Source: a virus | Lineage: Duplodnaviria > Caudoviricetes | DNA length: 44,161 nt | Direction: 5' to 3' (one strand) | Virus record (IMG/VR): IMGVR_UViG_3300037783_000006 | Span: 1-44,161 of that record | Shown here: one piece after another, positions 1-44,161 of the stretch | Layout: each line of letters starts with the position of its first letter | How positions within the stretch are numbered: the stretch's first letter is position 1 | Program-made: the position numbers and the translations under genes | Notes under the pieces: generated by a model | The model's database searches: none | Told to the model about the DNA's origin: nothing | What the model saw: the letters and a program-made list of their open reading frames with translations, nothing else

Positions 1-127
1 TTCTTCTTCTTTGCCGCTAGCGGATAAATAGATTTCAAGTCCATGTTTAGGGTATTTTCTTAGTAAATGTTGTTTTATCGGCTTACCTGTTGTTTCCTCA
101 ATGTTTTCCAGCTTCCTTTTTATATCA
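1..127. repeat. Terminal direct repeat, identical to 44035-44161 (circular assembly overlap; unit genome 44,034 bp)
   Basis: Exact 127-bp match between the two ends; a minus-strand ORF reads in frame across the junction. Confidence 0.97.
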
Positions 128-258
128 GGGTCTTGAATAATGAAAGGGTTTACTTCCATTGTCCAGTCTGAACGCGCGTCAAGCAGCCAATTATAGGCGA
201 CCTTTTTTCTGTTGCCTCCGTTGGTGAAGACTATTTCAATCGGTTCAATCGTTCTCAT
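1..258 (-). CDS. 5' part of a 143-aa hypothetical head-module protein spanning the circular junction (continues 44034->43861)
   Basis: Manual translation from ATG 258 (ATGA overlap with the stop of the upstream gene): MRTIEPIEIVFTNGGNRKKVAYNW...; open across the junction to TGA at 43861-43863. Confidence 0.85.
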   Translation of the reverse strand, partial: MRTIEPIEIVFTNGGNRKKVAYNWLLDARSDWTMEVNPFIIQDPDIKRKLENIEETTGKPIKQHLLRKYPKHGLEIYLSASGKEEE

Positions 259-1139
259 TTGTTTACGAGTTTGTCATTCATTATATAGCTTACTTTGAAT
301 TTGTGTCCTAAGCCGTGTTCTCTGAACATCTTAATCAATACCCTATCGTAGTATTCCAAGTAGTCCAATTTAGTTAGCGTTCTGCCTTTTCCATTTCCGT
401 ACAAACTAAGGATGTAGAACTCATCTTTGACCTCTGATATTGGCTTGTGTTTATTACCGAAGAATATCGGTTTAACAGGGTGCGAAGCGTCAATGTCTTT
501 TTTAGCTAATGCACCACCGAAAACAAGTTCATCTGGTAAACCAGAACCCCATTTTATCAATAGCTTCTTACGGTCTTGGAATGTTTCCTGATTGAGTTTC
601 AAAGCTAGTTTAAACAGAGATGTGTTTGACCGTTTCTTTTTAGCAAAGTGCCAAGATGTTTGAGGTGCGTAATAGATTGAATCTTCACCCAATCCGAACT
701 CTGACCATATATCATCATTGGTTGCCCAAATAGAATAATCGATAGGCATATCCTTTGTTCCACGACCTTCAATGTCAGTTGCTAGGTCTTTCTCTATTGA
801 GTCGTAGAAAGGCTGTAAATCCTTCAAGCATAGCGCGTCAACGTCTAAATAAAGATACTCCTTAAAATATTTAGTAGCTACTGAGTAAACACCTAGTTTC
901 GCGCCACCCGCGTCAAAAACGCCCCTTTGATGTGTAAAAGGTAAATTGACTTCATGCTGAATATCGAAAACATCCGTTGGTATCTGATTGATGAACGAAC
1001 CATCGTGTATCAGTAGAATGTTCGCATCTGGCGAATAGTGTTTGATAGAGAAAGCCAAGTTGTATGCCGCGAAAAAGTAACCGCGTTTACCTATGGCTAG
1101 AAGTGCAATGTTCAATTTGTTCGTCTTTATTCTTGACAA
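255..1139 (-). CDS. Putative GT-A fold glycosyltransferase (GT8-like); real start probably TTG 1115
   Basis: N-terminal LLAIG..YF..AYNLAFSIK.. segment and hhYLDVD (DxD) motif. The track's start overlaps the TATATTTG promoter element at 1137-1144. Confidence 0.7.
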   Translation of the reverse strand: MSRIKTNKLNIALLAIGKRGYFFAAYNLAFSIKHYSPDANILLIHDGSFINQIPTDVFDIQHEVNLPFTHQRGVFDAGGAKLGVYSVATKYFKEYLYLDVDALCLKDLQPFYDSIEKDLATDIEGRGTKDMPIDYSIWATNDDIWSEFGLGEDSIYYAPQTSWHFAKKKRSNTSLFKLALKLNQETFQDRKKLLIKWGSGLPDELVFGGALAKKDIDASHPVKPIFFGNKHKPISEVKDEFYILSLYGNGKGRTLTKLDYLEYYDRVLIKMFREHGLGHKFKVSYIMNDKLVNK

Positions 1140-1223
1140 ATATAACTAAACATTTAGTTAACTACCTAATTTTTTAGTTGATATTTCTAATGTGTTTTCT
1201 ATTAAAAATAATTACTATATTTG
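1137..1223. promoter_or_regulatory. Divergent Bacteroidota-type promoters: -7 element TATATTTG on minus (1137-1144) and on plus (1216-1223)
   Basis: Both match the TAnnTTTG consensus and flank an AT-rich spacer with short inverted repeats. Confidence 0.7.
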
Positions 1224-1229
1224 CTTTCA

Positions 1230-1720
1230 GAAGATTCAATCAGTATGTGCGTACTGATTCAAGGATAACATTAGAACCCTCTGATAGTGCGCACACACTT
1301 GACGAGGGTTTTCTTTTTCGCTGAATCTGCGATGATTGAATTGAAAGAGTTATTCAACTACCAATGGTTCTAAACCTACCTAATGAGGGTTCACAACTAG
1401 CGAAGTGATAACTAAGTTTGCCTCGAAGTGAGGGTGTTTAAGTGTCATTAGGGGTGACGGTCATTTGAAACAATGATTGATAAGGTCAAAAGCCTTATAG
1501 CCAAGTGCGATTTCCGAAAGGTGTTCAAGCAAGTTGGTTTCGCTTGATTGGAGAAATCCTTTTAGGCGAAGCCGTACTCAAAACCGAAGATGTTAAGCAA
1601 GTATAAGGCTGTAGAAAACAAGAAAAAACATAAACAAAAAAGCCCCTATCTATTATCGCGGAAAAGTGGAACTTAACAGCTAAGATAAGGGCTAGCTTCG
1701 GGGAAAAGTCTTAAACAAAA
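1230..1720 (+). ncRNA. Candidate structured non-coding RNA
   Basis: About 490 bp with no long ORF, downstream of a plus-strand promoter. Helices AGCCTTATA(1491-1499)/TATAAGGCT(1602-1610), AACCCTC/GAGGGTT and AGCCC..TATCT/AGATA..GGGCT; CC-GAAA-GG loop. Confidence 0.35.
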
Positions 1721-1727
1721 TTAACAA

Positions 1728-1958
1728 CTATTCACAGACTTCTTGACCTAATTGCCAAAGTTCTAAACCTGAATGGTATTGTTTAGAACGATATTCAACG
1801 TCACCATTGCAATCAACCATTGTAGCGGTGCAAATCCTTTCTATGTAAACGTCTGTTATTACCCAGTCACATTCAACATCAACTACCGTTTTACAACAGC
1901 TTATTTCTTCTGAGCAACTGGACAAGGCAATAGCAAATAATGGTATTAGCTTTTTCAT
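1728..1958 (-). CDS. Small Cys-rich lipoprotein
   Basis: MKK + hydrophobic stretch + lipobox ALSS-C. Confidence 0.75.
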   Translation of the reverse strand: MKKLIPLFAIALSSCSEEISCCKTVVDVECDWVITDVYIERICTATMVDCNGDVEYRSKQYHSGLELWQLGQEVCE

Positions 1959-1959
1959 C

Positions 1960-2160
1960 TTAATTGCTTTTAGAACAGTTCAAATCTGGAGCATTGTTCC
2001 AGTGGTCAATGTACTCATCAATAGTTTGATTGCTCAATTCTTCTTCGCATACATACGACCATAGCTGACCATTTGTAAGGTAGCACTTGGCGCAATTACC
2101 GCTTTCTTCTTTTGTGCATCCGATAAATGCAAGTGAAATCAATAGTAGTAGTTTCTTCAT
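1960..2160 (-). CDS. Small Cys-rich lipoprotein
   Basis: MKK + hydrophobic stretch + lipobox AFIG-C; own TATATTTG element at 2177-2184. Confidence 0.75.
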   Translation of the reverse strand: MKKLLLLISLAFIGCTKEESGNCAKCYLTNGQLWSYVCEEELSNQTIDEYIDHWNNAPDLNCSKSN

Positions 2161-2192
2161 GTTTTTGTGTTTTCAACAAATATAGACATAAT

Positions 2193-2813
2193 TTACCAAC
2201 CTACGCCTTTGTCCTCTCGCCTGTGTACGTGTCCAATGGTTGAAGTGAAACCGATATGGTTGATTAAACTCGGCAAATAAAATTTCTGTTTCAACCCCAT
2301 TCTGTGTATCGTTTCGGGAACAGCATGGTCTATCTGTTGGTTCTTTGCGTAGTTGTCTCTGTGGTTAATAAAAAAAGGATGTTCAAGCACTTTTAAAGCC
2401 AATTCACGCCTAAAGATATATCCACCGCCCCATGTCTTGTCCCAACCGCCTTGAACCTCGTTAAATCCTTGTTTCCATTTGTATCTTCTAGCAACGCCTT
2501 GCGGAACAAAACAAGCAACGTATCCTGTTTGGCTGTCAAACCCTTTTAACGCTGTTTCTAGCCAATTATCTCTGAATATGATGTCGTCTGCCATTACCGT
2601 TACATAATCAGCGTCTGACTTGCACAAGTCCTCTAGCACCCGATAATAATGCCTAAAGCACCCAACGTGTTCACCTAAACTTTTAGTTGGTACTTTATAC
2701 GGCAATTTGAATCCGTCAGGATAAACGGTTACAGGATGTCCTATTGAACCTAATGTTTGAGGTAGCGTTTCTATTTGTCTCGGATACCAAGTTATGCCTA
2801 TATTTACGTTCAT
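2193..2813 (-). CDS. Putative glycosyltransferase (GT-A fold)
   Basis: IGITWYPR start, YVTVMADDIIF (xDD) motif, C-terminal PSLINHIG. Confidence 0.7.
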   Translation of the reverse strand: MNVNIGITWYPRQIETLPQTLGSIGHPVTVYPDGFKLPYKVPTKSLGEHVGCFRHYYRVLEDLCKSDADYVTVMADDIIFRDNWLETALKGFDSQTGYVACFVPQGVARRYKWKQGFNEVQGGWDKTWGGGYIFRRELALKVLEHPFFINHRDNYAKNQQIDHAVPETIHRMGLKQKFYLPSLINHIGFTSTIGHVHRREDKGVGW

Positions 2814-2825
2814 GGAATCCGTTAA

Positions 2826-3338
2826 TTAAGTTCTCGGCTTTGCTGGATTCCCGTAAACAATAGAATCTTTAGCAACATCTTTGACCACTACTGAACCCAA
2901 ACCAATCAGCGCATTAGACCCTATTTTAAGACGGTTTCTAAGCGTTGCCCCTAGTTTGACCTTTACACCGTTTTCGATAACGCAATAGCCGCCTATGATT
3001 ACGCCTGTGCATATCTCGCAGTTATCCAATATCTTCACATCATGCCCAACGTGTGAATGAGCCATTATGATATTATTGTTTCCGATGTAGGTAGTTCTGA
3101 AATCGTAAGGACGTTGGATTGTTACGTGTTCTGAGATTACGTTATTGTTTCCGATTGAAACAGTTCCCTTGAAGTCTTTTTGATTCACACCTCGTATCTC
3201 ACCGTTTGAACCGATTACAGTGTATGCGCCTATCCAATTACCCGTGCCTAACTTCACATTCTTGTGGATGATAGCCGTTCGGTGAATATAATTACCGTCA
3301 ATATTGATGAAATCTATATTGTACAGCTTAGACATCAA
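2826..3338 (-). CDS. Hexapeptide-repeat (left-handed beta-helix) acyl/acetyltransferase, LpxA/NeuD/PglD-like
   Basis: Repeated [LIV]-G-x4 hexapeptides, HSHVGHD, C-terminal GSVVVKDV...YGNPAKP. Confidence 0.9.
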   Translation of the reverse strand: MMSKLYNIDFINIDGNYIHRTAIIHKNVKLGTGNWIGAYTVIGSNGEIRGVNQKDFKGTVSIGNNNVISEHVTIQRPYDFRTTYIGNNNIIMAHSHVGHDVKILDNCEICTGVIIGGYCVIENGVKVKLGATLRNRLKIGSNALIGLGSVVVKDVAKDSIVYGNPAKPRT

Positions 3339-4164
3339 ATTTGGTCTTTATAATTTCCGAATCAATGTAATGACTATTATTCCATAATCGAAATGGTGTC
3401 ATATTAACATCGCTTTTGATGTCAACCGCTAGCAATCCTTTCTCTTTCAAACTAAATGTGAATTTAGGAAACTCAGACCGAAAAAGTTTTTTTTGCATTG
3501 ACGTGTCTAAATATCTATTGTCCGAACAACCCCAGACAACACCGCCCCAACTTTCTATCATTTTCCTGCTTAGAACCCTACCTGCACCAACCGTGTGATT
3601 CTTTCTGTATATTTCGCGATAACCACCCCAGTAAGATGCTTTCCCGCTTTCAAGGTCGTAGAAATAGAAATCGGTAACCCCGATAAAGTGATAGCCTTTC
3701 CTAATCAGTTTAACGTATTCGTCAATTAGTTCTTTACTTAGTAGGTCATCGCTTCCAACGCATATAACGTGTGTATAGTCTCGTTTCAACGCCTCTCTAA
3801 TGGTAGCGTTCATCTTTGACCCTAGCGGTTGATTAGGATGCTCTATATAAATGAACCCGAATGATTCAGCTAGATTCTTTGATGCCTCGCCTTCGCTACC
3901 TACAACGATAACGTCAATACCTAGTTTCTTGTAATGCTTTCCGAATATCTTGAACACTTCGGGACGCTTCCACATACCTGTAACGACACATAGTTTAATA
4001 TCCTCATCCGATACTATGGGTTCAAGTTCTTGAATGTATGCAATCACACCCTTTTGAATAAGTTTGATGAGATACCTTTCGTTAAGTCTATGCTTATCAA
4101 AAGCATCCCCCTCGTTTATTCTGTTGCCGAACTTGTCGTTTATCGGCTTATTGGCTATGTACAT
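3328..4164 (-). CDS. Putative GT2-like glycosyltransferase
   Basis: CVVTGMWKR, NQPLGSKMN and ICVGSDDLL motifs typical of GT-A enzymes. Confidence 0.75.
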   Translation of the reverse strand: MYIANKPINDKFGNRINEGDAFDKHRLNERYLIKLIQKGVIAYIQELEPIVSDEDIKLCVVTGMWKRPEVFKIFGKHYKKLGIDVIVVGSEGEASKNLAESFGFIYIEHPNQPLGSKMNATIREALKRDYTHVICVGSDDLLSKELIDEYVKLIRKGYHFIGVTDFYFYDLESGKASYWGGYREIYRKNHTVGAGRVLSRKMIESWGGVVWGCSDNRYLDTSMQKKLFRSEFPKFTFSLKEKGLLAVDIKSDVNMTPFRLWNNSHYIDSEIIKTKFDV

Positions 4165-4229
4165 TTCTAATCTTTAGTGCCATTATACCGTGAGTTCGTA
4201 GTATTTAACGTCTATTGCAAATGGTTGGT

Positions 4230-4778
4230 TTATACTTGTTTCAACCTGTAAAGTACATTGATTGTTATATCACTATCTCCAGTGGCTGGGTCACCACCGG
4301 GCGCACTGATTTTTAAATCTTCATTAGCTAATAGTTGAGTGTCTGCAGCCGCAAATGATGAGTCTACCGTAAACTTTCTTCTACTTGAAACGGAAGCGTT
4401 AAGCGCACTGTTGGTTATCATTATTGGCTCAATACTTCCAGCTCCATCGTGGAATAATTGTAACCCTACATTTGTATCGTATGGGGTTGTGTTGAAGTCA
4501 ATATCAACGTTTGCGTCTATTGGGTCAATAATATACCCAGTTACAGATGGAACTACCGTTAATGGCGTGGTGTTTAATGTTAACACGTCTGCACTTGCAA
4601 TTGTGAGTGATGCTTCTTTAATGATTACATTCCCAGCATTCTCAAAAGACTGCTCAACCGCATCTTGAAACACTACTTTATTCGTGTCCCCATCGTTTGT
4701 AAAAACTAATCCGTAATAGTCTCCATCTATCGCGCTTGGAGATACCGTTGCTAAATCGTTGATTGCTATTTCTGACAT
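4230..4778 (-). CDS. Putative virion structural/tail-associated protein
   Basis: Acidic, T/D/N-rich, beta-like composition; last gene of the tail block. Confidence 0.5.
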   Translation of the reverse strand: MSEIAINDLATVSPSAIDGDYYGLVFTNDGDTNKVVFQDAVEQSFENAGNVIIKEASLTIASADVLTLNTTPLTVVPSVTGYIIDPIDANVDIDFNTTPYDTNVGLQLFHDGAGSIEPIMITNSALNASVSSRRKFTVDSSFAAADTQLLANEDLKISAPGGDPATGDSDITINVLYRLKQV

Positions 4779-4779
4779 C

Positions 4780-6360
4780 TTAATTGATTAAAATTGTTCT
4801 ACCTGCTGTGTCTAATAATGTACTTGGTTTAACGAATCCACCCGTGCCCCTTACCAATATGCTTTCGCCTACTTCATCGCATCCTATCGTTTCTGTTGCG
4901 GTGCAACTTCGTTTCTCTACCAGTTCCTGTTTGCTAAAGGTCATTGTAACGGTTGCTAGGTCAACGTCAAATTCCAAAGATGGTGTCGGATATTCTTCAT
5001 CCTCACTTGCCATCTGTACACCTTCAATATAGACGTTATCAAAACCCAAAAGTAGGTTCATAAAATGATGTACGTACTCGGGCGCACCGAACAACAAGGA
5101 TTTAGCCTGTCTCGTTCGCATATACGGGACTGCCTTGAATCCGTTGCTGTACTCGTAACCAGTTCTAGTAATAGGATAGCTTGATGTTCTGTAAGTGCTT
5201 TCTAGTCTAATAGTAGGTTTGAATCCAGACCCGTTGAAACCAAAGTTGAATTGGTCTCCATTTCCACACGCTTCTATTTTCACGGTGCAATCATGGTCAT
5301 CCTTTAACTCGAACTCAGTAGAGTAAGACGATACGATAGGCGTTACCGCTGCAATACTGAAATCCTCAACCGCAAACGCTGCTGTATTGGTTACAATGAA
5401 TCTAACCTCAATATCACCTGCAAAACTTGTGGATAGCGTTTCCGTGTAAGTGCCATCTGTTGTTCTTGTTGTTCCGTTAGTTGTTCCAATCCTCACTTGG
5501 AAACTATCACCAACACTCATACCTGTTAGCGTGTATGTTATCTCATACTCCACATCTGGACACAATAAAGCCCGTGAACGCACCTGTGTGTCTCCAATGA
5601 AACCGAACTGCATCTGTCCGCCTGTTATGTTAACAGCACCTGTAATGACGCGCCATTGGTTAGGCGTTACAAAGTCATCGCCAACAAACCCGAACTGCGA
5701 ACATTCGCAAGGGTCGTAACTTGCCAACTTGTAACAACCGTCTGCAAGTCCTAACGAATCCCAGTCATCAATATTAAGCGTTACAAATCCATCCGTATAG
5801 TTGAACATTGAACTTGGAACGGTTGCCTGTACTACGTTATCCAAATTGACCACATCAACACGAACATCCGCGTTCATTGGTTTAAGCTGAATGTTGGAAA
5901 TAGTACCGCCTAATGGTTCAGAGAAAAAGAAATTGATTTCCGTTGTACTTGCCGCGCTGAATACGTATTCGTGGTATCCATCTCGCTGCGTGTACTCATA
6001 CCACCCCGAACCGTTGTAAATATTCAAATACCCGTTGTTCACGGTGCAATAGAATGAAACCTGATAGAGTTCGGATGTTGTCTGTGGAAACGTCTGTTGA
6101 AGTCGCCCGTTAGTTCCAATGGGCGAAGTAGCTACACCACCGCTGAACGACCATGTACCGAATTGCGTCCAATCTGAACCACCACTTGCAAAGTCTCCGT
6201 TTGTCAGAACAGTCCACGTAGTACCGCAAGGCGCAAACCCCCATTGAACGGATGTTGTATCCAATCGTTCTATCTTCTGAATCCAATTAGCACAATCCAA
6301 CGTGCAGTTGGTCGGAAGGTCGAATGGTAGCGGCTGATATGGTATGTTTGTTAAACTCAT
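4780..6360 (-). CDS. Putative tail protein with carbohydrate-binding-like beta-sandwich repeats
   Basis: 526 aa; LTNGDF...W motif and a second similar module; follows the tape measure and baseplate genes; TAACTTTG at 6366-6373. Confidence 0.6.
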   Translation of the reverse strand: MSLTNIPYQPLPFDLPTNCTLDCANWIQKIERLDTTSVQWGFAPCGTTWTVLTNGDFASGGSDWTQFGTWSFSGGVATSPIGTNGRLQQTFPQTTSELYQVSFYCTVNNGYLNIYNGSGWYEYTQRDGYHEYVFSAASTTEINFFFSEPLGGTISNIQLKPMNADVRVDVVNLDNVVQATVPSSMFNYTDGFVTLNIDDWDSLGLADGCYKLASYDPCECSQFGFVGDDFVTPNQWRVITGAVNITGGQMQFGFIGDTQVRSRALLCPDVEYEITYTLTGMSVGDSFQVRIGTTNGTTRTTDGTYTETLSTSFAGDIEVRFIVTNTAAFAVEDFSIAAVTPIVSSYSTEFELKDDHDCTVKIEACGNGDQFNFGFNGSGFKPTIRLESTYRTSSYPITRTGYEYSNGFKAVPYMRTRQAKSLLFGAPEYVHHFMNLLLGFDNVYIEGVQMASEDEEYPTPSLEFDVDLATVTMTFSKQELVEKRSCTATETIGCDEVGESILVRGTGGFVKPSTLLDTAGRTILIN

Positions 6361-6373
6361 CTATACAAAGTTA

Positions 6374-8332
6374 CTAAACGTCATTGGACAATATTGATAT
6401 TTGACTTAACCCATCATGCAACCTGTACTTAAAAGAATCGTTCCACCCCGTTCTATTTACGTGTTGGTTTGTAATTCCTATCAGTTTTGTGGTATCATTA
6501 TAGAATGAGTTGAAAGTAGCTAAGTCAACAGGGTATTCAATAGATGTTTTGGCTATGCGCCTATTTTGACCTGTGTTTGTTTGCACGTCCTGAATAGCAA
6601 CTCTAGAATCACAACATTGGAAATAGTTATTTTCACTTACCACAACTCCAAATACAACCTCTCCCTGTGTAACGGCTGGGTTTACGTTTTGAGCATAGGA
6701 AATTGTAAAAACCGCAAAATCACCAGCTTCCATAGGTATGTAAGGACTTTCCCACTCTTCAAAATTTGGTGGTGCGCTTGTCAAATAGCTTCTTACATCT
6801 GATTGATACGTGTTTATCAATGTTGCACTTGAATCATAAACCTCTATTTGCAAATAGAAGAATATCGTTACCGCTGGTGGTGAACCTGCGAACTCATCTA
6901 CATTTATACCTACGCAAAACTGATAATTACCTTCATCAACAGGCGTAAACCTTTCTGTCCCTGTGTCTATCCTCCCTTGTGGGTCATAGATTAAACTGTT
7001 CATTGGAAAACCATTTCCAGCAGTTGTCGGATATCTTGTGTATGATGGTGCTTGAAGTGGTAAAAGTTGACCTGAGTTGTTCGTTCCTTCGTAAAGGAAT
7101 AGATTCAACCCATTGTAAAGGCTGAAAAGGTTTAGAACACCTGTCAGATAATCGATATACCTTGCTAATATTTCCTTGTTAGTGTAGTCTTCATTGTACC
7201 AAAAAGCACCAATACCAAAAACGTCTGTTGCTTTTGCTATCGTTGGGTTGACGGAATCTGCCTGTATAAAGAAAACATCTCTATCGTATGTGTCATTATT
7301 GTATATGATAACGTCTTCAATAGTGTTTGTGTCAACTATGAATCCTTGTGGAATTGTAAGGTCTAAATCAACATTCTCATTACACTCACCTGTTATATAA
7401 TATTCCTCTTCTTGAAACCCGTAGTAACTGATATTGTTAGAAGCTGCACAATTAGAATTACCATCATTACAATCATTAGGCAATATGATTGTACTGCCAA
7501 TTCGAACCTTAGCGTAAAGAAGCTCTTTTATATAGCTTAACTCAGTTCTGTTAGGGTTTGTTATTTGTATTCCGTTAGTATTGTTTCTAAAGTATGAAAG
7601 TGGCTCAATTCTTAAAACAGGGTTGTTAGATGAATCTCGCTGAAAGCCAATGGCTAGGTTTTTCATCTTGCGCATAACCTCGTAAAGGTCTTCAAATGAT
7701 ATGCTTGGTGATTCGGCTTTGTTTACAGGCGTGTCATGGTTTCGCAAATCCAAACCGCTACAAATATGGTCTACTGAACCATCGCCAGTATTGAAGTAAT
7801 CGCTTTCAAATGAAACAGCATCATCTGTCATCCATGATACGATGAATTTAAACGCCTCGTAAACTCTGTAAGTTCTAACCAACCCCTCAGTATAAGTTCC
7901 GATAGTTGGGTTGAACAATTGAAGCGTTGTTTCAGTTGGTGCTGTTATCGGTTGTCCGTTTTTTGTTGTTGTAGCGTCTAAAGAAACGTCTATTGCTTTG
8001 TTGTTCTGAATCCTAGTTGAATAGCCATCATCTTGTATTGTTACCTGAGCAGAACATTCTGTTTCGTTGAATATGCAATCAGTAATGAATATACCACCCT
8101 TTAATACTATGTACTCACCAGCACATTCAGACGCTATTTGAACATCTATGATTTGACAAGTGTCATTCCTTCTTGAGTAAAGATATTCGTAACCATCACC
8201 AAAGAAAGTTAACTGCTGGTCATAGCTTATTGTAGTTATTTGATTTACGTGGTCGTATTCAATTGATACGGTCATTTCCTCCCACTCAACAGGATTACTA
8301 ACCTCAGTACCGTTAAAAGATATGCTTACCAT
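6374..8332 (-). CDS. Putative tail tip/baseplate hub protein
   Basis: 652 aa directly downstream of the tape measure gene; N-terminal NPVEWEE..LTFFGDGYEY; inferred from synteny. Confidence 0.6.
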   Translation of the reverse strand: MVSISFNGTEVSNPVEWEEMTVSIEYDHVNQITTISYDQQLTFFGDGYEYLYSRRNDTCQIIDVQIASECAGEYIVLKGGIFITDCIFNETECSAQVTIQDDGYSTRIQNNKAIDVSLDATTTKNGQPITAPTETTLQLFNPTIGTYTEGLVRTYRVYEAFKFIVSWMTDDAVSFESDYFNTGDGSVDHICSGLDLRNHDTPVNKAESPSISFEDLYEVMRKMKNLAIGFQRDSSNNPVLRIEPLSYFRNNTNGIQITNPNRTELSYIKELLYAKVRIGSTIILPNDCNDGNSNCAASNNISYYGFQEEEYYITGECNENVDLDLTIPQGFIVDTNTIEDVIIYNNDTYDRDVFFIQADSVNPTIAKATDVFGIGAFWYNEDYTNKEILARYIDYLTGVLNLFSLYNGLNLFLYEGTNNSGQLLPLQAPSYTRYPTTAGNGFPMNSLIYDPQGRIDTGTERFTPVDEGNYQFCVGINVDEFAGSPPAVTIFFYLQIEVYDSSATLINTYQSDVRSYLTSAPPNFEEWESPYIPMEAGDFAVFTISYAQNVNPAVTQGEVVFGVVVSENNYFQCCDSRVAIQDVQTNTGQNRRIAKTSIEYPVDLATFNSFYNDTTKLIGITNQHVNRTGWNDSFKYRLHDGLSQISILSNDV

Positions 8333-10584
8333 CCTTTACGAGTATTGATGTTTGTTAACTTGTCTAATTTGCTACCTAGATACATTACACCGCTTTGTTG
8401 AGATTGCCTTAGCCTGTCCAAACCATGAAGTAAATTATGGTCTTTAAAATCAACACTTATACCGTTAAGTTCTGCTGATTTGTTCATATCTGCAAATCCA
8501 TTGAACATACTTTCGTCTATCAACTTCGGTACGTAATTCTTTAGAATGTATTGTTCTTCCGCACCTTGTCTGATTGCTTCTAATAGACCGTAATGTTTGC
8601 GGGTCTTATCCTTTGGCATGAAATACTCTTCGCCCTCAGCTTCAATCAAAATACCACCTTGCTTGTGCGATTTACCTTTTAGCAGACCATGTTCGGCAAC
8701 CATACCACCCTCTGCAAATGTTGGTAGTGGTTCACTTGCTATTGCTGCCACTTGAACAGCACCTTGAGCTGCTGCCAATGCAGCAAAACCAGCAGCAACA
8801 GGAAATGGAACTCCGGGGCTACTCAATGCGTTTATTATAGCCTGTGAAGTTCCTATTATAGCATTGAACAAGGCAGCGTCTTTTGCCGCTTGCGCTGATT
8901 TTCTTTGTAGTTCTACTTGCTTTCGCTCAAACTCTTCCCTTGTTAGTTCACCGTTTTCGTATAACCTGTTTATTTCAGCTAAATCATTTGTTATTTGCGC
9001 TTGAACAGCATTTGAAACTATGTTAGATATATTTCCAATTGTATTTAACGTTTCCTGAACAATCGCAAGTGCTACCTGTTGCTCGTATTCAGCACGTTCA
9101 TCCGCTTTCATTTTCTCAAAAGCGTTCCTTTGCTCAATAAGCTTTTCAATCTCTTTGTTGCGCCTTTCGTAATCGTCAATGATTGCATCTGTTTCTAGTT
9201 CCTGAGTTTCCAAAAGGTCATCACCTATTGTGTCTATTTCTTGGTCTGGTTGTGTTGCATACTTCCTTTCAGCCAATAACCTAAGTGCTAGGTTTATTTC
9301 TTTGATTTTAGCTTCTATCTCATCGGCTAAACGGTAAAAGTCAGCACCGCCTATTTCAGCCGCGTTGAATTGCTCTTTAAGCGTCTTTAACTCTTCGTTG
9401 AGTTGGTTGATACTTCTTACAGTACCTTCACCGCCTTCGCCACCAATTAATTCGTTCTGTTCAGCTATTTGCTGGTTGAACATTTCGGTAGCTTTAGCAG
9501 CGTCTTCTGAAAAGTCAGCATAATCTTTAAGACCTAGCCATTGGTCAACTATTATCTTTTTTGCCGTTTCTCCAAGTTTGTTGAACTCGATTAGCTCTTC
9601 GTTACTAAGTGTCAGTCTATAAGCCGCTTCTTGAAGTTCATCGGTCAAAGATGATAACGCATCTGATGCTGAATTGTAATAGTCAATACCCGTGTTTACA
9701 ATATCATTCAAAGCTCTAAACGGCTCTAGTATTGCTTTTATTACGTTTCCAGTAAAGAATCCAATTATATTAAAATCCTCAGTTCCACCTGTTAGTTCTT
9801 GAATCTTTGATTCAGTAATACCCAACTCTTCTGAAAACTTGGTTATTTCGCTTATCAATTCTTTACCGACTATCGCCTTAGTGTTCTCTAAAGCAACATT
9901 CATTTGGGCTATCTTGTCAGCCGTTGTATCAGCTTGGTCACCCATCTTCGAAAGTTCTTCGGTAGCAATATCTCCAACTATTTGAGCAATGTCACCAACA
10001 CTTGCAGTCTCCATTCCTACTCCGTTAAGCCTTTCACGTAACTCAACCGCGCTGATTCCTAAGTTGTCAAGTATCAACGGGCTTTTCCTACCAATACCCG
10101 TAACAATTGAATCAACTAAATAGTCGACACTTTCTCCCGTTTCTCTTGCCCTTGCTTGAGCGAACTGAAAAAGACTTGCAAGGTTCTCTAACGGTATCTT
10201 GAAGTTACTTGCCTTTACAGCATTCTGCATCAACTGTAAATCGCTTACAGTACCCCTAGTGGCATCTCTAAGCCCTTGAAGTATTTGTGGTGAACCTATG
10301 CGCCTAAACGCACGCTCTACTCCCTCTAAGTTAGCAGCTACCCTAATTGATTCGGCTGCAAACCTTCTAACTTGGTCTAATGCAAATGTGACCCCTATTA
10401 CCTGTCCTAACTTCTTAAAGTCAGCAGCTAAACCATTAGCCATCTTTGAGTAAGAACCCTCGACCTCTTTAGCAGACTTCTTTCCGTCCTTTTCTATCTT
10501 GTCAACACGCTTGGAAATCTTGTCGAGTTCCTTTATCGCCTTGTCAACACGAATGTCATATTCACCTACTATCTTATCTGCCAT
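8326..10584 (-). CDS. Tail tape measure protein
   Basis: 752 aa, helical and Ala-rich; GIGRKSPLILDNLGI core; hydrophobic AAGFAALAAAQG stretch; FAEGG..GKSHKQGG near the C-terminus. Confidence 0.9.
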   Translation of the reverse strand: MADKIVGEYDIRVDKAIKELDKISKRVDKIEKDGKKSAKEVEGSYSKMANGLAADFKKLGQVIGVTFALDQVRRFAAESIRVAANLEGVERAFRRIGSPQILQGLRDATRGTVSDLQLMQNAVKASNFKIPLENLASLFQFAQARARETGESVDYLVDSIVTGIGRKSPLILDNLGISAVELRERLNGVGMETASVGDIAQIVGDIATEELSKMGDQADTTADKIAQMNVALENTKAIVGKELISEITKFSEELGITESKIQELTGGTEDFNIIGFFTGNVIKAILEPFRALNDIVNTGIDYYNSASDALSSLTDELQEAAYRLTLSNEELIEFNKLGETAKKIIVDQWLGLKDYADFSEDAAKATEMFNQQIAEQNELIGGEGGEGTVRSINQLNEELKTLKEQFNAAEIGGADFYRLADEIEAKIKEINLALRLLAERKYATQPDQEIDTIGDDLLETQELETDAIIDDYERRNKEIEKLIEQRNAFEKMKADERAEYEQQVALAIVQETLNTIGNISNIVSNAVQAQITNDLAEINRLYENGELTREEFERKQVELQRKSAQAAKDAALFNAIIGTSQAIINALSSPGVPFPVAAGFAALAAAQGAVQVAAIASEPLPTFAEGGMVAEHGLLKGKSHKQGGILIEAEGEEYFMPKDKTRKHYGLLEAIRQGAEEQYILKNYVPKLIDESMFNGFADMNKSAELNGISVDFKDHNLLHGLDRLRQSQQSGVMYLGSKLDKLTNINTRKGW

Positions 10585-10613
10585 TTCGAGAATAGATAGC
10601 GGTGTATTAAAGC

Positions 10614-10922
10614 CTACCGCTTGGAGTGCTTGCGTTGGTCTAAGACCCTATCCACAAAGATACGAATTTCAAACAATATTTCATTACCCGACATTTCCAT
10701 CAATGTCTTGAAATCAGCAGCGTCCTCTGCTATGTGTTCTCGGAGGAACTTTCTGAGTATTGCGCTTTCTTTGGCGATGTCTCGTCTAAGTTCATCGAAC
10801 GTATCAATTCGCCCTCTTCCTTTAGTTGCTTTAGACTTTCCCGAAAGCCTTGCGAAATGACCGCCCAAGAGTTTTTGGAAATGTTGAACCGTTCTGATAG
10901 GTCTTTCACAGCGGTCAACCGA
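10614..10922 (-). CDS. -1 frameshift extension of the tail assembly chaperone (lambda gpGT-like)
   Basis: The -1 frame opens right at the T9 run 10922-10930 (TAG just upstream) and stays open to 10614, 30 bp before the tape measure start. Confidence 0.65.
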   Translation of the reverse strand, partial: SVDRCERPIRTVQHFQKLLGGHFARLSGKSKATKGRGRIDTFDELRRDIAKESAILRKFLREHIAEDAADFKTLMEMSGNEILFEIRIFVDRVLDQRKHSKR

Positions 10923-11398
10923 AAAAAAAAGCTATCGCCACTTTCGGCTACACTCATCAAGTAGTCACACTTTTCCTGATGGATTACTTTATTCGGTTTG
11001 GAGATGTTCTCATCTTCTCTAATGAAGTCAGCGGCTATTACGTTTATCAACACGTCCATCGGTATGATGTTGTCACGCATATCCATAAACCGCTTGAAGA
11101 TAGTTAGACCTGTAAGGTAGTCACCCTCGTTAAACGCCTTTGTAATGTCTTTATACGCTATTTCCATAGCTTCTGGACTAAGTCTAGCAGATAGCATTGA
11201 AACGAACTGAGACTGCTGTTCTATTCGTTCTATCGGGTTTCCTAATCCATCTGGAAACTCATACCATGCTAAACCCTTGTCATCAACAAACACAAAGTTC
11301 AAATCCTCAAACTCTACTGGCTTTTGCCAACGTCTGCGAATGTAAGCGTCTATCGTTTCTGGTGAAACCTTTTCGAGTAGTTTAAACAGTAGCTTCAT
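10730..11398 (-). CDS. Putative tail assembly chaperone (gpG-like)
   Basis: Upstream of the tape measure gene; contains slippery AGC TTT TTT TTT CGG. Confidence 0.65.
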   Translation of the reverse strand: MKLLFKLLEKVSPETIDAYIRRRWQKPVEFEDLNFVFVDDKGLAWYEFPDGLGNPIERIEQQSQFVSMLSARLSPEAMEIAYKDITKAFNEGDYLTGLTIFKRFMDMRDNIIPMDVLINVIAADFIREDENISKPNKVIHQEKCDYLMSVAESGDSFFFRLTAVKDLSERFNISKNSWAVISQGFRESLKQLKEEGELIRSMNLDETSPKKAQYSESSSENT

Positions 11399-11654
11399 TT
11401 ATCAATTTTGCAGCTTCATCAATATTCAAAGAGGAATACCATTCTTTGTCGAATCCTCTGACATGGAAATAACACCCGTCACCGTCTATCTTTGGTTCTA
11501 TCCAAATAACCTCGTTAGGGTCAACGTAGGTATCAAACGCCTTAAGGTCATCATGACAGATGCTTTGTTTTGGCTTTGGCAAATTTAACGCTTCATAGTC
11601 AATTTCTTCATCAACTTCAGTGTAATAGTAGTATAGTGGTATTTTAACTAGCAT
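11382..11654 (-). CDS. Hypothetical protein
   Basis: 90-aa ORF overlapping both neighbours in the operon. Confidence 0.75.
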   Translation of the reverse strand: MLVKIPLYYYYTEVDEEIDYEALNLPKPKQSICHDDLKAFDTYVDPNEVIWIEPKIDGDGCYFHVRGFDKEWYSSLNIDEAAKLINEATV

Positions 11655-11934
11655 CGAGTTTGTCTATTATTGCTGTGACTATTCTAACCACCCCTGCAAC
11701 TGCAAATATATTTGTAATGAACATTAACGGGCTGTTGTAACCAATCTGTAAAGTAATACCCCAAAAACTACTCATGCAAAGCGCACAGAACAATAACGGC
11801 TTCATCCACTTCTGATACCATTTGCCGTCCATCATGTCCCAGTAAACGTCTAGGTCTTTTCCTGTAAACGCATACAATAGACTGTCAGCTACGTTGTGGA
11901 TACCAATGATGCAAAGGGCAATGTAGAGTATCAT
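11644..11934 (-). CDS. Small membrane protein with CxxC (KPLLFCALCMSSFWG)
   Basis: About three hydrophobic segments; coupled to the upstream gene. Confidence 0.7.
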   Translation of the reverse strand: MILYIALCIIGIHNVADSLLYAFTGKDLDVYWDMMDGKWYQKWMKPLLFCALCMSSFWGITLQIGYNSPLMFITNIFAVAGVVRIVTAIIDKLDAS

Positions 11935-12299
11935 ACGCTTATTTTAGCTTCTGCAATAACGTCAGGCGAACCACCTTCTGTAACTCTATCAAACCGCACG
12001 CTCAAACAGGTTACGCTTGTAACGGTACTAGGCAGGTTAAAACTCTCATTTTCAAACGCTTGGTTCTCCGTTGTGTTCATCCATACCTCATACGTAGCAT
12101 TGGCTACACGGTTCGGAAATGTGATTGAAACCTTGCCGTCAACACCGCTTGTAACGCTTTCTTTTGACACGTAGCCAGTAGCCGTGTTCATGGTGTAAAC
12201 AAATAGAGATGCCCCACTAGATGACCAATCTCCGACCCATACGTTTGTAGCGCAATATGGAACGGATAAAACGGTGGTGCAAGGTGTGCAAACGCTCAT
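11931..12299 (-). CDS. Hypothetical beta-rich, probably virion, protein
   Basis: 122 aa; TAACTTTG element at 12304-12311 only 4 nt upstream. Confidence 0.7.
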   Translation of the reverse strand: MSVCTPCTTVLSVPYCATNVWVGDWSSSGASLFVYTMNTATGYVSKESVTSGVDGKVSITFPNRVANATYEVWMNTTENQAFENESFNLPSTVTSVTCLSVRFDRVTEGGSPDVIAEAKISV

Positions 12300-12308
12300 G
12301 TTACAAAG

Positions 12309-12473
12309 TTAAAGAATTAGTTTTGAAACCTTACCTGTTTTAGGGTTAACTGAGTACCCCATCTTTTGCGCCTCTCTGATAAGATTGTCTAAGTTCTGTT
12401 TGATTGCCTTTTGGCTTTCAATCATTGTCTTAGCGTGGCTTTCTAGGTTTTTTACCTGTTCGTCTGTTAGCAT
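12309..12473 (-). CDS. Hypothetical 54-aa protein (not in the ORF track)
   Basis: Manual translation MLTDEQVKNLESHAKTMIESQKAIKQNLDNLIREAQKMGYSVNPKTGKVSKLIL; fills the gap after terL. Confidence 0.65.
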   Translation of the reverse strand: MLTDEQVKNLESHAKTMIESQKAIKQNLDNLIREAQKMGYSVNPKTGKVSKLIL

Positions 12474-12486
12474 GGTCTAAAGGTAA

Positions 12487-13823
12487 TCAAATTCTCAAAG
12501 TCTGATTCATTTCTATCCAATCTTTAACGGCTTTGTGATTGACGGCATACCTTACCGCATCCATGAAGTCAGCCCTTTCATGTATGTTTTTTCTATTCTC
12601 TTTGACCAATTTGCCCTCACCGTCTGCCTCAACAAATCGAAGGTCACGTATAGTGTTCTCACACTTTGGCGAAATCTTGAAATCAGGATGATGGTACAAC
12701 ACATAGTTCAAATCATTCCTAGATTGCTTATGCGGTGGGTTAGGCGTTGTCTGAACGTTTCGCATTGGTATCTTTAGTTCCCTTGCCAGTTGTTCATAAT
12801 AAGACCCGTTAGAAAGCGTCCTAGCGTTTCCTGAGTAATCACCTGTTATGACCATGTTGTGCAACCACGGATAGAACTTCCACTCAATCCTCTCAGAAGC
12901 CTCTACTATGCTACCTTCGTCTATTGTCTCTTCGTCTAAGATGTGAAAGTGAAACCCGTCTTTGTCTTGGTATGCTTGGTAATAGATGAACCCAAACGGT
13001 TCAACGTTGAAGTCCATACTAACGTATAGCGTCTCTAATTCGTTGATGTAAACTTCTTGGATAAACTTGTCGTCCCAATTGGTAGCGAACCTGTTATTGA
13101 CCTCTATTACCTCCCAATCGCCCTCAACGAATCTTTGGTAATCGGTCGGCATCATATTATCCTTTAGGCTTTTCAGATAGCTTTTAGGAATGAAAGGGTT
13201 GTCGGTTATCTTTGCCTGTATGTACGCCCACTTTTTAGGCAATGTGTCGTTTTTCCATCTATCGTAAAACTTAGCTTTAACCCAATTATGTGTTGGGTTA
13301 CAAGTAGCCAATATCACACTTGGAACATCTCCAGCCTTTAACCATGTACCTGACCTTTCTATCATCTTGTAGAAAGTAGCTTCTTGCAGTTCGTTTATTT
13401 CCTCAGCACCTGCACCGTTGATTTCAAGACCTCTAAAGCGGTTCAGCTCCTTGTCTTGGTCGAATGATTCAGCCATGAATATTATCTGGCTATCATTGCG
13501 GAACGTTACCGTGTACGTATCTCTGTTGAATTCTTTAACGAACTTATCCAGTCCGTCTGATAGTAGTGCTGAAAACGATACTAGAGTAGTTCGTTTAAGT
13601 GTTGGCAATGATTCACGGACAATTACCCACCTTGACTTCGGGTAGGTAGAAGCTAAATAGCAGAAAGTAGTTAGTAGCCAAAATGTTTTACCGCCTCGAT
13701 AACTTGCCCCCTCCTCCTAAGATTTGGGGGCTAAAACCGAATAGCCCCACCGTAGAGAATTACATCTTTCTCTCCCGATGTGGCTAATTCAAATGCTTCA
13801 CTTTGTTTTTTACTTAGTTCCAT
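12487..13823 (-). CDS. terL: Terminase large subunit, interrupted by a 41-nt insert (13696-13736); reconstructed 431 aa
   Basis: 5' part MELSKKQSEAF...VILYGGAIR (13823-13737) plus 3' part GGKTFWLL...IVRESLPTLKRTT (from 13695) rebuild Walker A. Also RFRGLEING..EEINE (Walker B), LATCNP, SMDFN nuclease motif and DFMDAVRY. Confidence 0.92.
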
Positions 13824-14067
13824 TCAGCTTTAAGATAAACGGTTCATTGTCCATTGTGATTTCTTGTTTCTGAGTTGGAAGACCCCAATCGTAAGACATC
13901 AATAGTTTAGCGGCTGCAAGTTTATCTGAATCCTTTTCGCCTGTTCTCATAATGTTAACAACAGTCTGTATTGTCTCGTCACGATATGGTGAAAGAATGT
14001 CTCGAAGTCTTTGTTCGTCTGCTTTCTTTTTCCGACCTGCATTTGGTCTTTTTCCGCCTCTTGGCAT
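13810..14067 (-). CDS. terS: Terminase small subunit
   Basis: MPRGGKRPNAGRK start, AAAKLLMSYDWGLP; overlaps the terL start; TAGTTTTG at 14105-14112. Confidence 0.8.
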   Translation of the reverse strand: MPRGGKRPNAGRKKKADEQRLRDILSPYRDETIQTVVNIMRTGEKDSDKLAAAKLLMSYDWGLPTQKQEITMDNEPFILKLNGTK

Positions 14068-14124
14068 TGATTCCGTTTTGATTATTCAACTAAGAATTTA
14101 GTTACAAAACTAATAAAATAGTTT

Positions 14125-14394
14125 TCAAGGTAGTTTAATCTTACCAAAGAATGGTTTTTTGCTAACTGACTTTTTACCCTTGCAAGACCACAACGCCCTA
14201 GCGAAATAGTTAGCAGAATTGCGTTTAGACTTTATCCCTGCGCTTCTGGCACAATAACTATCGCCTCTTGGTGTATTTGGTTTAATAGTGTAACCTGACG
14301 CGCCAAAATGAACGCATTTATCGTTTTTACAGGCTTTGTACTTTTTACCCTTTCTAGAGCTTCTTGATATTTCAAACCCGTTGTATTTAGCCAT
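14125..14394 (-). CDS. Small highly basic phage protein (VHFGASGY..SYCARS..SANYFAR..W); start revised to ATG 14394
   Basis: The longer track ORF runs through a terminator and a promoter; TATATTTG at 14399-14406 lies just before ATG 14394. Confidence 0.75.
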   Translation of the reverse strand: MAKYNGFEISRSSRKGKKYKACKNDKCVHFGASGYTIKPNTPRGDSYCARSAGIKSKRNSANYFARALWSCKGKKSVSKKPFFGKIKLP

Positions 14395-14407
14395 GATACA
14401 AATATAC

Positions 14408-14434
14408 AAAAAAAGCCCCGTTAATTTGGGGCTT
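14408..14434 (-). terminator. Rho-independent terminator closing the leftward early/cassette transcript
   Basis: AAGCCCC/GGGGCTT stem followed by a T-run on the minus strand. Confidence 0.8.
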
Positions 14435-14695
14435 AACCTTGCTGCACCATTCAAACTTGGCAAGGCTGAATTAGTAAGGTTTTGGTCATCGGTAATCCTC
14501 TCCACCGAATAGCGTTAATTGCACCTCTTTAGGCTCATCACTTAAGATGTAAGCCCAATCCTCATCGGTTGCTATCAAATACTCTGTGATTGTCATGCGT
14601 AAACTTTTGCGCACTAAAATATAATTAAATCGTTTATCGTTTCTGTTTTTCTGTTTTTATAATTGTATTTCGTTGACTTTGAAACAGTTATTTGT

Positions 14696-14729
14696 TGCGC
14701 AAATATTTTCGTTACACTTAGCGATAGTT
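14696..14729 (-). repeat. 34-bp array-terminal (attI-like) motif, copy 1
   Basis: Exact reverse complement of 33298-33331: AACTATCGCTAAGTGTAACGAAAATATTTGCGCA. Confidence 0.95.
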
Positions 14730-14910
14730 ATAAAACAGTTTTAGGTTTGTACTTCTCTTTACCTGTTCCGTTACAAGCACCGCATTTTGGAGAACCGTTG
14801 TGGTCATAATAACCACTTCCATTACAAGCAGTACATGGTCGCTGTTTCCAACCTTTTACATATTTCTCAAAATGCTCTTTTCGTATCTGTTTTCGTTCTT
14901 TGAAGTCCAT
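14728..14910 (-). CDS. Cassette gene: small protein with two CxxCxGxG (DnaJ-type zinc finger) motifs
   Basis: CTACNGSG and CGACNGTG; stop overlaps the TAAC core. Confidence 0.8.
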   Translation of the reverse strand: MDFKERKQIRKEHFEKYVKGWKQRPCTACNGSGYYDHNGSPKCGACNGTGKEKYKPKTVL

Positions 14911-15070
14911 AAAAACCGTTTTATAACAAAGTCTATAAGCAATTGCCTATCAGCGTTTGTTGGTTAATTGAAAGTATTTACAAGGCAACTGCTCATAGCC
15001 TCAACCGTTGTATGCCATTAAAACGGTACGCTCGTACCTCGCCATACAACACAGTATAAACAAAATACAC

Positions 15071-15328
15071 TCACTCGCTCAGTGCTATAATCAAAGCCTG
15101 TCTAATATTTGAGTGCCATTGCTTTGCTTCAACAAAAAATGAAGTTGATACATCTTCGGCTTCATCGCCCATTACTACGCTTTGCATACCATCAAAAGCC
15201 ACCGCCCATCTTCCATCATCATCATTCAATAAATTAGGGCAATAGCCTATTTCACATAGTTCTTGAAGAGATTGCTCTACCGTCAACTCTTCATTTTTTG
15301 TTTTCGCTAAAATTTCTTCGTGTGTCAT
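15071..15328 (-). CDS. Cassette gene inside a site loop, hypothetical (start revised to ATG 15328)
   Basis: Same leader as the 31239 gene (AGTATAAACAAAGTAAA..CGAAC..GAT ATG). Confidence 0.7.
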   Translation of the reverse strand: MTHEEILAKTKNEELTVEQSLQELCEIGYCPNLLNDDDGRWAVAFDGMQSVVMGDEAEDVSTSFFVEAKQWHSNIRQALIIALSE

Positions 15329-15371
15329 ATCGTTCGTTTTACTTTGTTTATACTCCTTCGTTGGCAAACAT

Positions 15372-15629
15372 TCATGCCAACACTAACTCACCATCCAAGT
15401 ATTTTAAACAATGTCTAACTAATGGAGCAATTTGACACTCAACATTTAAGTCATGTCCAGTTTTTATGTTCGGCCACCCTTCCTTTTGCCGCTCCTTAAA
15501 GTATTCATCTATTTCTTGAAGTTTACCTTCAAAAAATTTCCTGTCATTTTCTTCACACAGTTGCTTAATAGTCGCTGCGTAGTTCGGATTCATTTGCCCT
15601 CGTTCGTTAAATTTTTTTTCTAAAGCCAT
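15372..15629 (-). CDS. Cassette body gene, hypothetical (start revised to ATG 15629)
   Basis: Lies wholly between GTTGGCAAAC and GTTTGCCAAC inverted repeats. Confidence 0.7.
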   Translation of the reverse strand: MALEKKFNERGQMNPNYAATIKQLCEENDRKFFEGKLQEIDEYFKERQKEGWPNIKTGHDLNVECQIAPLVRHCLKYLDGELVLA

Positions 15630-15740
15630 CACTATAACGTTTGCCAACAATAAATAAAATGAATAGCGCAGGTTGGCGTTCTGCTTCTATCCAATGTTTG
15701 TTCGTGCGCTACTGCATTTTATTAAAGCCGTTGGAGAACA

Positions 15741-16049
15741 TTATCTCTCCACTATTCTGTAATCATCCCAAATAGCAGATGCTATCAGTTTCAATTGCTC
15801 AAAGTCAACATCTTCAAATTGCATATTTTCTTGAAATCCAACAGCTTGTTGTTTCACGACTTCTTGAAATCCCTTTCTTGATAACGATTCTCCAACATCA
15901 GCTAAATCAACAGATTTAACTTGTTGTTCGTACTCATCAATCGCTATTCTCAGTTCCTCCATCAGTTGATAAATAGGTGTGTTTGGATATTCTCGCTGAA
16001 ATTTCTCAGCAAATCTCACTGCAATTTCATGTGATGTTAGTGTTTTCAT
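15741..16049 (-). CDS. Cassette gene crossing the GTT core (..QQVKSVDLADV*GES..)
   Basis: GTT at 15896-15894 is the in-frame Val52 codon. Confidence 0.75.
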   Translation of the reverse strand: MKTLTSHEIAVRFAEKFQREYPNTPIYQLMEELRIAIDEYEQQVKSVDLADVGESLSRKGFQEVVKQQAVGFQENMQFEDVDFEQLKLIASAIWDDYRIVER

Positions 16050-16094
16050 CTCGTAGTTATTTACCCGTTAAATCCGATTGTTTAGCTGTGTCCG

Positions 16095-16316
16095 TTATAA
16101 AGAATGCCTGTAATCTTTATATTTTTCTAATACTTCCCATAGTTCATAAACCTTTTCAGAACTTACTACCATACCTTCGTCATTTTTGCCAGTGTTGTGC
16201 CAGTGTTGTATGCAAGCCGCTTTATCAAATAATTCAATAAAAGCACTCTCTATAACAACAGGTATAGCACATTGCTTGTCTGCTTTTTTTCTAAATAATC
16301 TCTTAATCCAATTCAT
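16095..16316 (-). CDS. Cassette gene crossing the GTT core (..KQCAIPVV*IES..)
   Basis: GTT at 16256-16254 is the in-frame Val21 codon; stop overlaps TAAC. Confidence 0.75.
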   Translation of the reverse strand: MNWIKRLFRKKADKQCAIPVVIESAFIELFDKAACIQHWHNTGKNDEGMVVSSEKVYELWEVLEKYKDYRHSL

Positions 16317-16374
16317 ATTATTTTAATTTTAGTTAGTGGTGGCAACGTGCCATACCTACAACGTTGCATCAAAT

Positions 16375-16476
16375 TCAAAACATAAACCATTCTGCAATCT
16401 TAACACCTATAATCATCCCTGCAATAATAGAAGGTATCATGTATCGTTTTTCCAAGTAAATGTTATACTGTTTCAT
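16375..16476 (-). CDS. Possible 33-aa membrane peptide
   Basis: Manual translation MKQYNIYLEKRYMIPSIIAGMIIGVKIAEWFMF; array 1 starts 10 nt after its stop. Confidence 0.4.
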   Translation of the reverse strand: MKQYNIYLEKRYMIPSIIAGMIIGVKIAEWFMF

Positions 16477-16500
16477 TTCAATGTTTTTTCACATTTGACT

Positions 16501-16674
16501 TTATTCTAAGTTCATCAAGTGTATCAACTGTATCTTTTGCTCGTACTTGTCGCGTACTGCTTTCATGGCTTGAATTGCTTCTTCTCTCCTTATTTGATTT
16601 ACGTCTGATGAACCAAACCATTTTTTTATTGGAAACATCTCCAATGCCATCTGTCGTATCTCTTTGTCTGTCAT
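16501..16674 (-). CDS. Hypothetical 57-aa protein (not in the ORF track)
   Basis: Manual translation MTDKEIRQMALEMFPIKKWFGSSDVNQIRREEAIQAMKAVRDKYEQKIQLIHLMNLE; starts 2 nt after the upstream stop. Confidence 0.65.
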   Translation of the reverse strand: MTDKEIRQMALEMFPIKKWFGSSDVNQIRREEAIQAMKAVRDKYEQKIQLIHLMNLE

Positions 16675-16676
16675 CT

Positions 16677-17057
16677 CTAATTTCTTACAAGTGACACTTC
16701 TTTACCGTTGACCTCCCAATGGTAGCCTTTGTGTGCTATAAATGACTTAACATCATTTGAAACGCTGAAATTGCAACCTGTATCTAAATCAACCCTCCTA
16801 TCAAACTCGCTTTCATCCTTCATCAGAATCTCGCAAAATTCGTGGACTGAGATTTCCTTGTGGTCACGCGAATTTAAATAATCAACCAACTCAAGGTCTT
16901 CAATGTCTAACACAATATATGGATATTCATCATTATACTCGTTACCCTCGAACCAATCAATACCACTCTTCTCAGCTGCAAGTTTAACAGCTAAAAATTC
17001 AGCTTCGCTGTTCGGTTCGCAGCAATACTTCGATAGTTCTTTCAGTTTCTGTTTCAT
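16677..17057 (-). CDS. Hypothetical protein
   Basis: 126-aa acidic ORF; TATATTTG at 17072-17079. Confidence 0.75.
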   Translation of the reverse strand: MKQKLKELSKYCCEPNSEAEFLAVKLAAEKSGIDWFEGNEYNDEYPYIVLDIEDLELVDYLNSRDHKEISVHEFCEILMKDESEFDRRVDLDTGCNFSVSNDVKSFIAHKGYHWEVNGKEVSLVRN

Positions 17058-17086
17058 CTTTGTTGTTTTAACAAATATACGTTTAA

Positions 17087-17512
17087 TTATTCACACTTAG
17101 CCTTAAAACTATTATGAATCTTCATAGTTTGATATTCGTTAGTTTCTATGAGTTGTCGAATCATTTTAATAGAATGAAGAACAGTTGAATGGTCGCGATT
17201 GAAAACTTTACCAATTTCTTCAAGTGTATATGCTTTCGTGTATAGCTGGTCGTAAATCTGATACATAGCGTACTGCCTAGCCAAAGTCACGGGTCTTTTC
17301 CTAGAATTTGATTTAAGTTCTGCGAATGGTATTCCTGTTGATTCGTAGACTTTTTCAATTATGTCTTTTATGTCTTTTTCTAAGTGCTTCGTGTAGTTCT
17401 CTCCCTTGACTATCTCTACTAATTCCGTGACATCTTCGCCAAAGTATCCTGAGTATAATTCTAGTATATCTATCAGTTTAGCTTGTTTATTTTCCGTCAG
17501 TCTTATTGTCAT
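17087..17512 (-). CDS. DnaA C-terminal (domain IV)-like HTH DNA-binding protein
   Basis: SRKRPVTLARQYAMY...TLEEIGKVFNRDHSTVLHSI matches the DnaA domain IV signature; no AAA+ domain. Confidence 0.9.
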   Translation of the reverse strand: MTIRLTENKQAKLIDILELYSGYFGEDVTELVEIVKGENYTKHLEKDIKDIIEKVYESTGIPFAELKSNSRKRPVTLARQYAMYQIYDQLYTKAYTLEEIGKVFNRDHSTVLHSIKMIRQLIETNEYQTMKIHNSFKAKCE

Positions 17513-17625
17513 TTCCTTTCGTTTTCTTGTTTCACATGGTCGAAGAATACATCCTGCATCTTCGCGTATTGCTTACGTTTCTCGTCAGTAGTAGCGTCCT
17601 TTGCCATCTCATCGAGTATTTTCAT
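17509..17625 (-). CDS. Hypothetical 38-aa protein (not in the ORF track)
   Basis: MKILDEMAKDATTDEKRKQYAKMQDVFFDHVKQENERK; ATGA overlap with the downstream gene. Confidence 0.55.
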   Translation of the reverse strand: MKILDEMAKDATTDEKRKQYAKMQDVFFDHVKQENERK

Positions 17626-17629
17626 ATCC

Positions 17630-19414
17630 CTAAAAAGGCGATATTTCGTCCTCGTCTGTTTCATCTATGTCTATTATTTCAAATGATTGATTAGGTTTCA
17701 TTGCTGTTAATGTCTGCTCTTCCATCGGCAATGTCATATCAAATCGCGGTGGATTCGTTCCATACTCGTAATATCGTCCCGTTGGTATGTCGTAGCTTAT
17801 TCTTACTTCTTTTCCTATTTCTCCTTGAAACGAAAACTTCACTTTTGTTGACCAAAATTCTGAGTAATCATCATCTCCGAAGTAACGGTGGATAGTAAAC
17901 CCGTCATGCGTCTGGTTGCGGAAATCTGCTGAACCTGACACATCGTAAAGCGTTGGAACATCGTAATCCGTTGACCCTTCCTTCTTTTTCATCTTGGTCG
18001 GATGCGCCACCAAGAAAATTATCACATCGTTGGTCTGTGCAAATGATGTTAGTTTGGTCAGTATGTCGTTGATATTCTCCAATCTGTTACCCGTGGGCAT
18101 CTGAACCTTATTGAAAGCATCAATAACAAAAACGTCTATTCCGTAGCTAAAAACCTGTTCTTTGAATTTGTCAATCAACCATTCCCAGTCCGCAACCTGA
18201 CCGCGTTCGGGTGATGTTATGTAAATCTTCTCGTTCGCCCAATCAACATATCGTTCAATGTCTGTTTTGGTTATTCTTGGAACTCCGTCCATTTCCTTCC
18301 AAAAGTTACGTCCTACGGATTTCTGAATGAATGTCGTTTGGTGCAGCTCCATAGGTTGATGCTCAGGGCTAAAAAACGATGCTTTCATTCCGTAGTCATT
18401 TGCAATATTCATCACATACCACTCAACGTAATTAGACTTACCGTGTGAAGGAATACCCGTAACCGTTACAAGATGCCCTTTCATTACCGAAAAGATGCTG
18501 TTAACGTTCTCAAAACTTTTATGCTTCGGTTTGATTGTCTTCGGCAATCCGTTTTCGTAAAGGTCGTAGATTCCACTTTCCAAATCCTTGACCGTGTGCG
18601 TTCCCGATACAGGAAACTTCTGAACGCTTTTTAAGTCTGATTCAAAGTTGCCACTAAGCACAGAACCGTTCGCATCCTTGTCCGCCCACTCAATAAATGA
18701 ACATCTCCACTTTCCTAATCGGTGAGCTATCTTTTCCCGAACGTCTTTTCCTTTTTCATCGTTATCGACCGCAATGATAAACCGCTCCACGTCCTCAATG
18801 TACGGCTGCGAATTTATCCATTGGTCATCATGGTCGTTTGCACCGTTGGTAAGGCTTACTACATTCTCAACACCGTTAGCAACCATTGCCAATACATCGA
18901 ACTCACCCTCGACTATGTAGAGTTCCTTCGCGCCTATTGCAGCATTTATGTTATACAGCAGCTTCTTACCGTCCTTTGATTGCGTAAAGTTCTTACGCCC
19001 ATCTCTGTACTTCTTGTTCACTAATTGCTCACCCTCAAAGTAGTTGAACACAATACAGTTCTCTTCTTTGCCAGTTTGTGGCAACCATTGCTTCTCTTCT
19101 GTTATCCGAAAGTCTATCAGCGTCCGCTGTGGAATACCACGTTCAGCGCAATACTTGACCATCTTGTCAGATAGTGCTGTGAAGTTCTGCCAGTCCTGTG
19201 GAGGTGGCGTGTAGGTCGGTTTGAATGTTTCATCTGGTCTAAAACCAACTGCGCCACAATGATGGCAATTAGCTAAACCTTTGTCGAAGTTCACCGATAA
19301 ACAAGGGTCTTTCTTGTTTCGCCTATCCGCTGAACAGTTCGGGCAGGTGGTCTTCTTACTACCAGTACGGTTACCTTTTACCTCTATGCTATTCCAATCA
19401 ATGAACTGTTTCAT
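17630..19414 (-). CDS. Primase-helicase (T7 gp4/Twinkle-like)
   Basis: Zn finger CPNC..CHHC, TOPRIM IVEGEFD..AVDND..KDAN, SF4 helicase TGIPSHGKS, VIDAFN, LVAHP and GSADF motifs. Confidence 0.93.
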   Translation of the reverse strand: MKQFIDWNSIEVKGNRTGSKKTTCPNCSADRRNKKDPCLSVNFDKGLANCHHCGAVGFRPDETFKPTYTPPPQDWQNFTALSDKMVKYCAERGIPQRTLIDFRITEEKQWLPQTGKEENCIVFNYFEGEQLVNKKYRDGRKNFTQSKDGKKLLYNINAAIGAKELYIVEGEFDVLAMVANGVENVVSLTNGANDHDDQWINSQPYIEDVERFIIAVDNDEKGKDVREKIAHRLGKWRCSFIEWADKDANGSVLSGNFESDLKSVQKFPVSGTHTVKDLESGIYDLYENGLPKTIKPKHKSFENVNSIFSVMKGHLVTVTGIPSHGKSNYVEWYVMNIANDYGMKASFFSPEHQPMELHQTTFIQKSVGRNFWKEMDGVPRITKTDIERYVDWANEKIYITSPERGQVADWEWLIDKFKEQVFSYGIDVFVIDAFNKVQMPTGNRLENINDILTKLTSFAQTNDVIIFLVAHPTKMKKKEGSTDYDVPTLYDVSGSADFRNQTHDGFTIHRYFGDDDYSEFWSTKVKFSFQGEIGKEVRISYDIPTGRYYEYGTNPPRFDMTLPMEEQTLTAMKPNQSFEIIDIDETDEDEISPF

Positions 19415-20166
19415 AGAGGTATTCGGTATTTTTTTGGTTCGGGTTTCTTCGGTTCTTCAATTTCATCCATCCACACTCTTTCCTTCAAATAATTCTCAGG
19501 TCGTTTTCTGAATTGCTTGTCAGGTTTTGAGCGTACATACTTCGGTACGTGTTCGAGTATCTTCGCTATCTCGTTAGGCATCTCACGCGTTATCTGCGTC
19601 CATTCATGTTGTGCTTGCCGTAACCCTACGTTGTAATCGTATGCTTTCCAAAAAATGTCAAAGGCGGTTATTATTGTTTCTTCTTCTTCTTCGTTATTAG
19701 CATTATTATCATTATTGTTTGTATGCCCCTTGCGTTCCACTTGCGTTCCGTTAGCGTTTCCCTTGTGTTCCCTTATCGGTGCATCTAATGTTTCCTCAGT
19801 TCCTTTTCCGTTTTGGTAAGTGTCGTAGTTACAGACAGTTAGCAGCGTAGTTGAATGTTTCCCTTTTCCTATTGTTTCCCGTTTAACCATGCCGTCTTTC
19901 TCTAGCATATCAAAAAAACTTGTCGTTGCTTTAGTTCCACATCCAAACAATTCTGACCATGTTCTAATGCTTTTCAACGATTGTCCTCTATTGCACTCAA
20001 TCACATTGTAACCAATTGCAACCTTACCGTTTGCATGATTGACTTCAAACAATATCGTAAGCCACCACTTCAGCTTTTCAGCATCTGACCAGACCCAATG
20101 ATTTTTGATTGAACGGTACAGGCTTATCCAACCTTTGCCGTAGTTATTTTGATAGTCTTCTACCAT
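19411..20166 (-). CDS. Phage replication initiator/replisome organizer (lambda O-like)
   Basis: GWISLYRSI..HW.W N-terminal winged-helix type, TVCNYDTYQ, low-complexity linker, FDIFWKAY...KRPENYL...W.DE C-terminal domain. Confidence 0.85.
   Translation of the reverse strand: MVEDYQNNYGKGWISLYRSIKNHWVWSDAEKLKWWLTILFEVNHANGKVAIGYNVIECNRGQSLKSIRTWSELFGCGTKATTSFFDMLEKDGMVKRETIGKGKHSTTLLTVCNYDTYQNGKGTEETLDAPIREHKGNANGTQVERKGHTNNNDNNANNEEEEETIITAFDIFWKAYDYNVGLRQAQHEWTQITREMPNEIAKILEHVPKYVRSKPDKQFRKRPENYLKERVWMDEIEEPKKPEPKKYRIPL
19729..19771. repeat. Four iteron-like 10-mers at 11-bp period (putative replication origin)
   Basis: CTTGCGTTCC (19729), CTTGCGTTCC (19740), TTAGCGTTTC (19751), CTTGTGTTCC (19762), next to a strand-biased AT-rich tract at about 19670-19722. 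Confidence 0.65.
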
Positions 20167-20169
20167 AAT

Positions 20170-20314
20170 AAAAAGTTTGAACGGCTAAGGTTGACCGCCT
20201 TAGTAACGAAAGGATACTGTGAAGCGCAGCGTTCTACCTTCGTATTTTTACCGTTCAATAATATGGTTCTCATTATGCTTCATTCCGCCTTGTCATCAGC
20301 GACCCTCAAATATA
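20170..20314 (-). promoter_or_regulatory. Promoter (TATATTTG 20307-20314) and structured ~140-nt leader of the replication genes
   Basis: TTGAACGG/CCGTTCAA (20177-20184 / 20251-20258) closes inner hairpins CTAAGG/CCTTAG and ACGAAAGG/CCTTCGT. Confidence 0.55.
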
Positions 20315-20325
20315 GTATTTTTCTG

Positions 20326-21327
20326 TTAAAACAACGTGTGCTGTTTTACCTTTTGCTTGAACCTTTTCTCAGCTTCTTTTAAGTTCAAAACCGCCTGTTT
20401 GTAATAGCTATCCTTTAGCTCTATTCCTATTGCTTTACGACCCATTGAAACAGGGCTGTAAACCTCAGAACCAACACCCATAAAAGGAGTTAATACTACC
20501 TCATCTGGATTTGAATACAATTCAACCAATCGGTCAATTACATCCAATTGCAACGGGTGTACGTGCTTTTCATCATCTTCTTCTTTTGAATCTCTGAATG
20601 GTAGAACATTTCTATTTCTAATATCGTCCCAAACGCTGGAAGCGTAACGTTGCCAAATAATATGCGCCTTCTTGTTTGTTTTGTGGTCTTTCCAATCTTT
20701 GTATTTAATACAAATGTCATTCCAACTGCCGTACTTTTTTTCCATTTCAGGAAGCATTGGCGTTAAACCATAGTATTCAGTCATTCCTGTTTCGTGAGTA
20801 ACTGGGACTTTATTTTCTCCACCTTTTCTAAATATCAAAACGTAATCAGGAATCGCTGTAAAACATCTTGTTGAATCTTCAACTATGTTTTTATGCATTA
20901 AACTTTGAACCATTGTTCTCATTCTTACTTCAAGTGGTTCTTTCCAAATGGTTATACGGTTATTGTAAGTAAACCCGTACTTTAAATGGAGTTTGATTAT
21001 CTCGTGTGGAAAATCCCAAAGATTATGTTTTGTTGTTTGAGTTATCACATCTTGGCAATGTACTGCTGTAATTCTACCAGCTTTTGTTACCCTTGCAATT
21101 TCCGCTACCAGATACTCATATTGTTGTAAGAATTGTTCTTTTGTCTCACAGTTGCTGAAATCGTTTTCGCTTGAACTGTAATTGTAAAGCCCTGCAAATG
21201 GTGGAGAATAAACACTTAAGTCTATGCTTTCATCTTCTAGTGTTGGCATTACCAACATACAATCTGAGTTGTAGATAGCGTACCTGTCCGTTACTAGTTG
21301 GTCTTTTACTGTGTTTTCCATTTTCAT
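20326..21327 (-). CDS. Beta-class DNA methyltransferase (N4-C/N6-A)
   Basis: DLSVYSPPF catalytic motif precedes HVHPLQ and VLTPFMGVGS (SAM binding), GIELK. Confidence 0.93.
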   Translation of the reverse strand: MKMENTVKDQLVTDRYAIYNSDCMLVMPTLEDESIDLSVYSPPFAGLYNYSSSENDFSNCETKEQFLQQYEYLVAEIARVTKAGRITAVHCQDVITQTTKHNLWDFPHEIIKLHLKYGFTYNNRITIWKEPLEVRMRTMVQSLMHKNIVEDSTRCFTAIPDYVLIFRKGGENKVPVTHETGMTEYYGLTPMLPEMEKKYGSWNDICIKYKDWKDHKTNKKAHIIWQRYASSVWDDIRNRNVLPFRDSKEEDDEKHVHPLQLDVIDRLVELYSNPDEVVLTPFMGVGSEVYSPVSMGRKAIGIELKDSYYKQAVLNLKEAEKRFKQKVKQHTLF

Positions 21328-22685
21328 AAAAATTTAGGTTTGATTATTTGCTTGTTAAACTCTTTTTTTGAAATTTCAACTTGATTGCTTAGGTTTTTTT
21401 GTATCTGTTTATGAAAGTTTCTTGCCTTCTCTGTTTTATACATCAATGAGTCAATTACTCTTTTTTGACCATCTGATAAAACCAAATCAATCGTAACAGT
21501 ATTCTTTTGTCCAAATCTCCAAAACCTTCTAACAGCTTGGTAATACTGCTCATAACTCCAAGTAGGAAAGAAAACAGAGTGATTGCAATGCTGCCAATTT
21601 AAACCGAATGAAGTCATTTTTGGCTTGGTTATTATTCGTTTTATATCTCCTTTTGCAAATGCTAGTAGTATATCTTCTTTTTTATCAATTGACATTGAGC
21701 CGATAATTTCAACAGCATCTTTGTCCAGCTCATTAAGCAAAGCAGATTCATCATTAAAGTTGCACCAGTAAACAGACGTTTTACCGCTTGCTAATTCAAC
21801 TGCTTTTTCGCATCTCTCTTTTACCGTCCATTTTTGTTCTTGCCTTACCTCGCTCATTGTTTTTGCTATTCCGTTGAACATTTGCACCTGACCATTTATT
21901 ACCCAGTTACTTTCATTTTTGACAAAAACTTTATTTTCAATCAATTCTGGCAATTCGTATCGTTCATCTGAAAATCCTAAATCACTTGGTTTTTTTGCTG
22001 TTAACGACCATTGATTAACCCACGAAAAAAAGTCATTTTTTGCGTGTGGTTTTAAGTACCATTTTGTTCCTATTTCCTGTGGTCTTATGTTGTTTTCATT
22101 GTTTGCGAAAAACCTGCTTAACATATCCATATAAGGCAAATACCCCAACGCTTCGCTACTTGTTCCAAATTCAATATAATCGTTAGGTGCTGGTGTAGCC
22201 GTACTCAAAAAACGATAGGGTACTTTTTTGATAAATGCGTTTATCTGATTTTTGATTTTACCATCAAAGTTTTTCAGAATGGAACTTTCGTCAAGTATAA
22301 CACAGCCGAAGTCATTACTATCAAAGTAGTGCAACCTTTCATAGTTGCAAATAACTATTTTCTTCGTGTGCTTGCCGTCCTTTGAATACTCGATGTCATC
22401 AACTCCAATCTTTTCAGCTTCCAGTATAAATTGAAACGAAACCGCTAAAGGCGTAAGTATCAAGACCTTTTTGTTGGTGTGGTTTACAACATTCTGAGCA
22501 ATTGACAATTGAACCAACGTCTTACCAAGTCCAGTGTCAAGAAACACCGCAATACGACCTTTCTTAACAGCCTTTTCAATTACGTGTTTCTGAAAATCAA
22601 ATGCAATGTCAGGAATGAAATTAGCCTCAAACCCGAACTCGCCTATAGAGTGTCTTTTTGATTGTAGAAAGTCTTCGTATTTCAT
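21324..22685 (-). CDS. SF2 (SNF2-like) helicase/ATPase
   Basis: DTGLGKT, ILDESS, STATPAPND, FGLNWQ and QAVRRFWRFGQ motifs. Confidence 0.92.
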   Translation of the reverse strand: MKYEDFLQSKRHSIGEFGFEANFIPDIAFDFQKHVIEKAVKKGRIAVFLDTGLGKTLVQLSIAQNVVNHTNKKVLILTPLAVSFQFILEAEKIGVDDIEYSKDGKHTKKIVICNYERLHYFDSNDFGCVILDESSILKNFDGKIKNQINAFIKKVPYRFLSTATPAPNDYIEFGTSSEALGYLPYMDMLSRFFANNENNIRPQEIGTKWYLKPHAKNDFFSWVNQWSLTAKKPSDLGFSDERYELPELIENKVFVKNESNWVINGQVQMFNGIAKTMSEVRQEQKWTVKERCEKAVELASGKTSVYWCNFNDESALLNELDKDAVEIIGSMSIDKKEDILLAFAKGDIKRIITKPKMTSFGLNWQHCNHSVFFPTWSYEQYYQAVRRFWRFGQKNTVTIDLVLSDGQKRVIDSLMYKTEKARNFHKQIQKNLSNQVEISKKEFNKQIIKPKFL

Positions 22686-22864
22686 TTCAATTCAACTTTA
22701 CGTGGTCGCATAGAACCCCAGCTTAACTCACTTATTTCTTTGACATCGGCTTTATTATCGCTGTCGAGGTCTAAATTGTCGGCTATTTCCTGTGCCTGTG
22801 CTTTAGCGTCTTCGTCATTATCAGCGTAGACGTACAGGTCGATTTCTACTACGTATCTTTTCAT
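22682..22864 (-). CDS. Hypothetical protein
   Basis: 60 aa; ATGA overlaps on both sides. Confidence 0.75.
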   Translation of the reverse strand: MKRYVVEIDLYVYADNDEDAKAQAQEIADNLDLDSDNKADVKEISELSWGSMRPRKVELK

Positions 22865-23148
22865 TTTATTTCGTCTATCGGTTCAACTGTTTCCATCCGA
22901 GCAGAACGATGACCCTCAACGTGTTCAATTATCTGATAAGCGTCAACCATCTGCAATAATTCATCGGTCACATCGTTACCGTCTTCATCTAATATTGTAT
23001 CAATTTCAGCACTTTGCCAGTCAGAAGGACGGTCGTACGTGCCGTTATTGAGACATTTAGAAGGATAGTATCTAACTTCAAATTCGCGTGATGCTATTTC
23101 CTCACCGTAAAGGCTTTTGCGCTCAATTGTTAGTGTGCAGCTGTTCAT
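22861..23148 (-). CDS. Hypothetical protein
   Basis: 95 aa; leader AACTAAAACAAACGAC-ATG. Confidence 0.75.
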   Translation of the reverse strand: MNSCTLTIERKSLYGEEIASREFEVRYYPSKCLNNGTYDRPSDWQSAEIDTILDEDGNDVTDELLQMVDAYQIIEHVEGHRSARMETVEPIDEIK

Positions 23149-23199
23149 GTCGTTTGTTTTAGTTGTTAATGAGGTGTAGGATGCCTCGCCCCGTGTTGA

Positions 23200-23403
23200 T
23201 TAGTAGTAATTTCCTGCGTGGTCTGCTTCATCAAAAACTGATAAAACTTCACCAGTGTAAATTGTCAATCCTAAACTTAAAGCAATTTGCTCATGTTTTT
23301 CATTGTGATTGTGAAAATCAATTCTGCAATCAGTACCTATTAAGTTTTTAATGATTGTTTCAAAATTCTCGTTAGTAATCGTTTTTAAATCTACTGTTTT
23401 CAT
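23200..23403 (-). CDS. Hypothetical protein (start revised to ATG 23403)
   Basis: Same leader as the 23148 gene; TATATTTG at 23433-23440. Confidence 0.7.
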   Translation of the reverse strand: MKTVDLKTITNENFETIIKNLIGTDCRIDFHNHNEKHEQIALSLGLTIYTGEVLSVFDEADHAGNYY

Positions 23404-23503
23404 GTCGTTTGTTTTAGTTGTTTTCGTTGGGTCAAATATAAAAACATTTTTGTTGTAAAAACAAATATTCACCAAAAAAAGTGAGATTATTTTTGAATCA
23501 TGT

Positions 23504-23827
23504 TCAAGGCAAAGGCTCAATATCAAACTCAATGAACTCATCACCCTTTGCAACATCTACCTTTTCAACCGTCAATCTGTAAATGTAACGGTCGTTAAAC
23601 CCGTATTTTTTTTGGAGTATGTCAACGAAAGGTTTTACACCATTGTCAACGTCCATATTTTTTGAAGATAGACCAAAACGCAAACGGAGGCTTAACTTGC
23701 CCCCGTTCACATTCATTGGTTTTAATAACGCCAATACGTCTTTTTCGTAACGCTTATATTCATGGGTCTTGAAACGTCTACCTTGCCACGCTCTGTTAAC
23801 TGATAGTGGTTTGATTTCTATTCGCAT
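23504..23827 (-). CDS. rusA: RusA-like Holliday junction resolvase
   Basis: KPLSVN..WQG, DVDNGVKPFVDIL and GFNDRYI motifs. Confidence 0.8.
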   Translation of the reverse strand: MRIEIKPLSVNRAWQGRRFKTHEYKRYEKDVLALLKPMNVNGGKLSLRLRFGLSSKNMDVDNGVKPFVDILQKKYGFNDRYIYRLTVEKVDVAKGDEFIEFDIEPLP

Positions 23828-24180
23828 CAGAAGGGCAGGTCATCTTCACCAACGTCATCAATTGTAGATGGTTGCGCTTTGTCCCTTGCAGCTTGTGCCG
23901 TTACATCGTTACCGTCTTCAGTAGCATCTATTTTCCAGCCAACTAGGTTAACGTAGAACTTGCCTTTGTACTCATTGCCACGCAGGTCGTAGCTAACTGT
24001 AACAAGTTGACCTTCCGCAATATTGTCTAGCTTGTTAACATTGTCTTTAAGGAAATCAAACGGTATTGTTTGAGGATAATCTCCTGTGGTTTTTAAAACC
24101 AACGTGCGTTTTGTGAAGCCGCTATCGAATGTTTGGGTTTCCAATACTTTGTAAACTGGTGCTGTAATTTTGTTACTCAT
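23827..24180 (-). CDS. Single-stranded DNA-binding protein, DUF3127 (Bacteroidota) type
   Basis: SGFTKR.LV, YPQ.I.F, LRGNEYKGKFYVNL.GWKI and acidic DDLPF tail. Confidence 0.85.
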   Translation of the reverse strand: MSNKITAPVYKVLETQTFDSGFTKRTLVLKTTGDYPQTIPFDFLKDNVNKLDNIAEGQLVTVSYDLRGNEYKGKFYVNLVGWKIDATEDGNDVTAQAARDKAQPSTIDDVGEDDLPF

Positions 24181-24434
24181 TGTCCTAATGATTCTAATTT
24201 ATTTTGTGCTTTTTCTTTGCTTGTAAAACTCCATGCCCAAATTCCAAATGCTTTTGACGTTGGATAACTAACGCAGTCAAAACGGCTGTTTTCAACTCTT
24301 TTAAATGTTTCGTAATGCAGATCCCCGTCTACGTCTACTTCGTACAAATAACCGTTGTTCGTGGCTTTAATTTGGGTAAATTTAAACCCCTTCACCTCTC
24401 CTTTTCCTGAAAAGGTCTTTTGTAACTCTTTCAT
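24177..24434 (-). CDS. Hypothetical protein
   Basis: 85 aa, coupled in the operon. Confidence 0.75.
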   Translation of the reverse strand: MKELQKTFSGKGEVKGFKFTQIKATNNGYLYEVDVDGDLHYETFKRVENSRFDCVSYPTSKAFGIWAWSFTSKEKAQNKLESLGQ

Positions 24435-24458
24435 GTCGTTTGCTTTTGTGTTTGATTT

Positions 24459-24818
24459 TTAATCTAATTTTGATTTAACGTGATTTATTTTCTTTTCCAT
24501 GTAGTCCGAATAAAAGTCATTGAACTCTTCGAACCCTGTATCGTGTTGCTGCCAATATACGAACAATGAACCTCGTAACCGTTGGCTAAGTGACTTGCCA
24601 TTAGGTACATCGTCAATTGATAACTTAGCATCTTGCAGCGTTTCAATTTCCTTTGGCGTAAGGTCGTTAGGTGCTATTCCAATTGAGCATAGTTTGTTGT
24701 TCAATCCAAATAGTTTACCTGCATCTGACGGCTTTAATTCTTGCGTTCCGACCGCTACCTTCAACGTTCCGTCCTTTCGCGTTGTAATCGCTTCTATTTG
24801 CGCTTTAAGTAGTATCAT
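24459..24818 (-). CDS. Hypothetical protein
   Basis: 119 aa; KSLSQRLRG.LFV.W motif; coupled. Confidence 0.75.
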   Translation of the reverse strand: MILLKAQIEAITTRKDGTLKVAVGTQELKPSDAGKLFGLNNKLCSIGIAPNDLTPKEIETLQDAKLSIDDVPNGKSLSQRLRGSLFVYWQQHDTGFEEFNDFYSDYMEKKINHVKSKLD

Positions 24819-25057
24819 TTGTAGTTTGCTCTTATTTCATCCTCTCGCTCCGACCTTGCCTTGACCGCTTCGATAACATCTTTATGAAGCTGTTTCCACG
24901 TTTTGTCCTGTTCATATATCTGTCGAAAGTTAGGCTGGTCAATTCGCTTAATACTCATTTGTTGACGTATCTCCGAAGGTATCTGCATGAACAGTTCATC
25001 AGATAGTTGCGCTTGTATCTCTATCTCGCGCAAGTTTTCAAATAGTTCCTTACTCAT
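24815..25057 (-). CDS. Hypothetical protein
   Basis: 80 aa; ATGA overlaps. Confidence 0.75.
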   Translation of the reverse strand: MSKELFENLREIEIQAQLSDELFMQIPSEIRQQMSIKRIDQPNFRQIYEQDKTWKQLHKDVIEAVKARSEREDEIRANYK

Positions 25058-25653
25058 CCTGTAATTTCTTGAAGCGATTGAATCTTTTCCTTCAAACTAG
25101 CCTCAACACTTTCGGAAATCTCGTAAACCTGTTTAGCCTTTTCAATTGTACCGTGTACTAACTCACCGTCCTTGTTTTTCTTTCCGTTGATAACCCAATC
25201 GACAATAGCCATAAACTGCTCAGAACCGTCTTCTATTTTAACTTTTGCTTTTTTCTTTGGTTCTGATTGCTTTCGATGCGTATTTGTAGCGTCAGCATCC
25301 TTAGTGTCATCAATCAGAAATAAGCCATTCAACGCGTACTTACGTGCGTAAGAAGATGAACTACCGAATGACTGTGCAATGTCCATTCCTTTGCGATTTG
25401 AGTCGATGCCAGCTTGTGCCTTTACAACTTGACACCCATCACTATCAGTTATCGTTGCAACCGCTTCCACAAACACCATTCCGCCAACTTCCTTAACTTC
25501 ATCCGTAATAGTTAAGGTGCAATCATGCTTTTTTAATAGTGGTTTGACCGCTTCGAGAATGTCTTCGCAGCTTCGGTACTTATACTTTCCAAAAGCATTG
25601 TATTGATTCTTTGGTGCTTTCAGTTCGTTTTGAATTTCTGTTAGTTTTTTCAT
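25054..25653 (-). CDS. erf: ERF-family single-strand annealing protein
   Basis: LKAPKNQYNAFGKYKYRSCEDILEAVKP and GSSSSYARKYALNGLF.IDD..DAD signature. Confidence 0.92.
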   Translation of the reverse strand: MKKLTEIQNELKAPKNQYNAFGKYKYRSCEDILEAVKPLLKKHDCTLTITDEVKEVGGMVFVEAVATITDSDGCQVVKAQAGIDSNRKGMDIAQSFGSSSSYARKYALNGLFLIDDTKDADATNTHRKQSEPKKKAKVKIEDGSEQFMAIVDWVINGKKNKDGELVHGTIEKAKQVYEISESVEASLKEKIQSLQEITG

Positions 25654-25654
25654 G

Positions 25655-25813
25655 TTAAATAGAATTTATGATTAGTTCTCGTTGCTCAATTATCAGTTTA
25701 ATGAATGTATTGTCATGCAATCCTGCGTTTTTAACGTAGTTCTTAGCCACATCTAACTGCAAATTTGTTTTACAGCTATTGATTACCTATACGCATCTCT
25801 CAAAGTGTTTCAT
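25655..25813 (-). pseudogene. 52-codon gene with an in-frame TAG at codon 9
   Basis: MKHFERCV*VINSCKTNLQLDVAKNYVKNAGLHDNTFIKLIIEQRELIINSI; ATGA overlap upstream, ends 1 nt before erf. Confidence 0.6.
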
Positions 25814-26055
25814 ACTTTAATACCTTTTGATTTAAGAAGCCTCACAGCCTCATCGTAAACCCTTGTTTTTCGTTCTATGTAAAACTCGCCAGTCTGCGTG
25901 CGGTAATTGCCTAACGTGTCTCTCACCGTTGATAGTGGAATGAAGTCAGGACTGCCCTCTTTTATTCCATCATTTATCTTTTCGTGAATTTTCTTCATCG
26001 CTCCCATAGGAAGCAACTCTTTAATTCGCTTAACTTTTTTTTCGGTGTATTTCAT
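25810..26055 (-). CDS. Small basic putative DNA-binding (Cro-like) regulator
   Basis: First gene of the leftward operon; 81 aa, basic, LSTVRDTL helix; inferred from position. Confidence 0.5.
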   Translation of the reverse strand: MKYTEKKVKRIKELLPMGAMKKIHEKINDGIKEGSPDFIPLSTVRDTLGNYRTQTGEFYIERKTRVYDEAVRLLKSKGIKV

Positions 26056-26092
26056 TGAGTTTATTTGGTTACGTTTAGAAAAAAGTCAGTCA

Positions 26093-26155
26093 CAAACATA
26101 AGCTATTTTTGTCGAAACAACAAAATAACAGCTATTTTTTTAATCATTATATTTG
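26093..26155. promoter_or_regulatory. Divergent promoter pair: TATGTTTG (minus, 26093-26100) and TATATTTG (plus, 26148-26155), with repeated AGCTATTTTT (26101, 26130)
   Basis: TAnnTTTG matches at the strand switch. Confidence 0.75.
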
Positions 26156-26159
26156 ACAA

Positions 26160-26741
26160 ATGAAACTAGAATCGCTACTGCCTTACCTTTTCGGGTTTAT
26201 TCTAGGCTTAATTGTGGCGTCACAAGGATGTGGAGAAGCTGAGACTATTACAAAAGTAGTCGAGAAACCAATTCCTAAAATAGAGTACGTTGACCGTTGG
26301 CGAACAGACACCGTTCGGTTTGTGTCTAAACAATTCGTTACCATTTACGATACAATCTACTCGGACAGAGTAGTTAGTCGTTTAGACACTTTGTTTATGG
26401 TTGATACGGTAAAGATTGTAGATACATGGTTAAGTGAGGTAGTGCGCTATGACACAACTGCACCAGTTTTGGGTGGTGTACTTAGGCTGAGGTGGCAAAA
26501 CTATCAGAACCTGACCGAAAACCTTCGCGTTGATTACACGCCTAGAAAAGTTCCGTTAACTTGGGTTTTAGGTGTTCACGGAAACGTTGGAATGTTGAGT
26601 GATTTTAACACACGGTACACACCTTTATTTGGAATTGGCGCACAGGTTACAGTGCGAAAGACTTACATTAGTGCAAATTACGGATTCAACGGTCAACATT
26701 ACGTAGGTGTTGGCGTTGGATATAACATTATAAGTAGATGA
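26160..26741 (+). CDS. Membrane-anchored protein with C-terminal amphipathic beta strands (spanin-like candidate)
   Basis: N-terminal TM segment ending near a Cys, DTV/DTI/DTL repeats, C-terminal YVGVGVGYNI. Confidence 0.5.
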   Translation: MKLESLLPYLFGFILGLIVASQGCGEAETITKVVEKPIPKIEYVDRWRTDTVRFVSKQFVTIYDTIYSDRVVSRLDTLFMVDTVKIVDTWLSEVVRYDTTAPVLGGVLRLRWQNYQNLTENLRVDYTPRKVPLTWVLGVHGNVGMLSDFNTRYTPLFGIGAQVTVRKTYISANYGFNGQHYVGVGVGYNIISR

Positions 26742-27556
26742 AACTTCGATTTCAACTTCCACCAGAAGGTTTTAAAAGATTGTTTTACGACATCGAAACA
26801 AGTCCGAACATTGGATTTTTTTGGTCATCCAGCTATAAGGCTAACATACCTCACGAAAACATTATAAAAGAGCGAGCAGTTATATGTATATGCTATAAGT
26901 GGGAAGGTCAGGACGAAGTACATAGCTTAGAGTGGGATAAGGGTTGCGATAAGGCAGCCCTTAAACGTTTTATGGAAGTTGCGCTAATGGCTGATGAGTT
27001 AGTAGCACACAACGGAGATAACTTTGATGAGAAATGGATTAGAACAAGGTGCGTTATTCATGGTATTGAATGCCCGTCAAAACTAAACTCATTCGATACA
27101 CTGAAGAAAGCGCGTTCACATTTTAGATTTAACTCGAATAGACTTGACTATTTAGGGCGGTTATTCTTTGGTGAGGGGAAAAGCCCCGTAGGTTTTCAAG
27201 ATTGGGTTGATATTACTTTGAACAACTGCGAAAAGGCAATGAATAAAATGGTTGAATACTGCAAAAAAGATGTTATTCTTTTGGAAGACGTGTTCCATAA
27301 AATTCAACCATACGTTAACCATAACACGCACGTCGGAGCGCACACGGGTTACGGTAGATTTAGTTGTCCTAGTTGCGGAAGCGATAACGTTACCCATCAG
27401 CGCAAAAGATACACCAAAACAGGTATGTTGAGGCATACGCTTAAATGCCACGAGAAATACTGCGGTAAACACTTTACGGTATCAAACAAAGTGTGGGAGG
27501 AAAAGATGAAGAATGACTGGATGAAATCTCAGAGCGAAACCAAAAACAGCCAATAA
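26738..27556 (+). CDS. DnaQ/RNase H-fold 3'-5' exonuclease with C-terminal zinc ribbon
   Basis: FYDIETS (ExoI), AHNGDNFD (ExoII), YCKKDV (ExoIII); CPSCGS...C....C. Confidence 0.88.
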   Translation: MKLRFQLPPEGFKRLFYDIETSPNIGFFWSSSYKANIPHENIIKERAVICICYKWEGQDEVHSLEWDKGCDKAALKRFMEVALMADELVAHNGDNFDEKWIRTRCVIHGIECPSKLNSFDTLKKARSHFRFNSNRLDYLGRLFFGEGKSPVGFQDWVDITLNNCEKAMNKMVEYCKKDVILLEDVFHKIQPYVNHNTHVGAHTGYGRFSCPSCGSDNVTHQRKRYTKTGMLRHTLKCHEKYCGKHFTVSNKVWEEKMKNDWMKSQSETKNSQ

Positions 27557-27601
27557 TCCATAGAATGATAAATCAAAATTATCTGCATAAAAACCTTTTT
27601 G

Positions 27602-27632
27602 TTTGTTTTTAAAACAAGAATTGCTAATTTTG
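27602..27632 (+). promoter_or_regulatory. Bacteroidota consensus promoter driving cassette array 2
   Basis: TTTG (27602-27605) - 19 bp - TAATTTTG (27625-27632), 2 bp before the first AAC core. Confidence 0.8.
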
Positions 27633-27909
27633 TAAACGGATTTGAATATGAGTAGTGCCGAGCGTAGGGGTGTCACCCTGCGGAGATGTAGTGAAGTAAA
27701 ACATCTGCGAAAGCATGTGACTGGAACATCTTTTGAGGCATTACTTATATCGTATTTGTATATGAAACGTGGCTGATAAGAACACGGAACTTGTCGAAGC
27801 GTAGTAAACTAAATTAAATGCCGCGCATGGTTAAATAAGCCGTACAACAGCCATGTTTTATATCGGTTACTGCTAAACAACGTAATTTTTAACGACTAAA
27901 TACAGAAAA

Positions 27910-28290
27910 ATGGAATTTACAGGACGATTGATTACAGGAGATTTTGAAGAAAACACAATGACATTTGAAATAGAAGGTGAAATGACACTACAAGCTGGCA
28001 GATACAGGATAGTGCAAATTGAAGCAGGAAACCCAGTTAAAAATAATGTTGATTTAGCTGATGTTGGTGGTAGTCAGGCTACGGGTTTGAAAGACAAGAT
28101 TAAGGATAAGATTGAGGTGGCAAAACATGATATTAAATTGTGTATGAGAGATTTTGACAACTTAGACGAACCTACTTCTGGGTATCCTGTTGGCGATGTT
28201 GGCATAAACATTTCAAAGAGCGAGGTATATCATAGGGGTAGATTACTTGGTCTGGAAGAGGCATTACGGTTTGCAATCGAATGTGAGTAG
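27910..28290 (+). CDS. Cassette gene crossing the GTT core (..VKNNVDLADV*GGS..)
   Basis: GTT 28063-28065 is in-frame Val52. Confidence 0.75.
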   Translation: MEFTGRLITGDFEENTMTFEIEGEMTLQAGRYRIVQIEAGNPVKNNVDLADVGGSQATGLKDKIKDKIEVAKHDIKLCMRDFDNLDEPTSGYPVGDVGINISKSEVYHRGRLLGLEEALRFAIECE

Positions 28291-28355
28291 CCTTATTACC
28301 ACCAACGGCTCTGGGTATGGAGTCGGGTTTTTACGGATTTGAAAACGAAAATATT

Positions 28356-28610
28356 ATGAAAACATATACAGAAGAACAAGTAATTGCAATACTAGACCAC
28401 ATTGAAAGAAAAGGGTTTAACGATGATTGCTTAACAATAAATGATGAACTTGATCATCTTAAAAGGATAGGCGTAGTAAAAAACTGCTCTATACCTGATG
28501 TTGTAAACCGAAGGGAACTGTTACTTGATTTTGCTGACTATTCAGAAAGCGATAAAACTTCTCAAACAACAGATGAGTGTGTAGATAACTATTTAGATTC
28601 AATCAAGTAA
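28356..28610 (+). CDS. Cassette gene crossing the GTT core (..VKNCSIPDV*VNR..); start revised from 28317
   Basis: A-rich leader before ATG 28356; GTT 28500-28502 in frame. Confidence 0.7.
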   Translation: MKTYTEEQVIAILDHIERKGFNDDCLTINDELDHLKRIGVVKNCSIPDVVNRRELLLDFADYSESDKTSQTTDECVDNYLDSIK

Positions 28611-28728
28611 TTGTTTACAACGGTTTTAATAAAATGCAGTAGCGCAAATGCTACACTTGAATAGAAGCAGAAAGCACCCATGCGCTATTCATTTTATTTA
28701 TTGTTGTGGTGCGTTAATTGTTAGAAAT

Positions 28729-28920
28729 ATGCTTTGGAAAAGTAAGTCAAATAAAGTAGCTGTCAAAGTGATTGATATGACTGGTAGTGATGGTAGTGGT
28801 TTAATGATTCGGCTGTTACCATGTGTTGATTTATGGTTTAACGAGGGTGTTGTAATTGGAATAAGTTGGCTTTCTTGGGGTTTTGAATTTTGGTTCACAG
28901 ACGTGAGAGACCTTGTTTAA
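28729..28920 (+). CDS. Cassette body gene, small Trp-rich protein (start revised from 28648)
   Basis: ATG 28729 lies inside body 28703-28931; stop lies in the right inverted repeat. Confidence 0.6.
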   Translation: MLWKSKSNKVAVKVIDMTGSDGSGLMIRLLPCVDLWFNEGVVIGISWLSWGFEFWFTDVRDLV

Positions 28921-28957
28921 TGCACCACAACGGACATGAATAAACACAGTAGCGATT

Positions 28958-29293
28958 ATGAAAGAAGAAATTGAAAGAATACTCAGAAGCCGATTTACAC
29001 GGGGCGACATCCAAACAGCCACAAACGAGCTATTGGATTTATTTAATGTTAGCCTTTCGTTGACAGATTCAAAGGAAGAATACGAGCCTTATTTTGGTTG
29101 GTGTGATGTTGATGGATGCGAAAATGAAGGGGCAAATGGTGGCGGATGCTGGCGAGAAACTGGATATTGGACAGTATGTAGTAAGCATTCTTCAAAATAT
29201 AGAGCGGGTGAGCCGCAGCCACCAATGAAGCAAAAGGCAATAGACAGGGAGAAAAGGCGAGGTGCTGACGGTGTGTTAGTCAATGAAGGCTAA
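28958..29293 (+). CDS. Cassette gene crossing the GTT core (..ELLDLFNV*SLS..), Cys/His zinc-binding-like C-terminus
   Basis: GTT 29048-29050 in frame; CDVDGC..CSKH; stop overlaps TAAC. Confidence 0.75.
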   Translation: MKEEIERILRSRFTRGDIQTATNELLDLFNVSLSLTDSKEEYEPYFGWCDVDGCENEGANGGGCWRETGYWTVCSKHSSKYRAGEPQPPMKQKAIDREKRRGADGVLVNEG

Positions 29294-29478
29294 CGGTTTG
29301 GCTATGCACCGTATGAAGCATAGCGTAATATGGGGTATAGCGTTTAGTATATGATTTCGGTGGCGATTGATTGCAGGACTTTTCGCATACTGACTAACTA
29401 ACAAGACTGCACAGTGGTTGAAATCAAGCTCTGTAACGCCACTGAATTATATACATTGTTATAGGGCGTTTTTTGATT

Positions 29479-29688
29479 ATGATTGAGGCAAAACCAAATA
29501 CAAGATTAAGAAGTGAGATATTAAGCGCATTATTTCATAAAGGATATGCAGGCCCAAATTATAACCTTGATGATGTTTCGGCTTATGTTACAAAGCACGA
29601 TAGTAGTTTGAGTTTATCATTTTGGGATATGAGTTGTACTATAAATAAAAAAGACAAAGGTTATACGGATATTTTAAATGCCCTATAA
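29479..29688 (+). CDS. Cassette body gene, hypothetical
   Basis: Within body 29458-29689; stop overlaps TAAC. Confidence 0.65.
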   Translation: MIEAKPNTRLRSEILSALFHKGYAGPNYNLDDVSAYVTKHDSSLSLSFWDMSCTINKKDKGYTDILNAL

Positions 29689-29917
29689 CGGTTTGGCTAT
29701 GATTAAGCGAAGCGACCCGATAGGGTTAATTATAGCCGTTGTTAGCTGACTGTATGAGCGATTAATACCCACTAACCTACATTTGAAACACTACCGTAGT
29801 ATTTATTTTTTTTGTGCGGTAGCAAAATAATTTTGGAAAAATTAAAATTTTTTACCTTAAAATTAGGATTGTATTATATTTATCCGCATATTTGGGTATA
29901 AATTAATAATTACTGAT

Positions 29918-30238
29918 ATGGAAACTATTACATTATACCACGCCACAAACACACCGATAGAAGAAATAGGAATTGAAAAACAAACTATGTTTTTTACAGG
30001 TGATTATGATTTGGCTAAAAATTGGGGTGATGAACACTATGAAGATTATGATATTTTAGAAGTTGAAATACCTATTGAAGATATTTACGAATATGTGCCT
30101 GAGAGACCTGCATTTGCTATTACTGATTTTGAGCAATTAGAAGTTAAACCTGAGCTTATTACTGGTAAGTGTGTTCATTTTGAAGATTGTAGCGATGGTT
30201 ATATAGTTAAGAATATTAATGATTATGAATTAAGATAA
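29918..30238 (+). CDS. Hypothetical protein, possible ADP-ribosyltransferase-like fold
   Basis: LYHAT...FFT.D...A..WG pattern resembles H-type ART folds; inference only. Confidence 0.4.
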   Translation: METITLYHATNTPIEEIGIEKQTMFFTGDYDLAKNWGDEHYEDYDILEVEIPIEDIYEYVPERPAFAITDFEQLEVKPELITGKCVHFEDCSDGYIVKNINDYELR

Positions 30239-30954
30239 TGGGATTAAAAAACAAATATGTAGTTCACTCGATTGATAATTTTGTTGCAATTGAGTGGATT
30301 ACAAAAAAACATTATGCTAAACGTACACCTATAATGAAATATACGTTTGGTTTATTTGATTCTGATAAAAATATGCACGGGGTTTGTGTTTTTTCTCCTG
30401 CTCCATCTCGATTCTGGAACAATGGAGGTAAATTGTTTAACGAAAAACATAATATAGATGTTTATGAATTAAGCAGGTTGATAATGAATGATGGACACGA
30501 AAAAAATCTAACATCATTTTTTGTAAGTAGATGTTTGAAATTGATTCCAAAACCAAATGTTGTGGTAAGTTATGCCGATAAAAACCAACACCATAGCGGA
30601 TATATTTACCAAGCGACTAATTTTATTTATACTGGTGAAGCTGAACCAAAAAACAAAAGCTTTGATTTTGTAATATTTGGAAAAAAATACCACGGTAGAA
30701 ATATGAATATTGAATTTACAAGAAAACTACTCGGAAATCAATATAACGAAAACATACATTGGAAGGAAAATATAATAGCTGTTGGAGGTGAAATAATACC
30801 ACAATTACCAAAACACCGATATGTTTTTATAAATGCTAAAAACAAACAACAATTAATATCAGATATGATTTATGATTCTGTTGAATATCCTAAACAGAAA
30901 AATAAACGATATGATGCAAGTTTTGAACCAATACAACAAAAAACATTATTCTAA
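30238..30954 (+). CDS. mom: Mom-family adenine-modification enzyme (GNAT-like)
   Basis: KKHY, FGLF..GVCVF, YELSRL, SYAD..QHHSGYIYQATNFIYTG and KHRY motifs. Confidence 0.85.
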   Translation: MGLKNKYVVHSIDNFVAIEWITKKHYAKRTPIMKYTFGLFDSDKNMHGVCVFSPAPSRFWNNGGKLFNEKHNIDVYELSRLIMNDGHEKNLTSFFVSRCLKLIPKPNVVVSYADKNQHHSGYIYQATNFIYTGEAEPKNKSFDFVIFGKKYHGRNMNIEFTRKLLGNQYNENIHWKENIIAVGGEIIPQLPKHRYVFINAKNKQQLISDMIYDSVEYPKQKNKRYDASFEPIQQKTLF

Positions 30955-31145
30955 TGATTGACTGGCTAATAAAAAACAAGAAATTTATAAAAATAAGGGC
31001 AATAGAACAAGAATTGGGAATGCCTGATAGCACATTAACTAAACACGTTAATGGAAGTCAAAAAATGGCTGAGAAGTGGGAGAGACCTCTAAATAATTTT
31101 CTTAATGGTTTTGTTAAAAACCAAGGAGGGGGAGAAAAAAAATAA
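30954..31145 (+). CDS. Small HTH DNA-binding protein
   Basis: IRAIEQELGMPDSTLTKHVNG helix-turn-helix. Confidence 0.7.
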   Translation: MIDWLIKNKKFIKIRAIEQELGMPDSTLTKHVNGSQKMAEKWERPLNNFLNGFVKNQGGGEKK

Positions 31146-31238
31146 ATACGGGCTTATAGCACTGAACTTGATTAGTTGCACGGACTCAGCCCATATTGCA
31201 GCTAACGGTAAAGTATAAACAAAGTAAAGCGAACGGAT

Positions 31239-31442
31239 ATGGATGAAATATACGAACTATACGAACACTGCACAACCGAGAACACGATAATGTGTAACAA
31301 GTGTAGAACCATTGGAAGGGAAATGGATTGTGACCCTTATGATGCTGCAACCACTTGGAGTAAAAAAGGGTGGAGAATTACAAGGCATCAAACAATATAC
31401 TGCCCTAAATGTGCAGAAGGTAAATTGAAACCGAAAAAGTAG
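31239..31442 (+). CDS. Cassette gene inside a site loop; zinc-ribbon-like
   Basis: CNKC...GW......YCPKC. Confidence 0.75.
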   Translation: MDEIYELYEHCTTENTIMCNKCRTIGREMDCDPYDAATTWSKKGWRITRHQTIYCPKCAEGKLKPKK

Positions 31443-31556
31443 TGAGCGTATTTTGTTTATACATTGTTGTAAAATCGTTTTAATGTTTTACAACGGTTTG
31501 GCTATGTGTAGTGCCGACCTTGATAAGTTACTACACTAACTTAAAAGACTAAAACA

Positions 31557-31772
31557 ATGAGTAAAGAACAAAACGAACAACAAGAAAATAAGGCATTACA
31601 TATAGCTGGTGTTAGTGGTAGTTATTCTCCTACACTAACCGAAGTGCAAAAAATGTATGACTATTTAAAGATGTATTTTCACAGAAGCCAGATGAATGGA
31701 TTGGTGGACATAGATACACATGAACGTGGTGAAATTAAGAAGATGCTAAGGCTTCCAGATAATTACCGCTAA
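31557..31772 (+). CDS. Cassette gene crossing the GTT core (..NKALHIAGV*SGS..)
   Basis: GTT 31611-31613 in frame; stop overlaps TAAC. Confidence 0.75.
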   Translation: MSKEQNEQQENKALHIAGVSGSYSPTLTEVQKMYDYLKMYFHRSQMNGLVDIDTHERGEIKKMLRLPDNYR

Positions 31773-31826
31773 CGGTACGGCTAAAACACGGATTTTAACG
31801 GGTAGATACCCACAAACAGAAAGACA

Positions 31827-32156
31827 ATGGAAGAAGAAATTGAACGCAGAATAAATTGGATTAACGCAAGAGTTGATGTAAGCCCATCAATTAAAGATTA
31901 CATAGCTTTTCAGATGCTTGATTTTGCCAAATATTACCACGAACAACAAGTTAAAAACTGTGATTTAGCTGATGTTGGTGGTAACGAAGTGGCGTTGCCT
32001 GATTGCAGTTGCTTGAAATGTAAACCAAATGAATTTCCAAACCTAAGATTTAATGTTTGCCCGAAATGCGGCAACAAAAGATGTCCGCACGCATCCGACC
32101 ATAATTATGAGTGTACAAATTCAAATGATGTTGGGCAAACTGGAAGCGTTTATTAA
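31827..32156 (+). CDS. Cassette gene crossing the GTT core (..QQVKNCDLADV*GGN..), Cys-rich C-terminal domain
   Basis: GTT 31974-31976 in frame; CSCLKC..CPKCGNKRCPHA.DH..ECT.SN. Confidence 0.78.
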   Translation: MEEEIERRINWINARVDVSPSIKDYIAFQMLDFAKYYHEQQVKNCDLADVGGNEVALPDCSCLKCKPNEFPNLRFNVCPKCGNKRCPHASDHNYECTNSNDVGQTGSVY

Positions 32157-32321
32157 GCAATGACCACCAGCGGCTACGGCTATGAAATCGTAGCGGATTA
32201 GAAGCACAGACCTATCGAATAGAAATGATTTTAATTAATAACCATAGTACCCGAATAAGCACGAACACCGCTATGTTTTATAGCCATTGTTGTGCGTATG
32301 TGGCGGTAAATTGAAACGAAA

Positions 32322-32522
32322 ATGAGTTTATTATACAAGACAAAGGAAGAGCAAACAACAACTTGCGAAATAAAGCAGGAGGATGGTAAAATAGTTTTAG
32401 ACTTCTATTCTGATTCTGGAAAGTTTGGAACTGATGAAATGCTTGATGGCTATAAATTAACTCCTGAAAGATTGTTGCAGATTTTACAGGATAGGGATGA
32501 TTATTCCGAAGATGAATTGTAG
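32322..32522 (+). CDS. Cassette body gene, hypothetical
   Basis: Within body 32289-32536. Confidence 0.7.
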   Translation: MSLLYKTKEEQTTTCEIKQEDGKIVLDFYSDSGKFGTDEMLDGYKLTPERLLQILQDRDDYSEDEL

Positions 32523-32618
32523 CCATTACGCACAACGGTTTGGGTATGGTGTCGGCTGACGAAGGAAGCTGCACTATGCGCAGTGTTAGCATTAGTACGG
32601 ATTTAAAACATAAATACA

Positions 32619-32807
32619 ATGAAAAAAGAGATAGTAATTACCATAGCTTTAGAGCCTACCAGATGGCAAAGGTTTTTAGATAAAACTGGATTAAAGCGAT
32701 TCACTTATGATGAAATGATGATAGCTGTAGAAGACGGACAGCATTTCTACGATAGACCGAATAGCAAGATTAGAATGATTAGAGTTCAAGAAAACCGATT
32801 GAGTTAG
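32619..32807 (+). CDS. Cassette body gene, hypothetical
   Basis: Within body 32585-32820. Confidence 0.7.
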   Translation: MKKEIVITIALEPTRWQRFLDKTGLKRFTYDEMMIAVEDGQHFYDRPNSKIRMIRVQENRLS

Positions 32808-32918
32808 TATTAATGCTAACGGTTTGGCTAAGAAACGTGGCCAGTAAGAACGTTTAAAATTAACCCACGGCAGAGGCAAAGCCATGTTTACTTAGCCCTT
32901 GTTGTAAACTGAAAAATT

Positions 32919-33062
32919 ATGAGAGATTTATTTGATGCTATTTCGTTGATAATGGGAATAGTTACAATGATTGCAATGGTGGTAGCTGTTTTTCTTGGAG
33001 ACAAAGAATCAGCTACACTATTTGGCGTGATTGCTTTGATATTGAGACCAAGCGATAAGTAA
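32919..33062 (+). CDS. Cassette body gene, 47-aa two-TM membrane protein (not in the ORF track)
   Basis: MRDLFDAISLIMGIVTMIAMVVAVFLGDKESATLFGVIALILRPSDK fills body 32901-33078. Confidence 0.7.
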   Translation: MRDLFDAISLIMGIVTMIAMVVAVFLGDKESATLFGVIALILRPSDK

Positions 33063-33297
33063 TTTTATTGTTTACAACGGTAAAGTATATAAGTAGTGCG
33101 GTTCATACAGGCTTCGGACACGGTTGCAAACGTATAAATAAGAGCCGATTAGATTGTTTGGAACATAACGACCGTATTACTTATATACATTGTTGTAAAA
33201 TCGTAGGGGTATGACCACAAATAAACAAAGGCGGATTGGTTTTCCAACTTCGGCAAATGTCGGAGGTCTGAGTTCGATTCTCGCCCCTATGTTTTAC

Positions 33298-33331
33298 AAC
33301 TATCGCTAAGTGTAACGAAAATATTTGCGCA
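33298..33331 (+). repeat. 34-bp array-terminal (attI-like) motif, copy 2
   Basis: Exact inverted copy of 14696-14729. Confidence 0.95.
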
Positions 33332-33612
33332 TGATTAAACTGCCTGATAAAGAAGGTGTTATACTTGAATTTACGTCTGAGTTTGACGCAGAAAGAAGTA
33401 AATACATTCCTATACGTGTGCAAAATTTTACGCAGCAGGAAATTGCAGATTGGCTTGGTAAATCACTAAGGACAATTCAGCACTTTGAAAAACCAGACGC
33501 TTCAGGAAAGTTTAGGAACTACGACCCGTACATTTTAACTGGTTACAGGGTCATGGTAGAACTTATAAATCCTGATATTCTGATTTGGCATCAAATGAAG
33601 GACAAGACTTAG
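33331..33612 (+). CDS. XRE-type HTH protein
   Basis: TQQEIADWLGKSLRTIQHFEK; ATG abuts the terminal motif; 3' end overlaps the endolysin by 50 bp. Confidence 0.75.
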   Translation: MIKLPDKEGVILEFTSEFDAERSKYIPIRVQNFTQQEIADWLGKSLRTIQHFEKPDASGKFRNYDPYILTGYRVMVELINPDILIWHQMKDKT

Positions 33613-33973
33613 ATGAAACGTCTTTATGACCTATTATTTTTGCTTGTGGATAGCGTTCTTTTAAATCTTCGAGTAAACACCTAAGCGTTTCCTTTTGAGC
33701 CTCTGTACGGGTGTCTTTTGGCTTCATGTCAGCATCAACACCGCCAACGTAGCAAACGCCTATTGAGTTACGATTGTAACCTTTAGCGTGTGCGCCTGAC
33801 TTACTTTCGTGTCTACCTTTTTCAAGTGTTCCGTTTAGAGTAATAATCCAATGATAACCAATGTCTGAAAAACCTCGTTCGTCAACGTGCCACCTTCTTA
33901 TTTCATCAACTGACACGTCTCTACCTTCGGGAGTGGCTGAACAATGAACTATTATTTTGTTGATGTTTCTCAT
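33563..33973 (-). CDS. Endolysin, N-acetylmuramoyl-L-alanine amidase (T7 lysozyme-like)
   Basis: IIVHCSAT, GFSDIGYH, GAHAKGYN..SIGVCYVGG and GHKD..K.CPSF. Confidence 0.95.
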   Translation of the reverse strand: MRNINKIIVHCSATPEGRDVSVDEIRRWHVDERGFSDIGYHWIITLNGTLEKGRHESKSGAHAKGYNRNSIGVCYVGGVDADMKPKDTRTEAQKETLRCLLEDLKERYPQAKIIGHKDVSSKSCPSFDAKSEYQDL

Positions 33974-34025
33974 TTACTATCGCATTGTCCTGTTCTTAAA
34001 CATCTTTCACTGCACTCTACTGGTT

Positions 34026-34373
34026 TTATTTTGCACCAAGATTGCACACCTTTCTGTCTAGTTCGTCTATCTTCTGCTCTAGTCTTTTCTTGCTTTCCTC
34101 GCATTCTTCGTGATTCTTTTTCAGCACTTCCATTTCTTTCTTCATGATTTCCCAATCATTTTTGAGATAATCAGCGGCATCCTTGTAAATGACAATAGCC
34201 TTTTCGATGTTGTCAAGTTCGGTTGACTTTTGATTTTTCTTGCCTTGACGGTACGCTCCCAAAGCACCAATAACACCAATAGCTGATGTTATAAATGCGT
34301 CAACGTGTTGCCCGATATTTCCTAGTTCCATATTACTCTGCATTTTCTTTAACTTCCAATTCCTCAAATTCAA
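34026..34373 (-). CDS. Putative holin/lysis membrane protein (one TM plus coiled coil); start probably 34343 or 34331
   Basis: AFITSAIGVIGALGAY followed by basic residues; directly upstream of the endolysin. Confidence 0.55.
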   Translation of the reverse strand: MNLRNWKLKKMQSNMELGNIGQHVDAFITSAIGVIGALGAYRQGKKNQKSTELDNIEKAIVIYKDAADYLKNDWEIMKKEMEVLKKNHEECEESKKRLEQKIDELDRKVCNLGAK

Positions 34374-34407
34374 TTCCCCTTTCTGTCAAATGTTGTTATT
34401 TGAATTA

Positions 34408-34605
34408 TTATTCTGCCCTAATATGAAATTTTTCAGGCATTTTATCTAAACCAATGTCATCTCTGTCATTGATTAAAATGCAAACCTCATCACCTTCAAC
34501 TATTTGACCATACCAATATTCAACTCTTTCAGAACAGTTTCTTTTGACGGATTCTTCTCTATTGAACTGTAACCCTTCATCTAATGGTAAAACAAGGTAT
34601 CTCAT
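34408..34605 (-). CDS. Hypothetical protein
   Basis: 65 aa, coupled to the upstream gene. Confidence 0.7.
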   Translation of the reverse strand: MRYLVLPLDEGLQFNREESVKRNCSERVEYWYGQIVEGDEVCILINDRDDIGLDKMPEKFHIRAE

Positions 34606-36458
34606 TTGTGTTTGTTTATAATAGCTTTGATGGCTTCTTTGTTTGAGCCACTTTGAAATACGTAAACGCCTTGAAGGTCGGCTTTAACATTGTAAGTGGT
34701 CGGAATACCTCTATATCCAAGTATAAAAAACCCATTCCAGCTACTTGTGTTTAAATCTGATAACAATAGAACTTGCTGTGTTTCATTTATTGTTAGCGCA
34801 AAAGTTCCATATCTCGTATTGTCGCTAATATTAACTATATCAGATGTCAAAGAAGGTGATCCAGCGTTGTTTGTAACTGCCGCATTATTATTTGGCTGTA
34901 TCAGAAATGCGTAGCCACTGGAATCTACATTAGATGTGTGCATACCATTATCTGTGTAATAACCTTTTATTAAAAAGTAAACGTCTAAACCTGAGTATCC
35001 ATCAAGATTAGGCGAAGATAACGTGTCATCAACTCCATCAAAATTAAATACTACCTTACCATTTACGGTATTTATAACACCTGCTGTACCTAATTTTGGT
35101 TGATAAGAAGCGTTTGCAATTGTAAAATGATTTGAATTTCCTGACTTATCGTAAAAATACCCGAAAAAATCAGTGCCAGAAACAAACGAACCTAGCGTAG
35201 TTCCCGATGCATTTTCACTCAACATACTTAATTCACCATTTGCATCTGGGAAAAAGTCATCATCTGCATTGTCACTTGACCTACGCACGTAAGCAATAGC
35301 ACCAGAAAAACCATCTACATCATTTAAAACGCTGCATATAGATAGAGGTGTTCCATAATCACTAAAATCTTCTGAAACGTTGATAGTTGTTCCATCCTCA
35401 TCATACGCGACTGTTGTTCCATCTGTGGAAGCTACATACACCACAATAGAACCAACAGCATCAACCGTCCAAATGTATGTGTTAGATGCTTGTATTATTT
35501 TTTCATAACTACCATCGTTTTTTGGTATCCAAAAAGTGTGAGATGTTGGTGTTATTCCAGTTGTTGTTATTGTGATGGTAACGGAATCTCCAAACAAAGG
35601 AGATGTATTGCTAAATGAAACTGATAATGATGCGGACGCTGGGCAACTTGGAATTACGAACTCTGTACCATTCCAACTTCCAACGGGTGAGCCGTCTTGT
35701 GTCACGGCAAACGATTCAGCGCCTCCACTCGCAATAGTGCCAACTTCAGTACCGTTAAGTTCTACGGTGGCGTCCGCGCAAGGCGAACAGATTTCAGATT
35801 CTAAACACGCTATTTGCTGCGCTGTTAATCGCTCAATGTTCTCTTTTAAACAGAAGTCAATAGCTTGAAGTATATCACTCGAAACACCATCACACTCACC
35901 TGCTATACATTCGTTTTTAATTGTAACGACAACATCAACATCCATTGATGCAAAGATGAAGTCCATACGTGGCTGATATTGCCCAGTTTCGGCTGTTTCT
36001 TCATCCCAAACATCTTTTGGGTTAAAGTTGTAGTTACTTGTGTTTATTTCAATTCTATCGGCTTTCAGAGTTGCTACTAAATCCTTAGCGTCCGATTCTA
36101 ATTGCTTTGCAATCGAAGTTCTAACTCTATCAAATGAATAAGCATCATCTTGACTTAATTTTGATTTACGTACAGCATAAACCAACTTCAAAGGAAAGGT
36201 GACGTTCACACGCGGTTTAGGTGTGTATTTTTGGTCTATCCTTTCAATGTTAGGCTCTCCAATCAATCGGAAATAACTAACACCATCAAACGCATCAAAG
36301 TCTATCTTGTCGTAGTTTCCTTGACCTAAATATTCAGCAGGATAAACTTCACCTTTATCCGTAGTTACAAGCGTTGAAAGGCAATGTCGTTTCTCAAAAT
36401 AATTGAGTAAAGACAATTCAAGGTTAAGGAATTGGATTATACTTTCAAGCATTTGCAA
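34602..36458 (-). CDS. Multidomain virion protein (connector/tail-completion-like N-terminus, Ig-like linker, lectin-like C-terminus)
   Basis: 618 aa; C-terminal VRRSSDNA..YDKSGNSNH..QP...FDGVDD pattern typical of LamG/ConA-like phage appendages; inference. Confidence 0.55.
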   Translation of the reverse strand: MQMLESIIQFLNLELSLLNYFEKRHCLSTLVTTDKGEVYPAEYLGQGNYDKIDFDAFDGVSYFRLIGEPNIERIDQKYTPKPRVNVTFPLKLVYAVRKSKLSQDDAYSFDRVRTSIAKQLESDAKDLVATLKADRIEINTSNYNFNPKDVWDEETAETGQYQPRMDFIFASMDVDVVVTIKNECIAGECDGVSSDILQAIDFCLKENIERLTAQQIACLESEICSPCADATVELNGTEVGTIASGGAESFAVTQDGSPVGSWNGTEFVIPSCPASASLSVSFSNTSPLFGDSVTITITTTGITPTSHTFWIPKNDGSYEKIIQASNTYIWTVDAVGSIVVYVASTDGTTVAYDEDGTTINVSEDFSDYGTPLSICSVLNDVDGFSGAIAYVRRSSDNADDDFFPDANGELSMLSENASGTTLGSFVSGTDFFGYFYDKSGNSNHFTIANASYQPKLGTAGVINTVNGKVVFNFDGVDDTLSSPNLDGYSGLDVYFLIKGYYTDNGMHTSNVDSSGYAFLIQPNNNAAVTNNAGSPSLTSDIVNISDNTRYGTFALTINETQQVLLLSDLNTSSWNGFFILGYRGIPTTYNVKADLQGVYVFQSGSNKEAIKAIINKHK

Positions 36459-37314
36459 AAACTCTTTGAACGTCTTTTTTCGGAACTATGCTTTCGGAAA
36501 CAGGTAAAAGTGAGTGCTGGCAATTGTATCCCCCTCTCGTTAAAAATATTGTCTTAGAATCCGTGTTTGGCATTTTCCCGTTCCATGTTAAATTAGCCCA
36601 ACTTTCAACTTCTGTTCTGTGGAAATACTTACCGTTTCTAGCTTTGCAGAAAGGTCTAGTACTATCCATCAAACCACCTGTGTAAAGATACCACTCTAAA
36701 CCTAAATCTTGAGCGATAACCTCGCTTACAGCCGCATCATTCAACGCGAAAGCATCACTAACTATCAATCGAGTAGACCTTAACAAACGCCCGTCTATTT
36801 GGTCGTCACCTTGTACGATTATCCGTAACGTATCAATCAAATCCTGTCTGCTTACTCCTGATTGGATAGCGTCACTCAAAGCCGACCTAGTAGGGTTACT
36901 CAAATACTGATTGGTCGAATCCAATAAATCTGCAATTGTAGCCGCTTGCCTTTGTTTGACCGTTGCCGTTGCTATTTCGGGTATCGAAAAAGCAGGTTCT
37001 ATTTCTTCGAAATAAGCAAAGTTCAATACCGCTTGTTCGTCAAACTCATCCATCAAACTGGCAACGGCACTTTCAAATTCTTGACCTGTTAGAACGTCTT
37101 TTAGACCCTCTACAATTCCCTCTATTCTCAATAGGTTGGCTTCATTTACAACCAAGTTACCGCCAGAATAATCGAGTACGTCAATCAATGAAGCAACTTC
37201 TCTGAACTTGTTACGCTGAATTCTTTCCATAGCAGACAAGAAAGCATTAGGGACGCTTTCCAATCTGTCAACCTTTTGGTTTACAATGTCTCTTATGTTG
37301 TCAGGTAGTGCCAT
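36445..37314 (-). CDS. Minor head/head morphogenesis protein (Mu gpF/SPP1 gp7-like)
   Basis: Y.GG..DSTRPFC...G and RGGYNCQH; follows the portal. Confidence 0.82.
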   Translation of the reverse strand: MALPDNIRDIVNQKVDRLESVPNAFLSAMERIQRNKFREVASLIDVLDYSGGNLVVNEANLLRIEGIVEGLKDVLTGQEFESAVASLMDEFDEQAVLNFAYFEEIEPAFSIPEIATATVKQRQAATIADLLDSTNQYLSNPTRSALSDAIQSGVSRQDLIDTLRIIVQGDDQIDGRLLRSTRLIVSDAFALNDAAVSEVIAQDLGLEWYLYTGGLMDSTRPFCKARNGKYFHRTEVESWANLTWNGKMPNTDSKTIFLTRGGYNCQHSLLPVSESIVPKKDVQRVFANA

Positions 37315-39122
37315 TAGTTACCTAGAATCCTTTCACGTACTTCTGCAACTCTATCTCGCGTCATGTTAGGTGCTATCTCTTTTGCTTTCGATACTAGCAT
37401 CTGAACTTGCTGGTCAATTTCCATATCTAAGAAATTAGCGTCTTCCATGATAAGGTCGTTAATCAACTTCACGCCAGAATCATGTAGCACAAGTTCCCAA
37501 TTCTCCAAAGCGTTCTGCGCTTTTCGCTGAACAATTTCATCCCTACTCAAAGTTAACAGCCTATCTGAAGCTATGATAATTTCAAATATCTTAGCCATTT
37601 GACCGTCTGCATGGTATCTGTTAGAAATGAACTGATATATCAAAGCGTGAACAACCGTGTCAGGTGAGTTTGCTTCTCGTGCCATTTTAATATCCTCTAA
37701 AATATCGGCATCCGTAAGGAAATCGAAGTTTTTCGGATAGGTAAGTTTAGCAGGTTCTTCACCTCTCAAATCTGCAAACAGGTCTAAGTAGAACTGATAA
37801 ATATCAAAGTCTTGGTCTGATATTGGCTGAACAAACGCAAACTTCGCCTTTTGGTCTATTGCCATTCCCGTAGCGGTCATCTGTTCGCTACCTTTTACCT
37901 CTGAGTTTGACGAATGAATGTGAAGAATAGACCTAGCATCATCGAAGTATTGTTTTGCCATTTCCTTTACAAAGTCAAGTATATCTCTACTCGGTGACAC
38001 GTATTCAACTGGATTCTTGAATTGAGTATCTCCAGAATCTTGACCTTGCGCTGGCTTTAACAGGTAAGTGCCCATCGGGCTTACTCGAACTTTCATTCCC
38101 GAACCGTGACAACTAGGGCAATTTCCGTTCTGATGTTTGTCTCCTTTTCCTATCCATTTGCCGTTCCAACATTTACCCCTTTCGTCTTCAAAATCACAAG
38201 GGTCACCGACCATTATTCTGAAAGGAAATGCTGAATTGGCAATCGAAACATTCAGATAGTTTGAATAGGTCAATGACCAATCTAATAAATCAACAGCGTA
38301 GTAGAACGGTGAGGTGTAATAGATTGAACCGTCCTCTAAAATAGATGGAACACCTCGCAACTTATGACACGGCAAATAACCTAGTTCATGTCTGTAAATA
38401 GGGTCTATCGAAAAAGACCAATCTGTTAGCTTTCCAGTTTGGTAAATACGGTAGATGTATTCCGTGTCGTAATAATAGAACACACGACCAACAGCTTGAA
38501 CCTTGCCGTAATATTCGACCATGCTCTTTTCATGGCTTTCAAACATTGCATGATTTTCACCCCATGCTACTACATTATCGCACTTGTAGTATATCGGTTG
38601 CGGCTTGACGTTTTCCGTGTCGTCAATCCTGATTTCACCGTCAACCTCTACGAGTTTCGGCTTAACATAGAACGTAACTACTCCGTTAGGGTCTTTCGCC
38701 TTAGTTGTCGGAATTATCTTCTTGATGTAAGATTCAAGCGAAGTAAATCCTTTTATTCCGTTGTCGATGTACTCTACGTAACTTTCTGAGTTCTCAGCAA
38801 ATTCAATAGACCAGTTGTGGTCATTCAACCCCGAAGTAACCACACTCATGTAATCAACAAAAACAGGATGCGTAGTGTTTTTGTAGTTTTCTTTGAGATA
38901 TTCGTTTTCCTCATCGTTCTGATTAGGAGCGCGTTTCTCAAACAGTTCTTTCGGGTACACGTCAACATCAGCGTGAACACGTATTCTTTTGCGTTGCTTT
39001 ACAGCGGCTTCATACCCCATATAGTAATGCGGTGTGTCCTCAAAATACGTGTGTCCGTCCTTCACTTTGTAAAGGTCTTTTGACGCATCCAATACGTTAC
39101 TTAATACTTCTTCGGGTGTCAT
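37314..39122 (-). CDS. Portal protein
   Basis: 602 aa; HELGYLP, helical C-terminal half, YPKNFD; precedes the gp7-like gene; internal CPSCHGSG insert. Confidence 0.78.
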   Translation of the reverse strand: MTPEEVLSNVLDASKDLYKVKDGHTYFEDTPHYYMGYEAAVKQRKRIRVHADVDVYPKELFEKRAPNQNDEENEYLKENYKNTTHPVFVDYMSVVTSGLNDHNWSIEFAENSESYVEYIDNGIKGFTSLESYIKKIIPTTKAKDPNGVVTFYVKPKLVEVDGEIRIDDTENVKPQPIYYKCDNVVAWGENHAMFESHEKSMVEYYGKVQAVGRVFYYYDTEYIYRIYQTGKLTDWSFSIDPIYRHELGYLPCHKLRGVPSILEDGSIYYTSPFYYAVDLLDWSLTYSNYLNVSIANSAFPFRIMVGDPCDFEDERGKCWNGKWIGKGDKHQNGNCPSCHGSGMKVRVSPMGTYLLKPAQGQDSGDTQFKNPVEYVSPSRDILDFVKEMAKQYFDDARSILHIHSSNSEVKGSEQMTATGMAIDQKAKFAFVQPISDQDFDIYQFYLDLFADLRGEEPAKLTYPKNFDFLTDADILEDIKMAREANSPDTVVHALIYQFISNRYHADGQMAKIFEIIIASDRLLTLSRDEIVQRKAQNALENWELVLHDSGVKLINDLIMEDANFLDMEIDQQVQMLVSKAKEIAPNMTRDRVAEVRERILGN

Positions 39123-39160
39123 TTCTTGCCCTTTTTCTTTTTACCACAATTACAACCCAT
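39119..39160 (-). CDS. 13-aa micro-ORF MGCNCGKKKKGKK
   Basis: TGATG overlap with the upstream stop and ATGA overlap with the portal start. Confidence 0.55.
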   Translation of the reverse strand: MGCNCGKKKKGKK

Positions 39161-39726
39161 CATAGTCTAGTTTGTCCGTTTAAAATCTTCACAGCCGTTT
39201 CATTGAATACCTTATTGAACAGTTTCTTTTCCTTTGCCGAAAAGTTGAAAACGTGTTCACGTCCTTTTATCTTGTCTACGTTCTCAGATGTGATACGCTC
39301 AATATATTTATTGTTATTCACCTTAATCGGTTTAGATTTCGGCAACCCATCTGAGTTAGGTGAAATCTGCCTGTTAGCAAAATCACTCTGTAATCTGTTT
39401 GTTTGTCTTAAAACGATATTTGACCCGAACCCCTGAGACTTTTTGAACGCTGCGTAAGACTTGTAATAGCTTGTTTTCTTCGCTCTACCTGATTTTCCGC
39501 CATTGTTTCCACCACGTCTGTGGTAATCGTTTTCAATCCAAACCTCTGGACTTGTAGCGTAGTTTCCTATCTGTGAGTTATTGGAATCCAAACCTTCATG
39601 GAACACCCTATTGACACGTAAAGCGTGAACAGACTGAGCAGCTATCTGCAAAGGAAGATTCTTCTTCAGCAGTTTAGAACGTTTTTCAAGTTCCTTAACG
39701 AATTGCTTTGGTGTCAATTGAGCCAT
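39160..39726 (-). CDS. Basic virion morphogenesis (neck/tail-completion-like) protein; start probably ATG 39726
   Basis: RVFHEG.D....IGNY, Y..FKKSQG..V.L..T.RL patterns; position in the head module. Confidence 0.55.
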   Translation of the reverse strand: MAQLTPKQFVKELEKRSKLLKKNLPLQIAAQSVHALRVNRVFHEGLDSNNSQIGNYATSPEVWIENDYHRRGGNNGGKSGRAKKTSYYKSYAAFKKSQGFGSNIVLRQTNRLQSDFANRQISPNSDGLPKSKPIKVNNNKYIERITSENVDKIKGREHVFNFSAKEKKLFNKVFNETAVKILNGQTRL

Positions 39727-39797
39727 AACTTCCAATAAAATAGAACACCACCACTTTCAAAAGCTATATGTTGAATATTTGATTTCACAACGTTCAT
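39714..39797 (-). CDS. Possible 27-aa peptide MNVVKSNIQHIAFESGGVLFYWKLWLN
   Basis: ATGA overlap with the upstream stop; bridges to the next gene. Confidence 0.4.
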   Translation of the reverse strand: MNVVKSNIQHIAFESGGVLFYWKLWLN

Positions 39798-40783
39798 GGT
39801 AAAGTGGTTACATATTTAGCAGAACGTGAACAATTGAAACACATACCGTCCTTAGGTGTATTCATGTTATGCAATACATTCTTTAACGTTTTCTCGTAGT
39901 CTTCATGGTACTTCATTTGCCGAGCTTCAAACATGTTCTTTTTCACGGCAGATGAGTTTATTCTATCAGAATTGAATAGCGCATAATCCATAATCAACTC
40001 TGCCGTTCTGTAAAGTATCGGCATTGCTAACAGATTACGATAATTACACATCCAGCTTTCATTATCACAACTTACATTGAAACGAACGGATATTCCCGAA
40101 GTATCTGAGTTGCTGTCTATGTTTGAAAGGATAGGCGTTTCAAGCAATCCGTATTCGATGTTTCGACCTTTAACAATTCCGCTTAGATTATACCGCCCTT
40201 CATTACAAGCGGTGCAACCTTCACCTATCAATGATGTTTTGTAATTAGGAATTGACGTGGCATCGTAAACAAAACCTATTCTACGTTTTCTCTTTTCGGC
40301 TTTATAACTTTTGCCAACGTGTGTAGTTACGACCTGACCTGCTACACTAGCAACCGTAACAGTGTCCAATGTTTGCCCCGTAATGGTGTCAATTATCAGA
40401 ACATCAACATCACCCGTATAATTCAAGTAGGTTTCAATCGCGTTCACGTACAACTCATAGTACGTGTCTTGGTCGCATAGTTCTAATTCAAGTCCTTTAT
40501 ATTTCGCTTCGGCTGCAACTTCTACCTTATCTTGGTCAAAGTAACCTGCTCTCCTGTCGTCTAAAATCGTTTTTGGTATGTATTGCTTTTGGAAATATCC
40601 GTTTACTTCGGCTTTGACATTCTCAATAGCAAAATCAATCTTTTCATCTATAAACTCAGATGCCGAACCGTTATCTTCAATGTACGATTCAACTTCTCTG
40701 ATTGTCACAAGTTGGTCAAGTAGCAATCCGCTAACGGATGTACAACCGCCTTTGTAACTGATTATGTTGTCGAAACAAGCCAT
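39794..40783 (-). CDS. Putative head-tail adaptor/structural protein
   Basis: 329 aa right after the capsid gene; C-terminal helical LY......SDRIN region; inferred from synteny. Confidence 0.5.
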   Translation of the reverse strand: MACFDNIISYKGGCTSVSGLLLDQLVTIREVESYIEDNGSASEFIDEKIDFAIENVKAEVNGYFQKQYIPKTILDDRRAGYFDQDKVEVAAEAKYKGLELELCDQDTYYELYVNAIETYLNYTGDVDVLIIDTITGQTLDTVTVASVAGQVVTTHVGKSYKAEKRKRRIGFVYDATSIPNYKTSLIGEGCTACNEGRYNLSGIVKGRNIEYGLLETPILSNIDSNSDTSGISVRFNVSCDNESWMCNYRNLLAMPILYRTAELIMDYALFNSDRINSSAVKKNMFEARQMKYHEDYEKTLKNVLHNMNTPKDGMCFNCSRSAKYVTTLP

Positions 40784-40789
40784 TTAATT

Positions 40790-40822
40790 AAAATAAAGGG
40801 AAGGGCTGGATTAGCCCCTCCC
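40790..40822 (-). terminator. Terminator after the major capsid gene
   Basis: GGGAGGGGCT/AGCCCTTCCC stem followed by TTTATTTT on minus. Confidence 0.8.
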
Positions 40823-40830
40823 TAATTGGT

Positions 40831-41892
40831 TTACGAGTTGTCAACTTGGATTGCAGCGAATCCTTTAACTCCGTCCATGTGGTCGCCCGTTTGGAACATA
40901 TCATCTGGCAACGCTACCAACTTAGTAGTCGCTGTCAAAGTTACGTCAATCGTGCCACAGTCATGTTTGATAACGAGGTCGTATGCCATTCCCGTAGATG
41001 GTGAGTTTATCACTCCATAGGATTGGTTAGCATCTCGCTGCTCAAATAGACCTGACCAACGGTTGTAGTAAAGAACCTGCAATGCACCGTTTGAAATAGC
41101 CCAAGAGTAAGCGTTACCACCTGCGGCAGAAGCTACGTTTCTATCGCGCAAAGAAGCAAATCCATACTCAGCTTGAAGGCTAGCAACATCAACACCGCTA
41201 TTTGCACAGCAAGCGTGCTCCATCAAACGGTTGAATTGATGAAGTTGGAAACCTCCAATGGTAATGAACTGACCGAAATGTGATGCTTCGGCTGCTGCTT
41301 GAACCGCCTCATAAGTCTGATAGAACGGGTCTGAATCAGACGCTGTTTTCTCAGTACGAACTTGGATTCTTGTTGGCGTTCCAGTTACGGTAATGTTTGA
41401 GATACCGCTAACATCACTTGACCAACCGCCCAAAAGTGCAGCCGCTTGAGTAGCGTTTTTCTCATTTACTCGAGCATCCATAGCAACTACCATACGCAGA
41501 ATCTGGTCGTTGAACCAATCAGCGTTATCACGGCAAGCATCGGCAAGGTTATCAACATCAAAAGTCTGCTCCAAGAACAAGTTCTGTGAAGTGTCGATTG
41601 AATATTCTGTTGAAGTAGTACCTCGCTCAGTTGATGCAGTACAGTAAGAACTAACGTTTGTTTGAACCTCGCTAGAAAGGATTCTAGGTTGGTAAACTGC
41701 TGTTACTGTACGTGTTTTAGCGTTGCCGGGCGAAACGACCATATCAAGTCCGCTTCGGTTAGCAGGTGACATCAAGAACTGCGTAAATGGTACAGGCTCG
41801 ATGTAGTATCGTGCTGGGTTTGCCCCGAACAATCTATCTAAATCTTCTTGGATGTTCGGACACGCTACCAGCGTAGAAGGTGTGTAAGACAT
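40831..41892 (-). CDS. Major capsid protein (putative)
   Basis: 353 aa, own promoter (TAAATTTG 41989-41996) and terminator, downstream of the scaffold-like gene; capsid-like size and composition. Confidence 0.72.
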   Translation of the reverse strand: MSYTPSTLVACPNIQEDLDRLFGANPARYYIEPVPFTQFLMSPANRSGLDMVVSPGNAKTRTVTAVYQPRILSSEVQTNVSSYCTASTERGTTSTEYSIDTSQNLFLEQTFDVDNLADACRDNADWFNDQILRMVVAMDARVNEKNATQAAALLGGWSSDVSGISNITVTGTPTRIQVRTEKTASDSDPFYQTYEAVQAAAEASHFGQFITIGGFQLHQFNRLMEHACCANSGVDVASLQAEYGFASLRDRNVASAAGGNAYSWAISNGALQVLYYNRWSGLFEQRDANQSYGVINSPSTGMAYDLVIKHDCGTIDVTLTATTKLVALPDDMFQTGDHMDGVKGFAAIQVDNS

Positions 41893-42059
41893 AATAATTA
41901 GGTTTAAATGGTTGTCGTATTATGGCTGACAAGCCATGAAAACCCAATATAATCGCGTTGGGTGACCGCGTGAGTATTGAACGCTTTACAAATTTACAAA
42001 ATACTTTTGACAGTTCAATAAGTGTTGTAATTTAGTGAACAACATGAAAAACTAATTAA

Positions 42060-42275
42060 ATGAAATCAAAAAAAAATAAAGCATCAAAAGAGCAACAAGG
42101 CAATGGAGTTTTAGGCGGTGTTAAACGTTTTACTATTGAAGAAGTAAAAGATATTTTTTTCGATGCTATACAAATAGGAAATGGGTATATAGAAGATACG
42201 CATTATCCTGATGTAGATATTGATATAGCTGAAAGAGAGTGGCAAGACTACATAAAAGACAACAATATTTGCTAA
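42060..42275 (+). CDS. Orphan cassette-type gene in antisense within the head module
   Basis: N-terminus ..EQQGNGVLGGV*KR.. with in-frame GTT (42120-42122) and a stop in GCTAAC, like the array genes. Confidence 0.65.
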   Translation: MKSKKNKASKEQQGNGVLGGVKRFTIEEVKDIFFDAIQIGNGYIEDTHYPDVDIDIAEREWQDYIKDNNIC

Positions 42276-42287
42276 CGAAATTTGTCT

Positions 42288-42318
42288 AAAAAGAAAGGGC
42301 GACCAATTAGCCGCCCTC
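42288..42318 (-). terminator. Terminator between the convergent 42060 and 42339 genes
   Basis: AGGGCGGC/GTCGCCCT stem followed by TTCTTTTT on minus. Confidence 0.7.
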
Positions 42319-42338
42319 TCAATTAAAGTAATCTGAAA

Positions 42339-42887
42339 TCAAGTGAAAACTCCCGCAGGTACTGATACCAATCTAGGGTTTGTTTTAGATTTCCATGATG
42401 GTGTGTAAACGTATCGCAACGCTTCGGTATCTGAACCTTCAAGACCACCGCCTTTAAATAGTATTCCAGAACTGTTCGGTGTAATGTAGATACAATAATC
42501 CTCTTCATACAATTTAATAAGGATGCCGCCTACTGGTTGACCAGAGGCAATATCCAAAGCATCGTATGCTAAGTGTGAATCTGTATTTACATTGGAATCT
42601 ATCCAATTCAATGTTCTTTGATAGGTCATGGTTCTAGGTTCGCCACCTGCACGGTATGAACTACCTTCCACCCCAGAAGCTGCTGGCAATTCTACCATTA
42701 TCTCCTTGAATAGAACAGCGTCACCTGCCGTAATAAGTGCGTTTATTTCAGTTCCGTCTGTTGGGTCTGTTGGCAAGTTGCCACACGAAAACACAACAGC
42801 TTCACCACCCGAACCGTTTACCAATTCGCCACAATCATTTAACTCTTGCGCTACTAGGTCAGCGCAGTTATAAGATGTGCAAGCCAT
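42339..42887 (-). CDS. Abundant-type virion protein (tail tube or capsid decoration candidate)
   Basis: 182 aa, monocistronic with its own promoter (TATATTTG 42953-42960) and terminator; no other tail-tube candidate is evident. Confidence 0.5.
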   Translation of the reverse strand: MACTSYNCADLVAQELNDCGELVNGSGGEAVVFSCGNLPTDPTDGTEINALITAGDAVLFKEIMVELPAASGVEGSSYRAGGEPRTMTYQRTLNWIDSNVNTDSHLAYDALDIASGQPVGGILIKLYEEDYCIYITPNSSGILFKGGGLEGSDTEALRYVYTPSWKSKTNPRLVSVPAGVFT

Positions 42888-42961
42888 TACTATAAGTATT
42901 GACAGTCCATTTATTTCGCCCTAGACCAAAGGCGTGATGATTGCGTTCCTTGCAAATATAC

Positions 42962-42990
42962 AAAAAAGGGTGGACATAATGCCCACCCTT
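42962..42990 (-). terminator. Terminator after the scaffold gene, abutting the next promoter
   Basis: AAGGGTGGGC/GTCCACCCTT stem plus T-run, then G-TATATTTG. Confidence 0.8.
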
Positions 42991-43055
42991 CGCGTGTGTT
43001 TCAATAGGTAAACTGATAAACCTTGTTCTAGGCTCTCCCTAGACACCATGCACGC

Positions 43056-43874
43056 CTATCTCATCGGCTTGGCACGTTGGGCTATAACAACTCCGTTTTT
43101 GTCTAAGTTAGGCTTAAACTCTCGTTTTTCTTCTTTTTTCTCGAACTTTCCAGAATCAGCTTGTTTGAGGATGTTGAACTCTTTGGCTTCTTTCTCCAAC
43201 ACCTGCGAAAGGTTGAGGAAATTACCATGCTTTGTTTCATCCTTTACACGTTGACCGTCAACTGTTGGATATAGCACTTTATTTTCTTCATCGAACTCAA
43301 TCTGATACTTGTTGTTGATGTGTGCTTTGAAACCCTCCTTTCTAAGCGTGTCAGCGGTATCGGATAGCTTTGTTTCAAAACCGCCCCACGTTTTGCCTAG
43401 AATGTCGTTTTTCTCATAATCCTTTTTGAATGTAACAAATTCGCTTTCTTTTTTTTCGAGCAGTTCTTGAAGTTCTTTTTTTGCATTGACCTCTTCGCTC
43501 AAACGGCTGTTCAAAGTCTCGTATTTCTCTTTGATAGCGTTGATTTCCTCGCTTGGCTTCTTTGCGCTTTGCAACTCTTTTACCTTAGAATCCCATTGCT
43601 CAGAGTTCTTAGCAAATACCAATCTTGAAAGGTCTGCAATAGGAAGCTTCTTTTCCTCTGGAGAAAGTTCTATCCCGTTCTCCTTAGCTGTTCTAAGCAA
43701 CTCTTTGGCGTGGTTGGATGTTGCCTCACCCATAAAGTGAGTTCGGATACTCTCGTCTTTTAGAGCGTTTTCTTTGATGATGTACTTCTCATCAAACGCT
43801 TTCTTATAGTCGTCAACAGTAGCATCCTCACCTAGTTCAATGCCTTGATATTTCAAAATTTCACTTAATTCCAT
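43056..43874 (-). CDS. Capsid scaffolding protein (putative)
   Basis: 272 aa, E/K-rich coiled coil, upstream of the capsid gene. Confidence 0.7.
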   Translation of the reverse strand: MELSEILKYQGIELGEDATVDDYKKAFDEKYIIKENALKDESIRTHFMGEATSNHAKELLRTAKENGIELSPEEKKLPIADLSRLVFAKNSEQWDSKVKELQSAKKPSEEINAIKEKYETLNSRLSEEVNAKKELQELLEKKESEFVTFKKDYEKNDILGKTWGGFETKLSDTADTLRKEGFKAHINNKYQIEFDEENKVLYPTVDGQRVKDETKHGNFLNLSQVLEKEAKEFNILKQADSGKFEKKEEKREFKPNLDKNGVVIAQRAKPMR

Positions 43875-44161
43875 GTAGATAGTCTATTAGGGTTTTACGG
43901 TTTTTGCCTTGTGTCTCAGCTTCAATTATGATGTCAATGTTCCATTCTTCATTTTCATCAACGAGCATTTTAATATCGCTGATTCCTTTCTTTAGCAGGT
44001 CTTCAACGTCTAGCGTGTTGCTTTCTTGTATTTCTTCTTCTTCTTTGCCGCTAGCGGATAAATAGATTTCAAGTCCATGTTTAGGGTATTTTCTTAGTAA
44101 ATGTTGTTTTATCGGCTTACCTGTTGTTTCCTCAATGTTTTCCAGCTTCCTTTTTATATCA
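43861..44161 (-). CDS. 3' part of the junction-spanning 143-aa protein
   Basis: Ends ...WNIDIIIEAETQGKNRKTLIDYLHGIK; overlaps the scaffold start. Confidence 0.85.
   Translation of the reverse strand, partial: DIKRKLENIEETTGKPIKQHLLRKYPKHGLEIYLSASGKEEEEIQESNTLDVEDLLKKGISDIKMLVDENEEWNIDIIIEAETQGKNRKTLIDYLHGIK
44035..44161. repeat. Terminal direct repeat, identical to 1-127
   Basis: Exact match. Confidence 0.97.

Follow-up and report, generated by a model that had tools for sequence, protein, structure and literature searches.

In the phage genome analysed here, the gene for the terminase large subunit (terL) is split inside its Walker A motif by a 41-nt insert, which is probably a heritable coding gap that is skipped by programmed translational bypass and carried by a homing cassette; the arrangement resembles the T4 gene 60/MobA system without being a member of it. 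Programmed bypass is, to our knowledge, established in very few systems. Gaps of 6, 10, 11, 39, 40, 41, 43 and 44 nt occur at the same site in related terL genes, so that the lengths are independent of reading frame, and the larger class of them is built around an RNA hairpin that covaries across the family.

The window (the whole stretch of DNA that was analysed) is a complete phage genome of 44,161 bp with direct terminal repeats, in which a genome-wide search returns a single TerL match. The gene lies on the minus strand. Its N part (13823-13734) runs for 30 codons and ends in GGAIR-F-stop, while its C part begins with GGKT at 13695 in another frame and ends at 12487 (12487..13695; 402 aa from GGKT in the ORF list, with matches to Terminase_3, 6N, 6C and phrog_979). 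The three frames are closed across the insert by TAG at 13733-31, TAG at 13719-17 and TAA at 13690-88, and the first in-frame start of the C part past the gap, a TTG at 13608, is already beyond the Walker A motif. Deletion of 41 nt (13736-13696) yields YGGAIRGGKT and a TerL of 431 aa, as it does in registers -1 to -4 (five neighbouring registers in all). The reading of the initial annotation, that 41 nt interrupt the Walker A motif of terL with all frames blocked, was confirmed by this frame analysis and by the intact motif of relatives: the best two, at 83-84% identity, have 431 aa with YGGAIRGGKT unbroken. The insert is also genuine. Contigs from the independent pond runs X2 and X3 bridge it without any difference, which rules out misassembly, and a contig from run X4 contains the whole insert and stops 17 nt past it; run X1 (depth 97) is perhaps the source of the window itself. 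No contig joined across the gap was found in the runs compared, in which contigs drop rare variants. The motif CCCC-gap-GGGG-gap-CG is found within the window at the terL locus only, as three overlapping matches against 0.44 expected.

The terminase small subunit gene (terS; 13810..14067, minus strand; phrog_2538, E 7.6e-7) overlaps the start of terL, with no nuclease gene between them. Directly upstream of terS, a gene at 14125-14394 (minus strand) encodes a small basic cysteine-containing protein (DUF5754), also present in the intact relative L103. Elsewhere, the window encodes a phage protein that strongly matches the C-terminal DNA-binding domain of DnaA (17087-17512, minus strand; PF08299, E 5e-20) beside a primase-helicase, a Mom-like DNA modification gene (29918-30954, plus strand), a methyltransferase-like gene (20326-21327, minus strand) and, at 2193-3338, glycosyltransferase-like and hexapeptide acyltransferase-like genes. 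No tRNA genes were found in the window, and no solved structures matched by sequence. The host phylum would be Bacteroidota, to judge from Shine-Dalgarno-like motifs before only 2/54 starts of the window genome and from the best cultured match, Flavobacterium phage 11b (31%); a search through 401 genomes from the same phylum as a Pedobacter record gave two distant intact TerLs (25-30%) and no host.

Comparison of homologs at this site, which the initial annotation had put forward as a check, recovered a family with comparable inserts and covarying structure. Its distinct terL alleles are 138 intact ones, 67 in which a hairpin insert measures 39-44 nt, 33 in which the gap is a six-base Arg-stop-Arg, a single allele for each of the gap lengths 10 and 11 nt, and a 4-nt case that is unexplained. 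Loci were fetched first through features downstream of the site and then through targeted patterns; the targeted scans inflate the share of gap alleles, and the untargeted scans alone gave 43 gap alleles, 117 intact alleles and the 4-nt case (161 distinct alleles). A scan of viral contigs with a single protein found nothing, and it was alignment and pattern scans that recovered the family. A loose hairpin scan returned mostly chance matches, and the hairpin pattern, run against 6/64 parts of a prokaryote genome collection, gave no gap-bearing terL of the family among the 120 loci listed. Rows matching genes other than terL were dropped (4/46 in the scan for Arg-x-Arg, and most of another targeted scan, including L753). 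Identity to the window spans 42 to 100% among the gap carriers, which fall into 16 clusters when grouped at 80%; because they are related, allele counts overstate independence and are not to be read as independent trials.

Several members of the collection stand apart. In L249, with a junction near position 401, a single terL carries a 4-nt excess at the Walker A site, with no stop and no nuclease; this is either an error or a further variant. Further breaks in terL occur in four hairpin loci, as deletions in L466, L482 and L493 and as a stop in L488; the first three are near-identical terL copies with a different internal deletion in each, and these deletions look like assembly artefacts. Two database proteins, P0039 and P0078, are called as starting within Walker A or immediately ahead of it (MAPSES, then RGGKT), and are probably more gap alleles that have been mis-annotated as truncated.

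The 45 distinct hairpin inserts share one order of parts: a codon, a leader of 5-6 nt, a stem of about ten pairs whose base is CCCC/GGGG, an A-rich spacer and a second codon. The targeted scan required the C and G runs, and every hairpin allele from the untargeted scans has both runs as well. In the window, the putative take-off codon is CGG (Arg29; 13737..13739), the last of codons 1-29 of the N part (13737..13823), whose translation matches intact N-termini; the C-run begins 6 nt past it, as in 42/45 inserts. The gap itself occupies 13696..13736 and ends in the putative landing codon, CGA (13696..13698), a choice based on sequence and on the match statistics of the family. The gap hairpin (13706..13731) is closed by GCCCCC/GGGGGC, the minimum-energy fold of the window insert and one found family-wide; the window keeps the base of the stem, with a degenerate upper stem and no GNRA cap. 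Across the family, the gap hairpin shows 79 double-sided covariation cells against 38 in shuffled alignments (0/500 shuffles reaching the observed value) and at most 35 in slid controls. GNRA loops in 31/45 inserts, G-U pairs at 59/426 stem pairs and better folding of the sense than of the antisense strand in 37/45 inserts together point to a structure formed in RNA. Its 3' arm doubles as a Shine-Dalgarno-like G-rich run with a putative function in landing (13707..13718 in the window, ending 8 nt before the landing codon); the distance from G-run to landing codon is 7-9 nt in 39/45 inserts. This run can pair with an anti-Shine-Dalgarno motif, but it doubles as the stem arm, and in the window genome such motifs precede only 2/54 starts. 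An alternative hairpin, GGGGCTA/TAGCCCC, surrounds the take-off codon and contains the stop, and the two mutually exclusive folds first noticed in the insert can indeed both form in the window, this one at -12.4 kcal/mol. The suggestion that this hairpin, which holds the stop and has CGG in the loop, provides the key signal was not supported, since it beats its null in only 7/35 alleles.

A second structure, a stem-loop of 54 nt, lies within the terL coding sequence upstream of the gap, with its 3' end at the take-off codon (13738..13791, minus strand, in the window). When the last 20 codons before the gap were compared with synonymous shuffles, z fell below -2 in 32/40 hairpin alleles and 6/6 six-base alleles (38/46 gap alleles in all) against 10/124 intact alleles, the window itself scoring -3.1. 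The 46 gap alleles show 85 double-sided changes in this stem-loop against 38 when shuffled (0/500). Of the six-base alleles recovered later, one more group has a strong stem-loop and another clade has none; the stem-loop is missing from L302, L443, L453, L484, L755, L677, L694, L698-L700, L722 and L738, which are one clade and some six-base alleles. The 60 nt that follow the landing codon were no more structured than expected, and a downstream barrier was rejected for want of any structural signal 3' of the landing site.

The gap is associated with a nuclease gene. Among loci with at least 390 nt of upstream sequence, terL is directly preceded by an HNH nuclease gene in 25/67 gap alleles and in 1/117 intact alleles; in the untargeted scans only, the counts are 15/43 and 1/117 (Fisher p 4e-9, kinship ignored). 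HNH_3 was identified in 4/4 of the nucleases scanned and NUMOD4 in three. In L164, L098 and L142, the old terL start is identical to that of an intact sister for 86-90 nt, up to the Walker A codon for Ala or Ile, and is followed by the nuclease, a new terL start and then the gap; in pairs of a six-base allele and its intact sister, the two DNAs differ densely upstream, and the differences tail off within about 90 nt downstream. The old starts and the upstream-dense differences together indicate that the gap site is where the cassette inserts and that it carries an N-terminus of its own, and the N part of the window terL would, on the anatomy of those three loci, also be cassette-supplied. HNH_3 has no match in the window genome, and the window copy appears to be a nuclease-less derivative of the cassette; the gap likely arrived with an HNH homing-endonuclease cassette whose nuclease was later lost from this copy. 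An early suspicion that the insert was the remnant of a mobile element was therefore right in substance, whereas the third-frame GGGGK that had hinted at a duplication arises from the stem's G-run. A full NUMOD4-HNH gene lies upstream of one intact allele (L110, L111, L113), which has other synonymous codons at Walker A and may resist cutting by its sequence instead of by a gap.

The codons that bound the gap bear most directly on how it is removed. Between the take-off and landing codons of the 45 distinct hairpin inserts, position 1 is the same in 41, position 2 in 44 and position 3 in 16, and positions 1 and 2 both match in 40, so that the near-matched Arg codons noticed at the edges of the window gap (CGG/CGA) prove to be a regular feature; both flanking codons behave as codons that would be read by one tRNA. 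In L146, L453, L489 and L755, the 5' Arg has been lost and the hairpin lies one codon earlier, with Ile on both flanks and Arg as the resume codon, while the Arg/Ile assignment in L302, L443, L484 and L515 rests on the spacing rule. The six-base class was scanned for Arg-x-Arg with any middle codon and any Arg codons, and all 42 terL loci recovered (29 distinct) have a stop in the middle (35 TGA, 4 TAG and 3 TAA). Arg is encoded by CGN on both sides in 42/42 of these loci, against a use of AGR in 34/139 distinct intact alleles. That a stop is required in the six-base gaps is a signature at the level of translation. A recoded stop was rejected, given that the six-base terL genes themselves end in TGA in 19/24 cases and that all three stops occur in the gap.

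The long gaps are less uniform in this respect. A stop directly follows take-off in only 9/45 hairpin inserts and lies one codon later in 19/45, the latter being the position of the window TAG (13731..13733), which is preceded by a single sense codon, TTT. That codon makes up 2.9% of codons in the window (TGG, 1.4%), and TTA is the next codon in none of the 45 inserts and in none of the short gaps. Since stops after take-off are so few and the codons found there are not rare, the hairpin is the presumed trigger of the long form.

The reading of these gaps that survives best, after bypass, is excision of the gap at the mRNA level, either by a nuclease and a ligase of the host or by a trans-acting ribozyme, with the two hairpins as guides. 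Both structures are indeed at the RNA level, and the piece removed would end in G in 37/38 Arg-type inserts. Its strongest argument comes from the 5/45 hairpin inserts that have no two-base match, whose landing codon is TGA in L007, L020 and L108, CAA in L109 and AGA in L461 (the first four are close kin of the window, L461 is distant, and L020 lies in a complete genome with a single TerL): if the cut fell behind the CG of the first Arg codon, all five would regain Arg, whereas bypass must assume first-position wobble or a landing fixed by geometry. Excision, however, needs just one of the two flanking codon copies, and the matched codons accordingly favour bypass; neither the second, in-frame synonymous codon nor the switch to Ile on both sides nor the stop in 42/42 six-base loci would be predicted from it. 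No splice motif is common to the Arg and Ile types, Rfam introns and ribozymes are absent from the window and 12 loci, no RNA ligase is present among the scanned ORFs of the window, and the cassette has no room for a ribozyme. Group I and group II introns in particular were rejected, as gaps of 6-44 nt without an Rfam match hold no ribozyme core. Where the initial annotation treated bypass and RNA excision as equally live, the former has gained support and the latter, which we regard as improbable, now stands well behind. All readings besides these two, taken together, are also improbable.

Among them is the possibility that the gap is skipped before translation, by a rare precise deletion from the DNA or by a jump of RNA polymerase between short repeats at the base of the hairpin. 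The hairpin is flanked by short direct repeats, and two gap-free alleles, L078 and L079, keep a cassette-type N-terminus and the 5' stem-loop (terL codons 10-29; z about -3.6), which suggests precise loss of a six-base gap over time. The repeat is often only 2 nt and tracks codon wobble, however; no joined contig was seen in the runs compared, and neither the invariant stop nor the 5' stem-loop would be explained, which makes such skipping very improbable.

An equally slight probability attaches to readthrough or frameshifting, with a TerL that would work despite additional residues in its P-loop. Gaps of six bases and of 39 nt preserve the frame, and in 3/46 hairpin alleles no stop interrupts the resume frame within the insert, but every frame is blocked in the window and in 43/46 alleles, no sense codon stands in the middle of the 42 Arg-x-Arg loci, and no lengthened Walker A was found among the 120 listed proteins.

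Expression of the split gene is indicated by the evolution of its C part. Median dN/dS of that part, for pairs with at least 80% identity and dS within 0.05-1.5, is 0.040 in hairpin alleles (77 pairs), 0.048 in six-base alleles (111 pairs) and 0.038 in intact alleles (480 pairs); the gap alleles are under purifying selection, with dN/dS of about 0.04. Together with the single TerL of complete genomes, this low value means that the split terL must be expressed. In a tree of 119 C-part rows (C parts shorter than 330 aa left out), the gap state changes 27 times in a patchy spread, and five sets of identical proteins fall in more than one gap class. That gap alleles are defective and depend on co-infecting intact phages is scarcely credible: near-identical phages do include both gap and intact alleles, and four hairpin loci carry the further terL breaks described above, but dN/dS is the same as in intact alleles, one starred clade of 22 rows is gap-bearing throughout and both hairpins covary.

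Programmed bypass by way of a homing cassette can be set out as a series of steps, each of them conditional. The nuclease would cut a gap-free terL at Walker A, repair would bring the nuclease gene into the site together with a new terL start and the gap, and the gap would, by analogy, shield the site from being cut again. During translation, the peptidyl-tRNA-Arg would release CGG when the ribosome meets the gap hairpin, the upstream stem-loop would zip up behind the ribosome and push it forward, and the tRNA would re-pair at CGA, positioned by the G-run and the A-rich spacer, with decoding restarting at GGC. The 6-, 10- and 11-nt gaps would be hairpin-less versions, in which the trigger is a stop in the A site. 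A bolder form of this proposal, which we offer only tentatively and regard as rather less than an even prospect, is that one homing cassette has given rise to a graded series of hops, from in-frame stop hops of 6 nt through gaps of 10-11 nt to those of 39-44 nt, in which the long form would need neither a stop nor a hungry codon and would be pushed by the stem-loop across a GNRA hairpin, with a landing set mostly by geometry, even on UGA or CAA. If the graded series is real, it would represent a second, simpler mechanism of bypass on bacterial ribosomes, with a natural allelic series in which to dissect it.

No published report of nuclease-linked coding gaps in the Walker A motif of terL was found, in a search that was thin on subscription papers and did not extend to supplements; the 'bypass' of the BASEL preprint concerns O-antigen and is irrelevant to coding gaps. 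With about a hundred natural alleles that share one essential site yet vary in gap length, tRNA, trigger and structure, the minimal signals for bypass become testable, and the graded natural series, the switches from Arg to Ile and the mapped insertion point make bypass itself directly testable. The family also suggests a route by which homing endonucleases could enter a catalytic motif without an intron or intein. For annotation, the consequence is that gap-bearing terL genes are called as truncated (P0039, for example, starts inside such a site), and these make up 43/161 distinct alleles in the untargeted scans.

Among known systems, the 50-nt bypass of T4 gene 60 and MobA is the closest in design. 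In the portions of Manning and Atkins (10.1101/2022.08.31.505936) that were available, the homologues of that system are described as having a nuclease cassette that supplies a new N-terminus, take-off that shifts by one codon, wobble mismatches, loss of the nuclease, and a mini Shine-Dalgarno with an AU-rich spacer; that stems formed as the mRNA exits drive the ribosome forward is argued in 10.1101/2024.12.09.627546, likewise available in part. The terL gaps share with that system, as described there, a nuclease cassette in an essential gene that brings a new N-terminus and a gap, matched codons whose third base is free, take-off that can move by one codon, a G-rich run, which may serve as a mini Shine-Dalgarno, and an AU-rich spacer before landing, a 5' stem-loop and a nuclease that is often lost. 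They differ from it, on the same partial accounts, in the gene invaded (terL here, the topoisomerase II large subunit gene there), in the flanking codons (Arg or Ile here, Gly or Asp there) and in the nuclease (a NUMOD4-HNH protein of about 175 aa here, MobA of 269-279 aa there). The terL hairpin lies wholly inside the gap, whereas the T4 take-off codon lies within the 5' stem of the take-off stem-loop; even in the GGGGCTA/TAGCCCC hairpin of the window, the take-off codon sits in the loop, unlike that of gene 60. The long terL gaps usually lack a stop right after take-off (the six-base class has one, in 42/42 loci), there is no signal of a 3' barrier to forward slippage, and the gap can be as short as 6 nt. 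A blastn search with 231 nt in 50,697 phage records brought up nothing beyond chance-level matches, and no sequence likeness to the T4 cassette; with these differences, the terL gap family is not a member of the T4 gene 60/MobA family.

The terminases of Streptomyces phage Hau3 and of prophages provide a second comparison, as candidate, unproven cases of bypass with gaps of 10 and 7 nt (PMC10732093, in the text available). Both systems have short gaps (6, 10 and 11 nt here) in the terminase large subunit with conserved junctions, and both are candidates; the Hau3 case is described with a hungry UUA codon, a proposed regulatory role and 3/100 genes, whereas the terL family has stops or a hairpin, a link to a nuclease, about a hundred distinct alleles and no UUA. 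Stop hops, in which matched codons surround a stop and 9 nt are used for one residue, correspond to the six-base class. They are known from synthetic constructs, and of natural in-frame cases 'no occurrences are known' according to the available part of a 2016 review (PMC5009743); the six-base gaps, by contrast, are natural, lie in an essential gene and are often accompanied by a strong upstream stem-loop and a nuclease. The byps of Magnusiomyces mitochondria, finally, are mobile inserts of 27-55 nt that are removed by bypass (10.1101/2022.08.31.505936 and PMC5009743, each as far as available). Those inserts are mitochondrial, occupy many sites and have an unused codon as trigger, whereas the terL gaps occupy one site, are met by bacterial ribosomes and have common codons after take-off.

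What the first reader, a model, noticed from the sequence alone, without database searches (positions are those of the whole stretch)
27635..33331. Phage-borne, recombinase-less integron-like cassette array with a non-canonical site grammar
Seen: 5.7 kb of small unrelated genes strung on a strict repeating grammar. It runs AAC - 5-6 nt spacer (GGTTT, GGTAA, GGCTC, GGTAC...) - left arm (GGCTAT/GGCTAA/AGTAT..) - loop of ~10-220 nt - complementary right arm - ~3 nt spacer - GTT - body - AAC. Each body has its own terminal inverted repeat, e.g. GTTGGTGGTAGTCAGGCTAC (28063) / GTAGCCTTATTACCACCAAC (28306), 18 of 20 complementary, and GTTGTGGTGCGTTAA / TTAATGCACCACAAC. I count 16 sites and 13 bodies (29 bp to 1.47 kb), with a consensus Bacteroidota promoter 2 bp upstream. 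Established: AAC/GTT cores, cassette ends that pair with each other and stop codons overlapping TAAC are hallmarks of integron attC cassettes, recombined as folded ssDNA by IntI tyrosine recombinases. Differences from canonical attC: asymmetric spacers, outer stems of 9-20 bp, very large gene-bearing loops and no recombinase in the genome. Inference: a gene capture and shuffling platform for phage accessory genes, driven in trans by a host or helper enzyme. I cannot check from here whether this has already been described.
Basis: partly seen in the sequence, partly recalled or inferred. Interest (0 to 1): 0.93.

Follow-up and report, generated by a model that had tools for sequence, protein, structure and literature searches.

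The report
Reversed integron-like cassette arrays in phage
This complete phage genome carries two rows of small genes in hairpin-bounded cassettes, of a kind that related phages gain, lose and reorder at one exact three-base point; it has no recombinase of its own, so it likely borrows an integron-like enzyme from its Bacteroidota host, one that lacks the helix thought essential for this reaction.

Summary
In detail: 16 stems and 13 bodies at 27635-33331, plus a second 5-unit array (16365-14696, minus strand). Both arrays end in the same 34 bases. The complete phage has no tyrosine recombinase.

One correction: the mobile unit runs from AAC to AAC (stem plus the following body), so genes lie on the attC bottom strand, reversed against chromosomal cassettes (86 of 89 viral units versus 24 of 146 chromosomal). 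The 34-base end looks like attI.

Unrelated phages share units at 97-100% identity in different order (11 of 13 ends at AAC). Cultured lytic phages without a recombinase (P12002L/S, mumin) show the same swaps.

The sites flank an IntI-related recombinase lacking the I2 insertion, in phages (33 of 61 loci) and in 112 of 151 genomes of one Bacteroidota family. Action in trans is inferred, not shown.

Phage CALINs are published, and one site of this family was called attC and failed with IntI1 (PMC9892861). My paper searches found no description of the system. This scan noted the family before on other DNA.

The parts
27602..27632 (+). Bacteroidota-type promoter match at the far end of array A
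   Evidence: exact match; 4 found vs 2.3 expected in the window; consensus recalled
27637..27750 (+). Unit 1: body-less stem with three inner hairpins
   Evidence: 82% alike over 142 nt to a mid-array unit of L062/L065
27751..27863 (+). Unit 2: body-less stem; joins unit 3 at TATAT|C
   Evidence: two homologues in run X6 align only up to 27863
27864..28305 (+). Unit 3: stem + 244-bp body; 126-aa ORF starts in the loop and crosses GTT (28063) as Val
28306..28620 (+). Unit 4: stem + 122-bp body; ORF starts in the loop, crosses GTT (28500) as Val
28621..28930 (+). Unit 5: stem + 229-bp body with its own small ORF
   Evidence: run X3 has loose ends at 28628 and 28936, beside both AAC cores
28931..29293 (+). 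Unit 6: stem + 247-bp body; 111-aa ORF crosses GTT (29048) as Val
29294..29340 (+). Unit 7: third body-less stem; joins unit 8 at TATAG|C
29341..29688 (+). Unit 8: stem + 232-bp body, 69-aa ORF
29689..31205 (+). Unit 9: stem + 1466-bp low-GC body with three ORFs, including a Mom-family DNA-modification protein (30238-30954)
   Evidence: PF25680 E 9.5e-34; phrog_1384; GC 0.29 at 30001-31000
31206..31493 (+). Unit 10: 67-aa gene wholly inside the loop, then a 29-bp empty body
31494..31772 (+). Unit 11: stem encoding an 18-aa leader fused at GTT (31611) to a 163-bp body; related stems carry other bodies in L053, L055 and runs X1, X4, X5
31773..32170 (+). Unit 12: stem + 198-bp body (core reads AGC); 109-aa Cys-rich ORF crosses GTT (31974) as Val
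32171..32535 (+). Unit 13: stem + 248-bp body, 66-aa ORF
32536..32819 (+). Unit 14: stem + 236-bp body, 62-aa ORF
32820..33077 (+). Unit 15: stem + 178-bp body, 47-aa hydrophobic ORF
33078..33299 (+). Unit 16: stem + 109-bp probably non-coding body, next to the docking site
33298..33331 (+). attI-like docking site A: AAC, 6 nt, TAAG, no partner arm; identical to site B over 34 nt
   Evidence: same form beside recombinase genes; related motif in L050, L218/L421, L431
33331..33612 (+). Small XRE-type HTH gene, placed where recombinase-bearing phages have the recombinase
   Evidence: 2 of 12 hits named XRE regulator by a source
14728..16363 (-). Array B: five stem+body units with the same grammar and gene direction
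14696..14729 (-). attI-like docking site B

Best explanation
The phage holds two arrays of swappable cassettes that are likely cut out and inserted as folded single-stranded DNA by an integron-like tyrosine recombinase that it does not encode, most likely the host's chromosomal enzyme. Each cassette runs from one AAC core to the next (spacer, hairpin, GTT, body). On excision the two ends of the body pair, giving a long stem. New cassettes would enter at the fixed 34-base attI-like site at the downstream end, and the whole row would be read towards that site from the far end. The partner enzyme is related to IntI but lacks the I2 insertion, and the sites lack the bulged bases that I2 reads; the 5-6 versus 3 spacer asymmetry may do that job instead (inferred). 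Many genes start in the hairpin loop and cross GTT as Val, so re-pairing of stems and bodies would fuse new protein halves. SHOWN here: the grammar, unit boundaries, gain/loss/reordering, gene direction, linkage of sites to the recombinase family, and absence of the enzyme in cis. INFERRED: single-strand mechanism, which enzyme acts, direction of insertion, host phylum.
For: Unit boundary: of 105 pairs of alike stems (>=80%) in different viral contexts, 7 keep the downstream body, 0 keep the upstream body, 98 differ on both sides. G006 and G007 align outside the array mostly at about 68-73% (two short hits at 81% and 100%) but share array blocks at 97-100%, in different order; 11 of 13 block ends lie at the AAC core. 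Cultured isolates: mumin6-3 and 6-4 lack a 506-bp unit of mumin6-1, TAAC to TAAC, holding a whole loop-plus-body gene. P12002L and P12002S differ by swaps with 5 of 7 array block ends within 2 nt of AAC, one exactly at the terminus. None of these four records has PF00589. Structure: the two ends of one body pair at 68-93% of positions 1-6 (137 viral bodies) against 26-70% across one array site (227 sites); arms use all four Watson-Crick pairs; G-T pairs sit on the AAC strand. All 13 circularised units fold better on that strand than on the other, and better than in array form. Enzyme: the most recurrent protein family in 119 chromosomal loci is a tyrosine recombinase (7 ORFs in 7 loci, two of them overlapping). 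In 61 viral loci with a relative at >=34% identity, 33 have sites upstream on the same strand (116 sites) versus 1, 1 and 0 loci in the other three positions. In chromosomes, 16 of 20 loci with enough flank have a site within 1.5 kb downstream and 0 of 26 upstream; XerC/D-like controls 0 of 4. The enzyme is found in 112 of 151 genomes of G001's family. Its best solved relative is VchIntIA, whose residues 200-242 align to 3 residues here. IntI1 failed on P12002L_attC1, a site of this grammar.
Against: No recombination was observed for this phage itself: contigs of six runs show no excision joint or circle (contigs drop rare forms). No close relative of this phage with a rearranged array was found. 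Several junctions share 4-7 nt, so microhomology or exchange between co-infecting phages can explain single cases. The window's docking site has a 6-nt spacer, while most chromosomal ones shown have 7. Phage-borne recombinases form their own group in a quick tree, so a helper phage is a real alternative donor. Two of 13 and two of 7 block ends are not at AAC. In chromosomes 12 of 438 stem pairs keep the upstream side (many pairs come from one genome). Loci include near-duplicates. The detector misses some sites (4 of 16 here, all in the mumin array). An I2-less enzyme acting on folded DNA runs against the published model (PMC7790495, passages).
Confidence: 0.72

Rival explanations
1. Same site-specific mechanism, but the enzyme comes from a co-infecting or resident helper phage that carries the short (about 265 aa) phage-type recombinase.
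For: Recombinase-bearing phages have exactly this window's layout: genes, docking site, recombinase on one strand. They form their own group (SH-aLRT 98, quick tree, 13 rows). An HTH gene sits in the recombinase's place here.
Against: The host-type enzyme is in 112 of 151 genomes sampled, so it needs no co-infection. A DNA search with a phage-type recombinase gene found no match among cultured phages.
Confidence: 0.14
2. Units move by homologous or microhomology recombination, using the phage's Erf-like annealing protein and RusA-like resolvase; the stems are regulatory RNA structures, as for T4 PeSL repeats.
For: Erf-like and RusA-like genes are present. Stems hold translation starts. Some junctions share up to 7 nt.
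Against: Shared sequence at most G006/G007 junctions is 3-5 nt. Pairing between the two far ends of a body makes sense only in an excised circle. Sites track one recombinase family on one side only. In chromosomes the same stems sit on the non-coding strand.
Confidence: 0.07
3. The arrays are frozen relics from an ancestor that had the recombinase and no longer move in this phage.
For: Three body-less stems and one AGC core suggest decay; no rearranged form of this phage was seen.
Against: Two identical docking sites; intact terminal repeats on 13 of 13 bodies; recombinase-less phages (G006, 98% complete; P12002L/S; mumin) show recent swaps.
Confidence: 0.07

Closest known systems
Integrons (IntI, attI, attC; VchIntIA, PDB 2A3V)
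   Same: AAC/GTT cores, folded hairpin sites, cassette ends that pair in the circle, exchange within AAC, a fixed simple site about 50 bp from the recombinase gene in relatives, and an enzyme whose best solved match is VchIntIA (E 1.4e-36).
   Different: Enzyme lacks the I2 insertion and scores below the TIGR02249 cut-off. No conserved bulge in the inner box; spacers 5-6 and 3 nt. Loops up to about 260 nt that hold genes or gene starts. In phages, genes lie on the bottom strand and point towards attI.
Phage-borne CALINs, Qi et al. 2023 (PMC9892861), above all Polaribacter phage P12002L
   Same: attC-like clusters without integrase in lytic phages. Their P12002L_attC1 has this grammar, and P12002L has two arrays with identical ends like this window.
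   Different: The paper called two sites in P12002L and treated them as ordinary attC; my detector finds 11 stems in its two arrays (one of them mis-paired at the attC1 site). attC1 was the one site of six that IntI1 did not integrate. Their attC2 is the array terminus read backwards. The parts I read do not mention the cognate enzyme, reversed genes or shuffling between isolates.
PeSL repeats of T4-like phages (PMC2839356, PMC4122927; search listing and abstract starts only)
   Same: Repeated stem-loop elements that bound variable small genes in lytic phages and mark insertion and deletion points.
   Different: PeSLs are promoter-terminator repeats; the homologous-recombination mechanism is recalled. 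Here only one promoter match was found in array A, cores are AAC/GTT, and sites track a tyrosine recombinase.
Xer/dif-type sites
   Same: The docking site reads as two arms around a 6-7 bp centre; the enzyme also matches the XerA model.
   Different: Cassette sites exist only when folded. The enzymes group apart from XerC/D-like rows, and those rows had no sites nearby (0 of 4).

Membership tests
Integron (IntI type) | Integrase with the IntI-specific I2 insertion | tested here: not met
   None in the phage. The partner enzyme tested aligns 3 residues against 43 of VchIntIA; three full-length partners score 178-204 bits on TIGR02249, cut-off 265.
Integron (IntI type) | attC outer boxes (AAC / GTT) with cassette ends that pair in the circle | tested here: met
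   13 of 13 bodies; covariation in 137 viral and 110 chromosomal bodies.
Integron (IntI type) | Inner boxes with extrahelical bases and near-equal spacers (canonical values recalled) | tested here: not met
   Ungapped pairing of 82-100% from position -2 to +6 in 227 viral and 242 chromosomal sites; 5' side longer by 2-3 nt. The detector demands 4 of those pairs, so this is partly built in.
Integron (IntI type) | Crossover at G|TT (AA|C on the other strand) | tested here: met
   Bounded to within AAC by one G006/G007 block that starts at the first A and ends at the C; the exact bond cannot be read from sequence.
Integron (IntI type) | attI site beside the integrase gene | tested here: inconclusive
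   Met in relatives. In the window the same form of site ends both arrays but no integrase follows.
Integron (IntI type) | Cassette genes on the top strand, read from a promoter at attI | tested here: not met
   86 of 89 viral units have the longest ORF on the bottom strand; 122 of 146 chromosomal units have it on the top strand. The promoter match is at the far end.
Integron (IntI type) | Recombination of the folded bottom strand, resolved by replication | not testable with these tools
   Strand bias in folding fits; needs a recombination assay.
CALIN (attC cluster lacking integrase) | Two or more attC-like sites with no integrase nearby | tested here: met
   21 stems, no PF00589 in a complete genome.
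CALIN (attC cluster lacking integrase) | Detection by the standard attC covariance model (IntegronFinder) | not testable with these tools
   The model is not held; Rfam gave 0 matches at E<=1 over 25000-36000. Qi et al. found P12002L_attC1 with HattCI.
PeSL-type regulatory repeats | Each repeat holds a promoter and terminator | tested here: not met
   One Bacteroidota-type promoter match in array A; terminator-like sites 4 vs 3.2 expected.

The most novel reading that the evidence does not exclude
Bacteroidota run a second integron lineage in which a recombinase without the I2 helix recombines bulge-free folded DNA sites. Lytic phages with no recombinase hijack the host enzyme, share one cassette pool across unrelated phages, and build new small proteins by joining loop-encoded front halves to body-encoded back halves at a fixed valine codon.
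Probability: 0.5. Interest if true: 0.92.

Novelty: new variant of a known kind. Interest (0 to 1): 0.82.

Why it matters
The I2 helix is taken as the step that let integrases work on folded single strands, and it is what IntegronFinder uses to call an integron. A common I2-less system would change that account and would mean most Bacteroidota integrons are missed. For phage biology it gives a defined route by which unrelated lytic phages swap accessory genes, such as the Mom-family gene here and the methyltransferases in P12002L and mumin arrays. Nilsson et al. (PMC7077304, passages) tie one muminvirus methyltransferase to plating efficiency. Cultured phage-host pairs already exist, so the main claims can be tested directly.

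Tried and rejected
Canonical unit (GTT to GTT): rejected, 0 of 105 viral stem pairs keep the upstream body and the mumin loss removes stem plus downstream body.

Relatives through the neighbouring exonuclease gene: 44 loci, only one short array match. Exact search for the window's terminus in viral contigs: 0. Relatives through the terminase: 3 loci, all with sites but no shared units. Cultured phages by DNA similarity to array A: only 44-59 nt hits.

Rfam and ARAGORN: nothing. Pfam and PHROGs name only the Mom protein and one weak repressor-like hit among array A genes.

A scan for body-less junctions in other loci was too noisy and gave no clean case outside the window, so the mirror-cut reading rests on three junctions here.

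In-frame crossing as a mere effect of stop codons in the arms: not enough; 73 of 89 crossings are in frame against 45% expected from open arms, p 7e-13, with related units counted separately.

The careful tree did not finish; the quick tree holds 57 rows and only 13 phage enzymes. No RNA holder listed. No excision joint in contigs of six runs; most listed joints trace to array B or to related stems. No covariance model, structure prediction or complex prediction was run.
Full report
OBSERVATION. The window is a complete 44,161-bp phage with direct terminal repeats. Between 27635 and 33300 lie 16 hairpin stems and 13 bodies of 29-1466 bp, each body with its own terminal inverted repeat. A detector built on this grammar finds 12 of the 16 stems and none in 100 resampled sequences. 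A second array of five units lies on the minus strand at 16363-14728. Both arrays end in the same 34 bases. There is no tyrosine recombinase by PF00589, by PHROGs on 67 ORFs or by a profile of the partner enzyme. Sequencing contigs confirm the assembly.

WHAT MOVES. Pairing alone cannot tell whether a unit runs GTT to GTT or AAC to AAC, so I tested it on relatives. Among 269 distinct site contexts in 81 viral locus strands, 105 pairs share a stem at 80% or more: 7 also share the downstream body, none the upstream body, and 98 neither. Records G006 and G007 align outside the array mostly at about 68-73%, yet share array blocks at 97-100%. The blocks come in different order, and 11 of 13 block ends (one contig end left out) fall at AAC. 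One block starts at the first A and ends at the C, which bounds the exchange to those three bases. The other two ends lie just after a GTT position and inside a loop. So cassettes pass between unrelated phages.

Cultured lytic phages show the same. Flavobacterium phages mumin6-3 and 6-4 lack a 506-bp unit present in mumin6-1, from TAAC to TAAC, holding a gene that starts in the loop and ends in the body. Polaribacter phages P12002L and P12002S share backbone blocks but differ in cassettes; 5 of 7 array block ends are within 2 nt of AAC and the other 2 within about 12 nt downstream. P12002L has two arrays with identical ends, as this window does. None of these four records has PF00589. For this phage itself I saw no rearranged form. 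Run X3 has loose ends beside both cores of unit 5, which fits that unit sitting in another context, but I cannot show both ends are on one molecule.

STRAND AND DIRECTION. G-T pairs at two arm positions lie on the AAC strand (57% and 63% of 227 viral sites), and the two ends of one body pair far better than the two sides of one array site. All 13 circularised units fold better on the AAC strand. That strand therefore corresponds to the attC bottom strand (attC convention recalled). In viruses the longest ORF is on that strand in 86 of 89 units with an ORF; in chromosomal loci it is on the other strand in 122 of 146 (units without a called body or ORF were left out: 21 viral, 85 chromosomal). 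The phage arrays are thus reversed integron arrays.

THE ENZYME. An exact site motif found 119 loci in prokaryote genomes; the 80 listed are mostly Bacteroidota and allied phyla. The most recurrent protein family there is a tyrosine recombinase. Its best solved match is VchIntIA, but 43 residues of VchIntIA face 3 residues here, and it stays under the integron-integrase cut-off. Linkage is one-sided. In viral contigs 33 of 61 loci with a relative at 34% identity or more have sites upstream on the same strand, against 1, 1 and 0 elsewhere; many of the 28 others have little upstream DNA, and some loci are near-duplicates. In chromosomes 16 of 20 loci have a site within 1.5 kb downstream on the opposite strand, and 0 of 26 upstream (27 of 29 loci could be scored). 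XerC/D-like controls had none (0 of 4). The enzyme occurs in 112 of 151 genomes of G001's family (Flavobacteriaceae by my recall of the genus). Phage and chromosomal enzymes group apart from each other and from XerC/D-like rows in a quick tree of 57 rows.

DOCKING SITE. Next to the recombinase, the last body ends in AAC, 6-7 nt and a TA(T/A)(A/G) box with no GTT partner: about 50 bp before the gene in phages and 40-136 bp past its stop in chromosomes. The window's 34-base end has this form. A related motif, with a start codon 33-34 nt after AAC, ends arrays in L050, L218/L421 and L431; in the first two, as here, the gene is a small HTH protein. In P12002L and S different cassettes abut the same terminus. 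I read it as attI, with newest cassettes at the downstream end (inferred).

PROTEIN HALVES. Of 263 viral units, 89 have an ORF that starts in the loop and crosses GTT; 73 do so with GTT as Val, against 45% expected from which frames are open in the arms. Five array A genes do this. The same stem occurs with different bodies: a 217-nt loop at 99% identity in L047 and L062, and unit 11's stem at 81-88% in L053 and L055, each with a different in-frame back half. Cassettes normally move whole, but halves are re-paired at GTT over time; how is unknown. Three body-less stems in array A all join the next unit one base after the right arm's (C/T)(A/T)TA box, the mirror of the AA|C cut. This fits occasional cutting at the inner box, but I found no clean case elsewhere.

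WHAT IS IN PRINT. Qi et al. 2023 (PMC9892861; I read parts 2-4 of 7 and supplement part 1 of 2) report 17 phage CALINs. Their P12002L_attC1 has this grammar and was the one site of six that IntI1 did not integrate; their attC2 is the array terminus read backwards. Neron et al. 2022 (passages) define IntI by the extra domain and name one complete Bacteroidetes integron. Escudero et al. 2020 (PMC7790495; passages) state that I2 docks the extrahelical bases. Ghaly et al. 2021 (passages) list Bacteroidota among integron hosts without detail. Nilsson et al. 2020 (passages) has no occurrence of 'cassette'. PeSL papers: listing and abstract starts only. Searches found no description of an I2-less Bacteroidota system or of reversed phage arrays. 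The library lacks most subscription papers; bioRxiv supplements and Qi's Dryad annotation file were not visible and could list more such sites.

EARLIER SCAN NOTES. The scan has noted this family many times on other DNA (704 findings hold the search words), including the Xer-like enzyme, genes in loops and protein-half shuffling. Several were marked 'part of it fell'. I had the recombinase link, gene reversal and in-frame crossing before reading them, and tested each here.

VERDICT. Real, and it works like an integron, but fails three defining tests for IntI integrons (I2, bulged inner boxes, gene direction). New variant of a known kind. Action in trans by the host enzyme is the best reading and is untested. 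Interest 0.82.

Noticed in passing
window 33192-33300: Body of unit 16 looks non-coding: a closing stem and a T-arm-like hairpin, but no ARAGORN or Rfam match and a folding z-score of only -0.75. L053 and L074 share another non-coding body with a similar closing stem (z -4.2). Possibly small-RNA cassettes.
   Followed up: partly
window 27660-27738: Loop of unit 1 folds into three hairpins (z -2.7) and is 82% alike to a unit in L062/L065; possible structured RNA.
   Followed up: partly
window 33331-33612: XRE-type HTH gene right after the docking site; a like gene follows related sites in L050 and L218/L421. It may regulate the array or bind the site.
   Followed up: partly
L080, L110, L149 (one Bacteroidales genome): Very long chromosomal array in which an apparently empty cassette is repeated between gene-bearing ones; a recombinase gene closes it at L080:13955-15106.
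   Followed up: no
L078, L088, L097, L127, L154: Genome-bin contigs whose arrays have the phage-type gene direction; probably prophages or mis-binned phages. L097 (Cyclobacteriaceae bin) shares unit 11's stem at 87%, a possible host hint.
   Followed up: no
L135:2502-3206 and L091:4652-5287: Related short recombinases next to what looks like an IS91-type transposase (recognised from memory), without the array layout.
   Followed up: no
L436:1397-5500 (mumin6-1): Muminvirus array of DNA-methyltransferase cassettes with a variant arm grammar that my detector misses; it lies next to an exonuclease gene of the same Pfam family as the one before array A.
   Followed up: partly
outer stems of all bodies: Position 8 of the body-end stem almost never forms a Watson-Crick pair (9% viral, 1% chromosomal), so it is a conserved irregularity that the enzyme may read.
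   Followed up: no
plasmid hits H36, H37, H39: Partial relatives of the recombinase at 46-54% identity on Acinetobacter and Klebsiella plasmids; context not examined.
   Followed up: no

Follow-up and report, generated by a model that had tools for sequence, protein, structure and literature searches.

How did seven small genes of this phage come to begin inside the hairpin loops of recombination sites, and are the two halves of their products exchanged at the core through which they are translated? The window, i.e. the whole stretch of 44,161 nucleotides analysed (IMG/VR record IMGVR_UViG_3300037783_000006), is a complete 44-kb phage genome of the Bacteroidota type. It holds two arrays with 14 and 5 attC-type sites (19 in all) and no tyrosine recombinase, either beside the arrays or elsewhere in the complete genome; both arrays are thus CALINs, with at least two attC-type sites and no neighbouring integrase. 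A scored hairpin finder run alongside shuffles, which replaced a first loose scan that had proved too unspecific, gave scores of at least 12 at 13 sites, all within the two clusters, whereas six shuffled strands reached no more than 11.2; because it requires a TA-type box it misses some site families, so that site counts are lower bounds. The features are listed below (positions in the window; a slash marks where the body-encoded half begins).

27862..28065, plus strand: site S0; its left core is degenerate, with ATC in place of AAC, and its loop carries the start of ORF 27910
27910..28290, plus strand: ORF 27910; loop half 51 aa, body half 75 aa, linker DLAD/V
28304..28502, plus strand: site S1, 199 nt
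28356..28610, plus strand: ORF 28356; loop half 48 aa, body half 36 aa, linker SIPD/V
28619..28705, plus strand: short site S2, 87 nt; family shared with site 15732-15646; the next gene probably starts at 28729
28929..29050, plus strand: site S3, 122 nt
28958..29293, plus strand: ORF 28958; loop half 30 aa, body half 81 aa, linker DLFN/V; the TAA of the next core is its stop
29292..29460, plus strand: fused degenerate site pair; the first site's right core and the second site's left core are lost
29687..29743, plus strand: short site S5, 57 nt
29741..31206, plus strand: long body with three genes, one a Mom-like DNA modification gene (30238-30954)
31204..31468, plus strand: site S6; its loop encloses an entire gene (31239-31442), and an empty 29-nt body comes next
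31492..31613, plus strand: site S7, 122 nt
31557..31772, plus strand: ORF 31557; loop half 18 aa, body half 53 aa, linker HIAG/V
31771..31976, plus strand: site S8, 206 nt
31827..32156, plus strand: ORF 31827; loop half 49 aa, Cys-rich body half 60 aa, linker DLAD/V; each half also has other partners
32169..32291, plus strand: site S9; left core AGC; no Val-frame crossing
32534..33194, plus strand: sites S10 (32534-32587), S11 (32818-32903) and S12 (33076-33194), with bodies in between
33298..33331, plus strand: terminal half-site, 34 nt; attI-like on the other strand; an identical copy closes the second array
16254..16365, minus strand: first site of the minus array, 112 nt
16095..16316, minus strand: ORF 16316; loop half 20 aa, body half 53 aa, linker AIPV/V
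15894..16096, minus strand: site of the minus array, 203 nt
15741..16049, minus strand: ORF 16049; loop half 51 aa, body half 51 aa, linker DLAD/V; N-half found on a different body in locus L584
14925..15732, minus strand: three more sites, 15732-15646, 15362-15048 (whole gene in loop) and 15009-14925
14696..14729, minus strand: second copy of the attI-like terminal half-site, 34 nt

The left arm of S0 recurs, with an intact AAC, in locus L049. Bodies in the window's arrays are bounded by complementary ends, GTT-N7...N7'-AAC, i.e. by the complementary core GTT... and inverse core ...AAC that attC cassettes show across one body; at body positions 4-9 the complementarity amounts to 0.60-0.84 in 165 viral and 0.86-0.98 in 44 chromosomal bodies. 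Misassembly was considered and is unlikely, as exact contig pieces from two further runs cover several array junctions with zero differing letters. A search of the window against Rfam gave no family and one sub-threshold chance match outside the arrays, and a scan for sigma-70 promoters (21 vs 23.8 expected) and terminators (4 vs 3.6 expected) gave no excess to speak of. BLAST of the array against annotated phages returned merely four short matches. The contigs from the sequencing runs, which drop rare variants, contained no excision joint of this phage; the joints listed from them are cross-matches between the two arrays or belong to other phages.

Seven ORFs indeed read through sites as the original prediction described: a loop ATG lies in frame with GTT, read as Val 18-51 codons on, and translation extends 36-81 codons further into the following body. 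Such Val-frame crossing occurs at 7 of the 19 sites, or at 7 of the 12 that reach at least 105 nt. The suspected exception, ORF 28648, crosses in frame +2 and has C at the -3 base, compared with A for position 28729, which fits the start guessed there. The argument from a shared frame stands in part: crossing frames are unequal (104:23:6), but the TGTT[AG] motifs lying in ORFs across the window fall in frames 0, +1 and +2 as 62:11:7 (n=306 motifs, the seven sites counted), and this background frame-0 share of ~78%, about the same as at the sites, weakens it. Altogether an ORF runs through 134 of 331 viral sites, mainly in the Val frame (104 of the 134), with 23 crossings in a Leu frame that yields a 'YTL/L' linker, and the bias is partly forced by the arm sequence, in which a TAG occurs. 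The Val-frame share was rejected as proof of selection, given the window-wide motif background and the arm TAG. The loop starts themselves are probably real: among 104 Val-frame genes, an A occupies position -3 in 72 and position -12 in 87, and viral loops are 53% A, compared with 32% in chromosomal sites. Both positions are reported determinants of translation start in Flavobacterium (PMC6847099).

When the halves were searched separately, the check proposed with the original prediction, homologous matches broke at the Val and partners differed in both directions. For the body of ORF 31827 the junction is present in 29 of the top 36 protein matches, with 18 N-terminal clusters; at 12 loci, bodies of this type are 86-100% identical from GTT onward while the upstream DNA is unrelated in most pairs, and the DNA breakpoints are sharp at T/GTT. 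The N-half of the same ORF matched itself and P0108 only, where it is attached (92%) to an unrelated body, and some other N-halves are conserved on differing bodies. These alignments indicate that front and back halves have truly been exchanged between phages at T/GTT. Freya_10 and Danklef_5, two cultured phages, differ at two GTT junctions (15 and 24 codons), where long in-frame fusions are not demonstrated. Across AAC the neighbour changes in 23/25 and 44/46 pairs, and across GTT in 7/15 and 24/48, the pairs not being phylogenetically independent. Bodies may also start alike and carry unrelated cargo (39 of the VVG.SEQL type, 16 of the VSGS type), and in P0079 such a shared-type start is fused to half of the Cys-rich body, so that further breakpoints exist inside bodies. 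The 5' end of the window's own 31827 body is unlike the rest of its family.

The translated GTT corresponds, however, to the inverse core, R'', in reverse complement, and not to the routine recombination core for which it had been taken. Among viral bodies, 22 of 24 have their longest between-site ORF on the hairpin-reading strand, and 34 of 38 chromosomal bodies have it on the opposite one (13 viral and 10 chromosomal bodies without an ORF left out); chromosomal genes thus read toward their own attC and end before it, as gene cassettes do, whereas the phage arrangement is reversed. On the gene-sense strand, 375 viral sites form 671 G.T wobbles vs 79 A.C, and this strand folds more stably in 342 of them, by a mean of -2.4 kcal/mol; the skew in 116 chromosomal sites is 221 vs 19. 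A comparable folding bias, -2.12 kcal/mol, is known for attC bottom strands (PMC5027507). As in attC sites, the better-folding strand is predicted to be the recombining one, and to be used singly; the AAC junctions of the cultured isolates described below are on this strand. Unpaired extra bases on the two arms number 106 vs 84 in viral and 44 vs 15 in chromosomal sites, by a crude arm alignment.

The position of attI points the same way. In all seven integrase-bearing phage or metagenome loci examined, the integrase gene is preceded by a simple half-site together with a body-end AAC; in three chromosomal loci the same half-site lies after the integrase, and its sequence agrees with the first body end. 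Relatives thus appear to have an attI at the array head; in the window its place would be taken by the attI-like 34-mer, so called from position and layout, which had no match in viral contigs or fetched loci. Cultured Polaribacter phages also differ from one another by whole cassettes. Compared with Freya_10, Freya_1, 2, 5, 8 and 9 are without blocks of 4942, 4100, 3198, 902 and 307 nt, the last a complete Val-crossing gene; in Freya_6 a cassette of ~470 nt is new at attI, and Danklef_2/3/4 are without a 781-nt methylase cassette. All seven of these distinct events, in which gain and loss are indistinguishable, have junctions at AAC and none at GTT, three of them (Freya_1, 2 and 8) coinciding with the record origin. 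Together with attI position and folding bias, this implies that a site plus its body normally moves as one gene; with phage genes antisense to attC, ordinary excision and insertion occur at the untranslated AAC arm, and loop and body stay together.

An integrase adjoins the arrays in six chromosomal and several phage loci. It scores 178-213 bits against TIGR02249 (cut-off 265), only positions 2-183 and 239-315 being matched, and has Pfam domains PF00589 and PF13495; by these profile matches it is a XerD-like recombinase without the IntI-specific insertion. The Danklef integrase is annotated as a 132-nt stub, which is consistent with supply in trans.

We consider it fairly probable (roughly 70%) that these are integrase-less, integron-like arrays of Bacteroidota in which genes lie antisense to attC, AAC moves whole genes, and rarer swaps at GTT arise through a second-strand cut by a XerD-like integrase that the host provides in trans. 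The gene starts in the loop of its own site and reads through the inverse core, and its sense strand would fold into the recombining hairpin and be cut at AA/C. Occasionally the same integrase may cut the second strand: if two sites fold on that strand and the DNA between their R'' cores is excised, the loop of the upstream site would be joined to a body further along. Translation in Bacteroidota would start in the A-rich loop, and the fusion could stay open because the frames are fixed. The idea that loop-encoded N-termini and body-encoded C-termini are recombined into putative chimeric proteins thus survives in that halves swap at the Val, though by a second, less frequent exchange rather than the routine crossover. 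Off-strand attC recombination is documented and increases when extrahelical bases are missing; in wild-type attC sites it is 1000-10,000-fold rarer (PMC5027507). Against this route, the reported rate is very low, yet breaks at GTT are seen in about half of the pairs; the same site before different bodies is also expected from cassette creation in any sedentary integron. We rather doubt that Bacteroidota phages, having placed a start and an N-terminal module inside attC by inverting the genes, now use a non-IntI integron to shuffle protein domains, one core reordering whole genes and the other recombining N- and C-modules in frame, so as to produce a selected combinatorial library of small phage proteins.

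Whatever the route, loop halves might be interchangeable start-codon leaders and the fusions tolerated by-products rather than selected proteins, a reading to which we would give somewhat less than an even chance. One 60-aa body accepts N-halves of ~14 to >50 aa, 41 of 160 Val-frame N-halves are shorter than 20 aa, and the arm TAG accounts for part of the frame bias; on the other hand, 79 of the 160 have at least 40 aa and occupy enlarged sites of 180-280 nt that are rare in chromosomes, N-halves can be conserved on different bodies, and phrog_36156 matches the N-half of ORF 16049 only. Less probable, and in our opinion unlikely, is that site and body were assembled independently, either when cassettes are created or when phage recombination of the annealing type acts on the short arm that they share. 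Near-identical sites do precede unrelated bodies in 11 of 12 pairs, the phage encodes an Erf-like annealing protein, breaks inside bodies occur too, and published off-strand rates are very low; yet copies of one body retain complementary ends while the site changes, unlike independent capture, and the break falls within four shared bases, TGTT, which is short for annealing. We think it highly improbable that the arm before GTT (TA-N4/5-GTT) is an attI-like, double-stranded target behind whose loop incoming cassettes insert and become fused: the attI half-sites of relatives share the right-arm layout and inverted host cassettes would also be accounted for, but opposed sites should then occur within arrays, and of the adjacent pairs just 2 among 172 viral and none among 67 chromosomal ones were opposed. 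The slimmest chance falls to the first reading, that every cassette excision or insertion at the Val GTT yields a new chimeric protein, for sharp breakpoints, many partner combinations and a mostly fixed frame are outweighed by isolate events at AAC, attI at the AAC end, a folding bias favouring the AAC-cut strand and linkage kept far more often over GTT than over AAC.

Integron work treats attC as non-coding; in the phage form the sites are coding, and exchange takes place at either core. This form offers a natural counterpart to engineered attC linkers and a candidate source of many of the short phage proteins annotated as 'hypothetical'. It also gives a way into the question of how sites and genes come together, and so into cassette creation. 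The system is widespread in Bacteroidota (about 1400 genome stretches match one 16-mer), a phylum from which complete integrons are reported to be almost absent, and it moves cassettes in cultured phages, so that Freya and its Polaribacter host allow direct testing. We found no description in the literature of natural integron sites translated through by phage genes.

The arrays resemble integrons in the complementary core and inverse core of each body, the G.T-rich folding strand of the hairpin sites, the attI-like site beside a tyrosine recombinase, and the gain of cassettes at attI and their loss between cores. They differ in a recombinase below the TIGR02249 cut-off and without the IntI insertion (such enzymes are held not to be integron integrases; PMC4889954), in the chromosomal arrangement, where the recombinase is co-directional, lies upstream and has attI behind its stop codon, in phage genes that are antisense and read through the site, and perhaps in the extrahelical bases, which the crude arm alignment did not place consistently. 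A close parallel is provided by the CALINs that Qi et al. (2023, PMC9892861) describe from virulent phages, Polaribacter phage P12002L among them; going by the available part of that report, these are likewise integrase-less attC clusters in lytic phages with DNA-modification cargo. The arms of P12002L_attC1 given there belong to the same family as the window's sites, and it was the only one of six sites that IntI1 failed to recombine; ORFs through sites, gene inversion and a XerD-like integrase are not described for phage CALINs in that part of the text. The synthetic attC sites placed in peptide linkers and proposed for module shuffling (Nivina et al. 2020, PMC7439510) also use an attC arm as coding sequence, but are engineered around the normal crossover, whereas the phage sites are natural and antisense, their translated core being R''. 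Finally, the AAC cut of R'' on the disfavoured strand in top-strand attC recombination (Nivina et al. 2016, PMC5027507) is the very step that Val junctions would need. There, top-strand recombination is very rare and inverted cassettes were never seen in natural arrays, whereas the phages have whole arrays of inverted genes, with junctions at R'' a common occurrence.

The original prediction that genes of this phage start inside hairpin loops and read through the GTT core of attC-type sites as an in-frame valine is confirmed, and the chimerism proposed with it is supported, but the crossover was misplaced in that first reading. The window represents a complete, circular genome of 44,034 bp with a 127-nt end repeat, encoding a terminase, a primase/helicase, an Erf-like annealing protein, an amidase, a methyltransferase and a Mom-like gene. 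Its hairpin sites form two arrays:

27862-33194, plus strand: array of 14 sites (scored finder, with degenerate sites by eye)
16365-14925, minus strand: array of 5 sites (scored finder, with degenerate sites by eye)
31204-31494, plus strand, and 15362-15007, minus strand: two sites sharing an arm family, each with a different whole gene in its loop and an empty body (29 or 44 nt) after it
33298-33331, plus strand, and 14729-14696, minus strand: identical 34-mer (from sequence) at the terminus of both arrays

Thirteen sites score at least 12, all within the two array clusters, and one further reaches 10.6, the highest score among six shuffled strands being 11.2; five degenerate sites were included by eye rather than scored. 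Along the genes, a site runs from AAC across a spacer of 6-7 nt into a first arm, then through the loop into a second arm complementary to the first, and across a 4-nt spacer to GTT; the body between sites starts with GTT-N7 and ends with the complement of that start. Complementarity of the body ends extends to roughly position 14, apart from a conserved mismatch at position 11 (0.00 for 44 chromosomal and 0.13 for 165 viral bodies), which may mark an additional contact of the integrase. The different whole genes in the loops of two sites of the same arm family indicate that loop cargo, too, is replaceable. The 34-mer assembles as a separate unit at 2x depth; in relatives that carry the integrase, a 95-aa ORF lacking matches in Pfam and PHROG lies after the plus-strand array. 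At 29292-29460 two sites are fused, one body and both inner cores being lost, which together with degenerate cores at 27862 and 32169 suggests an ageing array.

In each of the seven ORFs named in the prediction (7/7), an ATG inside the loop is in frame with the GTT, and six of them carry A at -3. A possible eighth Val-frame ORF (32546-32683), whose start lies within the arm of site S10 (54 nt) and which overlaps gene 32619 in a different frame, is probably spurious. The finder returned 388 unique sites from 513 viral loci and 17 metagenome loci. With 57 set aside for matching the search patterns used for bodies or right arms, an ORF with a loop start crosses 134 of the remaining 331, compared with 15/331 in an opposite-strand control and 13/143 chromosomal sites, where the frame bias is absent. 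Val-frame starts carry A at -3 in 72/104 and at -12 in 87/104, a context described for Flavobacterium johnsoniae (indicated in PMC6847099). Given these counts and the A-rich starts, the crossing of sites by ORFs is real and phage-specific. The predicted frame conservation stands in that the frames are unequal (104 Val, 23 +1 or Leu, one both, six +2). The preference is informative in part only, because TAG in the arm shuts the +1 frame at most sites (arms are open in frames 0, +1 and +2 at 90, 31 and 79 of 136 chromosomal sites), the left-arm search patterns were biased toward TAG arms, and TGTT[AG] motifs inside ordinary window ORFs already split 62:11:7 among frames 0, +1 and +2. Sites open in both frames 0 and +1 split 42:16. 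The Leu-frame class in viral loci includes long genes, extending ~213-217 codons past the junction in loci L373 and L560, where, judged by eye only, they seem to resemble DNA methyltransferases.

When the two halves of ORF 31827 (ORFs are named by start coordinate) were searched separately, matches broke at the Val with different partners in both directions. Its 60-aa body matched 107 proteins; the Val junction is present in 29 of the best 36 matches, which show 18 N-terminal clusters under strict clustering that splits some short, related leaders. The N-half matched a single further protein, in which 92% identity ends at the Val and an unrelated sequence follows. Across 12 loci, DNA identity over this body is 86-100%, falling to 25-60% in most pairs in the 12 nt before GTT, and falling in all independent pairs past the final AAC; one independent pair (L228/L286) has a common loop before the body. 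Relatives on other bodies were found for the N-halves of 16049, 16316, 31557 and 28958, and searches with those of 27910 and 28356 gave weak linker matches and nothing else. On these comparisons, front and back halves have been exchanged between predicted proteins.

The routine crossover is not the Val GTT: its predicted role as recombination core is contradicted by gene orientation, folding strand, attI position, isolate junctions and neighbour linkage. Genes lie on the strand opposite to the phage layout in 34/38 cases in chromosomal arrays versus 2/24 in viral loci. In the direction of the chromosomal genes, the sites have the appearance of ordinary attC, and the phage GTT is the complement of R'', the inverse core (the labels R', R'' and L box and the canonical spacer lengths follow general integron usage, in part that of PMC5027507). 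The gene-sense strand of the phage bears the G.T wobbles and also folds better; this wobble and folding signature is indicated for the recombining attC bottom strand, cut within its AAC (PMC5027507). The half-site beside the array-linked recombinase is simple, with a core that pairs with the adjoining body end, which makes it an attI; its junction in phages is at AAC. In chromosomal loci (L219, L220, L227 and others) integrase and cassettes point the same way, with attI directly past the integrase stop codon; in phage loci attI precedes the integrase start. Across loci, neighbours at AAC differ in 23/25 and 44/46 pairs, and those at GTT in 7/15 (7 same, 1 intermediate) and 24/48 (9 same, 15 intermediate).

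Six genomes of the cultured Polaribacter phage Freya were compared with Freya_10, and three of Danklef with Danklef_5. Otherwise identical, the isolates differ by whole units in seven distinct events, with AAC junctions in 7/7 (four within the record, three at its origin); one gained or lost unit is a complete Val-crossing gene, and Danklef_1 has no cassette difference in the stretch compared. A cassette is a site with the body that follows, gained and lost routinely at AAC. Genome-length variation among Freya (L673-L686) and Danklef (L687-L691) isolates is largely such gain and loss, and in Danklef a methylase cassette varies although the annotated integrase is a stub of 132 nt. The word 'integron' is absent from the available text of the isolation paper (PMC8776804). 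Alignments, that of Freya_10 with Danklef_5 included, indicate that exchange at T|GTT has been historical and frequent.

No integrase was found in the window (60 ORFs against PHROGs, 26 ORFs against Pfam, tblastn with an array-linked integrase). The array-linked recombinase is XerD-like (PF13495 and PF00589), falls under every NCBIfam cut-off and is missing TIGR02249 positions ~184-238; it stands at the head of arrays in six chromosomal loci and at their end in several phage loci. Most occurrences of the window's hairpin sites are in Bacteroidota, judged by the 80 titles listed for 127 loci, so the host is probably a member of Bacteroidota. A XerD-like enzyme of this host would act in trans on the window arrays. 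Excision between a pair of sites that both fold on the second strand would join a loop to a later body; the purine-rich folding strand, which serves as the mRNA strand in phages, would have provided the A-rich loops that turned into translation starts. Loops contain 53% A, versus 32% in chromosomal sites. The main weakness of this mechanism is that off-strand attC recombination, although documented, is rare (PMC5027507), and an origin of the GTT junctions from cassette creation or annealing-type recombination remains a rival. Starts common to bodies with unrelated cargo show that further breakpoints lie inside bodies.

In our search of the full-text literature, with few subscription journals and few supplements, neither natural genes whose translation crosses attC nor this XerD-like recombinase system turned up; synthetic coding attC sites exist (as reported in PMC7439510). 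Complete integrons are nearly absent from Bacteroidetes, as far as the consulted text of two studies indicates (10.1101/2022.02.28.482270; PMC8618304), and recombinases without intI_Cterm are not classed as IntI in the relevant section of PMC4889954. Among phage CALINs, P12002L_attC1 belongs to the window's site family, and the portion of PMC9892861 describing it reports no recombination by IntI1. The system works like an integron, but falls outside integrons by its integrase and, in phages, by gene polarity.
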